Positions 1-64,000 of a stretch of 64,000 nt of DNA are shown here, one piece after another. Origin of the DNA: Yuukianura sp. NJ FZ-2021 (lineage: Eukaryota); assembly GCA_046563655.1 (NCBI GenBank), contig CM102283.1, positions 930,001 to 994,000 on the forward strand, in the 5' to 3' direction. Made by a program: the position numbers and the translations under genes. The notes under the pieces are model-generated. The model was not told where the DNA came from. It made no database searches and saw only the letters and a list, made by a program, of their open reading frames with translations. Positions within the stretch are counted from its first letter, which is position 1. The number at the start of each line of letters is the position of its first letter.

Positions 1-9
1 CCCTTCACT

Positions 10-2315
10 TTCATTTTCGACGGAAACCAAACCCACTGTACCCCTTTCAGACGGGGTTCACTATTCCACTGAACTATCGGATTCAACATTCCAGAAATTC
101 CTGACGTGTAAACGACGTGTTAATTGAGATTTTTATCTCAATTATACAACCTTTGCGAGTTTGCCGAGTTCCACTAATAAGTTAAATTATATTAGTTATG
201 TAATAATATTATACGTATAATGATGACAACATATAATATTTATATTTATGTATAGTTAAATATAATAGTTAAATAATATTGTCTTCTGTTTGTAAGTACA
301 GCTCTCATCTAATTATTTTTCTTGAAACAGCCGTTGCTCGTGAGCAATCCAAAACCACGTGGCAACCGAATGGTCCGAAAGGAGCCGATCAAACTCATTC
401 CAAAGCTGTGTCAAATGACGGGCGTCACGGAGTCGATGCGAGCTGACTACAACATGATGAAGGAGTCTGGCGTACTCAGCAGTTGGCAATTTTGCAGTAT
501 CAAGCTATTGATGCGGATACTCAGATTCCGTAAGTCGTCAATTTCAAGTTGGTTGAAACGCTGAACCAAGGCGACCACCAGTTCAACCAGTAAATGGATT
601 CCAGTTCTACAACAACGTGACTCGCACCTGTCTCCGTTTGCTTAAGCTCTAACAAATGGGCAGAAACTGCTTCGACCCGACTGCAGAAGTACTTCGAACT
701 ACAGGATCAAGTTGTGGCTTGGATTCGTCACAACTTTGAGAAATCATGACCATGGAATGCTCTACTGCGTGGAGCCTACCAATAAGGTCATTTGGATTGA
801 TACTGTTCGGCACATCATGAGACAAGTTTGACGAGACGCGACTCAGGTTGAATGCTGTTTTCAAAGCGGCCATCCAAGCAGAAGTAGTTGTGTCAATCGT
901 AAGAATTTTTTTTTAAACTGAACCCTGCAATCGATTGAGGTACTCATGATGATTGATGATGATCACGTTTTTGTTGTTGAATTCAAGGTTTGGACGATGT
1001 ACAACAACCGGACTTACCGAGTCGACGACATTGAGTGGAACGAGAATCCGAATTCCACATTTGCTTCCCGAGATGGAACTCCGATAAGCTACGTCGACTA
1101 CTACAGCAAGTAAGTTGCAAGTTTTAAGAAAAGGGAATGCTTTGAATATCAAGTTAGAAATGGAATGCTGATTGAACTTATTATGTTTTGCAGGTACAGC
1201 TCTCATCTTATCACTTCCTTGCAACAGCCACTGCTCGTGAGCACTCCAAAACCACGTGACATCTGAATCGGCCGAACGGAACGAGAGTGAGCACATCACT
1301 CGCTATGGAAGCAACGGAAACGGCAGTGAAAACGGTAATAGAAATTGAAATGGAAACGGGAATGGACTTGTCTACAGGAATGGCAACGGAAACGGCGGTG
1401 ATGATGACGACGACATATTGGGACGGGACGGTCATTAGCTGGCAGCTCGGGCTTAAGTTTTGGCTAGAAGTATGGATCGCTACGACTTCATTTCTACGGT
1501 ATCTGGTTCCACTCCGACCACAGTCGGAACAGCTGGAACTAAGATCACATGCTTCTCCAAGTACTTCAGCTTCGTCACATCAGGAGAATGGTAAACGTTT
1601 ACTTCCTAATTCAATGTGTATAATAATGTAATTCACTTTACATAATAATTATTTATTTTTTAGGCAAATGTACCATTACAAAGTGGATTTCGAGCCTGTT
1701 GCTGACGATACGAGAGTCCGACGGAACGTCATGTGTCCTTTACGAGGTGTTCTAGGCCACAGTTGGTTGATACGTCGAACCCAGGCGACCCCTAGTTCAT
1801 CCAGTTCTACAACAACGTCTCTCGCACTTGCTCCGTTTGCAACAACTCTGTCAAGTGGGCAGAGACTACTTCGACCCGTCTGCGGAAGTAGTCATTTCGG
1901 ACTACAGGATCAAGTTGTGACTCGGATTCGTCACGATACTGCGTAATCATGACCATGGAATGTTCTACTACGTGGAGCTGACCAACAAGGTCATTGGGAT
2001 TGATACTGTTCGGGACATCATGAGACAAGTTTGACGAGACACGACTCAGCGGAATAAGAATGCTGTTTTCAAGGCGGCCTTCCAAGCAGAAGTAGTTGTG
2101 TCAATCGTAAGTCATTTTTTTTAAAATGAACCTTGCAATCGATCGAGGTACTCATGATGATTGATGATGATGATTTTTTTGTTGAATTCAAGGTTTGGAC
2201 GATGTACAACAATCGGACTTACCGAATCGACGACATTGAGTGGAACGAGAATCCACATTCCACATTTGCTTCACGAGATGGAACTCCGACAAGCTACGTC
2301 GACTACTACAACAAG
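10..2315 (+). pseudogene. Cluster of rearranged Piwi/Aubergine-like (Argonaute family) gene fragments
   Basis: Recognisable peptides are FIFDGNQ (~10-30), QPLLVSNPKPR...LIPKLCQMTGVTESMRADYNMMK (end of PAZ, 328-462), two copies of [37 protein letters not shown] (PAZ; ~995-1108 and ~2198-2315), a Gly/Asn-rich segment with an internal TGA (~1300-1500) and YHYKVDFEP (N domain, 1668). Domains are out of order with stops and frameshifts. No PIWI domain is seen. The cluster may continue left of the window. Confidence 0.8.
547..1183 (+). repeat. Direct repeat copy A (piwi linker/PAZ segment including introns)
   Basis: Colinear and highly similar to 1761-2390, from AGTTGGTTGA to GAACTTATTAT. Confidence 0.9.
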
Positions 2316-2390
2316 TAAGTTGCAGGTTTTTAGAAAAAGGAATGTTTCGAATATTTAGTTTAGAAATGGAATGCTCACTGAACTTATTAT
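1761..2390 (+). repeat. Direct repeat copy B (piwi linker/PAZ segment including introns)
   Basis: Second copy of 547-1183. Similarity stops abruptly at ~2390. Confidence 0.9.
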
Positions 2391-2679
2391 TAAGGGCTTT
2401 TTCGGCTATTTTTGAGAGCTTTTTAGACGCCAAAAACGGCTTTATTAGAACACACATTTCCTGGGTTTGTATACGTAATAGTATCACCAACGTTGTATCA
2501 AAATTTCAGACTGATGCACAATCCCCAGCTCCATATATTGTGGCCAAGTTCAGCTACGAATTTAGCTCGAAACTGTCCTTTCACACAACAAAATTGATTA
2601 GCATAATACAAATAGATTTTGACCGACAGAATCTTATAACCTGAGAATCAACATTTTACTTTGAAAAGTAAAAATTGTA

Positions 2680-5600
2680 TTAACCTAGCGGACAGTTTCC
2701 TGAAATCTCATCCGACCCATCTAAAATGCAAATTTTTCGTTGTTAAATTTCGGTTTGAACGTAGTTCGTTCGCATGCGTCATATAGTACTATCTTTGATG
2801 TCCATCTTACCAGCACAATCAAACCATCCGTCACACAATTTTGCACGCGGAACTATGTCGAAAACAAATTCAAAATTTTTTTTTGTAGTTCATGAGCTTT
2901 TCAGTTTTTATTTTGTAAAACCACTCACTGCATCCGCCTGCAATGCATTTGAACTCAGCTGCAGCACAGAGCATCCCACCTGAAAAACAAAAAAAAATCG
3001 TGTTTCACTCCTATAAATTCCACAAAGATTCCGAAATTTCTCAAAAATTTAAAAAAGAAAGTACCTGAGCATGTTTCTGTTGCTTCATCTAAAAATTTAA
3101 AAGTATGAGAAAAAATTTTTGCTTCAATTTTTTTTCCTTTTGTGATTTGAAATCTTGATTTTACCTGTGCCATCCGCACAGTCTGGAACGGAATCGCATT
3201 TGTACAGAAGCGGAATACACTGGCCGTTGGCGCATGGAAATTGGTCTCCATTGCAAGTAGATCCACAGTTCTGTTCGTCGTCGCCATTAGTACATTGCGG
3301 AGTACCGTCACACCTAAAGTAGCAATTCAAATTCTCAAATTTCACCTTTGACCTCTTCCACGCGTTTCAAAGTTACCATACTTGTATTTGTTGTCAATGC
3401 AGTGGCCAGTTGAACATCGAAACGAATCGAGACAAGCAACTAAAAAGAATGCCAATAAATCTGTTGAGAAATTGGGCCATTGACTTAAGCTTTTGGAAAA
3501 TTAGATGTGTCGCAAAATGTTTCAAAAAGAGATTGATAGTTAATTCTAACTGAATTTATAAAATTAAAATTTTGAAGTATTTCTAGTCCTTACGACATCC
3601 CTCTTCATCTGAGGAGTCTGGACAGTCCACTTTCCCTTGACATCGCTCCAATTGACTAATGCAAGTCCCATCTCCACAACGGAATTGACCAAAGGCACAC
3701 TCCTTTGGCGGTGGTGTGGTTCTCGCTATCAAAAATTAACGCAATTTAATCAACATTTAAAAAATAAAATACTAACGTTTTTTCACAATAGTATTGTTTA
3801 CGAATCTAAAACCACCACCGAAGTCAATTGAACTTTTTCTGAAGGTTTACGGATTTATGGTTACAAGAAACTTGGGTACTCAACTTTAGGTGTACCCTGA
3901 AGAGTTAGGTTAACTGAACTTAATTTGGTAACTTAGGCTAATTTGTTAACTTATACTAGGTTAACATTGTTTTAAGCAACACTTTTAATAGTTAACTGCT
4001 TTGCAATTAGTTTGGTTACTGTGGTTAACTACCTCGACACATTTAGGGTACTTAGGTTAGGTTAGGTCAGTTCGATCCCTGCCAAGGTTCGTAAACAAAA
4101 AAAAAACTTTTTCTACACCAGGTTGGCCAGTAACTTGAAGTTTTAACCTTTGTTTTAAAGTGGGAAATCTGTTTTTCAATGGCAGTTTTTGCATGTAATG
4201 TAAATGGGATTGGTGCTAAATTGGTGCTAAAAGTTGTTTGAAGTAAGATTTTTGAAAACCATGAGTTATCGGACAACCTGTTATAGGAAATACAATTCGG
4301 TTGTCAAGGAACCCTGATCCCTGCAGTCAACAACGCCACATTTGAGCGTGTCACTGATGCAACTACTGCGGTCGGAACATTCAAATTCATGCGATCGACA
4401 CGTCATCTCAAATGTTGTCACAGACATGAAAGTGCACATTTGGTGAACATAAAAAAGATCCGCAGTGTCATATGGTCAACAAGAATTTGTCAATAGTTCT
4501 TAAAAACTTTGGCGCCAAACGAAATCTAGGTATGAAAATTCGAACTCTACAATGGTAACATGTTAACATTTGAAACCAAGTACAAACCTGGACAAATAGT
4601 TGCGTCTTCATCAGTGTTGTCTGAAAATCAAAAACCAGAATTTCAGTATTGAAAGAAAAGTTCATAATTTTTGGAATCTTACGGTTTTCTTCAGAACACT
4701 GACCTGGACAATCACTAAATCCATTGCATATGAGAATGTTATCAATACAGGTTCCGTCTCGACATCTAAACTGAAACCTGAGACACTGCGCAGGTTCTAG
4801 AAAACGGCAAACCAAAATTTTAACCCAAAAATTTCAACTTTACTTTCACTTTATTAAATATTTGTCTGTTTGACTTTCACTTTTCTTAAACGCGTTTTTT
4901 AAACCGGCTTATTTTAGAGTTCCCGGCTTCTATTAAAAAAGTTTCCGGTCTGCACCGACTTGTATTGGGGACCGGCTTTTATTAGAAGTCCTACGGTATT
5001 TTTGTTCGTTTTTTGAGAAAAATAAATTTTTAAAAGAATCCATGCAAGTAGTCATCAAACTTTCTAGGAACTTTCTGGAAAATCGGAACCTCTGAAGTCA
5101 TAGTTACCTTGGGAGCTTAACGATAGACGACAGTCACCAAACTTTGGATTTCCGACATAACCATCTTCACATTCGTTACAGAATTCTCCAGTTGTAAATC
5201 CACGGCAGTTCTGTTCAAACAAACAACATTTAGCAACCAAAAAAGAAATGAGCCCATTTTTGAAAATCTAAATTCCAATTTCCAAAAATTCTCAAAATTA
5301 CGACAAATAAAGCATGATGCAACTTGATTAACACAAGAGGCCGATTACAGACAGCTTAAGGACGGCTTATTGTTGACTAAATAACGCCATTCGTTTCTGT
5401 GAGTAACTATAAACTTGGGTTTTGTTTAAAAACACACATCGGCATATTTGTTCGTTTTCACTCAAATCCCTCCGCGAAGGAGTTAGATTTGAACATGCTG
5501 ATTCGTTATGTCTTTTGTACAAACATACAAACAGTTGCCGATGTCTTGGTGATTTACTTGGATTCGAAAGAAAATTTTCAGAATTTTTGGGACGCTGGTA

Positions 5601-8600
5601 AAGGTACCAAGATGGACCCTTAGAGTGGACTTAGAAATACGGTTAATGGTACCAAAATTTGTGAAATGCGATTGCGGAGATTTCAACGGCCTAAAAACTT
5701 AGAAATTCCCACGTTGAAACCTAAAAAGCGACGATTATTCGCGACTACTTTTCTTAAATCGGTTATAACTTTTAAACGGGTTAGGATATTTCAAATCCGA
5801 AGCCGTTGAAATCCCCGCCACGCTATTCCGCAAATTTTGATACCTTACTTAACGTTATACGTTGATCCTACGATTTTTAACTGGTACCGGAAGAAGGTCA
5901 ATTTTCAGTAGTTATCAGACCTCTTCGTTACCGAGCTAACAGGACCTTAAGAGCGAAAAATTAACGTGGTGGAAATTTAAAAAAAAAATTTTTTTTGCAC
6001 AAACTTTACAAATTCCTGTTTTGGGATCACATATGTCCGAGTGCCTGTTGCAGCTACAGCGTTCACAAAGACCAAGGTAGAGGCCCTTAAGGGACCGAGT
6101 GAATCCAGGAGCACATTCTTGGCAACTGAGGCCTAGAAACATGGTCAAAAGAAATTTGAAAACTTAAAAAGAAAACTTAAATCTTGAAAGTAGCACTATT
6201 TTTTGGAAAAAAAAAATTACCATGATAGCCTTCAGGACATGGACATTCTTCTACTGCCCATGCTCGATCTTGTCCAGTATTTCGTGAAATTGAATAATCC
6301 AGGGAAATTTCGCTAAGACTATTTAAAAGAACTTGGTCTTTGAACTTCATTTTTGAACAAAACGTTATGGTTTTGAAATTTTCAATCAAACTTACTAGGT
6401 TTCGTGGGTGAACGTTGTGTAGGTGGCCTTGATCAGTAGAGTGTCCAAGTTTGCAAGAGCCATCAGCAAATATTCCCGATTCGCCACACCACCGTCGGCT
6501 CTGGTGTACGAAAAATGAAATTTTGAATATTCCCACAAACGCTTTTTTAAATTTTTAGACCTATAATAGTCTCTTGACCTTTGACGTTTTAACTTTCTTA
6601 CCTCTGCCAAAACTGTTCCAAAAGCGGTACAGACAAGTTTACCGAGCGGTTAGGAGCCAGCGGCTCACCGCGGTGGAAGTACAACAGTCGAACGTCATTT
6701 CCATTGAGCTCCACGTCCGCTCCAGTGTTTGGCGACGTTTGCCCTCCAGCAGGTGGGACGTACCTAAAAATAAACATTTCAAAACATTTCGAAATAAAAT
6801 TTCAAAAAATTTCAAATTTATGATTTCAATAAATTCAGAAAATGTTGTCATGTGTTAGTATGTATGAGCATACCTGACGGTGTAGTTCAAGTAACCGCCG
6901 TAAGAGGTGGCTTTGTCTCCCAAGTACTGTTGTGGCAGTTGCCAGTAATAAGTGAGTCCGGAGGCTCCAGGAAATCCACGGTAGGCCAACTCTCGTCCAG
7001 AATACTCCACTGACACGTTCGTAAGACGTGTATCTCCAGAGTCAACAAGAGTGAACCCTTGCGATGACTCGAAGAAGCTACTGCGTTCTTGTGTTCGATA
7101 CCAACTGGAACTGGAACACTGCGTGACGATTCCCATGCAAAAACATTTGATACACCCAAACTGATTGCCACTGCTCAAGTGAAAAGTTCCCGTCTTGCAT
7201 TGGTTACATAGCGGACCAACAGCGTTTTCCTGAAATTCAAACGAAAAAACGTTTTTCCAAACATTTTCAAAAAATAATCTCGAAAGTCAGAAAATTTTGA
7301 TAGAGAAAAGCAACTTTTTTGCAAGTTCAAAAAGCATTGAACATTTTCAGAATAAATTAGTGAGTCTCTTGCTCTTCTTACCAATCTAAAAAAATCCAAT
7401 TTGGAAGTAGTGAATTTTTTTTTGTACAATGAGTTTACAAAATTTTGAATTTCAAACTTCATAGATATTTAAAAAAAAAGTTTTCTTTATACCTTGTAGT
7501 TGCATCTTTGTGTAAACGGATCTGGTGTAGGCGACAAACTGCCGGCGGCATCACAGCGAGCACCAACAGGGCGACAGTCGTATGGATAATTTGGATTTGG
7601 CGCGTAGCCGCAGCCACAGCCCGCGCAATTTCGACCCACGTGACCTTCGTTACATGCACAAGTGATCTCTCCGTCAGTGTCCCGGTAACAACTCTTGCCA
7701 AATGTTCTTCCAGTTCCAGGACATGGACACGGGCGGCATTGACCAACGTCGTCATAAGTTCCTTCTGGACACTGTTCACGCACAGGTACGCACCGTCCGA
7801 GCAACGTTCCATGCAAAACCCGTTCGTAGCCAACCACACATTCCCCACAACTTAGACCTACAAGTACAAGTTTTTAAAAATTGAAATTTTAAAAAAGCAA
7901 GGCAGGGCATTCCTCAAGTATTTATCGCGCGACTTCTGGAGGAGGTGGCAATTGATATTTTGTAGTTTTAGTTATGTGTGTTTTCGGTTTTAAGGATGCT
8001 TGTTGCAGAACAACCGCAGAAGTATGTGCAAGTATGACAATTATATTTACCAATACGCATTTATCTGCCAAGGGTATATCCAGAGTTTTGTAACCTTTTC
8101 GATTACACAAAAAGTAATACCGAATATTAGATTCCTTTCAAAAATCTGTAAACTGCTTTCGGTTACGATTGCTCCGATCTGTAATCGACATCGAAAGTTT
8201 AATGTGTAATCATAATCGTAATCCCTTAGGTTCGATTACTTTTCAGTTGTTCAAAGGTGAACTCAAGTACCTCGAACACCAGCAATGTTCTCTAGCTTAG
8301 CATTGCGCTGCTAACTTTAGTATTGCGCTGCAAAAGCATACAAACTCAAAAAAGTAACAAAGGGTTGTTTTCACAACTCTGTGAGTTGTGAATTCAAATT
8401 CAGATTTTTTTTTAAATAGAAAGCTCTTCCGTGTCAATTCCTGTTTTACCAAAATCCATTTTTTGGGTGTATCCATAGTTTCCTTCATCGTAATCTTCAT
8501 TGCGAGAGGCTGGATACACTGTTGACCCATTTTCTTGCACCGATAAACTTGGAAGAGATTCTGCTGGCAATGCTACTGAGTAAACAAAACACTCGAAGCA

Positions 8601-8645
8601 TAGCAGATATTGGACAAAACGCTGTTTCAAATTCATTTTGAACAT
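2680..8645 (-). CDS. Multi-exon secreted perlecan-like protein: signal peptide, laminin EGF, laminin IV (B), laminin EGF, then several LDL-receptor class A repeats
   Basis: Signal-like [25 protein letters not shown] (8645). Lam[20 protein letters not shown] (7492-7857). Lam[27 protein letters not shown] and [20 protein letters not shown]. Lam[26 protein letters not shown]. LDLa exons [32 protein letters not shown] and [13 protein letters not shown], ending NCPLG-TAA at 2680-2682. Exon boundaries are approximate. Confidence 0.8.
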
Positions 8646-9750
8646 TCTTCATGCTCTTTTGCAGAATATATTCCGCATTTGACGGTTAGGTTATTTGCAC
8701 TGAACCTTAACTTCTCACTGGTAGCAATTTCAATATGTGTTTCACATATGTTAGTTTTTTAGCTACGAGTAAAACTTTAAGCTTCTGAACATTCCGAGTT
8801 GCAAAACTGCATTTCTCATTATAATGAGGAATAAATAATCCTCAACAGAATCCACTTAAAATAATCCCAACACAAAGGAAAATAATAACCCCTTATTAAT
8901 CCCGCACAAGCAAAATCAATCTGTTTGATAATATGCAGGATACCTATTTCTGTCTTTTTTTATAATAATTCTTTCCAATAAATTTGCAAAACTGATCTTT
9001 GCCACATTCTGAAAATTTTTTCATGTACTTATGGAAAAGGTCATTTCGCCATGACGTTGGCCAAAAACGTAAATTCCTTGGGATGGTTAATTTTTTTTTG
9101 TAGATATTTTATATTCTGATGTGCCACATGATACCAATATGTTTAATTAATGTTTAAATATCTTCTCAAAGGTTAGTCTTACTTTATGCACTCTAACTTT
9201 GTACCTTACCTAATATTTTACAACATTTTGTTAATGCTTGATATAACAGATGTAAATTATCAACAACGTACTCGATTACAAATATCAATACCGCAGGTAC
9301 TAGAAATCCAAGCCATACAGCAAATGTTATGCAAATTTTATCACTCAAAGTTAGAGAATTTACAATATTGTTGTTCTTAGGAATTTTTGCCTTTTACGTA
9401 TCACATGGTAATAATCTAACTTTCTCCAAAATTTAACAATTCCAGCTTCCTCCATTGCCTTCCAAGCTGGCGAATTTTCGGATCCGTTACGCAATATAGT
9501 TACCATCCAACAGTTATATTTCCTAAACTATCGTCTCCTTTTGCAAGGGTTTTACCTTGATCATCTGAAATTTTCCATAAGGCGTATTCCATGTCAATTA
9601 CATTCGACCAGCCAGCGTAAGCTGCACCCATGATATAAATAATGTATCTACAACGGCTCGTAATATTTGTGGTACATAACTACTATTACTTCCTCTCAAC
9701 AAAGAAGGGTTTCGGATATTTTGGGTTTCTTGGCCCAGCCAAAACTGGTA

Positions 9751-9847
9751 GAAGGACTTGTTACGATCCTTCGAAAATTGGAAGTAATTTCAAACGAATC
9801 TTTTAGAAGAAAGTGTCCAATTTTCAAGGGATCGTAACAAGTCCTTC
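9751..9847. repeat. 32-bp inverted repeat with 33-bp spacer
   Basis: GAAGGACTTGTTACGATCCTTCGAAAATTGGA (9751-9782) matches the reverse complement of 9816-9847 with 2 mismatches. Confidence 0.9.
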
Positions 9848-9984
9848 ACATTGAATTCTTGTCGGACATGGGACACTTTTCGGACTTAGTCGCGTATAAA
9901 CCCGATGATTTGTTCTGAAATTCCATGGCAACCATAACGAGAATAATTCTCGTTACTTAATTATCAAATAAGAAAAGGAAATTA

Positions 9985-10464
9985 AGGAAATTGTGCAGCA
10001 CAAAAACGCAAAAGTGGAAATTGTGCAGCACAAAGAACACAAAAGTGGAAATTGTGCAGCACAAAGAACACAAAAGTGGAAATTGTGCAGCAGAAAGAAC
10101 GCAAAAGTGGAAATTGTGCAGTACAAAGAACGCGCACGTGGCCGGTTGAGGAACGTAGAAACGGAGAATTTTGGAATTGTGCAGCACAGAAAAACCAAAA
10201 ATTTGAACTTGTGCAACCAATGAACCGGAAAGATGGTAGTTGTGCAACCGAAAGACCCGAAATGTGGTTAGTTGTGCAACATAAAAACCGAAACGTGGCA
10301 GTTGTGCAATGCAAAAACCCGAAATGCCGACTTTGTGCAATGCGAAAACCCAGAAGGTGGTAATTGTGCAATGTAAAAATCCGAAAAGTGGTATTTGTGC
10401 ATTGTAAAAACACGAAAAGTGGAATTTGTGCACTATGAAAACCAGAAGGTGGAAATTGTGCATT
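9985..10464. repeat. ~30-bp minisatellite with TTGTGCA core
   Basis: About 15 units such as AAAAGTGGAAATTGTGCAGCACAAAGAACAC. The left units are nearly identical and the right ones are diverged. Confidence 0.95.
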
Positions 10465-13078
10465 TTAGGAAAACAATTTTGCTATAAGTACACACGGGTT
10501 GTGGGCCCAGCAATTTACATGAAGAGAAAGCGGAATGGGCCCAAAATCAGCCAATTCCCGTAGGTGTCCTTTTATCCACCAGAAATGCGGATTTTTTCCT
10601 AGAGTTGCATAGATCATTGGAATTACAATTTGCTCTGCATAATCTGGAATGTAATTAGGATAGTCTTTTGTTTCTTGATTCATGCTTTACAGTTTTTCCT
10701 TGCCGTCTTGTATTCCCATCAATCTCGTATCTCCTTTTGCTCCTTTTTCCATGTTCCTCTGAAGTATCTTATAACACCAAACTGTGGCCGTATATAAATC
10801 GTCAAATTTTTTGCTACCAAATGATCAAAAGTTGTTACAAGTGTTGGAACTCTAGGTGAAATTATATCAGTAGTGAAAACACTTCTGTAACCATTAGTAA
10901 CTATAATTAAGGCCAATGACATTGTACCTAAGATCCAATACATAGCGGGTAGACGGCGAGGGTTACCAGCGGATTCTATACTATGTTCTACCAATGTAGA
11001 ATACACTGTTAAATACCCATTACATTTTATACCTTTTACCTTTGATATAACGTTAGCTGTTACGGCCAAACCAAAAACAGTGATAACCAGAATATCCCAA
11101 ATATTTATTGTGAATGGGGCAGCTAAAGTTATAAAATCAGAAGTATCTTCTAGTAGACCGTCACAAGTTAAAAATATAAATTTTAAATTATATGAAATGT
11201 AATTATTGTTTTCAGGAGACTTAAAATTGACGGAAGGGTAATTACAATAGAGGTAATGATTTTTAGTGCTATTAGTCATTGCTGTATTAAGTAAAATGGA
11301 TTCCCATGTACCATGCTTTTATTTATAAGGTGACAAATACAAAACATGATGCTGGGTTCCACGCCATATCCAATTTTGGTGTTTGTCTACGCTCTCCACT
11401 GTTCCTTTAAACTAGTTTTTAGGATTTGTTAGCAAAATTGGTTTGTGGTATAAATGGATGCCTTGTTGGCAAATTACCCAACTGTGCCCAATTTCATAAG
11501 TGGCTGACCTCGCAATTTTATACGAGGAATACCCGTTAGAACCCCTGGCGTTATTTGACCTTGTGATGGTGTCCGAGAAATGCGTACTTGACCCCGATAC
11601 GGCATCCGAAAAATATTTGTTTGACCCCGATACTGTATCTACAGAATACTTGCTGGTCATTGGGGCGTTATGTAATGAGTAAACATGAAAGTGGTATAAG
11701 CTAAGGAAGTCGATTTCTCCATCCTATGCCGCTGTAATGTACCAGTGGTAAATTAGTGTTTCACTGTAAGGTGCAACCAATGAAAAGATGCTTCAAAGGC
11801 CCATTATATATCATTTAAACCAACACTAGCAAATTGAAATTTTCCTAAAAGCTCATGTCGCCATGGCCTTGGCCAGAGATATAAATACCATGGGATGGGT
11901 ATATTTTTTTCAGATATTCTTGATTCCAATATACCAAATGATGTGATGAGTAAAATGAAATTGAAACATTTGTATCTGAAATGTGGTTCTGAATGTATCA
12001 TTTTTTCATGTGCACCTAATGAATTGTAGAACCCTGCCCTGCTCTTGTTGCATCAAAAGTCAAATCTACTTTTGTTGTGAACCACATCTTGAGTAGTTAC
12101 TGGGAAGTTCAATGGTTCGAAATCTGTTGTGTTGCTGTTGATCAAGTGGATGTTACATTCGGTAGTAAATGGACTAAACCATGGATTTAAATCTGTCCAT
12201 TTCGATTTAGTGGTAGGTATCATACAATCAACAAGCAACAATACCCAACTACATACGAACCGAAACATTTTGAATTAAAAGTAAGCACTATTTATTTGAA
12301 ATATTGATGAAAACTGTTGACAATTTCTGTCTTCTGGCTAATATTTCTTGGCATTCAAACCAAAAAGAGTTCCACTGGGATTTTTACCAAAAAAATAAAC
12401 CAACGTATCAAAAATGAAATCCCAATGGCTTTATTATGATCATATGAACTTTAAAAAAGCACACCAAAATGTTCCTAAGGTAATATTGTTCATAGTCATT
12501 ATGTTGAATATGCAACGAATTTAATGCAGAAAAATAACTAGGGATCAAAAATAAAATGCAATCTAGTACAAATGACTATTGTTGCATGCAAACCATTGTT
12601 GAGTAAACAGAAGATGGAAGCTCTGAATATAAAGATTACACCAAGGATCGACTAATCGATTGTAAAAGTTCAATTACGAGTTATCGAAATCCGTATTTAT
12701 AATCGACATCGAAATTTGCAACCTTTAATTTTAATTTCATGCCAGTTTTGGTTACAGTTGATCGACTAAATTCAAATGATTGCCAGTTGAGTTTTAATCT
12801 TTTTTTAAAATTCTGTATTTGTGTTTTTGCTCACGCACTACCGCTATTACATCAATAGTACTTTATAGCATAATTACAACCTATATTTCATAAGCATCCC
12901 AAGCCAATCAGTATGTGTTTCATAAATATTTAAATGCCTTTTTTAAGTTTTTTGAATGTTCGCTTTATACCTAAAAGCCTCCAGTAGAAGACAGTTTTCG
13001 ATGCGCGCCGCCCGTAAAAACTGAAATAATATAAACAACCGGGTTTGTGTTAGAAGTTTTGCGGTACTCTGTATTTTA

Positions 13079-15121
13079 CTATTTAAGAATTTGCACTCTC
13101 GCTTTGGCCCTATCACTAAATATGTTACAACATTTTGTAAAGGTTTGATGTAACAGACGTAAATTATCCATAACGTACTCGACTACAAATGTCAATACTG
13201 AAGGTACTACTAGAAGTCCAAGCAACACTGCAAATGCTACCCAAATTTTATCACTCAAACTTAGGGTCTTTACAGCAATAATGTTGTTCCTGGGAATTTT
13301 AGTCTTTTCATATATCATAAGGTAATAATTATCTAAGTTTCTCCAAAATTTAACAATTCCCGCTTCCTCCATTGATTTCAAAGCTGGACGTATTTTCGGA
13401 TCTGTTACGCGGTACAGTTTCCATCCAGCGGTTATATTTCCTAAGCTATCTTTTCCTTTGGCAAGGGTTTTGCTACTTTGATCATCAGAAATTTTCCACA
13501 AGGCGTATTCTATGTCAATCATACTTGACCAGTCAGCGTAAGCTGCACTACAATTCTTGATTAACATAGTAAGTGGGCCTTGTTCTGTAATATTATTATA
13601 ATCAATATCATCCCACGGTACAAATAATTTGTCTACAACGTTTCGTATTATTTGTGGTACATAACTACTATTACTCTCTCTGACAAATTTTTTCCACGAG
13701 ATGATGTGCGGATTTTTTCCTAAAGATGCATATATCATTGGAACTATAACTAGCTTTGCATGATCCGGAGGGTAACTAGGATAATCTATCGTGTCTTCAT
13801 TAAAATTCATTTCCTTCTTGATAGTTTTTCCTTGCCGTCTTAAGTTTTCCCACGAATCTCGTATTTCCTTTTGCTCCTTTTTCCAATCTGTTTTATAGTG
13901 GCTTACACCACCATACTGTGGGCGTATATAAATCGTTAAATTCTTGGCTACCAAATGATCAAAAGTGGTAACAAGTGTTGGAACTCTAGGTGAAATTATA
14001 TCAGTGGTGAAACAGCTTCTGTAACCATTGGTAACAATAATAAAGCCCAATGACATTGTGCTTACGATCCAGTACATGGCAGGTAAACGATGTGGATTAC
14101 CAGCGGATTCTATATTATGTTCAACCAATGCAGAATACACAGTTAAAAACCCATTACATTTCAAACCATTGACCTTTGATACAACGTTAGCTGTTACAGC
14201 CAAACCAAAAAGTGCACTAACCAGAATAGCCCAAATATTTATTGTAAATGGAGTAACGAAACTTCTAAAATCTGAGGTATTTTCTAGTAGACCGTCACAA
14301 GTTAAAAATATAAATTTTAAATTAGTGGAGATGTAAGGTGTAGGCTCAACAACCATAAATTGGACGACAGGGTACATAATTAAATACGTAAAATTGTAAA
14401 AGTTAAAATTATTTTTATATTCACCAAACAGTTCCCTGGTCCAAATTGTGGTGCTATTAGTCATTGCTGTTTTAAGTAGAATGGATTCCCATGTACCTTG
14501 CTTGTATTTATAAGGCGACGAATACAAAACATTATACGGGGTTCCACTCCATATCCAATTTTGGTGTTTGTCTACTGCTTTCCATTGTTCTTTGAGACTA
14601 GTTAAATTTTTAGGATCTGTTAGCGAAATTAGTTGATGCGATAAATGGATGCACCGTTGACAAATTACCCAACTTTGCCCAATTTCATAAGTGTTTGACC
14701 TGGCAACATTATGCGAGGAATACCTGTTTGACCTATTGGCGGTATACAGGTTTGACCTTGTGATGCTATCCGAGAAATACGAAATTGACTTCGATACTGT
14801 ATCTGAAGAGTATTTGGTTGACTCCGATACGGTATCTGGAAAATACTTGCCAGCTCTAGTGCCGATATATAAGGAGTAAACAAGAAATTGGTATACGGTG
14901 CGAAAATCTATTCCTCCATACAATGTTGTTGCTTTATGGTACCAGTGGTGAATTAGTGTTTCACTGTAAGGTGCAACCAATGAAAAGATGCTGGAACGGT
15001 CCAGTACAAATTCGTTTAAACCAACATTCCCATTCCATTTAAGTTCATTTTGCCATGGCCTTGGCCAGAGATATAAATTCCGTGGGATGGGTATATTTTC
15101 TGCACATATTTTTGATTCTGG
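13079..15121 (-). pseudogene. 3' part (681 codons including stop) of an intronless divergent IR-like chemoreceptor gene split by the nested insertion
   Basis: Uninterrupted ORF with IR/iGluR-type topology: PFTINIWAILV (M1), FIIVTNGYRSCFTTDII (M3-like), SMEEAGIVKFW (end of S2) and LSLSDKIWVAFAVLLGLL..FVVE (M4). Confidence 0.8.
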
Positions 15122-15137
15122 TATATCAAATGATGGG

Positions 15138-15169
15138 AGTTCGATTTGAGATCCTGACGGAGACGGTCG
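15138..15169 (+). promoter_or_regulatory. Putative internal Inr + DPE Pol II promoter of the non-LTR element
   Basis: Taking the A of AGTTCG (15138) as +1, GGTCG (RGWYV consensus) lies exactly at +28..+32 (15165-15169). This layout is known from jockey/I/Doc-type LINE promoters. Confidence 0.55.
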
Positions 15170-15242
15170 CATCTTATTGCTGCTCTCTCTAATCATAGAT
15201 TGTATTCTAATTTGCTAAGTTGGGATTGTGACAATAGTGGAA

Positions 15243-16028
15243 ATGTCAAAGTTGCTCCGCTCCCCGACACTCAACCCGTACAACACCCCAAGGACCTCAA
15301 GGTCAACCCTTACTGCATCTAATTCGGATCTACTGCAGCCCTCCGCCTTAAAACGACCAGCTTCTTCACCGCTGACCAATGACGACAAAAAAAACAAGGA
15401 TTCAGCTCCACCCACTGACCCTCTGTCAGGCACTTTAGAAGAACAAATGCGTTTCTTAGTACGACAATTTCTAGAATGGCAACCGATGTGGGAAAAACTA
15501 AAAGGGATCGACACAGTTGACCCAATTGCAGTAAGTGAACGATTTACAGCCATTGACGAAGAACTGAACCGTGTCAACAAGAAGCTTATTGCCACAAACA
15601 TCATCATCGCCGGTCTTGACGAGACGAATGATGAATCATTTGAGACCCTATACGGTACGGTTCGTAACGTTTTTCAAAAACTGAGCCTTGCATCGCTTGA
15701 CTTCAGCCAATGCCGAAGATTAGGAAGGAAGACCAACAGACCCAGGCTTGTCCAAGTGCAGCTACTACGAGAACGAGATAAATTCACCATTTTAGAGCGG
15801 AAGTCTCAGCATCGCAACGATCCGTTCCTAAAGACAATTTTCATCAATCCGGAAAGAACGAAAATGGATCGCCAAAAAGAAGGAATTTTGAGAGCTGCCA
15901 GGAAACAACTACGAGACGACCACCCTGGAGCCAGGTTTCAGATTCGACAAGGCAAGATGACCATGGTAAATGGGAACTCAGTCAAAACATTTACAGTTGA
16001 CTCAGAAGGAGCCGTCCTTCCAGCCTAA
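15243..16028 (+). CDS. LINE ORF1-like RNA-binding protein (coiled coil + RRM + CTD, Transposase_22-like), 261 aa
   Basis: Intact ORF from ATG 15243 with NIIIAGLDE, CRRLGRK..RPRLVQVQL and IFINPERTKMDRQ motifs, typical of L1-like ORF1 carried by CR1/L2-group elements. Confidence 0.85.
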   Translation: MSKLLRSPTLNPYNTPRTSRSTLTASNSDLLQPSALKRPASSPLTNDDKKNKDSAPPTDPLSGTLEEQMRFLVRQFLEWQPMWEKLKGIDTVDPIAVSERFTAIDEELNRVNKKLIATNIIIAGLDETNDESFETLYGTVRNVFQKLSLASLDFSQCRRLGRKTNRPRLVQVQLLRERDKFTILERKSQHRNDPFLKTIFINPERTKMDRQKEGILRAARKQLRDDHPGARFQIRQGKMTMVNGNSVKTFTVDSEGAVLPA

Positions 16029-16281
16029 ATTTTTAACGCCAAAATTTTGTGTTTGTAATTTTTCTTTTCATCGACCCCACCTAAAATCACTTTAATGCCT
16101 AGTTTAGTCATGATCTAAGTTGAACTGTACTTTGAACTTTTTCCTAAACGAGTTAAAGTTAGAAGCTGATCATTGTAACATTGTAACAGTTAGCACATTC
16201 CTAACTCAGCAGCTCATCAACACAAAGAAATGTGACCCTGATTTAGCCTTATTGAGCAATTTCTCAACTTCAGCTTTCCAT

Positions 16282-16701
16282 TGTAGTGAAATGATAAAAT
16301 AAATGAAACAAAATCTTCACTACTAATGTCTTTGCAATGTTTTGCAATAGGAAAGGTTATTGAACTTTATTTCAACGGACAAAGTTTGTGACAAGGCATT
16401 AGGAGTAGGACACTAAGTCCTATTGACCAGAGGTCAGAAAGTAGAAAACAGAATGAATCTTGCTGGCCGGACTGAGCCCTTTTATAGGGTCTCAGCCGGA
16501 AACCAGCGGAGTAAAACAAAGTCGAATTCTACCCTACTTTGTATGTATGGAAATCATTTGTAGGCTTAACGTCTAATTACTACAACAAAAGACAAGTTGT
16601 ACATAGGTTGTGTTTGTTAAGAAAAGTATAACAATGATCTATTTTTAGCAATGAACTCTAATGAACTTTAGTGAATATGAAAAACTGACTGTTTCATAAC
16701 A
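16282..16701 (-). repeat. 3' LTR (420 bp)
   Basis: Matches 22621-23040 except for two single-T homopolymer indels seen by eye. TATAAAA and AATAAA are present on the minus strand. Confidence 0.97.
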
Positions 16702-16714
16702 TCCTACCCTCCTT
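16702..16714 (-). other. Polypurine tract
   Basis: AAGGAGGGTAGGA directly abuts the TG of the 3' LTR. Confidence 0.9.
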
Positions 16715-17485
16715 AGGGTTGCGACTCTCCTGAGTTCGCAAATCGAGGTCGTTGAATTAAGCAATTCTTAGCCTTGTGACCGAAGCGGTTACAGGAGAAG
16801 CAGCGACGGGGACGACGTCGATGGGGGGTTTGAGATGTCATGGATGCGACGGCTGCCTTGAGGTCTTTGACATCGGCCAGGACCACGACCGGTTTTCCAG
16901 ATGACTTCTGGTGGGTCTGAGGATTGAAGTGGGGCCGTTTAGGAGGTGGATCCAGGGCAGTCGACATCCGCATGAAGTTGAATGGTCGTCTGACGTGCGT
17001 AGTAGATTGGTTATGGTCCTCCCGTTGATCTCCAGTCAATGGCCTTGTCGTCGTCACCGTTTGTTTTTTAGGAATCCTCCACCGGTCAAAGTTCGTCTTC
17101 CCATCAGGCGGGTTGCAGTTTATGAGTAATGGCACGGACGGAGCCTTCGACATAGACGGAACCGGAACCGGAATGGTGGACGAAGTGGTGTTGACGGACA
17201 TCGGTGACATCGGAGTAGACAGGAGATGCTCGGAGACGGAATTACCTAGAAAAAGAAAAGAAAATATTAGTAAATGTTGATTTTAGAAAAAGTGGAAGGT
17301 GCAATGACCGTTCATTGCATGACACTCCACAGAGTGTCATAGGCAGTACGTAATATGACTAACAGTGAAATGTTGACCTTTGACACAAAAGAGGAATCTA
17401 AGTTGAAAAAAAAAATGAACTTACCATTGTCTTCATCAATGTGAAGAAGCTGTTCCTCTGTGTCCATGTCAATCTCACTAGTCAT
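16713..17485 (-). CDS. Spliced third gene of the gypsy element: join(17485-17425, 17245-16713), 197 aa, Arg-rich/CCHC zinc-knuckle protein
   Basis: Donor G|GTAAGT (17424), branch-like TACTAAT (17272-17266) and polypyrimidine + TAG acceptor (17246). Splicing joins MTSEIDMDTEEQLLHIDEDN-G in frame to the 16713-17210 ORF, which ends HRRRPRRCFSCNRFGHKAKNC...*. Confidence 0.75.
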
Positions 17486-20400
17486 ACTGCCAATCACCGT
17501 ATCGGTCAGGAGCCTTCCTTTTACGAGTTGATCTTCTTGTAGGGGCAGTGACCCTTGGTGGAGGAGATGGTGGAGCAGAGATTTCTTCCTCGGAGGACGA
17601 TGAAATTGAGACAAAGTCGTCTCCTTCATTTTCAGTCCTATTTATAGGGTCGAGGTCAATCACTTCACTATCACCAGCACTGTCACTGTCTGAGTCTACG
17701 TGACTTACTCGTCTAGGCAATGACCTGGACGAATGTCCACTAATTTCCCTACTGGAAACACTCTTGTTATGTTTTGAATTTTTACTTTTGTAACTTTTTG
17801 GTGACTTAAAATCAGAAGTTTCAGCTGATCGTGTATGAGAATGAGTGGAGCGAGTGGACTTGCTATGACTCACTGACTGCTCCTTCTTCCTTCCCACTGG
17901 CGATGAAAGAGAAACTTTTGGTGCATCTTTGTGCTTGTCTAGAGATTTCACTTTTCTACTCAGCTCATCAGTGAACTCACTTTCGCTACTTTCACTGTCA
18001 GAGCTGGGCATAAATTCTGAATTAAAATGTTCTAAATCTCTGACATGCACAATTACCTTTTTTGACTTACTATTTAGCTTTTTAATTTCATAATTGACTG
18101 GACTTGTTTGTTTTAAAATTTTGTAAGGTCCATCTTTTTGTGCAATGAACGCTTTTGAGAGGCCTTTCTTTTTAATAGGTTTTGACCTTAAAACAAGTTC
18201 GCCAACTTGAAAATCATGTTGATGCCTATTCTTATTGACTCGGGATTTTGACTTTTCATGATTTTCTTTGGATTTTAATTGAGCTTGGTGTCTATTATAT
18301 TCTAATTCTTCAAAATCTAGTTCTTGGTCAGAATTAAAATTCGGAAGCTGCAAATCTATCGGTAAAACTGCTTCTCGACCAAAAACCAAATAAAATGGGG
18401 AAAAGTCAGTTGATGAATGCTTTTTAATGTTGTAAGCTAATGTCGCTTGCTCTAAGCATAAATCCCAGTTTTTGTGATTTTCATCAACTGTTTTGGCAAT
18501 AATTTTCTTGACAGTTTTGTTACATCTTTCTGTCATTCCATTGGCTTGCGGATGATATGGAGCTGTGAATTTTAGCTTAAAGCTAAATTCTTCTGCTGCA
18601 GCTTTTACTAAATTTGCAGTAAAGTGTCTTCCTCTATCAACCACAAATTCCTTTGGAAGAGAGTGAGTGTAAATAATCTTGGACTTAATGGCTTTTACCA
18701 CCTCTTCTGCTGTCGCACTTGGTGCGGCAACAGTTTCTGAGTATCTGGTGAAGTGGTCAATGAAAACAATTGCATATTTGTTGCCATTTTCTGACTTTAC
18801 AAAGGGTCCAATCCAATCAATTCCCACTCTTTCGAAGGGTTTCGTCACCTCAGGAAAACTTTGCATCAAACCATACTCAGGACCAATTCTTTTCCTAAAT
18901 TTCTGACAAACTTCACACCCTAGGATATATTTTCTTGTATCACGGTACATTCCTTTCCAATGAAACCTACTTCGGACTGATTCCCAAGTTTTTGTAATTC
19001 CAAAATGGCCTGCTAAATCTCCACAATGCAGAGAATCTAAAACGGCTTTTCTTAAGCATTTTGGAACGACTATTTTCCATTGGTTGCCTGAAGGTGCAAA
19101 ATTTGGAAATAATAAAATTCCATTTTGTAAACTATAGTCCTGTAATTGTTTTACATTAGGTTGAGGTATATTATATTCATCATTTTCCACAGACTCAATG
19201 TAAAGAATAATCGATTTCAAAAAGTGGTCAGATCTCTGTTTGACTTTTAATTCGTTTATTGTAAACAAGTCAGGGACGCCATCCAAAACAAGAACTTCAG
19301 AGCTGTCCATGCTCTCTGGTGGGTCGACTGGGTAACGTGACAAGGGGTCAACGTCATTCGCAGTTTTCCCTGGTCTATGTACAATAGTCATGTCTTGATT
19401 TTGCAGTGTAATTGACCATCTAGCCAGCCTACTATTTACATCTTTAATGGAAAACAACCATTTTAGGGCATAGTGATCAGTGTACACTGTGTATTTGGTT
19501 CCATAAATGTATGGCCTAAACTTTTTAACAGAAAAGACTACTGCTAGACATTCTTGTTCGGGTCCCGAATATTTTCGTTCCGCTTCTGTCATACTTCGGC
19601 TAGCGTAAGCTATGACGCAGGGTTTTCCATTTTGGATTTGGACCAGGGTTGCCCCGATTCCATACCCACTGCTATCACAGTGCACTTCCGTTGGGACATT
19701 GTCCATTGGGTATGACAAAATTGGACTTTTGACCAGACATGATTTTAATTTTTGAAAGGCTTCATTTTGTTTTTCACCCCAGTCAAATTTTTGATTTTTT
19801 CTTGTCAAAAGAGTGAGGGGGATTGCAATTCTACCAAAATTTTGGATGAAGCGTCTATAATAACCGCACATTCCTAAAAATGATTTAATGTCGGTTTGAT
19901 TTTTTGGAATTGGAAAATTATCAATTACATTTGTTTTATCCGGATCTACTTGAATTCCATTTTCTGAAATAATGTGGCCCAGATAATTAAGTTTATTGGT
20001 TCCAAAAATGCACTTGCTGATTTTCAGGGTTAAGCCCGCTTCTTTCAGTCGGTTTAGAACAGTAAAGAGTCTAGAATTGTGCTCCTCAAAAGTTCTTCCC
20101 CAAACAACAAGGTCATCCAAGTAAACGAGTACAATATTCCATTTCAAGTTTAATAAAACCAAATCCATTAAATATTGGAAACTAGATGGAGCATTACAGA
20201 GTCCCATAGGAAGTCTCTTGAATTGGTAAAGGCCGTCAGGAGTTATAAATGCCGTTTTCTCTTTGTCTTTTGGGTCTAACTCAATTTGGTAGAACCCAGA
20301 CAACAAATCTAGTACAGTAAAGTACTTGGCACCTGACAGTCTATCCAATGCATCGTCCATTCTAGGCAATGGATAAGAGTTTTTCTTGGTAATTGCATTT

Positions 20401-21712
20401 AATTTTCTATAGTCAATCACCAGTCTTGAACTTCCGTCCTTTTTAGGAACGAGTATTACTGGAGATGACCAAGGAGAAATTGATTCTTCGATAATATCAC
20501 TTTCAAGAAGCTTATTTATTTTTTCCTTAATTTTGCTTCTTTGAGGATAGGAAACTCGATAGGGATAATTCCTAATTGGAGGATTTGTGCCTGTGTCAAT
20601 TTGATGACGAACAAGGCTTGTTTTCCCTAATTCGGTCTCATCTTCCGCAAATAGCGTTGGAAATTGATTAATCAAATTTCTCAGCTCATTTTTCTCATCA
20701 TTGGACAAATTGTCTCCCAATTTTGGCTCAAAATTTCCAAAAGTTTGTTCACCTGAATCGATGGTGTCGCCATCTTCAGTAAATGAATAAATGTTTTTCT
20801 TTGGTGGACAAATTTCGCCATAAGCAATTGTTGTGCCTTTGTTCAAGGTCACTTCAAAATCATTTAAATTTGTAATCCATAATTCGGTTTCATGATCCCT
20901 GACAATTGAATAGACATAAGGTTGAAGTAAGGCCTGTGTCTCATAGAGTGTCATGTTGGGATTCATAATAATTGAACCAGAAATAATTTTGTCTGACTTA
21001 ACAGCGACCTTGGAGGTCATTCTGGCTTGAAGCCGTACTGTTTTTGTCAGTTTAAATTTATTTGGTTGAGGTTTTTCCTCATTTTTTGAACATTCGGTAA
21101 TTGGTATTTCATCATCAATATTAGTAATTTCCTGTTTATTTAAGTTTCTTGTTGTCCAATCAGTCCCAAGTAGCATTTTTGGCTTGAGTCCCTTCATTAT
21201 GTGAAATCCCCAAATTGTGAGAACACCGTTGAAGTGGAACCTCAATTCAACCATTTCATCTATGCTTGTTTGGCTGTTGGCTGTATTGACCGTGACAGGT
21301 GGAATTTTGTATCTTTTGTGAATTTGACCTTTGAGGTCATTCAGGAAGTCCAAGCCGATGCTGCTAAAATTAGCTCCTTCATCAACTTGAATTTTGAAAG
21401 TTTTGTCACCGAACGTAAGTTCGGTAAAAAGTTTTGGACCGTACCGCCATTTTCTGAACGGTACTTGCACTTTAGTGCCCTCTACAGAGGTTTCCGGAAC
21501 GGATTCCGTAAAGTAATTGATTTTATTTAAATTTTGTTTAACTTTACTAGCATAACTTTCGCTAGTAGTTGATTTATTTTGATTTTTTGAAAAATTTGAA
21601 TTTTCAAATATTAAAGTATTTTTTCCTATTTTAGAATTGTTTAGTTTTTGTAAACTGAAATTATACGCTGTTTTTAAATTGGGGTGTGCGTAATCACCCG
21701 TGACAATTAGTT
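17478..21712 (-). CDS. pol: Pol polyprotein (protease, RT, RNase H, integrase, long Ser/basic tail), in the -1 frame relative to gag
   Basis: VDEGA (PR), SPWSSP/IDYRKLN/YLDD (RT), CDSSGYGIGA/YTDH (RH), H..GHFG..CEVC, IDWIG/VDRG/TERCN (IN), GPY and RRSTRKRKAPDRY. The frame stays open upstream of 21470 up to the gag stop region. Confidence 0.97.
17639..17646 (-). promoter_or_regulatory. Putative internal TATA box for the third gene
   Basis: GACCCTATAAATA lies within the pol 3' end and shares the GACCCTATAAA context with the LTR TATA. The first ATG after the expected TSS (~17615) is 17485. Confidence 0.5.
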
Positions 21713-22594
21713 TTTTGTGTTTGTCTCCTCAGTTTGTTCCTCGGGTAAAACTGCTGAGGAGAAAGAAGCACTTCCCGATTTGGTTTTGTTTTTATGCCAG
21801 CAGTCATCCAATGTGTGCCCTGGCTTTTTGCAAAATGTGCAAAATTTTCGTTTTTTGAAATGCTGATTTGAATTTTTATTCAAATCAGTGTCCGACGTTG
21901 AAGGTGTTTCCTTCTCGCCACTGGAATTTGAATTTGGTTTAGATTTTTGTGTTCCAGAACTGGAACTACTAGAATTTGCATTTTGGAATTGACCTCGTCT
22001 GTCTTGAAACGAAGGTTTTTCGCATTTTCTTAGTTTTTGCAAAATTTCGGCAGGTGACTTAGGGTCAACAAGGGTCATCATGTTTCTCATAGAAACTGGT
22101 AAGCCCTTAATCAATTTTTCAACTTGTTTTTCGGCTGACATGTCGGGGTCAATGACCGACAGACATGACAGTCGTTTGGCGACATACTCAGATGGAGTGT
22201 CGCAGTTAACAAGAAGAATTCCCTTTAATTTTTTCTTCATTTCTAATTTGACCTCATCGGGGTCATAAAAAGATCGGAGCTCAGCTTTGAGCTCTGTCCA
22301 TCTTGTGGCTGCATTGGCCAAGGTCAAGTCACGAATAAACTTGGCCTGCGACCAGCGCCACCATTCCTGTGCTTCTCCTTCCATCAATTGATGGAAGTTC
22401 AGGATCAGCGTCACGCTGTCCAAAGCACCTGACGCCAATAGGGCATCCAACCTCAGGGTCAACAGGTCAACGTTCGATTTGCCATCAAATAGAGGCACAG
22501 AACGGACCACCGCCTTAAGGTCATTTACTCTGGGCAACGCATGCGTTGACCCAGGGGTCATTGTTTGAGCATTTTCGCTTCCTGTGGAAGCCAT
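21707..22594 (-). CDS. gag: Gag (capsid + CCHC nucleocapsid knuckle), 295 aa
   Basis: VPLFDGKS, MEGEAQEWW, LIKGLP and CTFCKKPGHTLDDC motifs. Confidence 0.93.
   Translation of the reverse strand: MASTGSENAQTMTPGSTHALPRVNDLKAVVRSVPLFDGKSNVDLLTLRLDALLASGALDSVTLILNFHQLMEGEAQEWWRWSQAKFIRDLTLANAATRWTELKAELRSFYDPDEVKLEMKKKLKGILLVNCDTPSEYVAKRLSCLSVIDPDMSAEKQVEKLIKGLPVSMRNMMTLVDPKSPAEILQKLRKCEKPSFQDRRGQFQNANSSSSSSGTQKSKPNSNSSGEKETPSTSDTDLNKNSNQHFKKRKFCTFCKKPGHTLDDCWHKNKTKSGSASFSSAVLPEEQTEETNTKN
21710..21716 (-). promoter_or_regulatory. -1 ribosomal frameshift slippery site A AAA AAC
   Basis: The heptamer immediately precedes the gag TAA. The -1 frame reads without a stop into pol. A GGGTG/CACCC stem lies about 10 nt downstream. 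Confidence 0.85.
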
Positions 22595-22602
22595 AGGATT
22601 CA

Positions 22603-22618
22603 GCAGCTCGTACCACCA
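22603..22618 (-). other. Primer-binding-site-like sequence
   Basis: TT then TGGTGGTACGAGCTGC directly after the 5' LTR. The cognate tRNA was not identified. Confidence 0.6.
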
Positions 22619-22620
22619 AA

Positions 22621-23040
22621 TGTAGTGAAATGATAAAATAAATGAAACAAAATCTTCACTACTAATGTCTTTGCAATGTTTTGCAATAGGAAAGGTTATT
22701 GAACTTTATTCAACGGACAAAGTTTGTGACAAGGCATTAGGAGTAGGACACTAAGTCCTATTGACCAGAGGTCAGAAAGTAGAAAACAGAATGAATCTTG
22801 CTGGCCGGACTGAGCCCTTTTTATAGGGTCTCAGCCGGAAACCAGCGGAGTAAAACAAAGTCGAATTCTACCCTACTTTGTATGTATGGAAATCATTTGT
22901 AGGCTTAACGTCTAATTACTACAACAAAAGACAAGTTGTACATAGGTTGTGTTTGTTAAGAAAAGTATAACAATGATCTATTTTTAGCAATGAACTCTAA
23001 TGAACTTTAGTGAATATGAAAAACTGACTGTTTCATAACA
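22621..23040 (-). repeat. 5' LTR (420 bp)
   Basis: On the minus strand it starts TGTTATG and ends CACTACA, followed by the PBS-like site and gag. Confidence 0.97.
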
Positions 23041-23113
23041 CCATCAAGACGATTAATGCATGATCCTGTAATTCGAACTCCCTGTGACCCGTTTAGAGGC
23101 AAATGATTTTTTG

Positions 23114-23142
23114 GCTCCATGGGCTTCGGGCCCGTAGGGAGC
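23114..23142 (+). other. 3' stem-loop of the non-LTR element
   Basis: GCTCC-ATGGGC-TTCGG-GCCCGT-AG-GGAGC, about 12 nt before AATAAA and the A tail. Confidence 0.75.
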
Positions 23143-23170
23143 GGCTACATACAAATAAAAAAAAAATATA

Positions 23171-23509
23171 TATATCAAATGATGTGATAAGTAAAATGTA
23201 ATTGAAACATTTCATTTTGAAGTGTGGTTCTGGATATACCATTTTTTCATGTGGGACTAATGAATTGTAGAACCCTGGCATACTCTGGTTTAACCAAAAG
23301 TCGAATCCACTCTCCATGTATACCACATCTTGCGTAGTAATTGGAAAATTGAATGGTTCAAAATCTATTTTGTTGGTGTTGATCAAGTGGATGTTACATT
23401 CGGTAGTAAATGGACTAAACCATGGATTTAAATCTATCCATTCTGATTTAGCAGTAGGTATCATACAACCAACGAACAACAATATGCAACTACATACAAA
23501 CCGAAACAT
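23171..23509 (-). pseudogene. 5' part (113 codons, with signal peptide) of the same split IR-like gene
   Basis: ATG at 23509 (MFRFVCSCILLFVGC), matching the paralog start at 12268. It joins in frame to 15121 (LLITSFDI|PESKI) to give a 793-aa ORF. Confidence 0.85.
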
Positions 23510-25015
23510 TTTCTGACTAAAAGTACGTACTGCCGTATTTGAAATGTTGATGAAAACTGTTGGCGATTTCTGTTTTACTGGGTAACGTTTTGCGGCATGA
23601 ACAAAATGGTGTTCCACATTGTTGTTTACACCAAAATACACAATTTACCACAAAATGAAATCCCAATGGCTTTTCTTACTCTCATGTGAATTTTAAAAAA
23701 GCACATCAAAAGTTCTCCTAAGCTTTGTTCATATACATACGTTATGGGTAGCTGCTTATTATTTATTTATTAACACCATACGTTTATGTTGAAAACTACA
23801 AACTTTTTTTTTTAAATAGCAGACATTGGCATGGCATACTCGTTCGTGCTGAATCAAATCCCTTCGCGGAGGGATATTGGAACAGGGAACTTCGTCGTCG
23901 TTTTTTGCACAAGTAAACAAAGCCTTGCCGACGTCCTGGTGTTTTGCTTAGAATCGAAATGAATGTTTCAGAATTGTTGGTTGGTTTATAAAACAAGATG
24001 GGGGTTAGGTTATGTAAAATTTAGCAAAAGCGGTTGAGGATTTTTCTAAGGAGCAAAATTTTAGAAATTCAAAATTTTACACATAAAAAACGATTGTTCG
24101 CGACTACTTTTCTTGTTGGCGTTAACTCTTAAGGGAGTTAAGGTATTTCAAATCCGAATGCATACACAACCTAATAGAATCTAACAACACATTTTGTACG
24201 TTCCACACTCTCACAAGGACACCCTCGAGTTAACTGTAAACTAGCAGTCAAATTTAGGATTCATTCGCGAAATTCATATTCCCCAATAGATTACAATCGG
24301 GATCGAGTAATCCATTGTGGAGTTCCGTTGCGCGTTAATGAAATTCGTATTTATATTTGACATTTTTGTAACCTATATTCTTAATCTGGTGAAGTTTCTG
24401 TTACAAATTGCTTAAATCGGATGCAAATTCAGAATTCAAAGTAAAATTTATAGTCGTTGGGCAAATTAAATTAATTGCCGGTTGTGTCACCATCTTTGTA
24501 TGTTTTTGTATAAATTCTGGAATTGAGTTTTTGCTCACACCTTACCGCCATACAACAATAATAATACTAAGCTAAGACCCAGCATAACATTATAATTTAA
24601 TATACTGATAATACAATGTACAATACAGTAACGTCCTGGAATACCAAAGTCCTCAACATAACTTTAGCCGTGAGGAAACAACGATTGTTTCCGTTTGAGT
24701 ATTAATGTAAATGTTTTCCCTGACTTAGTTGTGAACAATTTGTCTAACTTTAGTGTGTTAGGCTAGGTTAGGATTACATAAGTTTTAGCGTAGTTACCTT
24801 GCGCAGACATCTTATATCTTGGTAGTAAATACTATTTGCTCTAACGGTAGGTAGGTAGAAGGAATACAGACATTTGTACTAGTGACATTGGATGGCGAAA
24901 GGGAAAGTAATTTGTAAGAGGAGGTTTGGCTTTATGCCACAAAATTTGTATTGACTAGTATGTAGGACTTGCGGGAAAATTTAAAATTTTACAAATGGGT
25001 TGACTATCACTGAAA

Positions 25016-27025
25016 TTATTGAATCGGAGCCACTTGAGTGAAACAACTTTCATTTGCGCGTTCTACCTGTTGAGCTACGCCTATAGCCAGTGGCCTTCCG
25101 AATGCCACCATTGACTTGTCCACAATTGAAGGATCCTTGGTACACTGGTTGCCACCGAACTCACACAGTCTGTAGTGGTGTAGGAAGGCAAGGTGTGGTG
25201 GAACAAGAACAGTCGAGTAGCCTTGCGACATTTCCCAAATAAAGTGATTTCCAGCCTCGACAACTTTCTCGGGGTCACAAATATACTTTGACCTGCAAAA
25301 TATTTCAAAATTTGAAAACTAAGCAAAAACCAGAATAATGCTTCAAGTACCTTTGTTTGTGCGGATGAAGTCTTGACTTTCTTCTTAGTTTCTGAAGAGT
25401 GAGCAATTGGTGACTAAGGGAATCTGCTAGTGGATAGTTTGTTAAGTTGTAACTAGTTGAATTTCCCGCGTCGTTTGGCCACTGAAGGTAAAAGAATCCG
25501 TTCTGGAAGGAGTAGGCTGCAATGTTCTTCTTTTTTGATACAGCCCTTACATCTCTCAGTAGTTGATAGTAGTTGGCAGCTCTGTTCGGCACGATCATTT
25601 CGTCAAAGTCCACTAAAACCAAGTGTCTCGATTTCCCTTTAAAAGTTCAAAGTAATTACAAAATAAAGTAATTACTTTTAACGTAATTTAGACATACTTG
25701 TATTTACTTAATGGAGTCTTACCGCGATGTCTGTAGATGCAGTCGTTGAGCGCAGCGAAGAGGCCTTCTGTCCGAATCTCCTTCTGTGACGTCATAGGGA
25801 GTCTCCATGGAAGAACTGTAACGAGGTCTTTATAGACACTGCGCAGAAGACACGACACACTCTCCCCAATAGTGTCGTTATAAAAAGTGAAATGACGAAC
25901 TCCCATGAGTCGATGAAACTCCATCCACTCCAGGAACTGCAGTCTCTTGTCATAACTAAAGTGAATAGGTTTCACACACGCTGAAAACTCAACGATCTTG
26001 TCAGAAGCAGCCTCCAGGCGACTCTGTCTCTGATTGTACTGTACGCGCAGAAGGTTCGAAGCCAAGCTGGACTTGGATGCAGTGGAAATTACTGAAACAT
26101 ACTCCGGCAGGCCATCTACCGGTGACAGGTGACAAAGTATGAAGCATGCGCTGAAAAATGAAAAACATCGGTTAAAAAATAAGTTGAAAACTAATTTGTA
26201 AAATTGAGGCAAAAAAATTTTTTTGTTCCAAAACAATTGTTTGGAGCGATTGAGATAGGCGAAGGCCGAGCGAGAATGTGAAGCATTCTTGTTTAACGTA
26301 ACCAAAACAAGTCATCGCAAGAACCGTTTATAACCAATCAAATTAAAAATTTAAAATTGGCGCCACCTAACCTGTATTTCAAATTCCAATTTTCGCGTAT
26401 CGGCCGCACGGTGGCGTTGGTCGTGTTGAAGTGGACTCCTGTGCTGTCGTACAGACGACATTGGACCCTCTGCCGACTCTTTGTCTTTGCCGCTCCAATG
26501 ACACGAACAATGTGCCTGAAATTACAGTTGCTCAATTACACCGACGTTTCAACTACAATTCCCCGAGTAATTATACCAATAATTACTACTTGTTCAATTA
26601 CTTGGAATGGTAATTTCTGTAATTACACTTGAGTTGTAATTGTTCTCAAGAATTAATTCTTACGTGGGTATTGCAATGTAGTAGGCAGAGTAGACAAAAA
26701 ACTTGTCCGAACTCCCAGCGACCGGTTGCCAGTCCGGTTGAATCGGACTTGTGTGAAGCTTGTGTCCAGTTACACTTAAGTTCGAATAGTCTTGGGCATC
26801 AGGGTCACTCGGTCTGACTATTCTGAAGACCTGCTTCAAATTGGATGTGACCTTTGACCCAGTGTCATAGAGACGCAAAAATGAGTCTTCTAGTGGAATG
26901 GAGTTTGCGTGTCCTGCTTTGTCCGTAACTGTCATGAAAAGAATGCAGAGCGCGAAGAAGCCGAGAGCGCATGGAAGAATCAGCAAAAACGGAAACCGAT
27001 TTCGGAGTCGATTTTTTCTGGCCAT
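25016..27025 (-). CDS. Glycosyltransferase family 92 (DUF23) type II membrane protein, about 5 coding exons
   Basis: N-terminal TM (FLLILPCALGFFALCILF), KFFVYSAYY, IRENWNLKYSA, ACVKPIHF, FLEWMEFHRLMGVRHFTFYN, EGLFAALNDC, a DxD motif in LVDFDEMIVP, and FLHHYR. Confidence 0.9.
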
Positions 27026-30000
27026 TGTGCACCACCAGACAGAAACAGAAGATGTCTCCTTATGTCTTCATATGTACTGAGCTGCCTGTGCGTACAGAAA
27101 TTATGAAAAAAAGAAGTTTTTTTTTAAGTTTAAAAAAGTGTTCTAAGTTTTTTAAAAATAGAAATTAAAAATTCGAATTACTTACCTTGTCTTTTAGAAT
27201 CACAGTATGTCATGTTTACATTCACGGAAATTGGAAAAAACTGGCAAAGGTCAAAGGTCATTTGAAATAAAAAGTTTACGGTGCGTTACTTTAGTGTAGT
27301 TAACGCTGTTTGAGCTCTTGTCTCTTACTTGTACTCGTGTTAGGTGAAAAATGTACAAACTGACATACGTTCTGTCAACTGTGATAACCTTAGACATGTA
27401 TTGTGCCTGTGTTTAAAAACTACTTTAAAGTAAACCTGCAAGTTTGGTGCAATTCAAAAACCTATGGAGTTGCTAAGCTACTGCAGAGATCAGAATTCTA
27501 TGTGCATTTCACGAGTGGTAAAAAGTGAAAGCAGTTCGGGTTATTCGGAGTGACCGAGGAGAGAGCGTGGGAAAAATGTGCTAACAAGCAACAAATCTGC
27601 TTCGCCCTGCGCACTATACAACATCCACTGACGCAAAACGACACTTTTGTTCTAATTATTCTCATAACTTTCATTTCTAAAGTTAACAAAAATTGTAAAT
27701 CAAAAATCAGATTCAAAATTGTACAAAATCTTAATAAATTGTACTAAAAAAACAAGTTTATTGTAAAAAATTATTAATTTGTAGTAAAAATTAATTATTT
27801 AAATTGTTTAAATCGCACCCTACTCACCTCAACCATTATGTGTTCATGCTATTGTTTGTGTGGGAACGTAAGTTGTGGACCGTGGAAGTTTTACTCACAG
27901 CATCTGCCTGTACCTGCATAAGGTAGGTCCCTCACCCCGTACAAAATCATCCCCGCTGCCTCACTGCACATTTTCTTCCTTTTTTGGTCCAACTGCCTCT
28001 TTGTTCTTCAACTTTACCTTTTGCAGCCACTCTGTTCACGCTCTCCCTCCAGTCCACAACACCGTGTCACTCACGTAACAACGCACACGGTCACGCAAAA
28101 CCGTGGTTTCACTTAAGACTGCGTTTGCAGACTCAAGCACTTCTGCGTAGAATGTGCGAGTGAGGCTTAAGGCTCAGCGGGTGGCGCCATCTGAGAGTCA
28201 CGACGAATTCCAGCAGTAATGGACAAAAGGACTTTGGGATTTTTTGAATGCTGAAGCTTAGCTTTTGTGCAAAGCACAAGTCAGTTGAGCTCCTTCACCG
28301 AAGCATCTTCAGTTCGACAGCAACGTGCTTACAATTGGCTGACTTTTCATCGGAATTGTCTGAATTTGTCTGACTTGTCCTTGAAATTGTTCGGTTTTGT
28401 CAAATTCTCAGTAGTTTCTGATCTGTCTGATGAAAACACAAAATGGCTGGACTCATTCGCCTCTTTTCACGCCGGAACACTTCGTAAGTTTCAAAATTTA
28501 GTTCAAAATTTTCATAATTTTTTTCTTTGGATCAAGCTTTCGCAAATTGCTAAATTCACGTCAAACTTATCATAATTTTTTGGAGGGTTGATTCTCTGAT
28601 GATGAGAGTTTTTGAGTGTTTTAAGTGCAGCACTCAAGCTAAAGCGCCCCTGGCAAAAACTGATTCACCTTAGTCGACCTTTACTTTTTTTTTAGTTGCA
28701 AAATGGAACTTAAAAAATGACTATAAAAAGAGATATAAAAAAATCTGAAGAAAGTTTTACGCCTCAACCACATGCCGTGCCCGGAATTAAAGTTTTGATT
28801 TCTTGACAAGAAATTTTGAAATTCAAAAATTATTGCAGTTGAAAACACAATTCCATGGCACGAAGTGGTCGGTGTGTTTTGAAATTTTGAACAAAAGATT
28901 TTGAAATACTTTTGATCTCCACCCAATTCCTTGAGGCTTGAGTTTATATTTTTCCTTGAGTGTGATTTGATATATGACTACTTTTGGAATCAGTTTGAGG
29001 ATCAGTCACACTCTCACTCACACCCATATCACACTTCGCCACACTTCAACTCACTTGCATAGCTTTTACTTCGTCAACTACCTCAAAACCTAATCTTAAC
29101 CTAATGCCTAACGTTAGCCTAACGATGAACAATTTTACGAGCAGGAACAAAAGATGTGTTAAAGCTAAGGAATGAAGGCGCAAGGTGTGTGGCTGGAAGG
29201 GAAAGGAAAAGGGCGTGGAACTTCGTCTGGAAACGTGCAGCATTTTCAAGGGCTCCAAGGGCTCGTTCCATTCATTTCCTGCCTTTTCTTGCTCATTTAA
29301 AGGGCCTCTTCTCCGTGCCGCAAAGGGCCCCGCGGAGCCCTTCGAAGTTTGAAGTCTCATTTTTTCAGTTTCAAAGAAATTCCTTCAAGATTTCTGATAA
29401 AAATTCTCCCCCCTGCGCACTATACAAAGTTTTTGACCAATTTTGAGGGTTATTCAAAACGCGTACAAATGCGTGTATGTAAAAATGTAGGCCCTTTTAT
29501 AATATTGATTTGAATGTTTCAAAATTCCGAGGGTGCGCGTTATACAACAGAGAGATGGAAAGTGATCATGTGCAGTACAATGTGTAATGTATAACTTAAA
29601 AGAATGTGATTATGTACGGTGTATAACGCGCAACAAATTCTTTTCTTTTTTTGAGCAAAAAGAGTGTCATGAATTAGCTCATTCATTTCACACCGTTTTT
29701 GGTGTGACACCTTTTTTCTTGTAATTGAGAACCACAATGTTACACAATTGGATGCTGATTAGTAGGTCGATTGGATTTGGTGTCAATGGCAATTCTGAAT
29801 TGGCAAAATGCTTTTGAAAAGAAACAAATATAGTAATTGCAATTGCAATTTATATTCTATTTTGTACAAAAAACGACAGCATTCCTTTGTTTGTACTCAA
29901 AAGCATCTCTTTCTTTCATGTTATTTCTTTCACAAGGTTATGTTTTTTTTTTCACTGCCTTGAAAGCCGTAAAGGAATCCACTTTGGAAAATATGAAAAA

Positions 30001-31699
30001 TGAAAAAAAGTTGATGAGTTTTTTGATTGTTTGTAGAAGACCATTAATTTTCTGGTCTCAATTTCTCATACATAGATGGATAGTGTACACCTTCGTAAGA
30101 GGTAATTTTGCTCATTTTGAGTCTTTGCGCCAAGTTTCAATTTTTTTTGTGTAAGTTGTAATTTCCAATTTGTAATTTCTTGTTTAGACTCTGGCAAAAT
30201 GTTCCGCTCATCCTTCTTTTACAACTTTTTAAAAGGGCTGTAATGGCCCTCTCTTCGACGTTCGTAAAAGTCTTACTAGCTTCAGGGATAAAAGTTCGAC
30301 CGTTTTTTTTTTAAAATGGTGGATTTTGAAAAGTTCCCGCCAGTGAAGGAGCCAATTGTTTGCCAGTGGTGCTAAACTTGGCATTGACGGAAACAAAGGG
30401 TGAGGGAGATTTTGAAATGAGGTGTGGAAATATTCAGATCTCGAGAATCAGTCAAGGAGAAACAAGAATTTAATTCCCAGGGGCACAAGGCTCTGTGCAT
30501 GACTTTGGACTTTTGGACGTCTTCGTCTCGCTTAAAAACCTACCTCTGTGAAAACGTTCGGAAATTACTCGTTCTCTATGGTTGTTTGAACGCTTTTTGA
30601 CTCATCGCCTACTCACAAAAATTCAACTTCTCAGAATTTCTTTATAAAGGGGTGAAAAGGAACCAAAACATTCTTTACGAAGATTCATTGTCAGGGTAGA
30701 CGCAAAGAAAACTCACAAACCGTAAAAAATTTTCTAGAAAAAGAAAAAGCCACGGTTTTCTATAATTTGCTAATACGAAACGCGCAAAACAGATTTTCCG
30801 GGCATGAGGAATTTTTTTGCATAAGCCGGAAAGATTTTCTACGCAGGCGCAGAAAGAATTTCGAAAAACCGCAATGATTTTGTAGACATTCGTGAACAGA
30901 GTTCCGAAACCCGCAAAGATTATCCAAGGAGCCGGAGAAAGATTTTCCACGCAAAAGCAAAGAAATGAACCGTACCAGGCAGTCCCAAAAATTTTATAAC
31001 CATAGCTAAAGAAATTTTTTAAAAGATTTTTTAAGAAAATGTTAAGATTTTCTACTGAACAGAGAGAAATGTTTTCGACGAAGCTGATTAGACCACCCGC
31101 ACGAAAACTTATGCCACTTTTTTTTTGTTTTAGAATGTTTTGTGAGATTTTTAATTAGTTAGCTACTCAGAAGGTGTTAAATTCCGCACGTTGAAACTAA
31201 AAGGTTTTTACATAACGGCACCACCTCTTCTCTCCATAATTTCAAAGATGGACTTAGTACAAAAAAGTCTGGTGTTGTAATAACGTTGCCCTTTTGGAAA
31301 ATGTTTAAAAGTTCACTACGTCTGTCGCAGGAAAGTTGGAATTAAAAAATGCGATCTTGAGTGCTACATAAAAACTTCACAATTTGGCGTCTTGACACCA
31401 CCGTTTTCACGCACATTTGCACATTTATGTAACAGCCATCAATCAATATGGAACGTGCTTGAAACTGAGTTAACTTTTTTCTTCCTGTTTTTCCTCTTAA
31501 AGCCACAAAACGGGTTTTTGTTAAAAGGCAAAATGCCGACGAGCGGCATGAGGTCATGGGCAGCTTTTCTGGTTTCAAGTTTCCTGTCGAAAACATTTCA
31601 AAGGCAGAGGCTTGTGCAGGAGAGTTTTGCGCAGGTTGAGCATTACCTTCCATGCCATTTCCCCGACTGAATTCCCTAGAAACGAATTACTTTGAAACA

Positions 31700-31861
31700 C
31701 GAATTACACCGAAAAATAGTTTACGATGCAAACTAAACCTAACATAACAACTTCTAGAAAGCTAACCTTAACAACCTATAACTTCATGATTTCTACGCTT
31801 AACATAAGCTAACCTAACTTATCGTTAGTTTACTCTACCATGACTTTTTCGGTGTAATTCG
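31700..31861. mobile_element. Small MITE-like element with 17-bp inverted repeats
   Basis: CGAATTACACCGAAAAA (31700-31716) and TTTTTCGGTGTAATTCG (31845-31861) flank an AACCT-rich interior. Confidence 0.5.
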
Positions 31862-32102
31862 CTGTGCCTAAGGTTTCCATACTAATGATTTGAACGCATA
31901 TGCGAATTTCGATATTTTTCCAACAGCATCTGCCGTGGATTCATGACAAGTTGTAGTAATACCATTCTGCAGGGAAACTACTCTAACCGCAAACCACTAA
32001 CGGTGTGCGGATTCTTATACAAAATGTTTCAAACATCTTTTATTGAAAATTAAATTCGGATGGAATACTACTTTAATGAAACTCATACAACTGTGCACAA
32101 CG

Positions 32103-32829
32103 ATATTGTGGTCAAAATTAATTGTGTACAATGCAATTGATACGCCCTCAGTACTAACTGTTAACGACGCGGGTTTCTAACGAAGACTACAGCATACCTA
32201 TATTGGTTCTTTAACTACGACGTCTCTTGCTCACTGAAAGGACGTTTAACAGCGTATGGTCAACTCAGTATTTTTCACGCTGTGGGGTTCTTGCTACCAC
32301 AATATTATGGTCAAAATTAATTGTGTACAATGCAGTTGATACGCCCTCAGTACTAACTGTTAACGACGCGGGTTTCTAACGAAGACTACAGCATACCTAT
32401 ATTCGTTCTTTACCTACGACGTCTCTTGCTCACTGAAGAAACGTTAACAGCGTATGGTCAACTCAGTATTTTGCACGCTGTGGGGTTCTTGCTACCACAA
32501 TATTGTGGTCAAAATTGATTATGTACAATGCAATTGATACGCCCTCAGTACTAACTGTTAACGACGCGGGTTTCTAACGAAGACTACAGCATACCTATAT
32601 TGGTTCTTTACATACGACGTCTCTTGCTCACTGAAAGGACGTTAACAGCGTATGGTCAACTCAGTATTTTGCACGCTGTGGGGTTCTTGCTACCACAATA
32701 TTATGGTCAAAATTAATTGTGTACAATGCAATTGATACGCCCTCAGTACTAACTGTTAACGACGCGGGTTTCTAACGAAGACTACAGCATACCTATATTC
32801 GTTCTTTACCTATGACGTCTCCTGCTCAC
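32103..32829. repeat. Tandem repeat, ~198-bp unit x ~3.7
   Basis: Units begin ATATTRTGGTCAAAATT at 32103, 32302, 32500 and 32698 and are nearly identical. Confidence 0.95.
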
Positions 32830-33276
32830 CGCGAATTTGTTTTGGTGTCCATTACACTCAAAATATTTTTTAATTTGAAATTGACGAACGCAAGGGCTCG
32901 CATATCCGTTCTGAAATTTATAAGCGCCGTTTCGGTCCATGAATCCTGTGAAAGCGATTTTTCATCGTTATTGTTGAACGGCTTTGTGGCCGGCATATAT
33001 ATGTTTATAAGAGGGGGCTCACTACCTATTGATTAGGATAGTGAGGCCCACGCTGAGCATGCGCTATTTGGCATATTTCAGTCTCTCCTAGAAAAACAGC
33101 GTTATTCTATCGGGGTATCCCTCTGCTTTCCCCGATTTAACCTCCCTGACTTCTTTTTGTTTGCGGCCGGCAAGTCTAAGTCATATTAATTATCAACTCT
33201 TTCCAGAACTTTTCAGTGCTCAACCTTTGAGCACTGTCCTACCTTATTGTTTCCGCAAATTCCCGACTTATTCGGT

Positions 33277-33750
33277 AGGACCCGTGTGCGTAGTTTGACT
33301 TGATGCAAAACCAATTCATAAGGTATATAATTAAATGTAATTACCGCTATTGTGTTTTATGAATTTGTGGCGGTTAAGTTCATTGTGAAATAACAACGTA
33401 ACTGTGAGCGGTTAAACGTATTGCATAGATTAGTCACTCTTGGAACGCGATGCAACGTCAATTTTTCCGTTGATTGCACATTCTTTCCTTAGGACCGATG
33501 TGCTTAAGTTTGACTTGGTACAAAACCAATTCATAAGGTATATACTTCAACGTAATCACCGCTATTGTGTTTTATGAATTTGTGGCGGTTAAGTTCGTTG
33601 TGAAATAACAACGTCAATGTGAGCGGTTAAACGTATTGCACGGATTGGTCACTCTCGGAACGCGAAGCGACGTCAATTTTTCCGTAAATTGCCGACTTTT
33701 TCCTTAGGACCCATGAGCATAGTCTGACTTGGCACAAAACGAACTCATAA
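33277..33750. repeat. Tandem repeat, ~214-bp unit x ~2.2
   Basis: Units begin TAGGACC at 33277, 33490 and 33705. More diverged than the adjacent array. Confidence 0.9.
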
Positions 33751-35897
33751 TGTAAGTAATTTTAATTTAAGCGTTTGATATTTAAAATATGTTTAACAAA
33801 CCATTTAGGTATTAGATCGCATTGTTTTTTCTGGTCATAGGAGTTCAGTCATACAAGTCATAGACAAGCTTCATATATTAAAATTATATCCCCAAAAATT
33901 GGTTTTATCAAAGCGAAACAATTGAAGTCCTAAAGTTTTGCAAATCGAATACTTCGAACGATATTATTCAACCAACTTTTCCAAAAACGCGAATGAGTAT
34001 TCCGAAATTAAAGTTCATCATTTGCAAAGTTGAAGAGACATGCCGACATGCGTAATTGACGTTATCACAGAGTAAACTCGCCGTAGAGTCTTGCGCTATT
34101 TAAGCATTTCTATAAATGTGCGAAGATTGTAACATTTTCGAAAGGAGAGCTTAAAAATTAAAGTTTGGATTTTGAGGAGTTGGATAGACATGTATAATGG
34201 AACATTTTGCAAAGAGCATGCGCGGTAGAAGCTTATTGAAAATTCTTTGTTAGTTAAATGTAGAAGTAGGAAGTTTTAGTGGGACTTTTGAGTGGAATTT
34301 GCAAAGATGGGAATTAGATGGGAGATAAACCGAGAGAATTGTAGTGTGGGAAAGACAAAGAGAAAATCCTCCATCTTTTCTTAGAACTGTAATTGTCAAG
34401 ACACTCTCTAACCCCATTGTTCTTTTTCTTTTTTGCAAAATAGTTACTCCCTCCATCCAAGAACGCAACTTTTGCCAATTTTTCTTATTTTCCTTCCTAA
34501 GTCTTGTGGACGTTGTTGTGTCGTGGCGTTAAAAATGAAATTTTTGCTCTAATCGCCTTAACCCGCGCTCTCCAATTTTACTGTTCTTTATATTGTCATA
34601 AATTTTCTCACAATTGTCAAGATTTAAGTTTTCGAAAAAATGTTAATGGGGCAAGCGTCTGTATTTTTCCTAGTTTGTGATGGCGAAGTGAAAAAAAAAC
34701 TTTCAACAAAATCATTAAAATCTAAATCACGAGTTTTTTTTTATTCTGCCAAGGATTTCAACGAAGCTTTGAATACAAAGTATATTCTTGTTTCAAATTT
34801 CTTAATTCGCGCCGTTTCTTAAAATTTTTAAGGTGAAATGTTATTTATCTAAAGTAGCTAAAGTTTAAATAAAAATTGAATTCTTGAATTGATACGACGT
34901 GTTAGCAGCGCCATCTCTTAAGAAGCTTTGTAACTTCAAGTACAGTTTTCACTTGAAAACATCTATTGAAAACTTTCAAGAGATCTTCGTTAGGTGGAGA
35001 TCGTGTTGGATTCTGAAATGCCTTTCACAAAAGTTTTGTAATTTTGAAAATGCTTCCGAATTTGAAACATTTTCGTAGTTTGACACTTTGAAAACTTCAA
35101 ATGAGAAAAGTTAGAATGTATTTATGATTAACGTGAGTAGATTAAATCTTGATTGTCTTTGTAGATCCAGGTCAAAGGTCATTCATTTGAATTGGATTTA
35201 GTTTAGTTGTTGATTTGAGATTTGAATCGAGGCGGGATTTGCAAATGTTTTTTTTTTTACTTTAAGCGGATGAATAAGGAGGAATTGAGACAATACCGTT
35301 ATGAGATGCGGATCGTGACAACAACGGAATGTTGGATCTCTTGCTGCGTCTGACCTTTATGTGTTCCATCTTGTAACTAAAGCATCACTCCCACACAAAA
35401 ATATAACTAACACACCCAAACACAAACAAAAGAAACACGGATACTTCAGTTTCTTAACTTTATTGCTCCATCAATTCCTAATTTTAATTGAAAAGTTAAT
35501 TGACTTTGGACCAATCACAAAGAAAGTCTCCTTTGTACTCAACTTGTTCTTCAATTAACTCCAACACAGTAATTATCTATTGTAATTTTGTTATTTATTA
35601 TTTATATTACCAGCATAATCTTAATTCACATCCGCTCAAGGTTTCAACTTTTTTTTTACTTTCGTGCATGCGAATTTTTTCAGTTTTTTTTTATGTAGCA
35701 AGATTGATTTTTGTGTGTGCCATTCCGGCATAACGCAACGCAGCTCGATTTTCTGTGTATCAACTTTTCCGTTTTTTGTATTAACTTTTAAATTAATTGT
35801 TGTTTTTTATAACTGATTACCATATTTTAATTGCAGAACTGACATTGAGACGACTGATGGACGGGAGCATGCGCGATCGCGATCAGCATCAATCGAC

Positions 35898-38800
35898 ATG
35901 ACTCTCACGCCGACAAATCCTCCACCGCAAAAAGTTGAACGACGCGAATCTACTCGACTGGCTTCTGGAGCTTCAAAATTTATTCGCGCCTTTCGGAGCG
36001 GAACGTCCCGGAAAGTGGCCGAATCCGGATTTGAAAATGATTTGGCGGGAAATTTTCGTCGAACCTTTGAACCTCCACTCCAAGCTCAGCTCCGTATCAG
36101 TCCTAATCCCAAGGGGCCTGATGGACCGTCCCACCCAAGACACACACCTCCAAGGGACACTGGGCGTCGCGTCTCCGCGCCGACGCCAACAGCTAGGACG
36201 GCTGAGGGGCGTGGTCCTGAACGCAGTTTCAGCTTTCAAAATGGCGGGAACTTCAAAACGGGTCATGTCAAGGCTTCACGAAGCCACGTCTCACGACCGG
36301 TCAGTTTCATGTCCACAGCGCATGAGCAACACAAAACAGGATCTCAGCAGGGTCGTCATGTCTACGAAAACTTGGAGGTCATTAGAAAAAGTTTGAAAGA
36401 ACAAAAGGCAAAGTGCGGAGACACAAACTCTCTACGCAACGTCGACGCAAACTCTTTACGCAGTAGTCACAGCTACGTTAACGTTCCACCGCGCGTTCCT
36501 TCCAATGGAGCTCCTCCCACTACCATCTCGGCAGTAGAATCAGGAGGGAAATTCAAATTGGATGGAAAAGAAAGCAAGGGAGAGAAGCGGCTGCTGAGGA
36601 GAAGTGCCTCTGAAGTGCCGCCAGATAGAATCCAGAACCAGAGTGGATCCAATATGCGTCAAAGTAGCCGCAGTGCCTTCGGTGGGCTTGGACTGACCAC
36701 ATCATCGTCATCATCAACATCACGAAACCGCAACGCGTAAGTTAAAATGTTCACTTTATTTTAATCGACAAAAACTGACAATATTGAGTCATAAAGAAAA
36801 ACCTACCAAAAAACGGATGTAAAAAATTGTTCAAAAGTAGCGAAAGCTTCCTAAATTTTGAAGCTCGAAACAGCAAAAGATAATTTTTTTAAATTCCGAA
36901 ATTCATATAATCAATTAACCAAAAAAAAAAACAAACTCGGCTTTTTATTTGTTAAATTCTTGGATTAAATTCTCATTTAATTTGTGTTTTTTGTTTGTGG
37001 ACAGACAGACAGAGACGTTTTTGGTTCAAAATTTCTTACACATAATTTTTAAAATATAAGAATTTTTTCGAATTCTATTGCCTAGTTTTTATAAAATTAC
37101 AATATGAATTTACTTTTTGACGGACAGACAGACAAACAGAAAGAGTGAGACAGAGTATTTTTAACTCTGAAGTCAAGCTATCGTTTCTAGGTCACTTTGA
37201 AGCCCGCCCCATTTTCTCTCCTCCGTTTGTTGTCATCCACTTGATTGAAATGTCTCTTGTTGATCCTGAGAGTAAAGTGATGCTATAGCATGTGAAGTGA
37301 ACCGTACTCTTCAAAATGTGCGCCATATTTCAAAATGTCGTTTCACTTTAATGAAGAATTGCTTTTTGCAAATAATTGGATTAAATTGAGAGACAGAACC
37401 AGGTTAACTCACTTGAGCCTACGTTTCCTTTTGATCATATTCAACATCTTTTCAAGAGCTATCCTGTCATCCGCCAATGCCACACTCAAGAGTAGGCCAT
37501 ATTATTATGCATGTTTGAATTCCACCGCCAACTTAAAAAAAAACAAAATTACGAGTTGCAATAATTTTAAGTTATTGCGCAATTTTCAAGTGGTTTTGGT
37601 CTGTTTTCTGTTTTCAGATTAAAACTTCTGCAAAAGCAAAACTGAAAGTTCTAAAATTTTGTTTCCTCGTTCTTTTTTTATTTTCTGTCTCCCTTTTTGA
37701 AAAGTGAGAGTCAATTTCAAAAATTTCTAAAACGATCAATTTATCTGTGTAGGAGAATGTTGCTGTTAAGTGGATTGTGGAGTACCGAGAGATTATGATA
37801 GTCTATAGGTTGTTGTACTGTACTGTACACGGAAGGAAGATGAATGGATTTATGGATTAGAGAATGGAATGCAGAAAAGTAGAAAAACAGCCGAATCTTC
37901 TGAATGGATCTTCTTCTTGAGGGATGAGGAAGAGATCATGAGTTGATCACCAGAACAAAGTGGAAATCTTTTTTCAAAAAATTTGAATTTCCCTCCCCTG
38001 CCTCCTCTTCTGTAAATGACCTTTTATGGTACAATTACTGCAATTGACGTTAACTTTTTTAAAATTCTTTGCAACAAAAGTTGTTAAGTTGCCTTGTCAC
38101 ACAACAATGGGTTGAAACTTGATTCCAGCAGACAGACACGTGAGAAACGGCGCCTTGATTTGAAATTTTGAAAAAGTTGTCTGGAATTTGTGCTAAAAGA
38201 TTCCAACGGAGATGCATTTTCTTTTACTCGGTTGAATGGAATTTTTGAATGAGGAAGATGAAGAGGTTATTGCTTTCGCCACACGTAGTCAAATGAAAAT
38301 TCAAATTTGAAGTTTTGTGAATGTTATTCTGAAGTAACTTTATGGTTTAGTAGGAATTGAATTCTTTGATGATTACCGCTAACTCATCTCATGGAAATCT
38401 CAAAGTCCGCGATCAGTGAAGAGATGAATTGAGATGAGTATCAGTTATTAATCAATTTATTCAAAAGTCCCTCCTTGAACAACTGAGAATCAATGGGCAT
38501 CGGATGGAATTAATACTCCCATAGTCTACAATTAGTCTTCCTACAAAATACCGTAAGCAAGGCTTCTCTCATTTGATTTTAAGTTACTCTTAAGCTACTG
38601 TGCGAAAACCGATCGGTCTGTCTGTCCTTCTGTCCGTCCTGTCTGTGAAACATACGTTGTGCAACAGTTATACTGCTACAAATTTACCTTAAAACGTAGG
38701 TCTTCTAAAACCACTACTTAAAACAACACGAAATTGCATCCTTTGTAACCTTTGTAACTCTTGGAAGTCACCCAATAAGTATAACGACACTCAATATGAA

Positions 38801-41800
38801 AAGAAAGATATTTCCTTGTAACCATCTATTTTGAGTAGTTACAAATATAAAAGTCTTGTGGTTACAGTTAAGTTGAAATGGATGCAATTCCGTTTTACTT
38901 CAACCGAAGAATTTTCAAACTTTATAATGTGAAATATAATGAATTAAGTTAAAAAAAGTATCGAGGAGCGGTCGCTACTTCGCTATGATGGTTTTGTTCA
39001 AGTTTAAAATTCTATTTTAATCTCACCCTTGGCCACTTCCTTGACATTCTACTTCTTCAATGTTCAAAGTTTTAATCCTCTTTTCTTATATTTCTTTCAA
39101 CTTGTCAATTCGGTTGCTGTTGAAAGGAATCCCAAGGGTCTTGGGTTCCTACAGTTTGGGATCGTAAAAGACTACCATTAGCCCAAGGGGCCATGGGTCC
39201 TTAATCTATAGGTTGTCACCTTTGAGAACACAAAAAAGTGAACCCTTGGCAATGAAAGGAGCACTTTTCAAATCGTATTTTAGTGCAAAGTGCTTTTAAG
39301 TTTGATTAGGACTCAGGAATTTGAGAAATCCGAGACGGTGGTCCATGATCTGTTCAAACTCAGCATCCCAGACCTCCATGATTCATCTTACTCTGATCCC
39401 TAAGTTTCAACTTTGTCTTAAAACTTTTTTAAAGGTTATTCGAAATTTTGAAACAAGTTTCGGTCTAAGCCATAAGCTTAACTTTTTGAAACATTTCGAC
39501 TACTTTGTTCTATCTGTTTAATTTATGGAGGTTGTAAAGTGTCAGAAGTAAGAGGTGTAAGTTGGTTTGACAAGTTCTAATTGATTGTTGCACTTTGGAA
39601 ATGGTTTTGAAGTGCATACGAACAGTTATCGTTAACTCAATTTCCTGTATTTCCCTCGTCCTTAAGGATTAGAGGCGTTGAGGTATCTCGTAGTGCTAAA
39701 AGTGAGTTACCCTGGGGGGTTAGAGGTCATTCGTTTTAAAGCGGGGAGAGGCCGTTTCGAGATCTCGTTTTTCTTGTTGTTCTGCCTGGAGCGAAACGAA
39801 CTGCATTTTGAATCTCCCTCGCTGTATCTTGGACTATGGGCCATACGTTTGGTCAAGACAACCTTTATTTTTTTGTGTGGAAGATTACCTTAGTTGTGCT
39901 CTCTGATTAATCCCGGGTGAGACTAGTACATGTGTGCATCATCCTTTTATCATTTACCTTGTTGATTCTTCCATTTAAGAACGCCAACTTCTCACCTTCT
40001 GCCTCGGTTTTACATTTACAACTCCAAATCCAACTAGGGCTAGTGCCCCTCCAATTTTATTGTTCCATTTACCGTAGTTTTATTCGATTAATACCACCAC
40101 TATTAGTAGAATTAACACTGAATCATAATACGAGCTTGATTAATAGTCGACATTGCGTTAATCTGTATGAATAGACATAATATAATAATTTTTCCACAGT
40201 ATACATTTGTACTTATTTTAGCAAAATCCTTGCATTATTGTACCGGAAGTAAGTACATCCTGTTCAAAAAATTTTGAATAAGTTGGTTAATGTAGTTTAC
40301 AACCTCACCAAACTGTTTCGGATGTATTTTCAACAATATTAGGTATAGGATACGTGTAGCTGGGTCAAGGTATGTGCTACATTTTATGTACCCTAGTAGC
40401 TCAAAGTAATATAGGTTTGTTATTTCAGTCAAGTGTTGATTTAAATCAGTGAGTGATTTAAATCATCTGCTGAACAGGGTAGCCAATACCCGCAGCATTG
40501 CTTTTAAGTTATGTTTTTAGAAGTACGAGTTAGTATGTAGTGTGTTAAGGGTGGAAGGAGACAATGGGGCGCTGTGTTAGCGTTGGTCTGAGGTGACTCC
40601 TTTTCAGTTTATCTCAAAAGCCATCGTCCATCGTTTTAGTCGGAGGGCCTCCGTAGCACTTGCCCAAGGCACTGCACCTCAAGAATTCCAAATCATCTCT
40701 TGGACCAGATGAGCAACACAAGAAGACTCGAGTTGCCTTAGGAACACTGACTACTTATTAGTGATCTGGCTGCAGCCACAGCAGGACCATTGCATCACAC
40801 TTCGTCCCCAGTTGAGGCTTAAAGTTACTCCCTCCACTCTTAAATTTCACTTCCAACCACGTAACAATAAGGAAATTAAGTGAACTCTCGTATCTTCCAA
40901 GTGAGTGCTCATTTTTTGGTGCTTTTGTGTACTAAGGAACTAAAACTACTTAAGTTGAAACTTAAGTTAAGTGAGATTAACGATTTCAAAATATCATCAA
41001 GTGCTGATTGCAGTTTGAGTGGTTTTCGTAAGTACTTTGACTGTTTTCAAAACAAAAATAGCTTTGCGGAATTCCCAGCTGTGAGAAACAAGGAAAACGG
41101 AAGACCATTTTTGGTTTTTAAATTTCGCGGGTTTGAATTCCAGAACGAACGTGTCAGTTTTAAACATTACGTTTACGTTTGTAAACTAAACGTTGGCTGA
41201 TAATCTTTTGCTTGTTGGGTGAACAAATATTCGTTCGCGGACTAAACATTTGGGTGTTAGTTGGGTAAAACGTGTTAAATTCGTTTTGTACGGAATTCGG
41301 TCCCACAGAAAACAAAATAACTGAAGGACTTTACCGTATCAGATTTCTGTGGGAGTAATTAAGTTAATTCAAAGATTTGCGGTTGTATTGAGGAGTCTGT
41401 CGTCAAAGACTACTATTATTCTGTAACTGTCGTAATTATAATAACATTGATTAACTAGATAGCAAAAGGAAGGGAGGACGGAGGACATGTTGAGGGCGAA
41501 CCAATTTCCTTGCAAAATTTCTTTTAAGTCAAGTCAAATTCCTCCTGTCCATCGTTACTCCTGAATAACTCGCCAACCAGCATGAATTCCTTACCAAATT
41601 GCCTATTGCAAATTCTGAGTTGATCCTGAGATTGTAAATTAGCATGCAGAGAGCAGGAAATGGAGGGTGTGAAAGATTCATTTGTAAGTTACAAATTGTA
41701 ACTAACCTAACAAAACAACTTAAAGTCAAAATGTTAAAAACCCTAACAAAAGTCTAATGTATTCTGTATCATGTTCGCCCATTTTAAGAGCACTTTTAGC

Positions 41801-44800
41801 TTTTTGGAATTAGTTGCTAAAAGTCACTTTACTAAACTGGGAAACATTAAGGAACAGAGACAATAGGCGATAAATGAATAATCACAGAAACACCCCAAGG
41901 TCAATTCAGTTTTTGCCAACAAAGGCAATAGCCACATTTGCTACGGTGAAACCCTTAAAGTTTTAGTTTTACATTACGTTTTGGAAGTTTAGAAGTAGTG
42001 GCTCAAGGTCGTGGGATCAACACAACGATTAACACCCTTCGTATGACGTCTTAATTCCTCAAAATTAATCGACAAGTGAATTACCAAAGTGTGATTTACG
42101 ACTTTGGAGCAATGACAACTTAAAATGTTTGTAAATCCGTTTGTGAATTGTGATTTCTAATTGACGCCCTTTGTTTATTTGTGTTTTCAGGCTCTGGGTT
42201 TGGACTACTGGCAGAAAAGAACCTGCTCCGACTGGAAGCGAAAATATTCGTGTTCATGATTCTACATCGTCATCGTCTGGACTCAAAGACACGGCAGTTA
42301 GCGCAGAGCCACAAACAGTCCCACCTCTACCGGTGAGAAATGACCCACCAAACAGCCAATCAAGCAAGAATCTCGGTCCCACCAGATCCACTCCGAATCT
42401 TGTAGGAGACACTCGTTCGCCTCTACCTCTCTCAGTCCACATGCCAATTTCGAAGGATTGGACTTCAGACAAAACCGACAGCCAAAAGGCACCGGGAACC
42501 GGTCATGAGAAATATCCAAGTTGGCCTTTCCCCCTAGGAGGTCAAGGTCAAACGCAAGGTCACGCGGGAACCAAGTCCTGGACAGAGGAAACCAAGTACG
42601 CCAAGGAAAAACTCCGCCCTTACGCCACTCCTGGCTTTGGAAAGCCTGGTCTTGAAGGGCTCCGAACATCAACGCTTCCACCACCGCTGGCATACAGGGA
42701 CCCTTCTCAGTCTCCTTCCAATTCCAATGGTTGTCTATTAGAACCGAGATGGCGTGACAAGGGCCCTCCGACGACAACATCGAGCAGTGACGATTTGGAC
42801 TTGTCAAGTAGCAAGAGAAGTACTTATGCTCACTCCGAAGGCTACCATTCTTTCATCTCTGACGCAACCTCACTCACGTCGTCCTTTGATCAACTGAAGT
42901 GTCACCCGCAGGCGACTCCTGCGCAAAATCAGCACTACCTCTCTCAGTCCTACTCTGCCTCACACCTCGAGATTTCGTCAGGCCTTGCAGATTTAGTCAC
43001 CAACGGCCCTTGGCTGTCCGAGGAAGAGAGTTGGGCTGAGGAACTGCGACAGCGCAGTCGTACTTCGCCACAACTCCAAGCAACTACGTCTACCTTAAGA
43101 AGACATTCTCCACCACCTTTGCCAGAAAGAAAGGAAAGTACTGGCAGTTACTCAAGTCTCAAAAAACCAGCTACAACGGCGGCCACTACCAGGAGACCAG
43201 GAAACTTAAAGTTTGGAGTCCCGGAAGAGGACACTTCCGGCATTCGACATTCGACTCCAACAATTGAGATCTCACCGACCATCGATACGCGTCCACCTCC
43301 CTCCGTGGCAGAGAGAATCATTGACCTTGAATCTCAAGCTGAAAGTATTTCAAGAGCCAACTCAAGGTCGAATCTTAGTATCTTCAAAAAAGAAGTAGAA
43401 CAGCAGGCAGAAGGTCAAAAAGCAGTGACTTCAAACGGAAACGGAGCTTGTTCGGTGGACAAAAACGAATCGGAGGAGTTTGCATACTTTGACCCTGAAA
43501 AGCGACATCTCGTGCCAGGCAATACTCTGAAGGCCATTCAGAAGCAGGCTCTTCTGGCCTACTATGAGCGACACGCCAAGAAAAGCCTGTCACAAAAAGA
43601 CCTCTGCAGTCAGTCACTAGAAACGGAGAGTCCAAGACTGGTCCCTGCGCGTCAAAAAATGCAGGCGCATGTGCAGAATGGTGAAAATGGAAACGCGTAT
43701 CCCGTTGTTCCGCCAGGCCGTCCACCCAAGAAACCACATCTCAGAAACCCAAAGGTAAAAAATGAGCAGACAAAAAATTTTAAATTTAAATAATTTTTTG
43801 TAAAAAAAAAATTGTATTTTTGCATTTTTTAACGAAGTCTTAATATTTTTTTTTTTTTGGCTTTTAGATGGAAGATTCGCTGGTTCCACCACCGCCTCCT
43901 CCACGCCCAATTTCTCGACGTCACCACCCCGCCCCACCAATCCTGTCTCAAAAGGCCCCACCGCCACTTCCGTTTAAATCAACAACATATCAAGGGCTCC
44001 CTTCCCCTGACCTGCCACCACCCCCTCCTCATTTCCTTGTAGATGAAGAGCCTCCGGTCGATGACCCCCTCCCCCCACCACCAACTCCTACGGAAATGAC
44101 CTTGACGGCGGAGATGATGGAAGATCCGTAAGACAAAATTTGAATGCATCTTCGTTGCGTAATTTGTTAACTGAAGGTCATGCATACGTTGCGGCTGAAA
44201 CTGGATCTGAACCAGAAAATATTTTTGGCGGCTTGTTTTTGGTGTCGCTAAGTTTCGAATTTCTATTTTGCGTTTCCTTTCCATTTCTACATGCGAGAAC
44301 AATGGATAATGCAATGTTTGTTTAGAGTAGAGATCTAGTCCAGCAAGCAATAATTTTTATAGAAAGTGTGATGACTCATGTATTTGCAGTTGTAAACAAT
44401 GATGTCAACGTTTGATATCTTTTGAATATAGGAGTTTCCAGTCAGAGAAGGTCACTGAGGGTCAAACTCTAACTTCTGCGTCTCCTGCACCACCCAGATC
44501 TCAAATTACTTCAACACTCTCTCCAAATGGTGAGGACTTTGATTTAATGTGATGTCTATCTACCTAAAAATATAAAAAGTAATAAAATGTTATGATTTTT
44601 AGGTTGGGAAGAGTACCACAACATTGGAGTTCCAACGACAACGACACACGACTTTACTTCAACTGCCAGTACAACTACTATGCCATTCTCCGATCCAGTT
44701 CACAAGTCATCACCGCCATTTCTACGTTCTGTGTCAGTCGATGCCTCAAATGGCCCTACAACGTCTAACGCCAGCGGAGTTAATAGTCGTGGCCCACCGC

Positions 44801-45962
44801 CAGTTGCTCAAGTGGCTCCGCTGCGTGGAAGCAAGTATTGCCAGAGAACAACTTCCATGGGTCCAGGAAGCTTCAAGGTCATTGATATCCCTGAGCCCCA
44901 CACTAATCTACCTGCTCTGCGTGGATTTCAACAAACGGCAAAAGTGTCACCGTTGAGAGACAGCAGGAATTGGATGGAAACACGACACCAGTCCACTACA
45001 ACTTCTGAGGCGTCTTCTCAAACAGAAGATGCAGTTGAGACGGAAGTGCCGGAAGCTCCGACAGTAGCTGTTTCACACGACGAATCACGAGCAACCTCAC
45101 AAGTTCCAGCGATTCTCACGACGGCATCGCTTGATACGAAACCAAAAACAGTCATGAGTAGCCAATACTCGCCAGTAAGACATACCGACAGAATCCCAGT
45201 TTCTGAGTGTCAGGATTTGCGAAAGCAGAAAGTAAGTTTTATAAAAAAAAAAATATTAACTATCTTTTTTCAGATGCAGTTATACATATTTTTTGTGCAG
45301 GCAGAGTTGATGGAACGCTTGAGTCGAAAGTTGGAGATTCTTCGTCGTGAGCAAGAAGCAATCGGTGATGAAATCAAGGGAAATGAAACCCTAGGAGAGT
45401 CAGTTATTGAAAAAGTGCGGGGAAGTGCCAAGCGAAACGAATTTGACAAATTCAAATTGCACGTTGAAGAGATTGGGAAAATCACGAACCTCATTCTCGG
45501 CCTGTCTAGTCGTCTGTCGAGGGCTGAGACGTCACTTTTAGCCATTTCACCAAATCCAACTGATTCACACGAAAAGGTATTAATAATATGCATCTGAATT
45601 TACAAATATTTAAAAATTTCAACATCGCGGGTATTTTGAAATGGTTTGGTGAGAGGATTTAACCCTTTTTTTCTCTTGTTTTTAAGACTGTGCTTGAGCG
45701 GAAACGTGATCGCCTGAGGGACCAATTGGAAGAAGCAGAGTTACTGAAAGAAAGTATTGATCGTCGGGCAATTCAAGTGGCGGGATTTTTGAAAACGTAT
45801 TTGAGTCCAGAAGACTTTGCAGACTACGTTCACTTTACGTCGATGAAAGCGAAGTTAATTATTGACGGAAGAGAGATTGAGGAGAAGATGAAGCTCGGTG
45901 AAGAGCAAATGATGGCGCTCGAAGAGTCTCTGCATCACGAAATCCCTGCGACGAAGCCTTAA
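35898..45962 (+). CDS. Shroom: Shroom-family actin/Rho-kinase-binding protein (multi-exon)
   Basis: C-terminal ASD2 domain (ELMERLSRKLEILRREQ, KFKLHVEEIGKITNLILGLSSRLSRAE, DYVHFTSMKAKLII..REIEEKMKLGEEQ), a YFDPEKRH..LKAIQKQALLAYYERH block and a poly-Pro region. Exons are approximately 35898-36736, 42191-43754, 43868-44127, 44432-44529, 44604-45231, 45301-45576 and 45688-45962. The start is uncertain. Confidence 0.9.
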
Positions 45963-47345
45963 AAGTTGTTTAAACTTTTGTTTATATTATTAAACGCAGG
46001 TTTAAACTTTGACGTTAAACGTCGCTAAAGTCAGGGTGCTAATGGCCAGCGTTAGGAAAAAGTCAACACTTATTACGAGGGGTTTCTTATTCGTATCGAA
46101 ACCCGATCTTCAAAAACTTCACTTTTTCCGTAAATAATTTGTAATTTTAAGTCCTAGGTATTGAATACAGTAAAATATATTTAAACAAATTGAAATGTAT
46201 TTAGGCATTGTAACTGATTATATTTGTTAGGCTAGGGAATGTTAGGTTGGTTGGATTAGGTTAGGTTTTAGAGTGAATTAGGTGCGGATCAGGCGACAAA
46301 GGCGCTTGACAACTTAAGCTCGCGAAGTCATCAAATTCCCATTGGAATTAATTGAATCAGCGTCAGAGATTTATTGAACAGGAGAAAGAGACGCATTGTT
46401 TTTGGGTTTTGGTTTGTCGACACCTTTATTTACTTTTGGCAAACAGTTTGTGCTTAAATTTCAACCCACAATACGAATCTTCCCGCCAAATGGAAAACAA
46501 CTCCAAGTTTTCCCGCCAAATTAAAGCCAAGACAAAAGGGAGGTGAGGTCCACCGGGACTGGAGTTGTCGCTTTTTGTTCTACAAAATCTCCAGCAGTCC
46601 TACATCCAGAATGGATCCGGAAAATTAATGTTGCGTATCCGAGGACTTTCCATTTGGTTCCAAAGGCAGAGTGGACTTAACTTTCATTGTACTTCATTTG
46701 AATGGAGACGGAGAGCTTGCGTCTGGACATGGTAGTGGACACAATGTCCAAGGATTTTCCAGGAAATGAAGGAATTTGTGCTCATGCCGAATTCGGAATG
46801 GCTAGTAGCATATAATGGAACTTCTGGAGTGGGAGTGCGTGTGTGGAGCAGAAAGCAGACAAAGGATCATTCACTGCTTTCACCAATTTGTCATCGTCCT
46901 CATTCCATTCCAGAGACGTAATCAAATTAATCTCGACTGTAGGAAAAAACACGCGGATTTGAAAAATTGAAAAATGAACAACTTTAGAAAACATAAAAAG
47001 TTGGAAGAATAATTTACGACTGATAATTTTCCAAATTATGAAAACCTTTTCACTTTATGCGTTTTGTTTTTGTGCTAACCCGAGCAGAATTTTTAGCAAA
47101 ATGTTCCAGCATTTATTATTCGACAATCAAGAATCAACAAATGATTTCAACTTTTTTCACAAAAAGTGCAGTTTTTTACAAAATATCGTTCGTTTTAGGT
47201 GCACCATGACTACCGAAATCGATTTAATAGATTGAATTTAAACTCTAGGTTTTGGTAGCACTCGTATGTAGGTTATTGGCGCTGGTTTTAGAAAGTATAT
47301 TGGAAGAGCCTAACTTTGAAACTAACTTAACTTTGGAAGTTAACG

Positions 47346-50300
47346 TTAGGGTGTGAACTCCGCGGGGATTGGGGGTAGCGTGGGTTGGCTATTGGTCGAA
47401 ATTTGATGAGGTAGAACAAGAACGTAGGTGGAAGACGGACTCAGTTTGTGGCTTTCCCGCACTTGCTGTTCGGCTGATTCGGGCTCCTCGTCTTGCAAAC
47501 AGCAGCAGAATCCAATTTGAAAATCCCGCTTGCACTCGTAGCACAGACTTCGCTGCATTATTCAAAACAAATCCGTTTCAATTTTTCTCAAAAGTTTCCA
47601 GCAGTATGTTTGAATTTTCTAAAACAGTTTTTGCGAAAAAGCTTACGTTTTTAAGCGATGCGTTTTTTCGAACGTGGCAGGAGAATTCGCAGATTGCGAC
47701 CAAAACAGCTAGGATGAGTCCAGCGAAAAGTACGACGAAGACTCCGCCGATGTTATCGGCCAATGGCGACGCTGCTTTGGAATCCTTCTTTTCGTTACAC
47801 ACGTCGCCAGTATTTTTCCACCACTTGTTGTACAGCAGTTGAATTGTCCCCTTCTCCTGCAACTCCAAAATGGCCAACGACAGTTTATCTCTCCACGGGG
47901 AACCTTAAAAAATAGACAAGAACAGTTACAAGACAAATGAAAAAAAAAACACTAGAGGTTGTTTGTATGTTGAAAGCTGGTTTGGGTTTTGATAAAAGGG
48001 CATTCTTTCATATTAAGTAACGACCAAAATTTCCCACGCTACGACCATCCAGCCTATGTATGGCTTAAATACGAATACTAATTTCAGTAGTCTATATAAT
48101 TATCTGACGTGTTTCCTCGACAGTTTCCGAACCGTAAATTCTGTTTTTAAATTTGGAAAACAAAAGATTTTTTTTTGTAATAAACTGTTAGACCGGCAGA
48201 GGTGAAAGTGAGTTTCTTTTTGTAACACGTCATCATGATTACTAGAGAGTGAAGGGGTGATGTCTTTGACTACATTAGTGCTTTCACTGCTTTCTTCTTG
48301 TGAGCAACCTTGCGTATTACACATGACACTTTTCACTTCTTTGTCCTCCCTTCCCTTTGTTTCACTTGGCTTTCCCGCTCCTTTGATAGAGATCGTGACA
48401 AAGGTGAAACGTTATCCTAAATGAAATACTTGGCTTTATTAGCTACCTTTGTTTTAAAAGCGGAAAAACATGAAAGTCTATTTTTTTCTAAAAAAAATTT
48501 GTTTTCTAGCTATTGTTTTCAAAAATTAGAATGTGACAAACGTTGGTTAAAATATGACAAACGTGATAAAATGTAGGTTAGGAGTATGTCTAACCTCTGT
48601 CAATTCTTGTATAATGCGCAGTTAGCACTGTATAATGCGCCATTCAAAGTGTTGGAACGAAAAAATTTATTACAAAAGTTTGACACTAGAAAAAAAAAGT
48701 TTTGAAGAGCGGCAAGAAAGAGGTGGGAACTGACAAAATAAGTTTAAATTGCAGTTTGACACGAAAAGTAGAAAAAAAGGAAAAGAGGTTTTCAAATGGA
48801 AAAACATTTGGCGGTTGATGTGTGTGTGGACAATTTACTTTCACTTGAGAAGAAAGTCTATGCAATTATGACAAAATGTTTCAAATTCAACAAAAAAAAA
48901 TCTGGGAGAAAAACTTTTTGAATTGTCTCATTTCTCCAAAAAGTGAAAATTCAAATTCCGCATCCCCCCCTCGTTTTTTCCAAGGGTGGGGTGTGCTACT
49001 TTAAGTTTACTTTTCGCAGAAGCCTCAGTGTCGGTTGTCATTTATAGAGAAGATTTAGGGGAAAAGGATGTTTCCTGCGTGGGAGATTTAAACCTCGTGC
49101 TTTGATTAATCATAATCCCATCATCCTCTTAAAACTCTTAAGTTTTCATCATCATTAAGAAAAACCAAAGATGCTTTTGCCACACTTTTCCTTTCATCTT
49201 CCGTCCAGAAGATCCAGCAGAGGAAGTCTAATGAATTCAAATGCTCCCGCGGGAGAGAAAGCGGGAACTAGGAGATGAAAATCTTATAGATTTTTCCATT
49301 AGGACACAATTAGGACGGGCACAATCACTTTGTCTTTGAGCATAAAACTGAGAGAGTCCTTAGCATATGGATTGTTAATTGAGATCGCAATTAAAACGTA
49401 CCCTTTGGCATGGCGATTCCGTAGCCCTTTGAATCCAGAAGTCCTCCAATTTGTGTGAGGTTGCAGTCCCTCTGCATCACGTAGTCAAGCATGGGAGACT
49501 CAATGAGAAAAGCGTAGTTCCCTTGCAAAACGCGCTCGATTCCCTGTTCGTACGTTTGCACAAAAACGTCTGGCTTTTTCTCCATGTAGCGCCACATTTT
49601 CTGATGCGTTTCCGTACTCGAGTTCTGGAAATACAAAATTATCATCAAGCGTATCCTAATCACACCCCTAAGGTAACTAAAAGTTAACTAAAAATTAACC
49701 TAGCATTCAATTTAAACACAATTCATCCCAACATTAACCTAAGCAACGATGAAGGAAAAAAAATCTGACATTTTTCAGTCCTGGGGCAGGATTCAGAACC
49801 AAAAATTTTTTCTTTCTTCATTTCCTCTCTCGTAAGAAGGAATCAAATCTCATGCGGGTTATAAGCCAGAATTTAGGGTAAGTTTAACTCAGATTTTTCA
49901 CAATACACTCCAAAAACAGAAAATTTCATGAAATTACTAATTTCAAATTAGTACTAAAACTAACCTAAAACTTGATATTATCGACCCGCATCGTTAGTCC
50001 TAAAACTAATCCGGGATTAACATGCTTAGGTTTAGGATGAAAGTTGGTCACACCAGGATTAAGTTGCAAATTGAATTAACTGAGAGCTCAACTTACGTTA
50101 GAAAAACATAGATCAGTATAAGTTTGACATAACACAACATAACTTTGGTGTAAAACTAACTTTGAAGCCGAACTCTGAAAGCCAAAATTGCAAATTGGAT
50201 TAAGTTAAGTCGGAAGCAGGAGAGGAAGTGGAGGGGCTTTTAAAAAGTGTTGGATTTATGTTGTAATGAGAGTAGCACAAAGGGGGCCCTTGAGCGAGAA

Positions 50301-53300
50301 GTCAAGTTGGAAAGTTGAGTAAATGAGGGAGTTGAAGGGCTCTTCCTTTCTTTTGTTGTTGTGGGGTCACAAACAGAAAGTTTAGCCTCATTCCAAGGCC
50401 TCTTTCGGTTGAGACCAAGTCAGAGTTTATGCAAAGATGAGAAGATTTAATCTCCATGGCATTAGACCAAGAGCAAAAAGGAAGTTAGGTTACTGCAAGT
50501 GTAGCGACAGGCCATGAAGTTTCAGACCCACAAACTACTTTCTTTTGTCTTCACAAGAGAAACAGTTTTGGGCAGAGGTTCAACTTTCACTTTTCAAACG
50601 GTCCCGGGCTTTGGAGACAGGCCAAGGAACCAAATCAAATTAAGTCACTTTCTTCCTCCCCCACCCAAGTTCAGACAAAAGAAATCCCGCCATGGTGGGG
50701 CAGGAACCCACCATGACGGTGGGCCTTACACGAAAGAAGTCCATGGTGGAGCCACTGTCGAGTGTCCCGTAGGAAATCTCGGACTGAGCTGCCAGGTCTT
50801 CTGCGTTTTCAATGGGCGTGCTCTTGCGATCCACGGTGAGAAATGCTGCTAAGTTGGCAGTATATGATGAGACGATGATAAGCGTAAAGAACCACCAAAT
50901 CCCACCAACGACTCGCGTCGAAGTTGTCTGTGGCGGGAAACCAAAAAAGAAAAAAGTTGAAACTATTTTTTGAAAATCTGATAATCCGAGGGAAAGCGTG
51001 CCAAATTTTGAACTAAATTTTTGTAAACCCCTGATTGATGATGACGTACTTTGGGGTTGAGTCCAGAACCTTGTCTTAAAAATGTTCCAGTGATGAACCA
51101 AACTGAATTTGGAAACGAAAACTGGTTTTCTAAAACGCCTTCGTCACCAGAACATGGCGGAGGACTCAGCCATTCGCCTGGAGTAAAACGAGCCACGACG
51201 AATAGTGTACAACACACTACAAGATATGCACCTAAAACAAAAAAAACTCAAGTTTTTCAATTTTCAACTTTTGTTTTCAATTTCAGTTTTCAAATTTAAG
51301 AAAAAAATGTTGGGTACGGTTGGTAAATCTTCTTTTGAATATTTTGCCAGCTAAGCAGGAAATTTTGGATTTTTTTTTTGCTAAATTAGGATGATTTTTG
51401 AGTTCAAAAGTTTTTGTTTTTAACGTAGAACTCAAGTAGAGTTTTTGAAAAAATTTTTTGGAAATTTTGAAAATTCAAAATGGCATTTTGTCATGAATTG
51501 GATTTGAGCGAAATTTTAAGACTCGGAAATCTAATAAACTGAGAGATCTCAGATTCAAAAAGTTTTGACAACTTTTGCTTACAGATCTCAAGTTTTTTAA
51601 ATAAACTTTTTAAAATTCAACTTTTTCTTTAAAAAATATTCAAACTCAGTTTTTGTTTTGAACTGGTTTAACGATCCACTTGGGCTCCCTATGTAAGTTT
51701 CCTGTTTGTGAGTATTATGGAAATGGAAATGAAGGGAGAGAAAGCATGTTCAACTGACGTTGAAAGTATATCTTCAAAAACCTCTACTTTTAAATTCCAA
51801 AACCACTGGATTTCTAGACCATTTTTTAGAACAGTTTTTCTAGAAAACTTAGAAAAAGGGAGGAAAGATGAGCTTTTATGAATAATATTTTTTCGTCCCT
51901 TGATTTCTTCTCTTTCTGCCCAAACTGCTAAAACCTACCAAAGTTTGTTTCTTTGCGGACTTTGAGACATTTCAAATCAACTTTTCCCGCCTTCTGAAAG
52001 TAGAAGTGAGTAAACGAACCTACGCAGGAAAAGTTGAAGTTTGAACTCAATATTTTGGGGATGGATGAATAATAAGAAGTCGACAGGAGAAAGTTTTGTG
52101 TCTTCACAGTCCCGGGAGACAGGGATTCCTTTCACAAACCACAAACTGCTTTTCTACTCGTGGAACATTCAACTTTGGAGACGTTTTGGCTGTTTCCTTT
52201 CACCGTGAGACAAGGACGACTACACCTTGTTCAAATGGAGAACTGTTGCAAAAAAGACGCTCTGAATTGAAGTTGGAGTGGCTTTAATTAAGCCACACCA
52301 TTCGAAGTAAATGCCACTAATTCATTTGAATCTACTCACTTCAAATTTCACACAAAAAGTTTCATTCAAACGAATTCAAAACGTGCGGTTTTTAATTTTC
52401 AAACCTTTAGGAAAGCTGTGCCAACACTGCGGGTGGCAAAAATGTACTTTTTCGGAGAAATGTGAGACAAAAAGTCACTTTCGTGCCAATTTTGATAGAA
52501 AATTACTTTTCCCAGAGAATTTCGAGCGAAAAATTAGTTTCTAGTGAAGTTGAGAGCAACAAAATTAAGTAAGAATCCCAGGTAAAATAGTTTCTAAAAA
52601 GAACTTTTTCAAGTCGAGCGAATTTGCGGGAAAACGTAAGGATATTTTTTTTTCAAATAGCTTTTTTTTCCCAGAGAATTTTAGAAAAAAAAAAAAACAA
52701 TCTCATATCAATGCATAACTTTGACGTTCACTTAAAACTAACATTGCGAAAAAAAAAAAATACTGTTTACCTCCAACGTATGACCAAATTTCGGCTGAAA
52801 GTGGATTGAGAAAACTGAAGAGGCGAGCCGGTGGTTTCTTTGGAAGCTAAAACAAGCAAATTTTTAAAACTATCATTTCCCGCCTTATTCGGAAATGAAT
52901 TTTTTCTGCTTCTGGTTAGGTTATGCCTACCTTGAACAAAATGGAGATTCCAAGGTTTCTGAATGGCTTGGTAAAGTCAATTACTTTTTCCCTGGCGGAG
53001 TTAATCGTCATTGAGCCCACCGCCAAGTCTGACTTCTGCAAAACACCAAAGGAATAAAAACGCTTTGCGCTCTATTTACTTTTGGCAGTCGTCCACCCTC
53101 TCACCCCTTGGATCAGATCGCGTACTACGCCATTCCACTCATGTGTCAGTGGATCCTCTACACCGTACTTTCCATCTTCAACTGTCTCTATTGTGTAGTC
53201 GAACCCAACTAATGCTGCAATGTCCTTCAGCAGGTCAACACAAAACCCTTCATAGCGAGCAATCCCAACCAACTTGGCATTTTCTTCGTCGTCTTGGTTC

Positions 53301-56300
53301 TTCAACATCACGTACGGCTTTTCCTAGCACCAAAAACGTTTTGCTCATTTTAACAATTTTCGCGCCATTTTTTTCAAATTCAAGTAATACCAAAACAGTA
53401 GTGACTCGTAGCGTGATGTTGCGCTTCTCGCTGCCTCTGAAGGCAAGGAAATCATGGACAATCAGTTGAGTAGAGTTGGTCCACTGACCGACAGGTTGCA
53501 GATTTCCGTCTTTTAGTTTAACCAAGGTCAGCGCAGGGTCACTGCGCAGCCCTTCGCGAATCTGGACTTGACCAGTTAGTCCGCGGAAAGACACCTAAAA
53601 TTCAAAATTTAATAAAATGTTCGACACAACCGCTCAATTTTTGAATTTTTTAGAACCATCCTATCAACATCTTTTCATTAAAAATTGTAATTCTTAAAAA
53701 AAACTTGTTTTGTTGTGTTTTTGGATCAATATGAAATGCAGCTATGAGAGAAAAGAGTGGAAGTTGGAGAGTAGCCTAACTTTCTCTTGTCTTGAGAGAG
53801 AGTGAGGCGTGAGAGTGTTGATTTGAGGTGTTTAATCTCTTGTCTGTGACTTAAGTTTCCTCATAAAGACGTGGGGGATGAGATGTGGTTGTCTGAGAAA
53901 GTGTCTTGGAACTAATTTAGATTTGGTGAAACGTGCCTCCTACTGCGTTCTGCCGGATGCTGGCAGTATCCTTCCCGAGAGTCAATTAGGCTCATTTGCT
54001 CCTCTCAAACTGTTTTCACAAATGTTCTCTTGGGGCTCGTAAAACTCTAACCACCAATCCCAACTTTACTTTCACCGCTCAAACCTAACCTAAGCTGAAC
54101 ACAATCTGCAAATAGCCTAGTCTCTAGACTTGTTCTGATGAGCATTGTCTTTGTCACGCAAAGATACGCTACAGTGTCCTTATGCTACACCCCAAGTACA
54201 TTCAACACTTAAGTATTGCGTACTATGGAGAAAGTCACTTTCGTCTAAATCTCCACAAAATTTTTTTTTTGGAGGAAGGTAAAATTTTGAAAAACTTGCA
54301 CTGTTGATGTAGTTGAGGAGAGACAGTCCGTCTGGCCAGGAATCTTCTCTTTCACATGAGATATTGGGAGGTCGGATTTCGTGACTGAGGTCAAATGCCT
54401 TCAGACCTTGGCAGAACGCCAACACAGAGTCGTACATCAACGCTGCATCAGTCTTTAAGTGAAATCATAACATGATCATGTAATTATGCAATGATGCAAG
54501 TTGCAATGTTAATGTAAATTACATAAATCTGTTGGTTTGACTCACCTGAAGTCCTTTGGACTGGCTCTTGGGGTTGAACCTCTGGATATCCTCCATGATT
54601 GGTTGATCTGCTGGAGTGTGTTGAATGAGTCTGTAGGAAGTGATATTGACTCCGTTGTAGGCAAAATCCTCTAAATCGTACAACTCCAGATCCTCAAATT
54701 CACAAAACAAACAAATGCAATTCAAACTTAGTGCCATTTTACTTGAATTTAAGTCGACACTTCAAATAAACACGAATGGTTAACGAGATAAGGTCATTCG
54801 CATTTATGTGCTAAACATATTAGGTAATGGGAGAAAGCTTCGCCGGAGGGCATATTTTTATTAAGCCTTATTCGCGTCCAGCTTTCCCGCCAACAATTTA
54901 ACCTAGGAACCTCACAGTTCTGAAATTTGATTGAACTTTACTTGAAAAATGAAGAGCTACAATACAACACTTTGTTGAATTAGAGCAATTAAGCTGCGTC
55001 TCCCAAATCAAAATTTCTCTGCACCTTCACTATTTCCTCCAAAACATTTTTTCTTGCTCAACTCTCACGCTTTAACGTCTAACTTCAATTGCACAACAAA
55101 AATATACATAAAAACTTGAGTTAACAAGAAAATTTTTGAGCTCGCAATTAAAATTTGATTTTTTTGATGATTTTCCGTCACTTTGTAAAGCTTGACAATT
55201 GCTGCTAGGAAACCTTCAAACTGTTTCGCATGAAAGAATCGAGGGAATTGTGAGCAAAAACAAAGACAAATGAGCTTGTCTTCCTCGCTTTTTTTCGTTT
55301 TCCAAAAAAGAATCAGAAGAAAGAAAAAATTGAGGAGTTTAACTAAAGAGAAAGTTGTCGAGAGTAAAGCGGATTTGGATTTTCTGAGAGAAAGGCAAGT
55401 GTAGTACTAGTAGTAGTTCCGTTCGTGTTTCTTTGTGTGTCGATCCTCCACTTAGTTTCAGTTGGTTGGTTCAGTTTAAGTGTGAAGTAATCTGAGGAAT
55501 AGTCAGATCCTAACGTTTGTTAACTTCCTAACTTACCAGAGTTGCAAAATGGAAGTGATAGCGAGCATCATTCATCTGTAGTTGCAGAATCTGGAATAAC
55601 AGTAAGCAAAAAAGTAGAAAAATTCATGGTCGTTATTTTGTTAGGTTAGGCTAACAATAGGTTACGTTAGTAAACCTAACTTGTACTAAGGCACGTTAAC
55701 AAATAACAAGGTCTCAGATAGTGAGGAGAGAGAGAAAGTTGTTACTGTGCGTACTTTTACGCATTCTGTACTACGTGAAATTTTTGGGGTAAGAATTTTA
55801 AAAATTCATCATGATTTTTTTTTGAAAAGTGGCAAAATTTGGACTTACTATGCGGAAAAAGAGGGTGAGGTGTTTGACCTCGACGATGAGATTGAAGATT
55901 TGTTTTGTCTTGACCTCCCGTAAGGCATCTCGGTATGTGATGGGACTCACTTGGCGCGGAAATATTTCTCCGCGCCCACTGGCCACGCCCTTCTTCACTT
56001 CCGCACTCTGATCCTTCCGCAGCAACGACTCCACATAAAACAGGCCTGCAAAGCACAAAACTAATTACTCATAGGCACAAATGGTCTCCTGGGAACGCTT
56101 TCGCATCACCTTCATTTTCTAGCTAAACTTCCGAGAGAGACTAATCCTCTGACAAGTCAGAAACAACTTCCAGGGCCTCATATAATCTAATTGTCTGAGT
56201 TTGTAGACTACTTTGAAGTTTAAAACCTTTTCCAAAGCCTCATATGTGCGTGCAACTTAGGAAGAATGGCTAATCCTCCAACAACTCAGAAATTACTTCC

Positions 56301-59300
56301 AGCGTTTCGTCGACGAAATTTATACATTGATGCTGCGTCATTTCCGAGTTTATCCCGACAGAAAAGAAGACTAAATCTAAGAAAAGTCAGACACTACATA
56401 TAGTAAGACCTAATGTAAATAGAACAGTAATTAAGTTTAAAAGTTGCATAAGAGGGAGCGATTTTTGACTTGCGCTAAAAATCAAGGGAAGGCTATTTCT
56501 CAGATAAATCAGAAATGTCTTTCAGCAAATCGCAAAAAGTTGATGTGCTGGAAGAAGTCCTACTTATGAAAACATTCAAGCAGGACTTCAAGAATGGAAG
56601 AACAGTGTCCGGGTTGAGAAAACAAACAGTTATTTTTCGGCGGAATCCGTCGATGTCTGAGGAAGAGTCAGACACTGTGGAAGATGAAAAGGAAACTGAC
56701 GGGGGAGATGAAATGAGACTGAAATTAGGCGTTTCAAAGGTTCCTTCGTTCAACTTTTAATCAAAAGAAAGCACCATGGAGCGAGAAGAATATGTGAATG
56801 GAATCCTTGTCTTGAAAAAGCGCGGGAATTGATGTCTATGAATTTGGAGTTCTAATTGAATTCAGACTATTTGAATTTGAATTTGAAAGAGGGAATGAGA
56901 ATTCCAGTCCTAAAACTATAAAGAAGAAGAAGTTGAGGCGGTGAATTTTAATGGAGTTCAAATTCTGTGTGTGACAGGAACATCAAAGGTCCATTAGTCA
57001 AAGAAATCATTCCCGAGAGACACTAATCAGATCAACTTAAACTTCAAATAACTCAAGGAACACGTTTCCCGCCTCAAGCTCTCAATTTCAGAAAGTGCGG
57101 GAGATTTGAAACACTTGCAAATTTTAAAAATACGGTGTGAGAAAAGTGGCAAAGTTTGAATTATTAGGCCTCGTTAACTGTTCAATATTTCAAAATCAAA
57201 ATCACCCTGCAGGGCCTAATCTTCTTCTTTTTTTCTCCTCAACATTTTCTTTTTGAAATATGTGTCAAATTTTTGAAAATTTCTTAACAAAAGTTTTAAA
57301 ATTGACTCAAAGTCAACTTTATTAATGTCATTAGTCAGGTTTTTGACAGGCCCTAATGCCACTCTGATTCATTTCGTTTCAGCTTTAGCGTTGTGTAAGA
57401 AGGGATTCACTAATCCTCCGATTAGCGCGCTCCTGTTTCCACCTTTGTTCTTCACTAACTTCGTCTCACTTTTCCTGACGTGGATTGGATAGTTTTGTAC
57501 CGAAAAAGCTTTTCTTTTGACTTGTACAAAACATTTTTGGTCGTTTCCGCTCCCGCTCAAAGGAAAAGCAGCTTAAGGCACACGCTTTCATTTGCAGTTT
57601 GGATTTTCTATTTGTTCGAATTTTCCCGCTCCTGAGTCCGTTTGCTAATCGGGTCTCCGTTTGATTTGAATTTCGTGTTTACGTTGCCGTTCAACCGGAC
57701 TTCCCAAAGGAAGGAAACCCGGCTTTTGTCTTTTAAATCCGCAGTTTCCGCTCGGAAGCAGAACTGCGGGGGAAAATATTTGGACAGAGAAAGCTTTCTT
57801 CTTCTTCTTTTCCCTCTGTCAGGAGTCAAGTCAAGAGTGAAAACAAGGAAAGCTAAACTTTCTTCCCAAAACCTACAAAACCTAACGTAAAAGTTAGGTT
57901 AGTCAAGCCAAAGGTTAGGTTAGTCAACCAAAAAGGAAACCGAGACCCTACCACCAGGAGAAAACTTGTCAAAGTCAACTTTGCATTTGGCGGGAGTTGC
58001 TCAAACTCCGTCGGAAGTCGGTCTCTTCTTCTCTGTCATCATGCGGGGACGTTAATTCTGGGTTTAATGGAGACAAATGGGAAGTGGGGAAGACGTTACG
58101 AGTGCGGTTAGGTTAAGCTCTAACCTAACGTTAGGTTTATGTTAGGTTACCGTCTTCATCTTCGAAGATGAGTCCAAGTCGGGTCCAGTTGAAGAACGAC
58201 ACGGCGTCCCGTAGAGCCTGGCCCAACTGGGTTCTGGACGGTGCGAGGCGGGTGGGAAAAGACTGCAGCGGAGGCGCAGAAGCAGAAGCAGAGTCCTCTG
58301 CTGGCGTGACGGTGGGTAACAGGAGCGGGAAGTCAAGTGCCGTTGACAGGGAACGCAAGTGGGCGTCGAGGAACGTGTCAAGTCCACTTCCGAACAGGGC
58401 AAAAACTCCTCCACTCACTAACTGACACCCTACAACACACGGAATCACAACCAATTAAAGTCTCTTCAAAAATGACGCTTGAGTTAAGCCTACGACACAC
58501 AGCGTGAAAAAAAATTCGCGCTTTTTTTAGATTTGGGAAAGATTTGTGAAAAACAACCTTTTTATACAAATATTCCCACTTAATTTCAGAGAAGTTACTA
58601 TAAAAAACTGAAGAAAACAAAAAATATGAATAAAAAATATAGATAATTAAAAAAATAAAATATATAAATATAAAAAATATAAATAAAAAAATATGCAAAA
58701 AGTTTTGTGTTTGGGTTATTCCATTGTAGCGTTTTCGGCAGTTATGTTAGAGTTTCACGCCTGTAGAAAAAAATTTTTTCGCGCCACTACGTTTTTGGAA
58801 AGATTTTATTCACTTTGTTCCTTTGGGAAGAACTTCTTTTGCTAATTCATTCGTTGGGTGTTTTAAAAAGTTAGGTATTTACGTAATTTTAGTGTGACTT
58901 TCATTAATTTTTTTTTCACGTCCACGTCGTGGGCTTGAAAAGGTTTTTTGGCGTCGTTCTCCCGTGAATTTTGGTGTGAACGAGGCTTATAAAGAAAGAT
59001 GACCGAAAGCGAGAAAGATTTTGTAGTGGAGAAAATGTCCCATAAGATCTAGGAAGAGCTTTCTTCGCTCTTAATTGAATTGAAGTCAGAGGACAGAAGC
59101 GGAGTGGCGGGAAAAATTTCATTTGGAAAATTGAATTTGACAAGAAAAGTCATATAATGGGTGCGAGCGTTGTTGGTCGAACTCAAAAATACATTTTTAA
59201 ATAAAAAAAAATGCTGTGTTCATTAGAAAACAATCTCAAATTGGTTCATTTTGAACTAAGTTTTTGTAAGAAAAGAAAGTCCACTCGAACACTAAAGTCC

Positions 59301-61682
59301 AAATCCCATACTAATGGTTCCGTACTAGAAAATAGAGCAACTGAAGAATAGAAAAGTAACATTTAATTCCCGTTTCTTCATTTCCTTTCTCTAATGATTT
59401 CTCCCATACTCCACTTCCTACTTTTTGAGATCGAATTTTGACTTGCCTTTTTGTTACTTTTTTAGATCAAATTTTGAATGTAAGAAATGACTTTTCTCAT
59501 TTCCCGTCTAGGCTTTCTCTCGCTTTGGAAATTGGAACACATTGCTTTTTCAGTGCAAAACCTAAAAAAAAGTGCAAAAACCAAAAAAGAGAAAAGTAAA
59601 GAGCCAATTGTGAAAATGCCCAAAAATAAAAGTCGAGTGGCGCCCAATTCATCTTGCCTCGCAGAAACGAAATCTTCTTAAAAAATCTTTGTGTTCCAAA
59701 AGTGGAAACCGGAAATTGCAGAGATCAAGGATTGCAAAAAATCAAAAATTTGAATTTCTACCTGCTTTTGTAGCTTGGAACAGATTTCCACTTTTGAAAT
59801 AAAGTGATCTGTAGACTAGAGTTGAATTTGGTAGGAGTTTGCGATCTCTGTTGACTGCAAAGACGCCGTACTTGAAGGCCACTTCGACCGGAGTTCCACG
59901 TAGTTCTTCCGGAAAGATTCCACCTGAACAGAAAAAGTGAAAGAAAACATCCATCACAATCAATCGTTACAACCACACTGTCTGTGTTCAAGTAGTCACA
60001 AGGGAACTCTCCCTTTTCTATTTTTCGGGGTTTTATTGAACTTTTTCGTTTTTTTTTCAAATGAACGATCATTGAGCTCCAAACCAAAACATTTCTCTAG
60101 CAGAGTGAGCTGTAGTGTTGACGTTGACAAGCGGACACGATGGGGGAGGCAATCAATCTCCCGCACTTTTTTCTCTAGAGACACGCAACTGATTGAGACA
60201 AAACGACCAACACGAGACCGATGACTGGAAACACCGGAATTGACTTTCTACTTTCTCTTTGGAAAGCTGATTTCAAAATTTTGGAATTTCAAATTTCAGC
60301 GCTGGACAACACTTTCTTTCGCCTTGGGAGTTACGCGGGAAAGCGTGGCTAGAAAAAATGTACACTCAAAAACTTTCGAAACTTTCACAATAAAGTTTTG
60401 CTGATTAACGTTTACCGTTAACTCAGAAATTTTTCACAGCTTCATAGTTGACAAAAGTTTTTTTTTTACAGGGTGAAGGAGAAAGCTGATGCAAAGATCT
60501 GGAGAAAGTGTGGATATTCAGAAGTTTTGTGAAAGTGATAAATTTGAAACAATTTCTGGACGGTATGTACTGTACGGAGACATTCTTGGACGGTAGTGTG
60601 CGATTTGGTTTTCCGCGCCTTTGGCGCGTTCTTTTGCTTTGATGTAGTAGGATGAAAGCGGTTGTGGGGATGATGAAGTGCTAATAAGAAATCGATGATG
60701 GACTCATCCCCTCTCTCTCTCTCTTGGATCTTTCAAATCTCCCACGGAAAGAAAGTTGGATGTTGCCAGGAGGGACTTGGCTTCTTTGGCCGATATGCTG
60801 AGTAAATACTACACACAAGATGAAGTGAGAGGGAGAAAGGAGAGAGCGGGAGATTTGAAATTGACGAAGGAGGATCATGCACGTACGCCAATTCATTTCA
60901 CCACTAAGGAATTCCACAGGAATTCTCACTGGCTTCAGTCCTACAATTCAATTGACTAAATTCCTCCCGCTCTTTGCACAGCTCAGCTTAAGCCGCTAGC
61001 CTAACCTAAGTTAAGCTAACATTACGTAACACAACCTCCAGGGAGCGGCATAATTCGAACTGCCTTAACTTCAGACTTAATCTAACATTTCGCCTGAAGT
61101 CCAAGAAAGCCTAGTGCACCTCCGCGGACCGGGGGAACAAAAATTCAATAAAGCCCGAAAAATGTCCATTAGCACCGGGAAAATTTGGTTTTTATGATGC
61201 CCGAATTCGGGCAAAGTCACAAATGACAGGAAATTGCTTTGCTAAGCAAACCTCCTCCGCCTTTTGTAAATTTTCTTATGACTTTGCCAAATTCCTTTTC
61301 AAAGGAACGAGAACCAATGAAAAGGCTGGAAATGGAGACAGGTTCAATGGGAATGCAAGCACTGAAAGGTCAATTCCCAAGACACATTTCGCTCTTGATC
61401 TCTTTTCAGTAAGTTCAAAGGACAAGAACATTATCAAGAAAGATCAATTTGAATAAAAGTGAGTTCCCGCCGACTCGAATTCCTGTTGTTTATTGGTGCT
61501 CAAATGTTTATTTTTTTTAGAAGTTTTCTCTTCAATTTTTTCTTTTCAATTTTTTTTTTTGCAGATTTCTTTTCCGTGGTTGTTTGAATCTCATCTGAGA
61601 AGATGAAGTGAGGCAGGTAGATTGAAATGAGCAGAAGCGTGAAAAGAGTGAGGTCAAGGGGTGAAGTGAAGCGTGGGAACAT
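47346..61682 (-). CDS. Ionotropic glutamate receptor, kainate-type (multi-exon)
   Basis: ATD ([29 protein letters not shown]), S1 ([32 protein letters not shown]), pore [25 protein letters not shown]2 ([26 protein letters not shown]) and M4 NIGGVFVVL. The first and last exons are uncertain. Confidence 0.95.
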
Positions 61683-64000
61683 GGCAAAACTTTTATTGTG
61701 TTTCAGCCGGAACTCCCACCCACCCCCTCTTCCATCTTACTGACTTTCCAAATCACTTCACGTCTTATACCCCCCCCCACTGAACCCCCCTTCCTTCAAA
61801 CCCCCCCCCCCCCTTGCTGACCCATCGAAACAGTTCCCAGGTCCAAAGCGAGGTGAGGAACTTCATTTCGTTAAGCACCTTGTCACCCCCGGCCCAAAGT
61901 CTCCTTACTTTGTCCACACGTCTCCATGCCAAAGACATTGGGCTCCGGTTTTCAAACCTCCCGCCGCTGCTTGAAACGCACGTTCAAAAAAACAACACTT
62001 CCTCCAGGAAGAAATAAGTTCCTCACAAGACACATTCCAGATTCTGATCAGGCGACAACAGCGGAAGCAACTCCAAACTCCCCCGCGAGTCTCAGTCTTC
62101 AACTCTAAACACTTTCACTTTAACACAAAAAGGAGTGAAAGTGTAGAAAAAACAAAAGTTAAAGATTTTTCGACATAGTCTAGTGAAAAAACAATGTTAG
62201 GGTTAGGCTAACCTAACCTTAATCTTTCCTAACTTCACCTTTACCTATACTCATGAATAGCCTAACAAAGACGAGTTTTCTTTCTAGATTTATGAAAAGG
62301 TAAAATTAACGCTTGAATTTTGAAAAAAAAAATCTAATCCAAGTTTAGTTTTGCTTTTTGAATGAAAGTTTTGGTTCTGTAAAACTTGAAATCAAAGTTT
62401 TAGTTTTAAAAACAACTCTGAGTTGACCAGGACGGGCGAAGAATTTAAATGAGAAGCGAGGGCGGTTTTAATTCATGTTTTTGCGGGTGTCCTTCTATGG
62501 TCGTTCCATTCATCTTCATTTGAACTGTCTTAAGGTTTCATTTATGAAACACAATGAGAAGTTTTAGAGTTTCTCTTGTTCTTTGGAAACTTTTCAACGA
62601 CAAATTCTGTCCTGAGTTTGAACTTGTTTTAAATTTTAAAATGAGGCGGGAGTGTGGGGTGGGGGTTGGAATTGGAGAAATGAGAAAGTTTAGTGTGTGG
62701 GGGGAAAAGTTGGTTAAAAGGTGACTTTCCTCCAAAGTCCAACTTAATCTCAAACAATTACTTTTCCAGCACCATCCAGCATCCAGCATTCCACAATCTT
62801 CAGGCAGAATAAATTACAGTGAGACAAAGTACGGCTGGACGATTTTTCTTTTAATTCTCCCGCCTCTAAATCAACACTCTCTTCAAACTTTTCAATTCAG
62901 AACAAGGCACAACTTGAGAACTTTCGTCTTATCGCTCCCAGGATTCCATCTCTTTCTTTTACTTTATTTTTTTTATATAATATTACATATTTTGGCAGTT
63001 TTTGACCTACTATAGATATTTTTTGAATTCCTATTGATTCCATCTTAGGCCAGTTTTAAATTCGCGCTTCTTCAACGATCTTTGTATATATCTAAGCATT
63101 TCATATTTTTTTTTGATCTGTTAATTTTATTTATTTTGCTCGGCGTTTTTGCTGCTACCTTTTGAATTTTCGTCCGTTTAATTCATTGGTCATTTTGTTA
63201 TTATATTTTCCCAATTTTTGCTATACTATGTTATACGATGTTATTTGGAATTGTTTGCTGCGTTTTTGTTGTTATTGAATTTCTTCGCTGTTTTAATTTT
63301 TTGCTTCTTTTGATTTTTTGTTTTTGCTGTATTAGAATTTTTTCCTGCAATGCAGATTCCGTGGCACACAGGGTTGAACCTGAGGGGTAGTTTGGTGGCG
63401 GGAAAATTCAAACATTTTTACGGTCATTTTTTACGACTGTGATATCATCGGAAAAGATCATATTTGTCATCGTTTTGCAGGAAAAGGAAAACGGGATTTT
63501 TTCTTTAAAAAAATGAGTTTATGCTTTTTCAAGAAAATACGAAGGTATTTTTTAAAGAAAATCTCGGGAGAAAGATATGAAATTTCCCCTTGGGGGCGCT
63601 GGGGTGTTGAGTTTTTGGCGGGAAATGAAGTTTGAGTTTAATTTAAATTGAAGAGAGTCATAAATTGGACTTTATCTTGAGGATATCGAAGCACCTAATG
63701 AGATTTTGTGGGATCCGGACAAAAGTGGAGGTGAATCTCCTTATCCCACTGTTAGGTTCAAAGAAGAAGAACAAGATCAAATGAACAAGATCCCAATTGA
63801 GTCTTGTGGGCTCAAACACTTTGGAGAAAGGAGGGAGATTACCTCATTTTCCATTTTGAATTTCCCACAAAAATTTATGTTTCCACACCGTAGCTCAGCT
63901 GTAACTTATCTTACAGCCTTAATTAAGTTTCCCATATTTCCTACTGCGGGTTCATGAAAATAACAAATTTAAAATTTTCAAAATCCTCCAAATTTTTTGG

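Follow-up and report, generated by a model that had tools for sequence, protein, structure and literature searches.

The window, a 64,000-nucleotide stretch of contig CM102283.1 from Yuukianura sp. NJ FZ-2021, contains a short retroelement that is probably a full-length "half-LINE," derived from an arthropod LINE family, non-autonomous, and encoding ORF1 only. The half-LINE retains the 5' terminus of the parent family, a gene predicted to encode an L1-type ORF1p, and a 3' module; the endonuclease/reverse transcriptase (RT) gene has been lost. In the 3' module, a box whose sequence complements the 5' end precedes a conserved GC-rich hairpin, and a short A-rich stretch closes the element.

Boundaries, insertion site, and the nested gypsy

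The coordinates of the unit and its surroundings are given in Table 1. Once the nested gypsy is taken out, the unit comprises 1,146 + 126 = 1,272 bp (15136-16281 joined to 23045-23170), and its 3' non-coding part comprises 253 + 126 = 379 nt. These counts bear out the initial annotation, which had described a ~1272-bp unit with a 14-bp target-site duplication (TSD), an intact 261-aa ORF1, and about 380 nt of 3' sequence; the two TSD copies are identical at all 14 positions. Its statement that the unit leaves no room for an endonuclease or RT was likewise upheld. No further sense-strand ORF of at least 80 aa was found in the two joined segments, tblastn with the ORF2 of relatives gave no match in the window, and the 3'UTR, compared by tblastx with the ORF2 regions of three ORF2-bearing relatives (L001, L002, and L006, described below), showed no ORF2 remnant and no match below E 0.2. 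On the antisense strand, a 130-aa ORF at 15215-15607 overlaps ORF1. Both halves of the unit were also compared with the window by blastn, and a second copy was absent from it.

Table 1. Features of the half-LINE, the nested gypsy, and the interrupted host ORF (positions in the window)
Feature	Position	Strand	Details
Host ORF, downstream part	13079-15135	-	continues from 23509-23171 after removal of the insert
Left TSD copy	15122-15135	.	TATATCAAATGATG, 14/14 identical to 23171-23184
5'UTR	15136-15242	+	terminus GGAGTTCGA at 15136-15144; A at 15138 taken as +1
ORF1	15243-16028	+	261 aa, intact
3'UTR, first part, to the gypsy insertion point	16029-16281	+	
Gypsy 4-bp duplication	16278-16281 and 23041-23044		CCAT
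Gypsy-type LTR retrotransposon, nested	16282-23040	-	foreign to the half-LINE
Gypsy LTRs	16282-16701 and 22621-23040		100% identity over three blocks (90, 113, and 225 nt) that single-base indels shift relative to one another
3'UTR, second part, and element end	23045-23170	+	
Complementary box	23073-23081	+	TCGAACTCC, matching the reverse complement of 15136-15144 (5' terminus) exactly
GC-rich two-part hairpin	23113-23142	+	GGCTCC...GGGAGC; conserved core CCATGGGC...CCC..AGGG
AATAAA and A-rich end	23154-23170	+	AATAAA at 23154-23159, overlapping A10 run at 23157-23166, then TATA
Right TSD copy	23171-23184	.	TATATCAAATGATG

Removing 15136-23184 reopens a host reading frame on the minus strand that runs through the junction for 838 codons, or for 793 if counted from the first methionine. 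A lead from the Atlas links this ORF to a divergent arthropod family of ionotropic-receptor-like proteins. The unit lies in antisense orientation within a coding exon of this receptor-like gene, and the perfect TSD and the open host frame make recent activity of the element plausible.

The gypsy, whose minus-strand ORFs encode a gag of 295 aa and a pol of 1,258 aa, is probably young and would have been inserted after the half-LINE, splitting it at 16281/16282. Since it separates ORF1 from the 3' module, the present copy of the half-LINE is probably no longer mobile. Gypsy-free copies were found in public sequencing runs, where contigs join 16281 straight to 23045; in two runs from two studies (X2 and X4), loose ends after 16281 read CAAGACGATT, which is the sequence of 23045-23054. 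The runs also contained variants, diverged by 10-12%, that extend over ORF1 and retain the passage from its stop codon into the 3'UTR.

The ORF1 protein and its relatives

A word-indexed protein search with ORF1 returned zero matches at an E of ≤1e-3, and an exhaustive HMMER search returned 310 relatives at the same threshold. A profile of 67 ORF1 sequences matched the human L1 ORF1p structure 2yko at E 2.1e-5 (2yko/2ykp, E 2e-5) and, more weakly, the RRM structure 2w7a at E 0.0025 and the structure 2ldy at E 0.0035. The N terminus of the protein is disordered (residues ~1-60) and leads into two helices (65-115), which are followed by an RRM (~119-203) and then by a C-terminal domain (~207-260); the AlphaFold model (pLDDT 84) places helices at 65-115 ahead of a beta-alpha-beta RRM and the C-terminal domain. 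When the model was searched with Foldseek, the top 10 matches were human L1 ORF1p chains throughout (best E, 1.3e-8), and 182 to 202 columns aligned with the chains of the human ORF1p trimer at a target-normalized TM of 0.49 to 0.64. Profile and model agree in predicting an L1-type ORF1p with a coiled coil, an RRM, and a C-terminal domain, an architecture that Khazina and Weichenrieder are said to have described as L1-type ("type II"). The Pfam search of ORF1 at an E of ≤1 produced only a sub-threshold GDI and no family match; Transposase_22, the L1 ORF1p family, did not match ORF1 at its gathering score and was absent among the 25 families listed, out of 36 Pfam families, for the 67 relatives.

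Related loci were sought in metagenomes with an alignment of the 12 closer ORF1 sequences. Of the eight loci found, three are ORF1-only (L003, L004, and L005), three carry ORF1 directly upstream of an ORF2 with APE/RT (L001, L002, and L006), and two were too short to be classified. The ORF1 proteins of L003, L004, and L005 are 34-35% identical to that of the window unit. Both ends of these elements agree with those of the window unit, in the 5' terminus and in a 3' hairpin accompanied by an A-rich end, and their 3'UTRs, measuring ~410-520 nt from the ORF1 stop to the hairpin, lack ORF2 remnants; L005, at 53% identity, is laid out as L003 and L004 are. The layout of these three elements, their shared ends, and the gypsy-free copies and diverged variants in the sequencing runs support the proposal, made in the initial annotation, of an ORF1-only non-autonomous family, as do the L1-type ORF1p, the purifying selection on its gene, and the 5' terminus common to the ORF2-bearing relatives. 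TSDs of L003 and L005 were sought by eye and none was convincing, the only candidate being a 6-nt AGGTAT at L005.

Among the ORF2-bearing loci, L002 and L006 match PF14529 and L001 matches PF03372, and the best named relative of the L002 ORF2 is annotated as "jockey" in Folsomia candida. Compared with known structures, the related ORF2 gave near-equal E-values for R2 and L1 ORF2p. An ORF2 alignment identified two loci in genome contigs, both LINE RTs of 27% identity from a single MAG, and zero loci in viral contigs; no family member turned up when viral and genome contigs were scanned.

Purifying selection acts on ORF1. Its dN/dS, put forward earlier as a check on the family, was 0.095 between the ORF1-only L003 and L004, at a dS of 1.43 that places synonymous sites near saturation. 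Among the ORF1 variants in the sequencing runs, 15 of the 19 listed sites were synonymous, against an expectation of 24% (P = 6e-7). The ORF1 tree contains two well-supported clades (95/98), one grouping the window with L001 and L002 and the other grouping L003-L005 with L006. Because ORF1-only and ORF2-bearing elements are mixed in each clade, the low dN/dS could partly reflect selection in autonomous ancestors. The ORF1-only state occurs in both clades and therefore arose at least twice. HAL1 has originated repeatedly from autonomous relatives, and the tree suggests a similarly repeated origin in the family described here.

The two ends of the element

The 5' end of the unit has an Inr-like GGAGTTCG and, at +28 to +32 (15165-15169), a DPE-like GGTCG, in keeping with the Inr/DPE spacing that had been noted there. 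The window unit and L001-L006 are homologous from the terminal GAGT onward and are preceded by unrelated DNA; the 5' terminus is common to the window unit and the ORF2-bearing L001, L002, and L006. In three of the four public runs (X1, X2, and X3), contigs start at 15137. The pattern [AG][CG][AT]CG was found at +28 to +32 in all six elements tested (the window unit and L001-L005), with a chance of 0.0044 per element; L006, judged by eye, has the terminal block and ACACC at the corresponding place. The 5' terminus looks like an internal promoter built of an Inr and a downstream element. Promoters of this kind, internal and composed of Inr and DPE, drive the Drosophila LINEs jockey, I, F, and Doc, which the present family resembles in having a start-site motif in the first bases and a block at fixed spacing at +28 to +32. 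It differs from them in that RGWYV is fully matched in just two of the six elements, the other four having ACACG, and the promoter is putative.

At the 3' end, the GC-rich stem-loop reported in the initial annotation was recovered as a hairpin that, folded alone, reaches -18.5 kcal/mol, a stability matched by 5 of 200 shuffles (z = -2.46); folding of the whole 126-nt 3' piece was no stabler than that of shuffles (z = -0.40). The hairpin is present in all four ORF1-only elements, where 17 of the 35 columns do not vary and pairing extends to 92% of cells, as opposed to 28-69% when the alignment is slid. Covariation among the four elements was limited to one compensatory pair and was not significant, as its score was reached by 276 of 500 shuffles. 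Outside the hairpin, the 3'UTRs of the ORF1-only elements could not be aligned. The hairpin was not found in L006, which is internally deleted, and the contigs of L001 and L002 stop within ORF2. The AATAAA and A tail described previously were confirmed in part: the AATAAA and a run of 10 A's are there, but this "tail" is short, is followed by TATA, and may be templated. L003 and L005 similarly end in A7 and then TAT(A); at the end of L004 there are (AAATA)-like repeats. A pattern search for the hairpin in viral contigs gave at least 118 stretches, which we attribute to chance; among the 118 loci recorded from this search, there was no ORF1 or ORF2 relative and no strict combination of hairpin and A run.

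The arrangement recalls the "stringent-type" LINE/SINE partners reportedly described by Kajikawa and Okada in 2002, eel UnaL2 and UnaSINE1. In both cases conservation within the 3'UTR is confined to a stem-loop that stands beside a short repeat or an A-rich end, the pattern expected of an RT recognition signal common to autonomous and non-autonomous partners. As a difference, neither positions 22900-23300 of the window nor L003-L005 had an Rfam match at an E of ≤1, LINE 3' elements being among the families covered, and recognition of the hairpin by RT is putative.

All four ORF1-only elements carry, ~30-40 nt upstream of the hairpin, a reverse complement of their 5' terminus that spans the first 9-25 nt of the transcript. 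The boxes in L003, L004, and L005 lie at the homologous place and match the respective 5' termini of these elements. The box covaries with the 5' end across lineages, from GGAGTTCGA/TCGAACTCC in the window to GAGTCTGGGTTGAG/CTCAACCCAGACTC in L005. By energy alone, the duplex between the ends of the window unit was equaled by 71 of 400 shuffles; the case for complementarity in this unit stands because an exact 9-mer occurs at the homologous place, with a chance of ~0.004. The boxes suggest, from sequence comparison, that the 5' and 3' ends of the RNA pair. It is conceivable, if rather doubtful, that the family uses this pairing as a cis-acting signal. If it does, the resulting panhandle would place the 5' end beside the RT entry site and could mark full-length RNAs as templates or aid precise 5' joining, and the full-length insertion of such tiny elements with their promoter intact would be explained. 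A full-text literature search found no description of such pairing for LINEs, which is not proof of absence.

Origin of the ORF1-only state and known half-LINEs

ORF1-only copies might instead be recurrent dead-end by-products of autonomous elements, derived from transcripts with internal deletions or aberrant processing and each retrotransposed once, without a self-propagating ORF1-only lineage; the conserved ORF1 and both conserved ends would then be the outcome of selection on autonomous masters. Such an origin would account for the presence of the ORF1-only state beside ORF2-bearing members in both clades (95/98). It would also account for a 31-nt motif located just after the ORF1 stop in L003 and in the inter-ORF spacer of L001 (84% identity, E 0.003), as expected from a deletion of ORF2. 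We nevertheless consider it unlikely. L003 and L004 are both ORF1-only despite a dS of 1.43, with dN/dS at 0.095; the same layout is seen in L005 at 53% identity; the 10-12% diverged variant in the runs retains the junction of the ORF1 stop and 3'UTR; the 3'UTRs are free of ORF2 remnants; and three of the six loci that can be judged are ORF1-only. The motif after the ORF1 stop was also considered as a splice site, which was ruled out by the lack of a GT in L001 and L003.

A processed retrocopy of a cellular (domesticated) ORF1p-like gene, made by LINE machinery, would likewise be marked by a TSD, by AATAAA with a short run of A's, and by one intact ORF. This origin is highly improbable given that the first bases of the unit are the conserved 5' terminus of the ORF2-bearing LINEs L001, L002, and L006, that the 3' hairpin recurs in distant ORF1-only elements, that diverged copies exist in the same samples, and that the A run is just 10 nt long and gives way to TATA, an ending also seen in L003 and L005. 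Only the absence of ORF2 suggests that a full-length LINE lost its interior in a single event at the present locus, after it had been inserted. We find that account barely credible, as the layout is shared by L003-L005 and as other run contigs have the same ORF1 stop/3'UTR junction and the same continuity from 16281 to 23045. The situation that the initial annotation had set against its own proposal, in which all other copies carry ORF2 and the deletion is peculiar to this one, is not what was found, since L003-L005 are ORF1-only.

For a half-LINE that depends on an autonomous relative, the following course of events can be envisaged. RNA polymerase II would initiate at the A of the terminal GAGT, and ORF1p, an RNA-binding chaperone, would be translated and then coat its own RNA. 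The ORF2 protein of the autonomous relative would recognize the 3' hairpin and the A-rich end and nick the target, and target-primed reverse transcription would copy the RNA, leaving the 14-bp duplication. The antisense insertion into the receptor-like coding exon would have come first, and the split by the young gypsy later.

To our knowledge, ORF1-only LINE derivatives are rare, and usually just three families are cited (HAL1, HeT-A, and Ag-Sponge). HeT-A, of the Jockey clade, is directed to telomeres and extends over several kilobases, including a long 3'UTR, whereas the window element measures 1.27 kb and is inserted in a gene. Half-LINEs are thus already known, and the present element is a well-documented new example, not a new kind. 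In PMC5786205, "bipartite" non-autonomous LINEs in which ORF1 is present form a recognized class, exemplified by HAL1 ("half-L1") of mammals (Smit 1999; Bao and Jurka 2010), the CR1-clade-derived Ag-Sponge of Anopheles gambiae (Biedler and Tu 2003), and HeT-A of Drosophila telomeres (Pardue et al. 1996), all as cited there. According to the same paper, HeT-A is similar in encoding only a Gag/ORF1-like protein and in relying on the RT of another element, and Ag-Sponge in being an ORF1-only non-autonomous LINE derivative of an arthropod; the comparison with Ag-Sponge, stated to derive from the CR1 clade, is by description. With HAL1, the window family shares its non-autonomous nature, a LINE-derived 5' part, a putatively LINE-derived 3' part, a sole protein of the L1 ORF1p type, and a presumed supply of ORF2p in trans. 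In contrast to HAL1, it resides in an arthropod, its related ORF2 matches PF14529/PF03372 and has a "jockey" relative, so that an L1-clade origin is not established, and it has a conserved hairpin with a short A-rich end in place of a long poly(A), together with the 5'-3' complementary box.

Being small, defined to the base at both ends, and represented by ORF1-only and ORF2-bearing relatives, this soil-arthropod family offers a compact natural system. It can be used to address why a non-autonomous element retains ORF1, which RNA signals the ORF2 protein requires, and whether any pairing of the 5' and 3' ends contributes to full-length insertion. For genome annotation, a 1.3-kb unit with one "hypothetical protein" gene inside a receptor gene is here a transposon.

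An ORF1-only unit split by a gypsy element

The half-LINE, an ORF1-only derivative of a LINE, was confirmed in all of its initially described anatomy. It shows a target-site duplication (TSD), a 1272-bp unit in two halves, a 261-aa ORF1, and 379 nt of 3' sequence terminating in a hairpin, AATAAA, ten A residues, and TATA. ORF1 is the sole sense-strand ORF of the unit, and a search of the window with the ORF2 of relatives found no ORF2-related stretch, in agreement with the claim of the initial annotation that the unit holds no endonuclease or reverse transcriptase (RT). No second copy of the unit was present within the window.

Coordinates of the half-LINE, the nested gypsy element, and the interrupted host gene in the window
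Feature	Positions	Strand	Details
TSD	15122-15135; 23171-23184		TATATCAAATGATG
Half-LINE, 5' half	15136-16281		1146 bp
Half-LINE, 3' half	23045-23170		126 bp
ORF1	15243-16028		sense strand of the unit
5'-3' complementary pair	15136-15144 with 23073-23081		9/9 paired
3' hairpin	23113-23142		
Gypsy-type LTR element	16282-23040	minus (gag and pol ORFs)	separates the half-LINE halves
Gypsy LTRs	16282-16701; 22621-23040		420 nt each
Host ORF	13079-15135; 23171-23509	minus	793 aa from first M, insert removed
Host paralogue	~9208-12268		in several frames

The gypsy element has open ORFs for gag (295 aa) and pol (1258 aa) and its own 4-bp duplication, CCAT. Its two LTRs are 100% identical over blocks of 90, 113, and 225 nt, which are offset by single-base indels, and the element looks very young. 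The same LTR was found beside other flanks in contigs from public sequencing runs, so further copies of this gypsy exist. The half-LINE itself was present in four public runs (X1 to X4) from two studies with two organism labels. In X2 and X4, the loose end after 16281 was CAAGACGATT, identical to 23045-23054. Thus, gypsy-free copies or alleles exist, and the gypsy had been excised correctly from the sequence in the initial reading.

When 15136-23184 was removed by script, a minus-strand frame of 838 codons ran open through the junction; therefore, the boundaries of the half-LINE are exact, and a coding exon was hit. The host ORF had no Pfam match. An Atlas look-up, to be taken as a lead only, placed its protein at 0.97 to unnamed arthropod clusters and at 0.92 to 'Ionotropic receptor', hinting at features of divergent arthropod ionotropic-receptor-like proteins. 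The upstream neighbour is a paralogue with 64-69% identity, and many diverged copies of the host ORF occur in the run contigs, which points to a tandem, multi-copy family of receptor-like genes.

Related loci and the origin of the ORF1-only state

A scan of metagenome contigs for relatives yielded eight loci, L001 to L008, of which L007 and L008 were too short for their layout to be judged. In L001, L002, and L006, a second ORF that encodes endonuclease and/or RT domains lies ~80-190 nt downstream of ORF1. For the L002 type, the full-length ORF2 comprises 1050 aa (P0153); among its named relatives, the best is a protein from Folsomia candida that carries a jockey-type RT annotation (41% identity). 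L006 is decayed at 1038-2379, where ORF1 is frameshifted and the endonuclease part leads straight into the C-terminal portion of the RT region. In L003, L004, and L005, by contrast, ORF1 is followed by ~410-520 nt without a trace of ORF2 and then by a hairpin and an A-rich end. These three loci, with the same layout and ends as the window element, support its original reading as an ORF1-only non-autonomous family. The ORF1 of the window was 41% identical to that of L001 and 33-35% identical to those of the remaining loci; identity was 79% between L003 and L004 and 53% between L003 and L005.

In a maximum-likelihood tree of the eight ORF1s, the window element grouped with the ORF2-bearing L001 and L002 (support 95/98), whereas L003 to L005 grouped with the ORF2-bearing L006 and with L007. 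ORF1-only members thus occur in both groups, which implies two or more origins of the ORF1-only state here. Repeated origin has likewise been reported for HAL1. After the ORF1 stop, L003 matched the inter-ORF spacer of L001 over 31 nt (84%, E 0.003, blastn). This AT-rich motif, ..GATAAGTT.A.ATTTT.., lies at 878-908 in L003, ~3886-3916 in L001, and ~1027-1045 in L005, and may be a remnant of a signal at the ORF1-ORF2 junction. Its presence in both L003 and the L001 spacer fits an origin by loss of ORF2.

The ORF1-only forms might be repeatedly made anew, which we regard as improbable, or might propagate on their own, which we consider likely. The dN/dS of ORF1, a measure named in the initial annotation, was 0.095 at a dS of 1.43 between L003 and L004, both of which are ORF1-only. 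Among the variant sites listed from the public runs, 19 fell in ORF1, with 14 at third codon positions and 15 synonymous (24% expected, P 6e-7); beyond the sites listed, the 2.4-kb stretch as a whole holds another 268 differences. Run contigs that were 10-12% diverged covered 15420-15812, 15529-15789, and 15913-16145, the last of these running across the ORF1 stop and 117 nt into the UTR. Other run contigs joined 15164 to 15451 (X1 and X3) or to 15465 (X2), so that at least the first 26 nt of the element were kept and the remaining 5'UTR and the first ~69 codons of ORF1 were skipped or replaced. These joints point to variants, or a variant subfamily, with another N-terminal region.

A passage in PMC5786205 lists HeT-A (Jockey clade), HAL1 (L1 clade), and Ag-Sponge (CR1 clade) as bipartite non-autonomous LINEs in which ORF1 is present and suggests that the proteins of such elements act jointly with those of an autonomous partner. 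The half-LINE, ORF1-present and non-autonomous, is of the same kind; it is an additional member of a class already known. Beyond class membership, its interest lies in the deep conservation of its layout, the base-exact promoter-like spacing, and a box in the 3'UTR complementary to the 5' terminus.

Conserved termini

When the 5' regions of the window element and L001 to L005 were aligned, the upstream DNA was unrelated until a common terminal GAGT, which L006 also carries. Counting from the A of GAGT, [AG][CG][AT]CG was found at +28 to +32 in all six aligned elements (GGTCG in the window, AGTCG in L001, and ACACG in L002 to L005), with a chance of ~0.004 per element. The DPE consensus is RGWYV at +28 to +32, and two of the six elements match it in full. 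Conservation of this block in 6/6 elements backs the Inr/DPE spacing initially proposed, as a predicted promoter feature. One to three G residues precede AGT, depending on the element (15136-15138 in the window; L001 to L005), and run contigs from X1, X2, and X3 start at 15137, one base inside the window copy. Untemplated addition at the cap would fit a variable 5' G, but the 3' boxes carry matching C runs.

At the other end, the four ORF1-only elements (the window and L003 to L005) have GG..CCATGGGC...CCC..AGGG in common, with 17 of 35 hairpin alignment columns invariant; outside the hairpin, their 3'UTRs could not be aligned. In the proposed two-part stem, 92% of cells were paired, compared with 28-69% when the stem was slid. 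The window hairpin folded alone at -18.5 kcal/mol (z -2.46). Covariation was limited to one compensatory pair and was not significant against shuffles, no Rfam family matched the hairpin-bearing 3' ends, and no 3' hairpin was found in L006. Judged from sequence, both ends of the half-LINE are family signals.

Upstream of the hairpin, all four ORF1-only elements contain the reverse complement of their own 5' terminus. The pair is exact in L005 (180-193 with 1484-1497, 14/14) and spans 24-25 nt with small bulges in L003 and L004. The duplex energies of L003 (-31.8 kcal/mol) and L005 (-30.8 kcal/mol) were reached by 0/400 shuffled 5' ends each, that of L004 (-29.2 kcal/mol) by 2/400, and that of the window (-20.6 kcal/mol) by 71/400; for the window, the argument rests on its 9-mer, which is exact and homologous in position. 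Its own pair was better than the pairs formed with sequences of the other lineages (-13.1 to -17.6). Where the 5' end varies, so does the box, TTCGA with TCGAA versus TCTGG with CCAGA, which looks like co-variation. We read this complementarity as putative end-to-end pairing of the RNA, with a function that is likewise putative. Full-text literature searches for comparable 5'-3' complementarity in LINEs returned nothing relevant.

In all three complete ORF1-only ends, TAT(A) comes after the A run (window 23167-23170, L003 ~1408-1413, L005 ~1598-1602). Therefore, the A-rich 3' terminus, with UAU(A) as its last bases, may be templated rather than added post-transcriptionally as poly(A).

The ORF1 protein

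ORF1 matched no Pfam family, failing the Transposase_22 model, and a word-indexed protein search gave no match. An exhaustive HMMER search recovered 310 cluster representatives at E<=1e-3, and 146 of the 150 listed were no longer than 326 aa. A profile of 67 of these relatives matched human LINE-1 ORF1p (2yko, E 2.1e-5; RRM 2w7a, E 0.0025; 2ldy, E 0.0035). An AlphaFold model built from the same alignment (pLDDT 84) begins with a disordered N-terminus, followed by two helices, an RRM, and a C-terminal domain. When the PDB was searched with Foldseek, the top ten matches were all human L1 ORF1p chains, nine from trimer crystal entries and one from an RRM-CTD solution structure (top E 1.3e-8; 151-202 aligned columns). 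By the profile matches, the model, and the Foldseek results, ORF1 thus has L1-type ORF1p architecture, despite failing Transposase_22.

Within the otherwise variable, disordered N-terminus (residues ~5-45, window 15255-15380, alignment A2), most relatives carry R-S/T-P near the start and K-R-x(2-4)-S/T-P, which are candidate proline-directed kinase sites. Such sites are required in human ORF1p. Two of the 150 listed relatives are long, P0113 from Cordylochernes scorpioides (936 aa) and P0115 (843 aa), with the ORF1-like part close to the C-terminus (residues 778-914 and 614-752, respectively). One of them is annotated as an RNA-directed DNA polymerase, and both probably reflect gene models in which adjacent elements were fused.

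Follow-up and report, generated by a model that had tools for sequence, protein, structure and literature searches.

LTR retrotransposons are usually seen as gag-pol machines in which env is the only common extra gene, expressed from a subgenomic RNA spliced to an acceptor immediately upstream of the gene; accessory regulators are a hallmark of complex retroviruses. In the plant LTR retrotransposons Ogre and EVADE, introns are located within or between gag and pol. An accessory regulator in an LTR element has been shown only recently, in a nematode: CERV of Cer1, a Ty3/gypsy element of C. elegans, is reported to be a non-Env accessory protein needed for the export of unspliced genomic RNA (PMC10309623). 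Ogre and EVADE are described as having functional introns that are retained in the genomic copies, with subgenomic RNAs made by alternative splicing (PMC12786077), and in some classes of the Tor elements of Oikopleura the third gene has an additional promoter downstream of the 5' LTR (PMC4402516). The LTR retrotransposons of bdelloid rotifers carry family-specific, captured non-env ORF3s downstream of pol, and since these are not Env proteins the env position is evidently open to gene capture (PMC5408684).

Here we describe an intact Ty3/gypsy element in an arthropod (hexapod) genome whose env position, between the pol stop and the polypurine tract, is occupied by a two-exon frame, ORF3. The window analysed is a stretch of 64,000 nt from Yuukianura sp. 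NJ FZ-2021 (GCA_046563655.1, contig CM102283.1, positions 930,001 to 994,000 of the forward strand); coordinates are window positions, and the element, ORF3 and the splice sites are all on the minus strand. On the sequence evidence ORF3 is probably real and of a type new among ORF3s, while the element that carries it belongs to a known type. Like the env (ORF3) of errantiviruses and retroviruses it lies between pol and the polypurine tract and 3' LTR, but it has no signal peptide or membrane span, carries its own short intron and an NC-type knuckle, and is about a third of the length of a functional env of ~600 aa (PMC7998251). CERV shares with it a spliced element mRNA, with conventional host splice sites that persist in Cer1 genomic RNA, and a Cys-rich composition with presumed zinc-mediated RNA binding; it differs in its place within the element, its 517 aa, its 5 exons starting in the gag frame and its three predicted folded domains, and its function has been shown by experiment, whereas ORF3 is known here from sequence (PMC10309623). 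ORF3 has 197 aa and 2 exons behind pol, is predicted to be disordered, and shows no sequence similarity to CERV in an exhaustive search.

The other systems are likewise partial matches. Tor elements are Ty3/gypsy-like with a third gene, but that gene encodes an Env glycoprotein and its promoter was found experimentally, whereas the internal promoter of ORF3 is a candidate marked by a TATA look-alike (PMC4402516). Ogre and EVADE are plant elements, and here the intron is inside an added third gene. The bdelloid ORF3s are described as recognisable enzymes or TM/coiled-coil proteins (GDSL, DEDDy), and the words 'intron' and 'CCHC' are both absent from the text of that paper (PMC5408684). HIV-1 NCp7 has the same C-X2-C-X4-H-X4-C pattern with basic flanks, but the ORF3 knuckle is single and stands at the end of a separate disordered protein, outside Gag. 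In the main text of open-access papers we met no account of a gypsy ORF3 that combines an intron with a CCHC knuckle. The layout is unusual and well supported in the sequence, while the expression and role of ORF3 are putative. If our reading of it is correct, this arthropod gypsy family, with a nucleocapsid-like accessory gene expressed by splicing, would be a second case, independent of CERV, to which a strong RNA structure connecting pol stop, accessory AUG and splice donor would add; it would also offer a compact system in which to ask how a good intron is retained in RNA that an element copies.

Anatomy of the element and the ORF3 gene model

The element spans 16282-23040 and has the two TG..CA LTRs, the target-site duplication and the gag plus PR-RT-RH-IN pol order of Ty3/gypsy (Metaviridae) (Table 1). 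The LTRs differ by two 1-nt indels and nothing else, and the element is intact and very young. A search of the 64-kb window for tRNA genes found none. As had been predicted, gag already holds one CCHC knuckle of its own, CTFCKKPGHTLDDC. In pol, Pfam finds RVT_1 (residues 427-587, E 5e-33), RT_RNaseH (679-777, E 2.2e-34), Integrase_H2C2 (888-946), rve (962-1060) and an integrase SH3-like domain (1191-1235), with a weak protease match at residues 103-191 (E 0.03); the pol tail, the exon-1-frame ORF and an opposite-strand ORF at 17029-17277 gave no Pfam match. By identity the closest pol relatives are P0012 (58%), P0018 (52%), P0017 (51%) and P0021 (49%). The C-terminal motif RRSTRxRKxPxRY/L, followed by 3 to 6 residues, is terminal in three relatives whose pol is 49-58% identical, and ORF3 therefore lies outside the ancestral end of pol.

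Table 1. Features of the element and of ORF3 in window positions.
Feature	Position	Strand	Remarks
Target-site duplication ATGG	23041..23044 and 16278-16281	.	read from sequence
5' LTR	22621..23040	-	420 nt, TG...CA ends
5' LTR signals	TATA ~22825; Inr-like TCATTC 22794-22789; AATAAA 22710-22705	-	read from sequence
PBS-like stretch TGGTGGTACGAGCTGCTG	22601..22618	-	TGG start, 2 nt past 5' LTR
gag	21707..22594	-	ATG 22594, stop 21709-21707; Retrotrans_gag PF03732, E 7.5e-07
A_AAA_AAC heptamer	21710..21716	-	just before gag stop; likely -1 frameshift site, pol in -1 frame
pol frame	17478..21728	-	1416 codons; PR, RT, RNase H, integrase, Ser-rich tail, conserved terminal motif
TATA-like stretch GACCCTATAAATAGGACT	17634..17651	-	18 nt in pol tail; 16/18 match to LTR TATA region
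Structured RNA	17296..17500	-	z -5.59; 0/200 shuffles as stable
ORF3 exon 1	17425..17485	-	61 nt; 20 acidic residues encoded; ATG overlaps pol stop
ORF3 intron	17246..17424	-	179 nt; GTAAGT donor (ATG/GTAAGT), TAG acceptor
ORF3 exon 2	16713..17245	-	177 codons including split Gly, plus stop; first in-frame ATG 17210
CCHC knuckle CFSCNRFGHKAKNC	16761..16802	-	C-X2-C-X4-H-X4-C, residues 169-182, preceded by HRRRPRR
Polypurine tract AAGGAGGGTAGGA	16702..16714	-	abuts 3' LTR, overlaps ORF3 stop codon
3' LTR	16282..16701	-	420 nt; AATAAA at 16371-16366

The original prediction had placed the ORF3 start over the end of pol and its stop in the polypurine tract, and both placements are borne out: the ATG (17485-17483) lies inside TATGACTAG, which also holds the pol stop TAG (17480-17478), and the stop TAA (16715-16713) sits within the purine run TAAGGAGGGTAGGA, adjoining the 3' LTR. 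A re-reading of the sequence agrees equally with the predicted intron, its GTAAGT, TACTAAT branch and pyrimidine tract, and the in-frame fusion of its exons. TACTAAT occupies 17272-17266, its branch A lying 21 nt ahead of the AG, and is followed by a run of pyrimidines (16/16) and TAG, i.e. the GT..AG ends, branch site and pyrimidine tract of a spliceosomal intron at their proper distances; the exons joined by coordinates give 594 nt, or 197 codons plus stop.

We ranked splice sites by a simple consensus score with a donor maximum of 8.7. On the sense strand of the element 17424 is the best donor (7.7) and 17246 the best acceptor; over both strands of the whole window (128 kb) 7 donors and 3 acceptors equal or nearly equal them, and 17424/17246 is the sole donor-acceptor pair among these sites to lie 50-400 nt apart. 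The splice signals are far beyond chance. The ORF3 frame is also longer than chance, since composition-preserving shuffles of the 776-nt pol-to-LTR stretch reached a 189-codon open frame in 11 of 5000 cases; in exon 2 the two remaining sense frames are broken by 5 and 8 stops. As read from the sequence, the gene model passes every in-silico test that was run and is clearly non-random.

The same acceptor could be used in the manner of env, joined to a donor near the 5' end of the genomic RNA, in which case exon 1 and the ATG at 17485 would be non-coding for the protein and the product would start at the exon-2 ATG at 17210 (~165 aa) or be fused to the first 55 codons of gag. That first ATG of exon 2 does lie in the ORF3 frame, and there is a donor-like GTG/GTACGA in the leader at 22613 and a CAG/GTGCTT in gag at 22428, the latter in phase 1 and in frame with exon 2; spliced messages are said to be the typical source of ORF3 expression in LTR elements (PMC5408684), and the first exons of Cer1 cerv are reported to be common to gag (PMC10309623). 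However, the 5' candidate donors reach 5.0 and 5.5 where 17424 reaches 7.7 and the maximum is 8.7, a matching phase is expected by chance in 1 case of 3, and this arrangement leaves unexplained why the element's best donor and best acceptor are spaced by 179 nt, the donor first and in frame with an ATG, so that we regard it as unlikely. Splicing of donors in the pol tail to 17246, which would replace the Ser-rich tail of the integrase with the exon-2 knuckle peptide, is highly improbable. GTRAGT sites at 17980 (AAA/GTGAGT, score 7.2), directly after the SH3-like domain, and at 18070 are both in phase 1 and in frame with exon 2, but the four GTRAGT sites of this region are accounted for by AGT Ser codons in the Ser-rich stretch, the two others are out of phase, and the conserved terminal motif of pol would be lost.

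ORF3 had further been predicted to have its own promoter. The TATA-like stretch in the pol tail is weak as an alignment to the LTR (2/300 shuffles reach its score), in comparisons with the LTR other 400-nt windows of the element do as well or better, and no good Inr was found ~30 nt downstream. The ORF3 leader from 17628 to 17485 is free of ATG, an A is present at -3 of the ORF3 ATG, and past 17660 the sense strand has no poly(A) signal other than the LTR AATAAA at 16371-16366. The TATA-like stretch is a candidate internal promoter of ORF3, and for separate promotion the sequence offers hints that come from this look-alike.

The ORF3 product and the search for relatives

The predicted 197-aa product (22 kDa) is basic, with a net charge of -9 over residues 1-30 and with P, S or T at 60 of its 197 positions. 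It contains everything that had been read into it: the acidic N-terminus, the Pro/Ser/Thr-rich middle, PPKRP, and HRRRPRR beside C-X2-C-X4-H-X4-C. The claim that ORF3 has no signal peptide or TM segment, and hence is not Env, also stands; Env is ruled out by the lack of a membrane span (the highest 19-residue Kyte-Doolittle mean is 1.08) and of any match to a glycoprotein family, a weak zf-CCHC being the only Pfam family found.

Pfam scores below the cut-off are common for single short knuckles. For ORF3, zf-CCHC (PF00098) scores 14.9 bits (E 0.029), and because this is below the gathering cut-off of 20.8 the knuckle call rests on the pattern. The best PDB match of the knuckle is the first knuckle of HIV-1 NCp7 (E 0.005), with RRCFSCNRFGHKAKNC aligned to VKCFNCGKEGHIAKNC. 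The structure prediction that had been proposed for the 197-aa product was carried out with AlphaFold on the single sequence, and it yielded no fold (pLDDT 48.9, pTM 0.13); the product is accordingly modelled as disordered, and the CCHC knuckle is its sole recognisable part.

An exhaustive HMMER search of 1.84 billion representative proteins found no ORF3 homologue, its 6 matches at E<=1e-3 all being repeat or knuckle proteins, and neither this search nor Pfam revealed homology to Rev/Rex/CERV-like export regulators. A search among proteins of near length gave 14 candidates, none of which scored, and the ORF3 pattern gave 157 matches in metagenomes with no relative among them. The gag and pol of the element itself share with ORF3 the knuckle pattern alone (E 0.058), and no source gene was found within the 64-kb window. 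The look-alikes proposed by a protein language model are gag/CCHC clusters (score 0.84), which serve as no more than a lead. With the integrase part as query, searches found 213 relatives in metagenomes, of which 80 were kept, all at <=36% identity; 12 loci in prokaryote genome contigs, at <=32% identity; and none in viral contigs. In the 80 integrase-bearing metagenome loci, tblastn of ORF3 returned knuckle-sized matches alone. Two matches downstream of an integrase were rejected as ORF3 relatives, that at L025 being the gag of a neighbouring element and that at L074 the gag of the next unit in a tandem array.

RNA structure around the splice donor

The end of pol, the ORF3 AUG, exon 1 and the first half of the intron fold together into a local RNA structure more stable than any other in the element, which is a new observation. 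Among 59 sliding windows across the element, none is as extreme as the one that holds it. The structure is a long imperfect hairpin in which the end of pol, the ORF3 AUG and exon 1 (~17491-17425) are paired with the intron at ~17418-17342, with the 5' splice site at the tip, followed by two perfect small hairpins at 17340-17319 and 17319-17300; the arms are visible in the sequence as inverted repeats, among them TATGACTA/TAGTCATA. Rfam gave no match at E<=0.1. The four listed intron variants all fall at paired positions and one of the four keeps its base pair, so that covariation for the hairpin was not found among them. The windows of exon 2 are unstructured (z from -1.6 to +1.5).

We tentatively favour the reading, to which we give somewhat less than an even chance, that ORF3 is a genuine gene of this Ty3/gypsy family in the env position, encoding a spliced accessory protein and provided with a hairpin switch; from the observed anatomy, signal strength, composition break and thermodynamic stability we infer the splicing, the promoter, the RNA binding and the switch. 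A 3'-coterminal subgenomic mRNA would start at the TATA-like site (17651-17634) or at the LTR, lose the 179-nt intron (17424-17246) and be polyadenylated at the 3' LTR signal at 16371. Its product, disordered, with an acidic N-terminus and a C-terminal Arg-rich patch and one retroviral-type CCHC knuckle, would be an accessory protein of nucleocapsid-like type that binds RNA, namely that of the element itself. As long as the genomic RNA is unspliced, the start codon of ORF3, the stop codon of pol and the splice donor would lie within the long hairpin, whose other arm is intronic; the hairpin would restrain splicing of the genomic RNA and keep ORF3 closed there, and splicing, by taking away one arm, would free the AUG. 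Genomic copies would on this reading keep the intron because the hairpin restrains the splicing of the RNA from which they are made.

A stronger version would be a Rev/RRE-like or CERV-like circuit built from new parts, in which the ORF3 protein, produced only once the intron is gone, feeds back on the 150-nt hairpin, which is found only in unspliced RNA and conceals the 5' splice site and the ORF3 start, and holds genomic RNA unspliced for export or packaging. Rev-like ingredients are seen, namely an Arg-rich patch with a knuckle and a very stable structure confined to unspliced RNA, but we consider such a circuit very doubtful; were it real, regulation of the complex-retrovirus type would have been invented independently by a retrotransposon of arthropods.

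The stability of 17500-17296 also fits selection on the RNA rather than on the protein, with this segment and the CpG-rich 3' stretch serving the genomic RNA in cis (in export, stability, packaging or the regulation of pol termination) and the open frame being incidental. Retroviral export elements lie between the last gene and the 3' LTR, and a structure of the MPMV gRNA is reported to bind NXF1 (PMC10309623); variation at the protein level, given below, looks neutral. Such a module would have to be reconciled with an unstructured exon 2, a non-random frame length, the Rfam result and the one pair in four kept by the variants, and it does not explain the consensus splice sites; we hold it to be very unlikely.

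Composition and variation among copies

Exon 2 is a compositional island (GC 54%, GC3 0.59, CpG o/e 1.12) when set against pol (GC3 0.31, CpG o/e 0.60) and gag (GC3 0.44), and the composition shifts sharply at the 3' splice site from an intron with GC 33% and CpG o/e 0.43. The one host intron that could be delimited, in Shroom at ~45578-45685, is also short and AT-rich and has a pyrimidine tract.

Copy variation was examined in the 40 best-supported differences, a small and selected sample with 1258 further differences beyond it. Ten of the 40 fall in exon 2 and 2 of these 10 are synonymous, in line with the neutral expectation of 0.25; the corresponding figures are 11/16 in pol (Fisher p 0.04) and 3/9 in gag. 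The original prediction had proposed a test for dN/dS<1; in this small and selected sample the 40 best-supported differences carry no sign of purifying selection on the ORF3 protein, and its variants look neutral.

Alternatively, ORF3 would be a passenger, a piece of some other element or of a host gene that was carried along with its intron and is transmitted unused, its open frame reflecting the youth of the element. The foreign composition of exon 2, the host-like intron, the neutral-looking variants, the predicted disorder of the product and the gag/CCHC look-alikes are all as such a fragment would have them. The original prediction had named a captured host or gag fragment as what would overturn it, and no source for one has been found in the 1.84 billion representatives, in the window or in the element's own gag and pol. 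The fit is moreover tight, with a start that overlaps the pol stop, a stop in the polypurine tract and a hairpin that joins the end of pol to the intron, and the region is present in diverged copies while the frame is still open in the active copy. We judge a passenger improbable; should ORF3 be one, the locus would still document the capture by a retroelement of an intron-bearing segment, which is itself uncommon.

A strong intron in packaged RNA should give rise to intronless copies. In a contig survey of four DNA runs (DNA rows n=5, shares 0.06 to 0.45), the 17425/17245 joint is absent among the 15 DNA joints listed (of 15 + 7), contigs being unable to show absence. DNA contigs from two organisms and two studies cover the ORF3 region. 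Among the diverged copies of the region, one 251-nt contig has 27 letters different, and one contig of organism B spans 17176-17658, from exon 2 through the intron and exon 1 into the pol tail, from which it departs by 9 differences and 3 gap letters over its whole span.

Anatomy of the element and its third open frame

The minus-strand element is an intact and very recently inserted Ty3/gypsy element: its two LTRs, each of 420 nt, differ only by two 1-nt indels and by no substitution, and ATGG stands at the outer flanks of both. At its 3' end gag reads A_AAA_AAC and then TAA, and the pol frame is -1 relative to it. The element's pol closes a few residues past a conserved basic motif, which follows a long, Ser-rich and poorly conserved tail, and so does that of three relatives (P0012, P0017 and P0021; 49-58% pol identity); in the fourth relative, P0018, pol stops earlier in the tail and does not carry the motif. 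This comparison marks the pol terminus as ancestral, and the motif may serve as a signal for integrase targeting or for localisation. Since the relatives end just past a common motif, ORF3, the two-exon frame between the pol stop and the polypurine tract, has been added downstream of this conserved terminus; that it supplies an alternative integrase tail is very unlikely.

Features of the element and its surroundings (positions in the window; for pol, GC and CpG o/e are from the whole frame and GC3 from the core, 21728-18000)
Feature	Position	Strand	Characteristics	GC (%)	GC3	CpG o/e
Element	16282-23040	minus	complete LTR retrotransposon			
5' LTR	22621-23040	minus	TATA box; Inr-like TCATTC ~33 nt downstream; AATAAA at 22710			
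gag	ATG 22594	minus	Retrotrans_gag domain, one CCHC knuckle	44	0.44	0.73
Heptamer	21710-21716	minus	A_AAA_AAC, classic -1 slippery type, directly 5' of gag stop			
pol		minus	1416 codons; protease (weak match), RT, RNase H, integrase, Ser-rich tail	37	0.31	0.60
pol-end motif	17478-17560	minus	RRSTRxRKxPxRY/L			
TATA-like stretch	17651-17634	minus	18 nt, in pol tail			
ORF3 exon 1	17485-17425	minus	61 nt			
ORF3 intron	17424-17246	minus	179 nt	33	n/a	0.43
ORF3 exon 2	17245-16713	minus	joins exon 1 in frame, 197 codons	54	0.59	1.12
3' LTR	16282-16701	minus				
711-codon frame	13079-15214	minus	~1 kb beyond 3' LTR			
GT92 exon	25688-26311	minus	glycosyltransferase family 92, E 1.5e-19			
Shroom-like gene	42165-45932	plus	large ASD2 exon, short AT-rich intron (~45578-45685), last exon			

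The original prediction, of a separately promoted, intron-containing accessory gene with a possible regulatory role, was correct in all its sequence details, and the observation is strengthened here; its interpretation is partly supported, in that the gene anatomy stands and expression, promoter and function are putative. The ORF3 ATG lies at 17485 within TATGACTAG as described, the intron has GTAAGT, TACTAAT (its branch A 21 nt upstream of the AG), an unbroken run of 16 pyrimidines and TAG, and the stop codon falls inside the polypurine tract. When the 776 nt between the pol stop and the LTR were shuffled 5000 times, 11 shuffles reached a stop-free frame as long as this one of 189 codons; in exon 2, the two remaining sense frames are interrupted by 5 and 8 stops. 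Its composition sets exon 2 apart as an island, with the break at the 3' splice site, which fits a separately derived module.

By a simple consensus score of our own devising, the donor at 17424 (7.7 of 8.7) and the acceptor at 17246 are the best on the sense strand of the element, the acceptor being the sole one with 16/16 pyrimidines. Over both strands of the whole window there are 7 donors at ≥7.7 and 3 acceptors at ≥15/16, and 17424/17246 is the only pair at these cut-offs that lies 50-400 nt apart; these cut-offs were taken from the observed sites, which makes the test post hoc, but the margin is large. Four further GTRAGT sites lie within the Ser-rich pol tail because of its AGT codons. 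In our view the quality and placement of the two sites are too good for chance and argue that they are selected, which makes a spliced 3'-terminal mRNA encoding ORF3 the most likely product; we give this model as a whole somewhat less than an even chance. Its main rival is splicing in the manner of env, which would join the 5' region to the acceptor at 17246 and yield a protein that begins at 17210 or is fused to 55 gag codons; the phase of a donor-like site at 22428 suits the gag fusion, and we rate this arrangement as unlikely.

A predicted hairpin and candidate expression signals

The RNA between the end of pol and the middle of the intron is predicted to be exceptionally structured and to form the most stable local structure of the element, a feature absent from the original prediction. 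The segment 17500-17296 (minus) folds at -71.7 kcal/mol as compared with -48.0 ± 4.2 in 200 dinucleotide shuffles (z -5.59; 0/200 as stable), and 17540-17266 is the most extreme of 59 sliding 275-nt windows (z -6.6 from 25 shuffles per window; element mean -2.0, sd 1.7). In the predicted fold, one arm of a long imperfect hairpin is made of the final codons and stop of pol together with the ORF3 AUG and exon 1, and the other arm of the intron at ~17418-17342; the pol stop/ORF3 AUG segment TATGACTA is paired with the intronic TAGTCATA. The donor GUAAG lies in the apical loop at the hairpin tip, two perfect small hairpins follow 3', and both branch site and pyrimidine tract are single-stranded. 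As modelled, the hairpin can form in unspliced RNA only, where it would sequester the donor and the ORF3 AUG, and splicing would remove one of its arms; we infer that this could explain why a strong intron is kept in genomic copies. A purely RNA-level function is highly unlikely; exon 2 is itself unstructured (z -1.6 to +1.5).

For a spliced ORF3 mRNA, transcription starting internally near 17615 would place the ATG at 17485 (with A at -3) as the first AUG, there being no ATG between the one at 17629 and it; the next poly(A) signal is that of the LTR. The pol-tail stretch GACCCTATAAATAGGACT is identical at 16/18 positions to the LTR TATA region. The alignment itself is nothing unusual (its score was reached by 2 of 300 shuffles, and other element windows score higher), and no good Inr was found downstream of it, so that it gives only a hint of a candidate internal promoter.

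The predicted ORF3 product and its precedents

The product (22.1 kDa, pI 9.8) has the predicted layout: an acidic N-terminus (net charge -9 over the first 30 residues), 60 P/S/T among 197 residues, PPKRP, and HRRRPRR adjoining C-X2-C-X4-H-X4-C. It occupies the position of env, but is not Env-like, and no hydrophobic span is present (top 19-residue hydropathy 1.08). Pfam returned only a sub-threshold zf-CCHC knuckle (14.9 bits vs a cut-off of 20.8), among solved structures HIV-1 NCp7 matches best, through its first knuckle (E 0.005), and exhaustive HMMER against 1.84 billion representative proteins returned 6 sequences at E ≤ 1e-3, each of them a repeat or multi-knuckle protein with a short alignment. 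A word-indexed protein search found zero homologues, comparison with the element's own gag and pol gave no similarity past the knuckle pattern, and look-alikes in a protein language-model atlas were gag/CCHC clusters at 0.84, below the meaningful level. The suggested AlphaFold check, built without an alignment, gave no confident fold (pLDDT 48.9, pTM 0.13, one 5-residue helix). Given the weak knuckle matches, the lack of homologues and the poor model, any protein that ORF3 encodes would be disordered and basic, with a knuckle of the nucleocapsid type.

The nearest functional precedent is CERV of the Ty3/gypsy element Cer1, an accessory protein made from spliced RNA and needed for unspliced RNA export (PMC10309623); it is unrelated to ORF3 in sequence, size, fold and position. 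Tor elements show that a promoter of its own can serve a third gene (PMC4402516), Ogre and EVADE that LTR retrotransposons can retain functional introns (PMC12786077), and bdelloid elements that the ORF3 slot accepts diverse non-env genes (PMC5408684). Among the open-access full texts searched, none was found to describe a gypsy ORF3 that combines an intron of its own with a CCHC knuckle.

Other copies and neighbouring sequence

Contigs of four DNA runs (two coded organisms, two studies) were aligned to the element, and all 30 of its bins were covered in 4/4 runs. This is a repeated family whose copies have diverged: in one run (X1), 116 of 533 aligned contigs are ≥99% alike and 122 are <90%. 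One organism B contig, with 9 differences and 3 gap letters, spans 17176-17658 and thus contains the intron; another contig, of 251 nt and on 16976-17232, has 27 differing and 6 gap letters.

The best-supported 40 differences (1258 more lie beyond these) fall in exon 2 (10), the intron (4), pol (16), gag (9) and the LTR (1). Among them, 2/10 in ORF3 are synonymous (neutral expectation for exon 2, 0.25), as compared with 11/16 in pol (Fisher p 0.04 for ORF3 vs pol) and 3/9 in gag; none of the 10 exon 2 variants creates a stop, and those in the knuckle or later, F175Y and F189L, are both conservative. All 4 intron variants are at paired positions of the fold, with the base pair kept in 1. The proposed search for purifying selection gives, in this small selected sample, no support for protein constraint, and the 4 intron variants give none for hairpin constraint. 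On these sequences the population data for ORF3 look neutral. We rate it as unlikely that the segment is a passenger.

Several contigs (4, 4 and 7 in three runs) diverge at 22523, inside the gag start, into one common other sequence, as would be expected of a subfamily in which the 5' end of gag differs. A metagenome contig (L074, 1-8484) holds GC-rich gag-pol units in head-to-tail repeats with a 4.2-kb period and 78-89% inter-unit identity, and no evident LTRs between them.

The 711-codon frame has no Pfam match; in the protein language-model atlas it falls with arthropod clusters (0.97) adjoining ionotropic-receptor clusters (0.90-0.92), and probably represents a host gene of IR-like type, divergent and without introns. 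Judging from its genes the host is an animal: the best named relatives of the Shroom ASD2 exon are springtail proteins, at 43% identity where 51% of the query is aligned and at 61% where 28% is.
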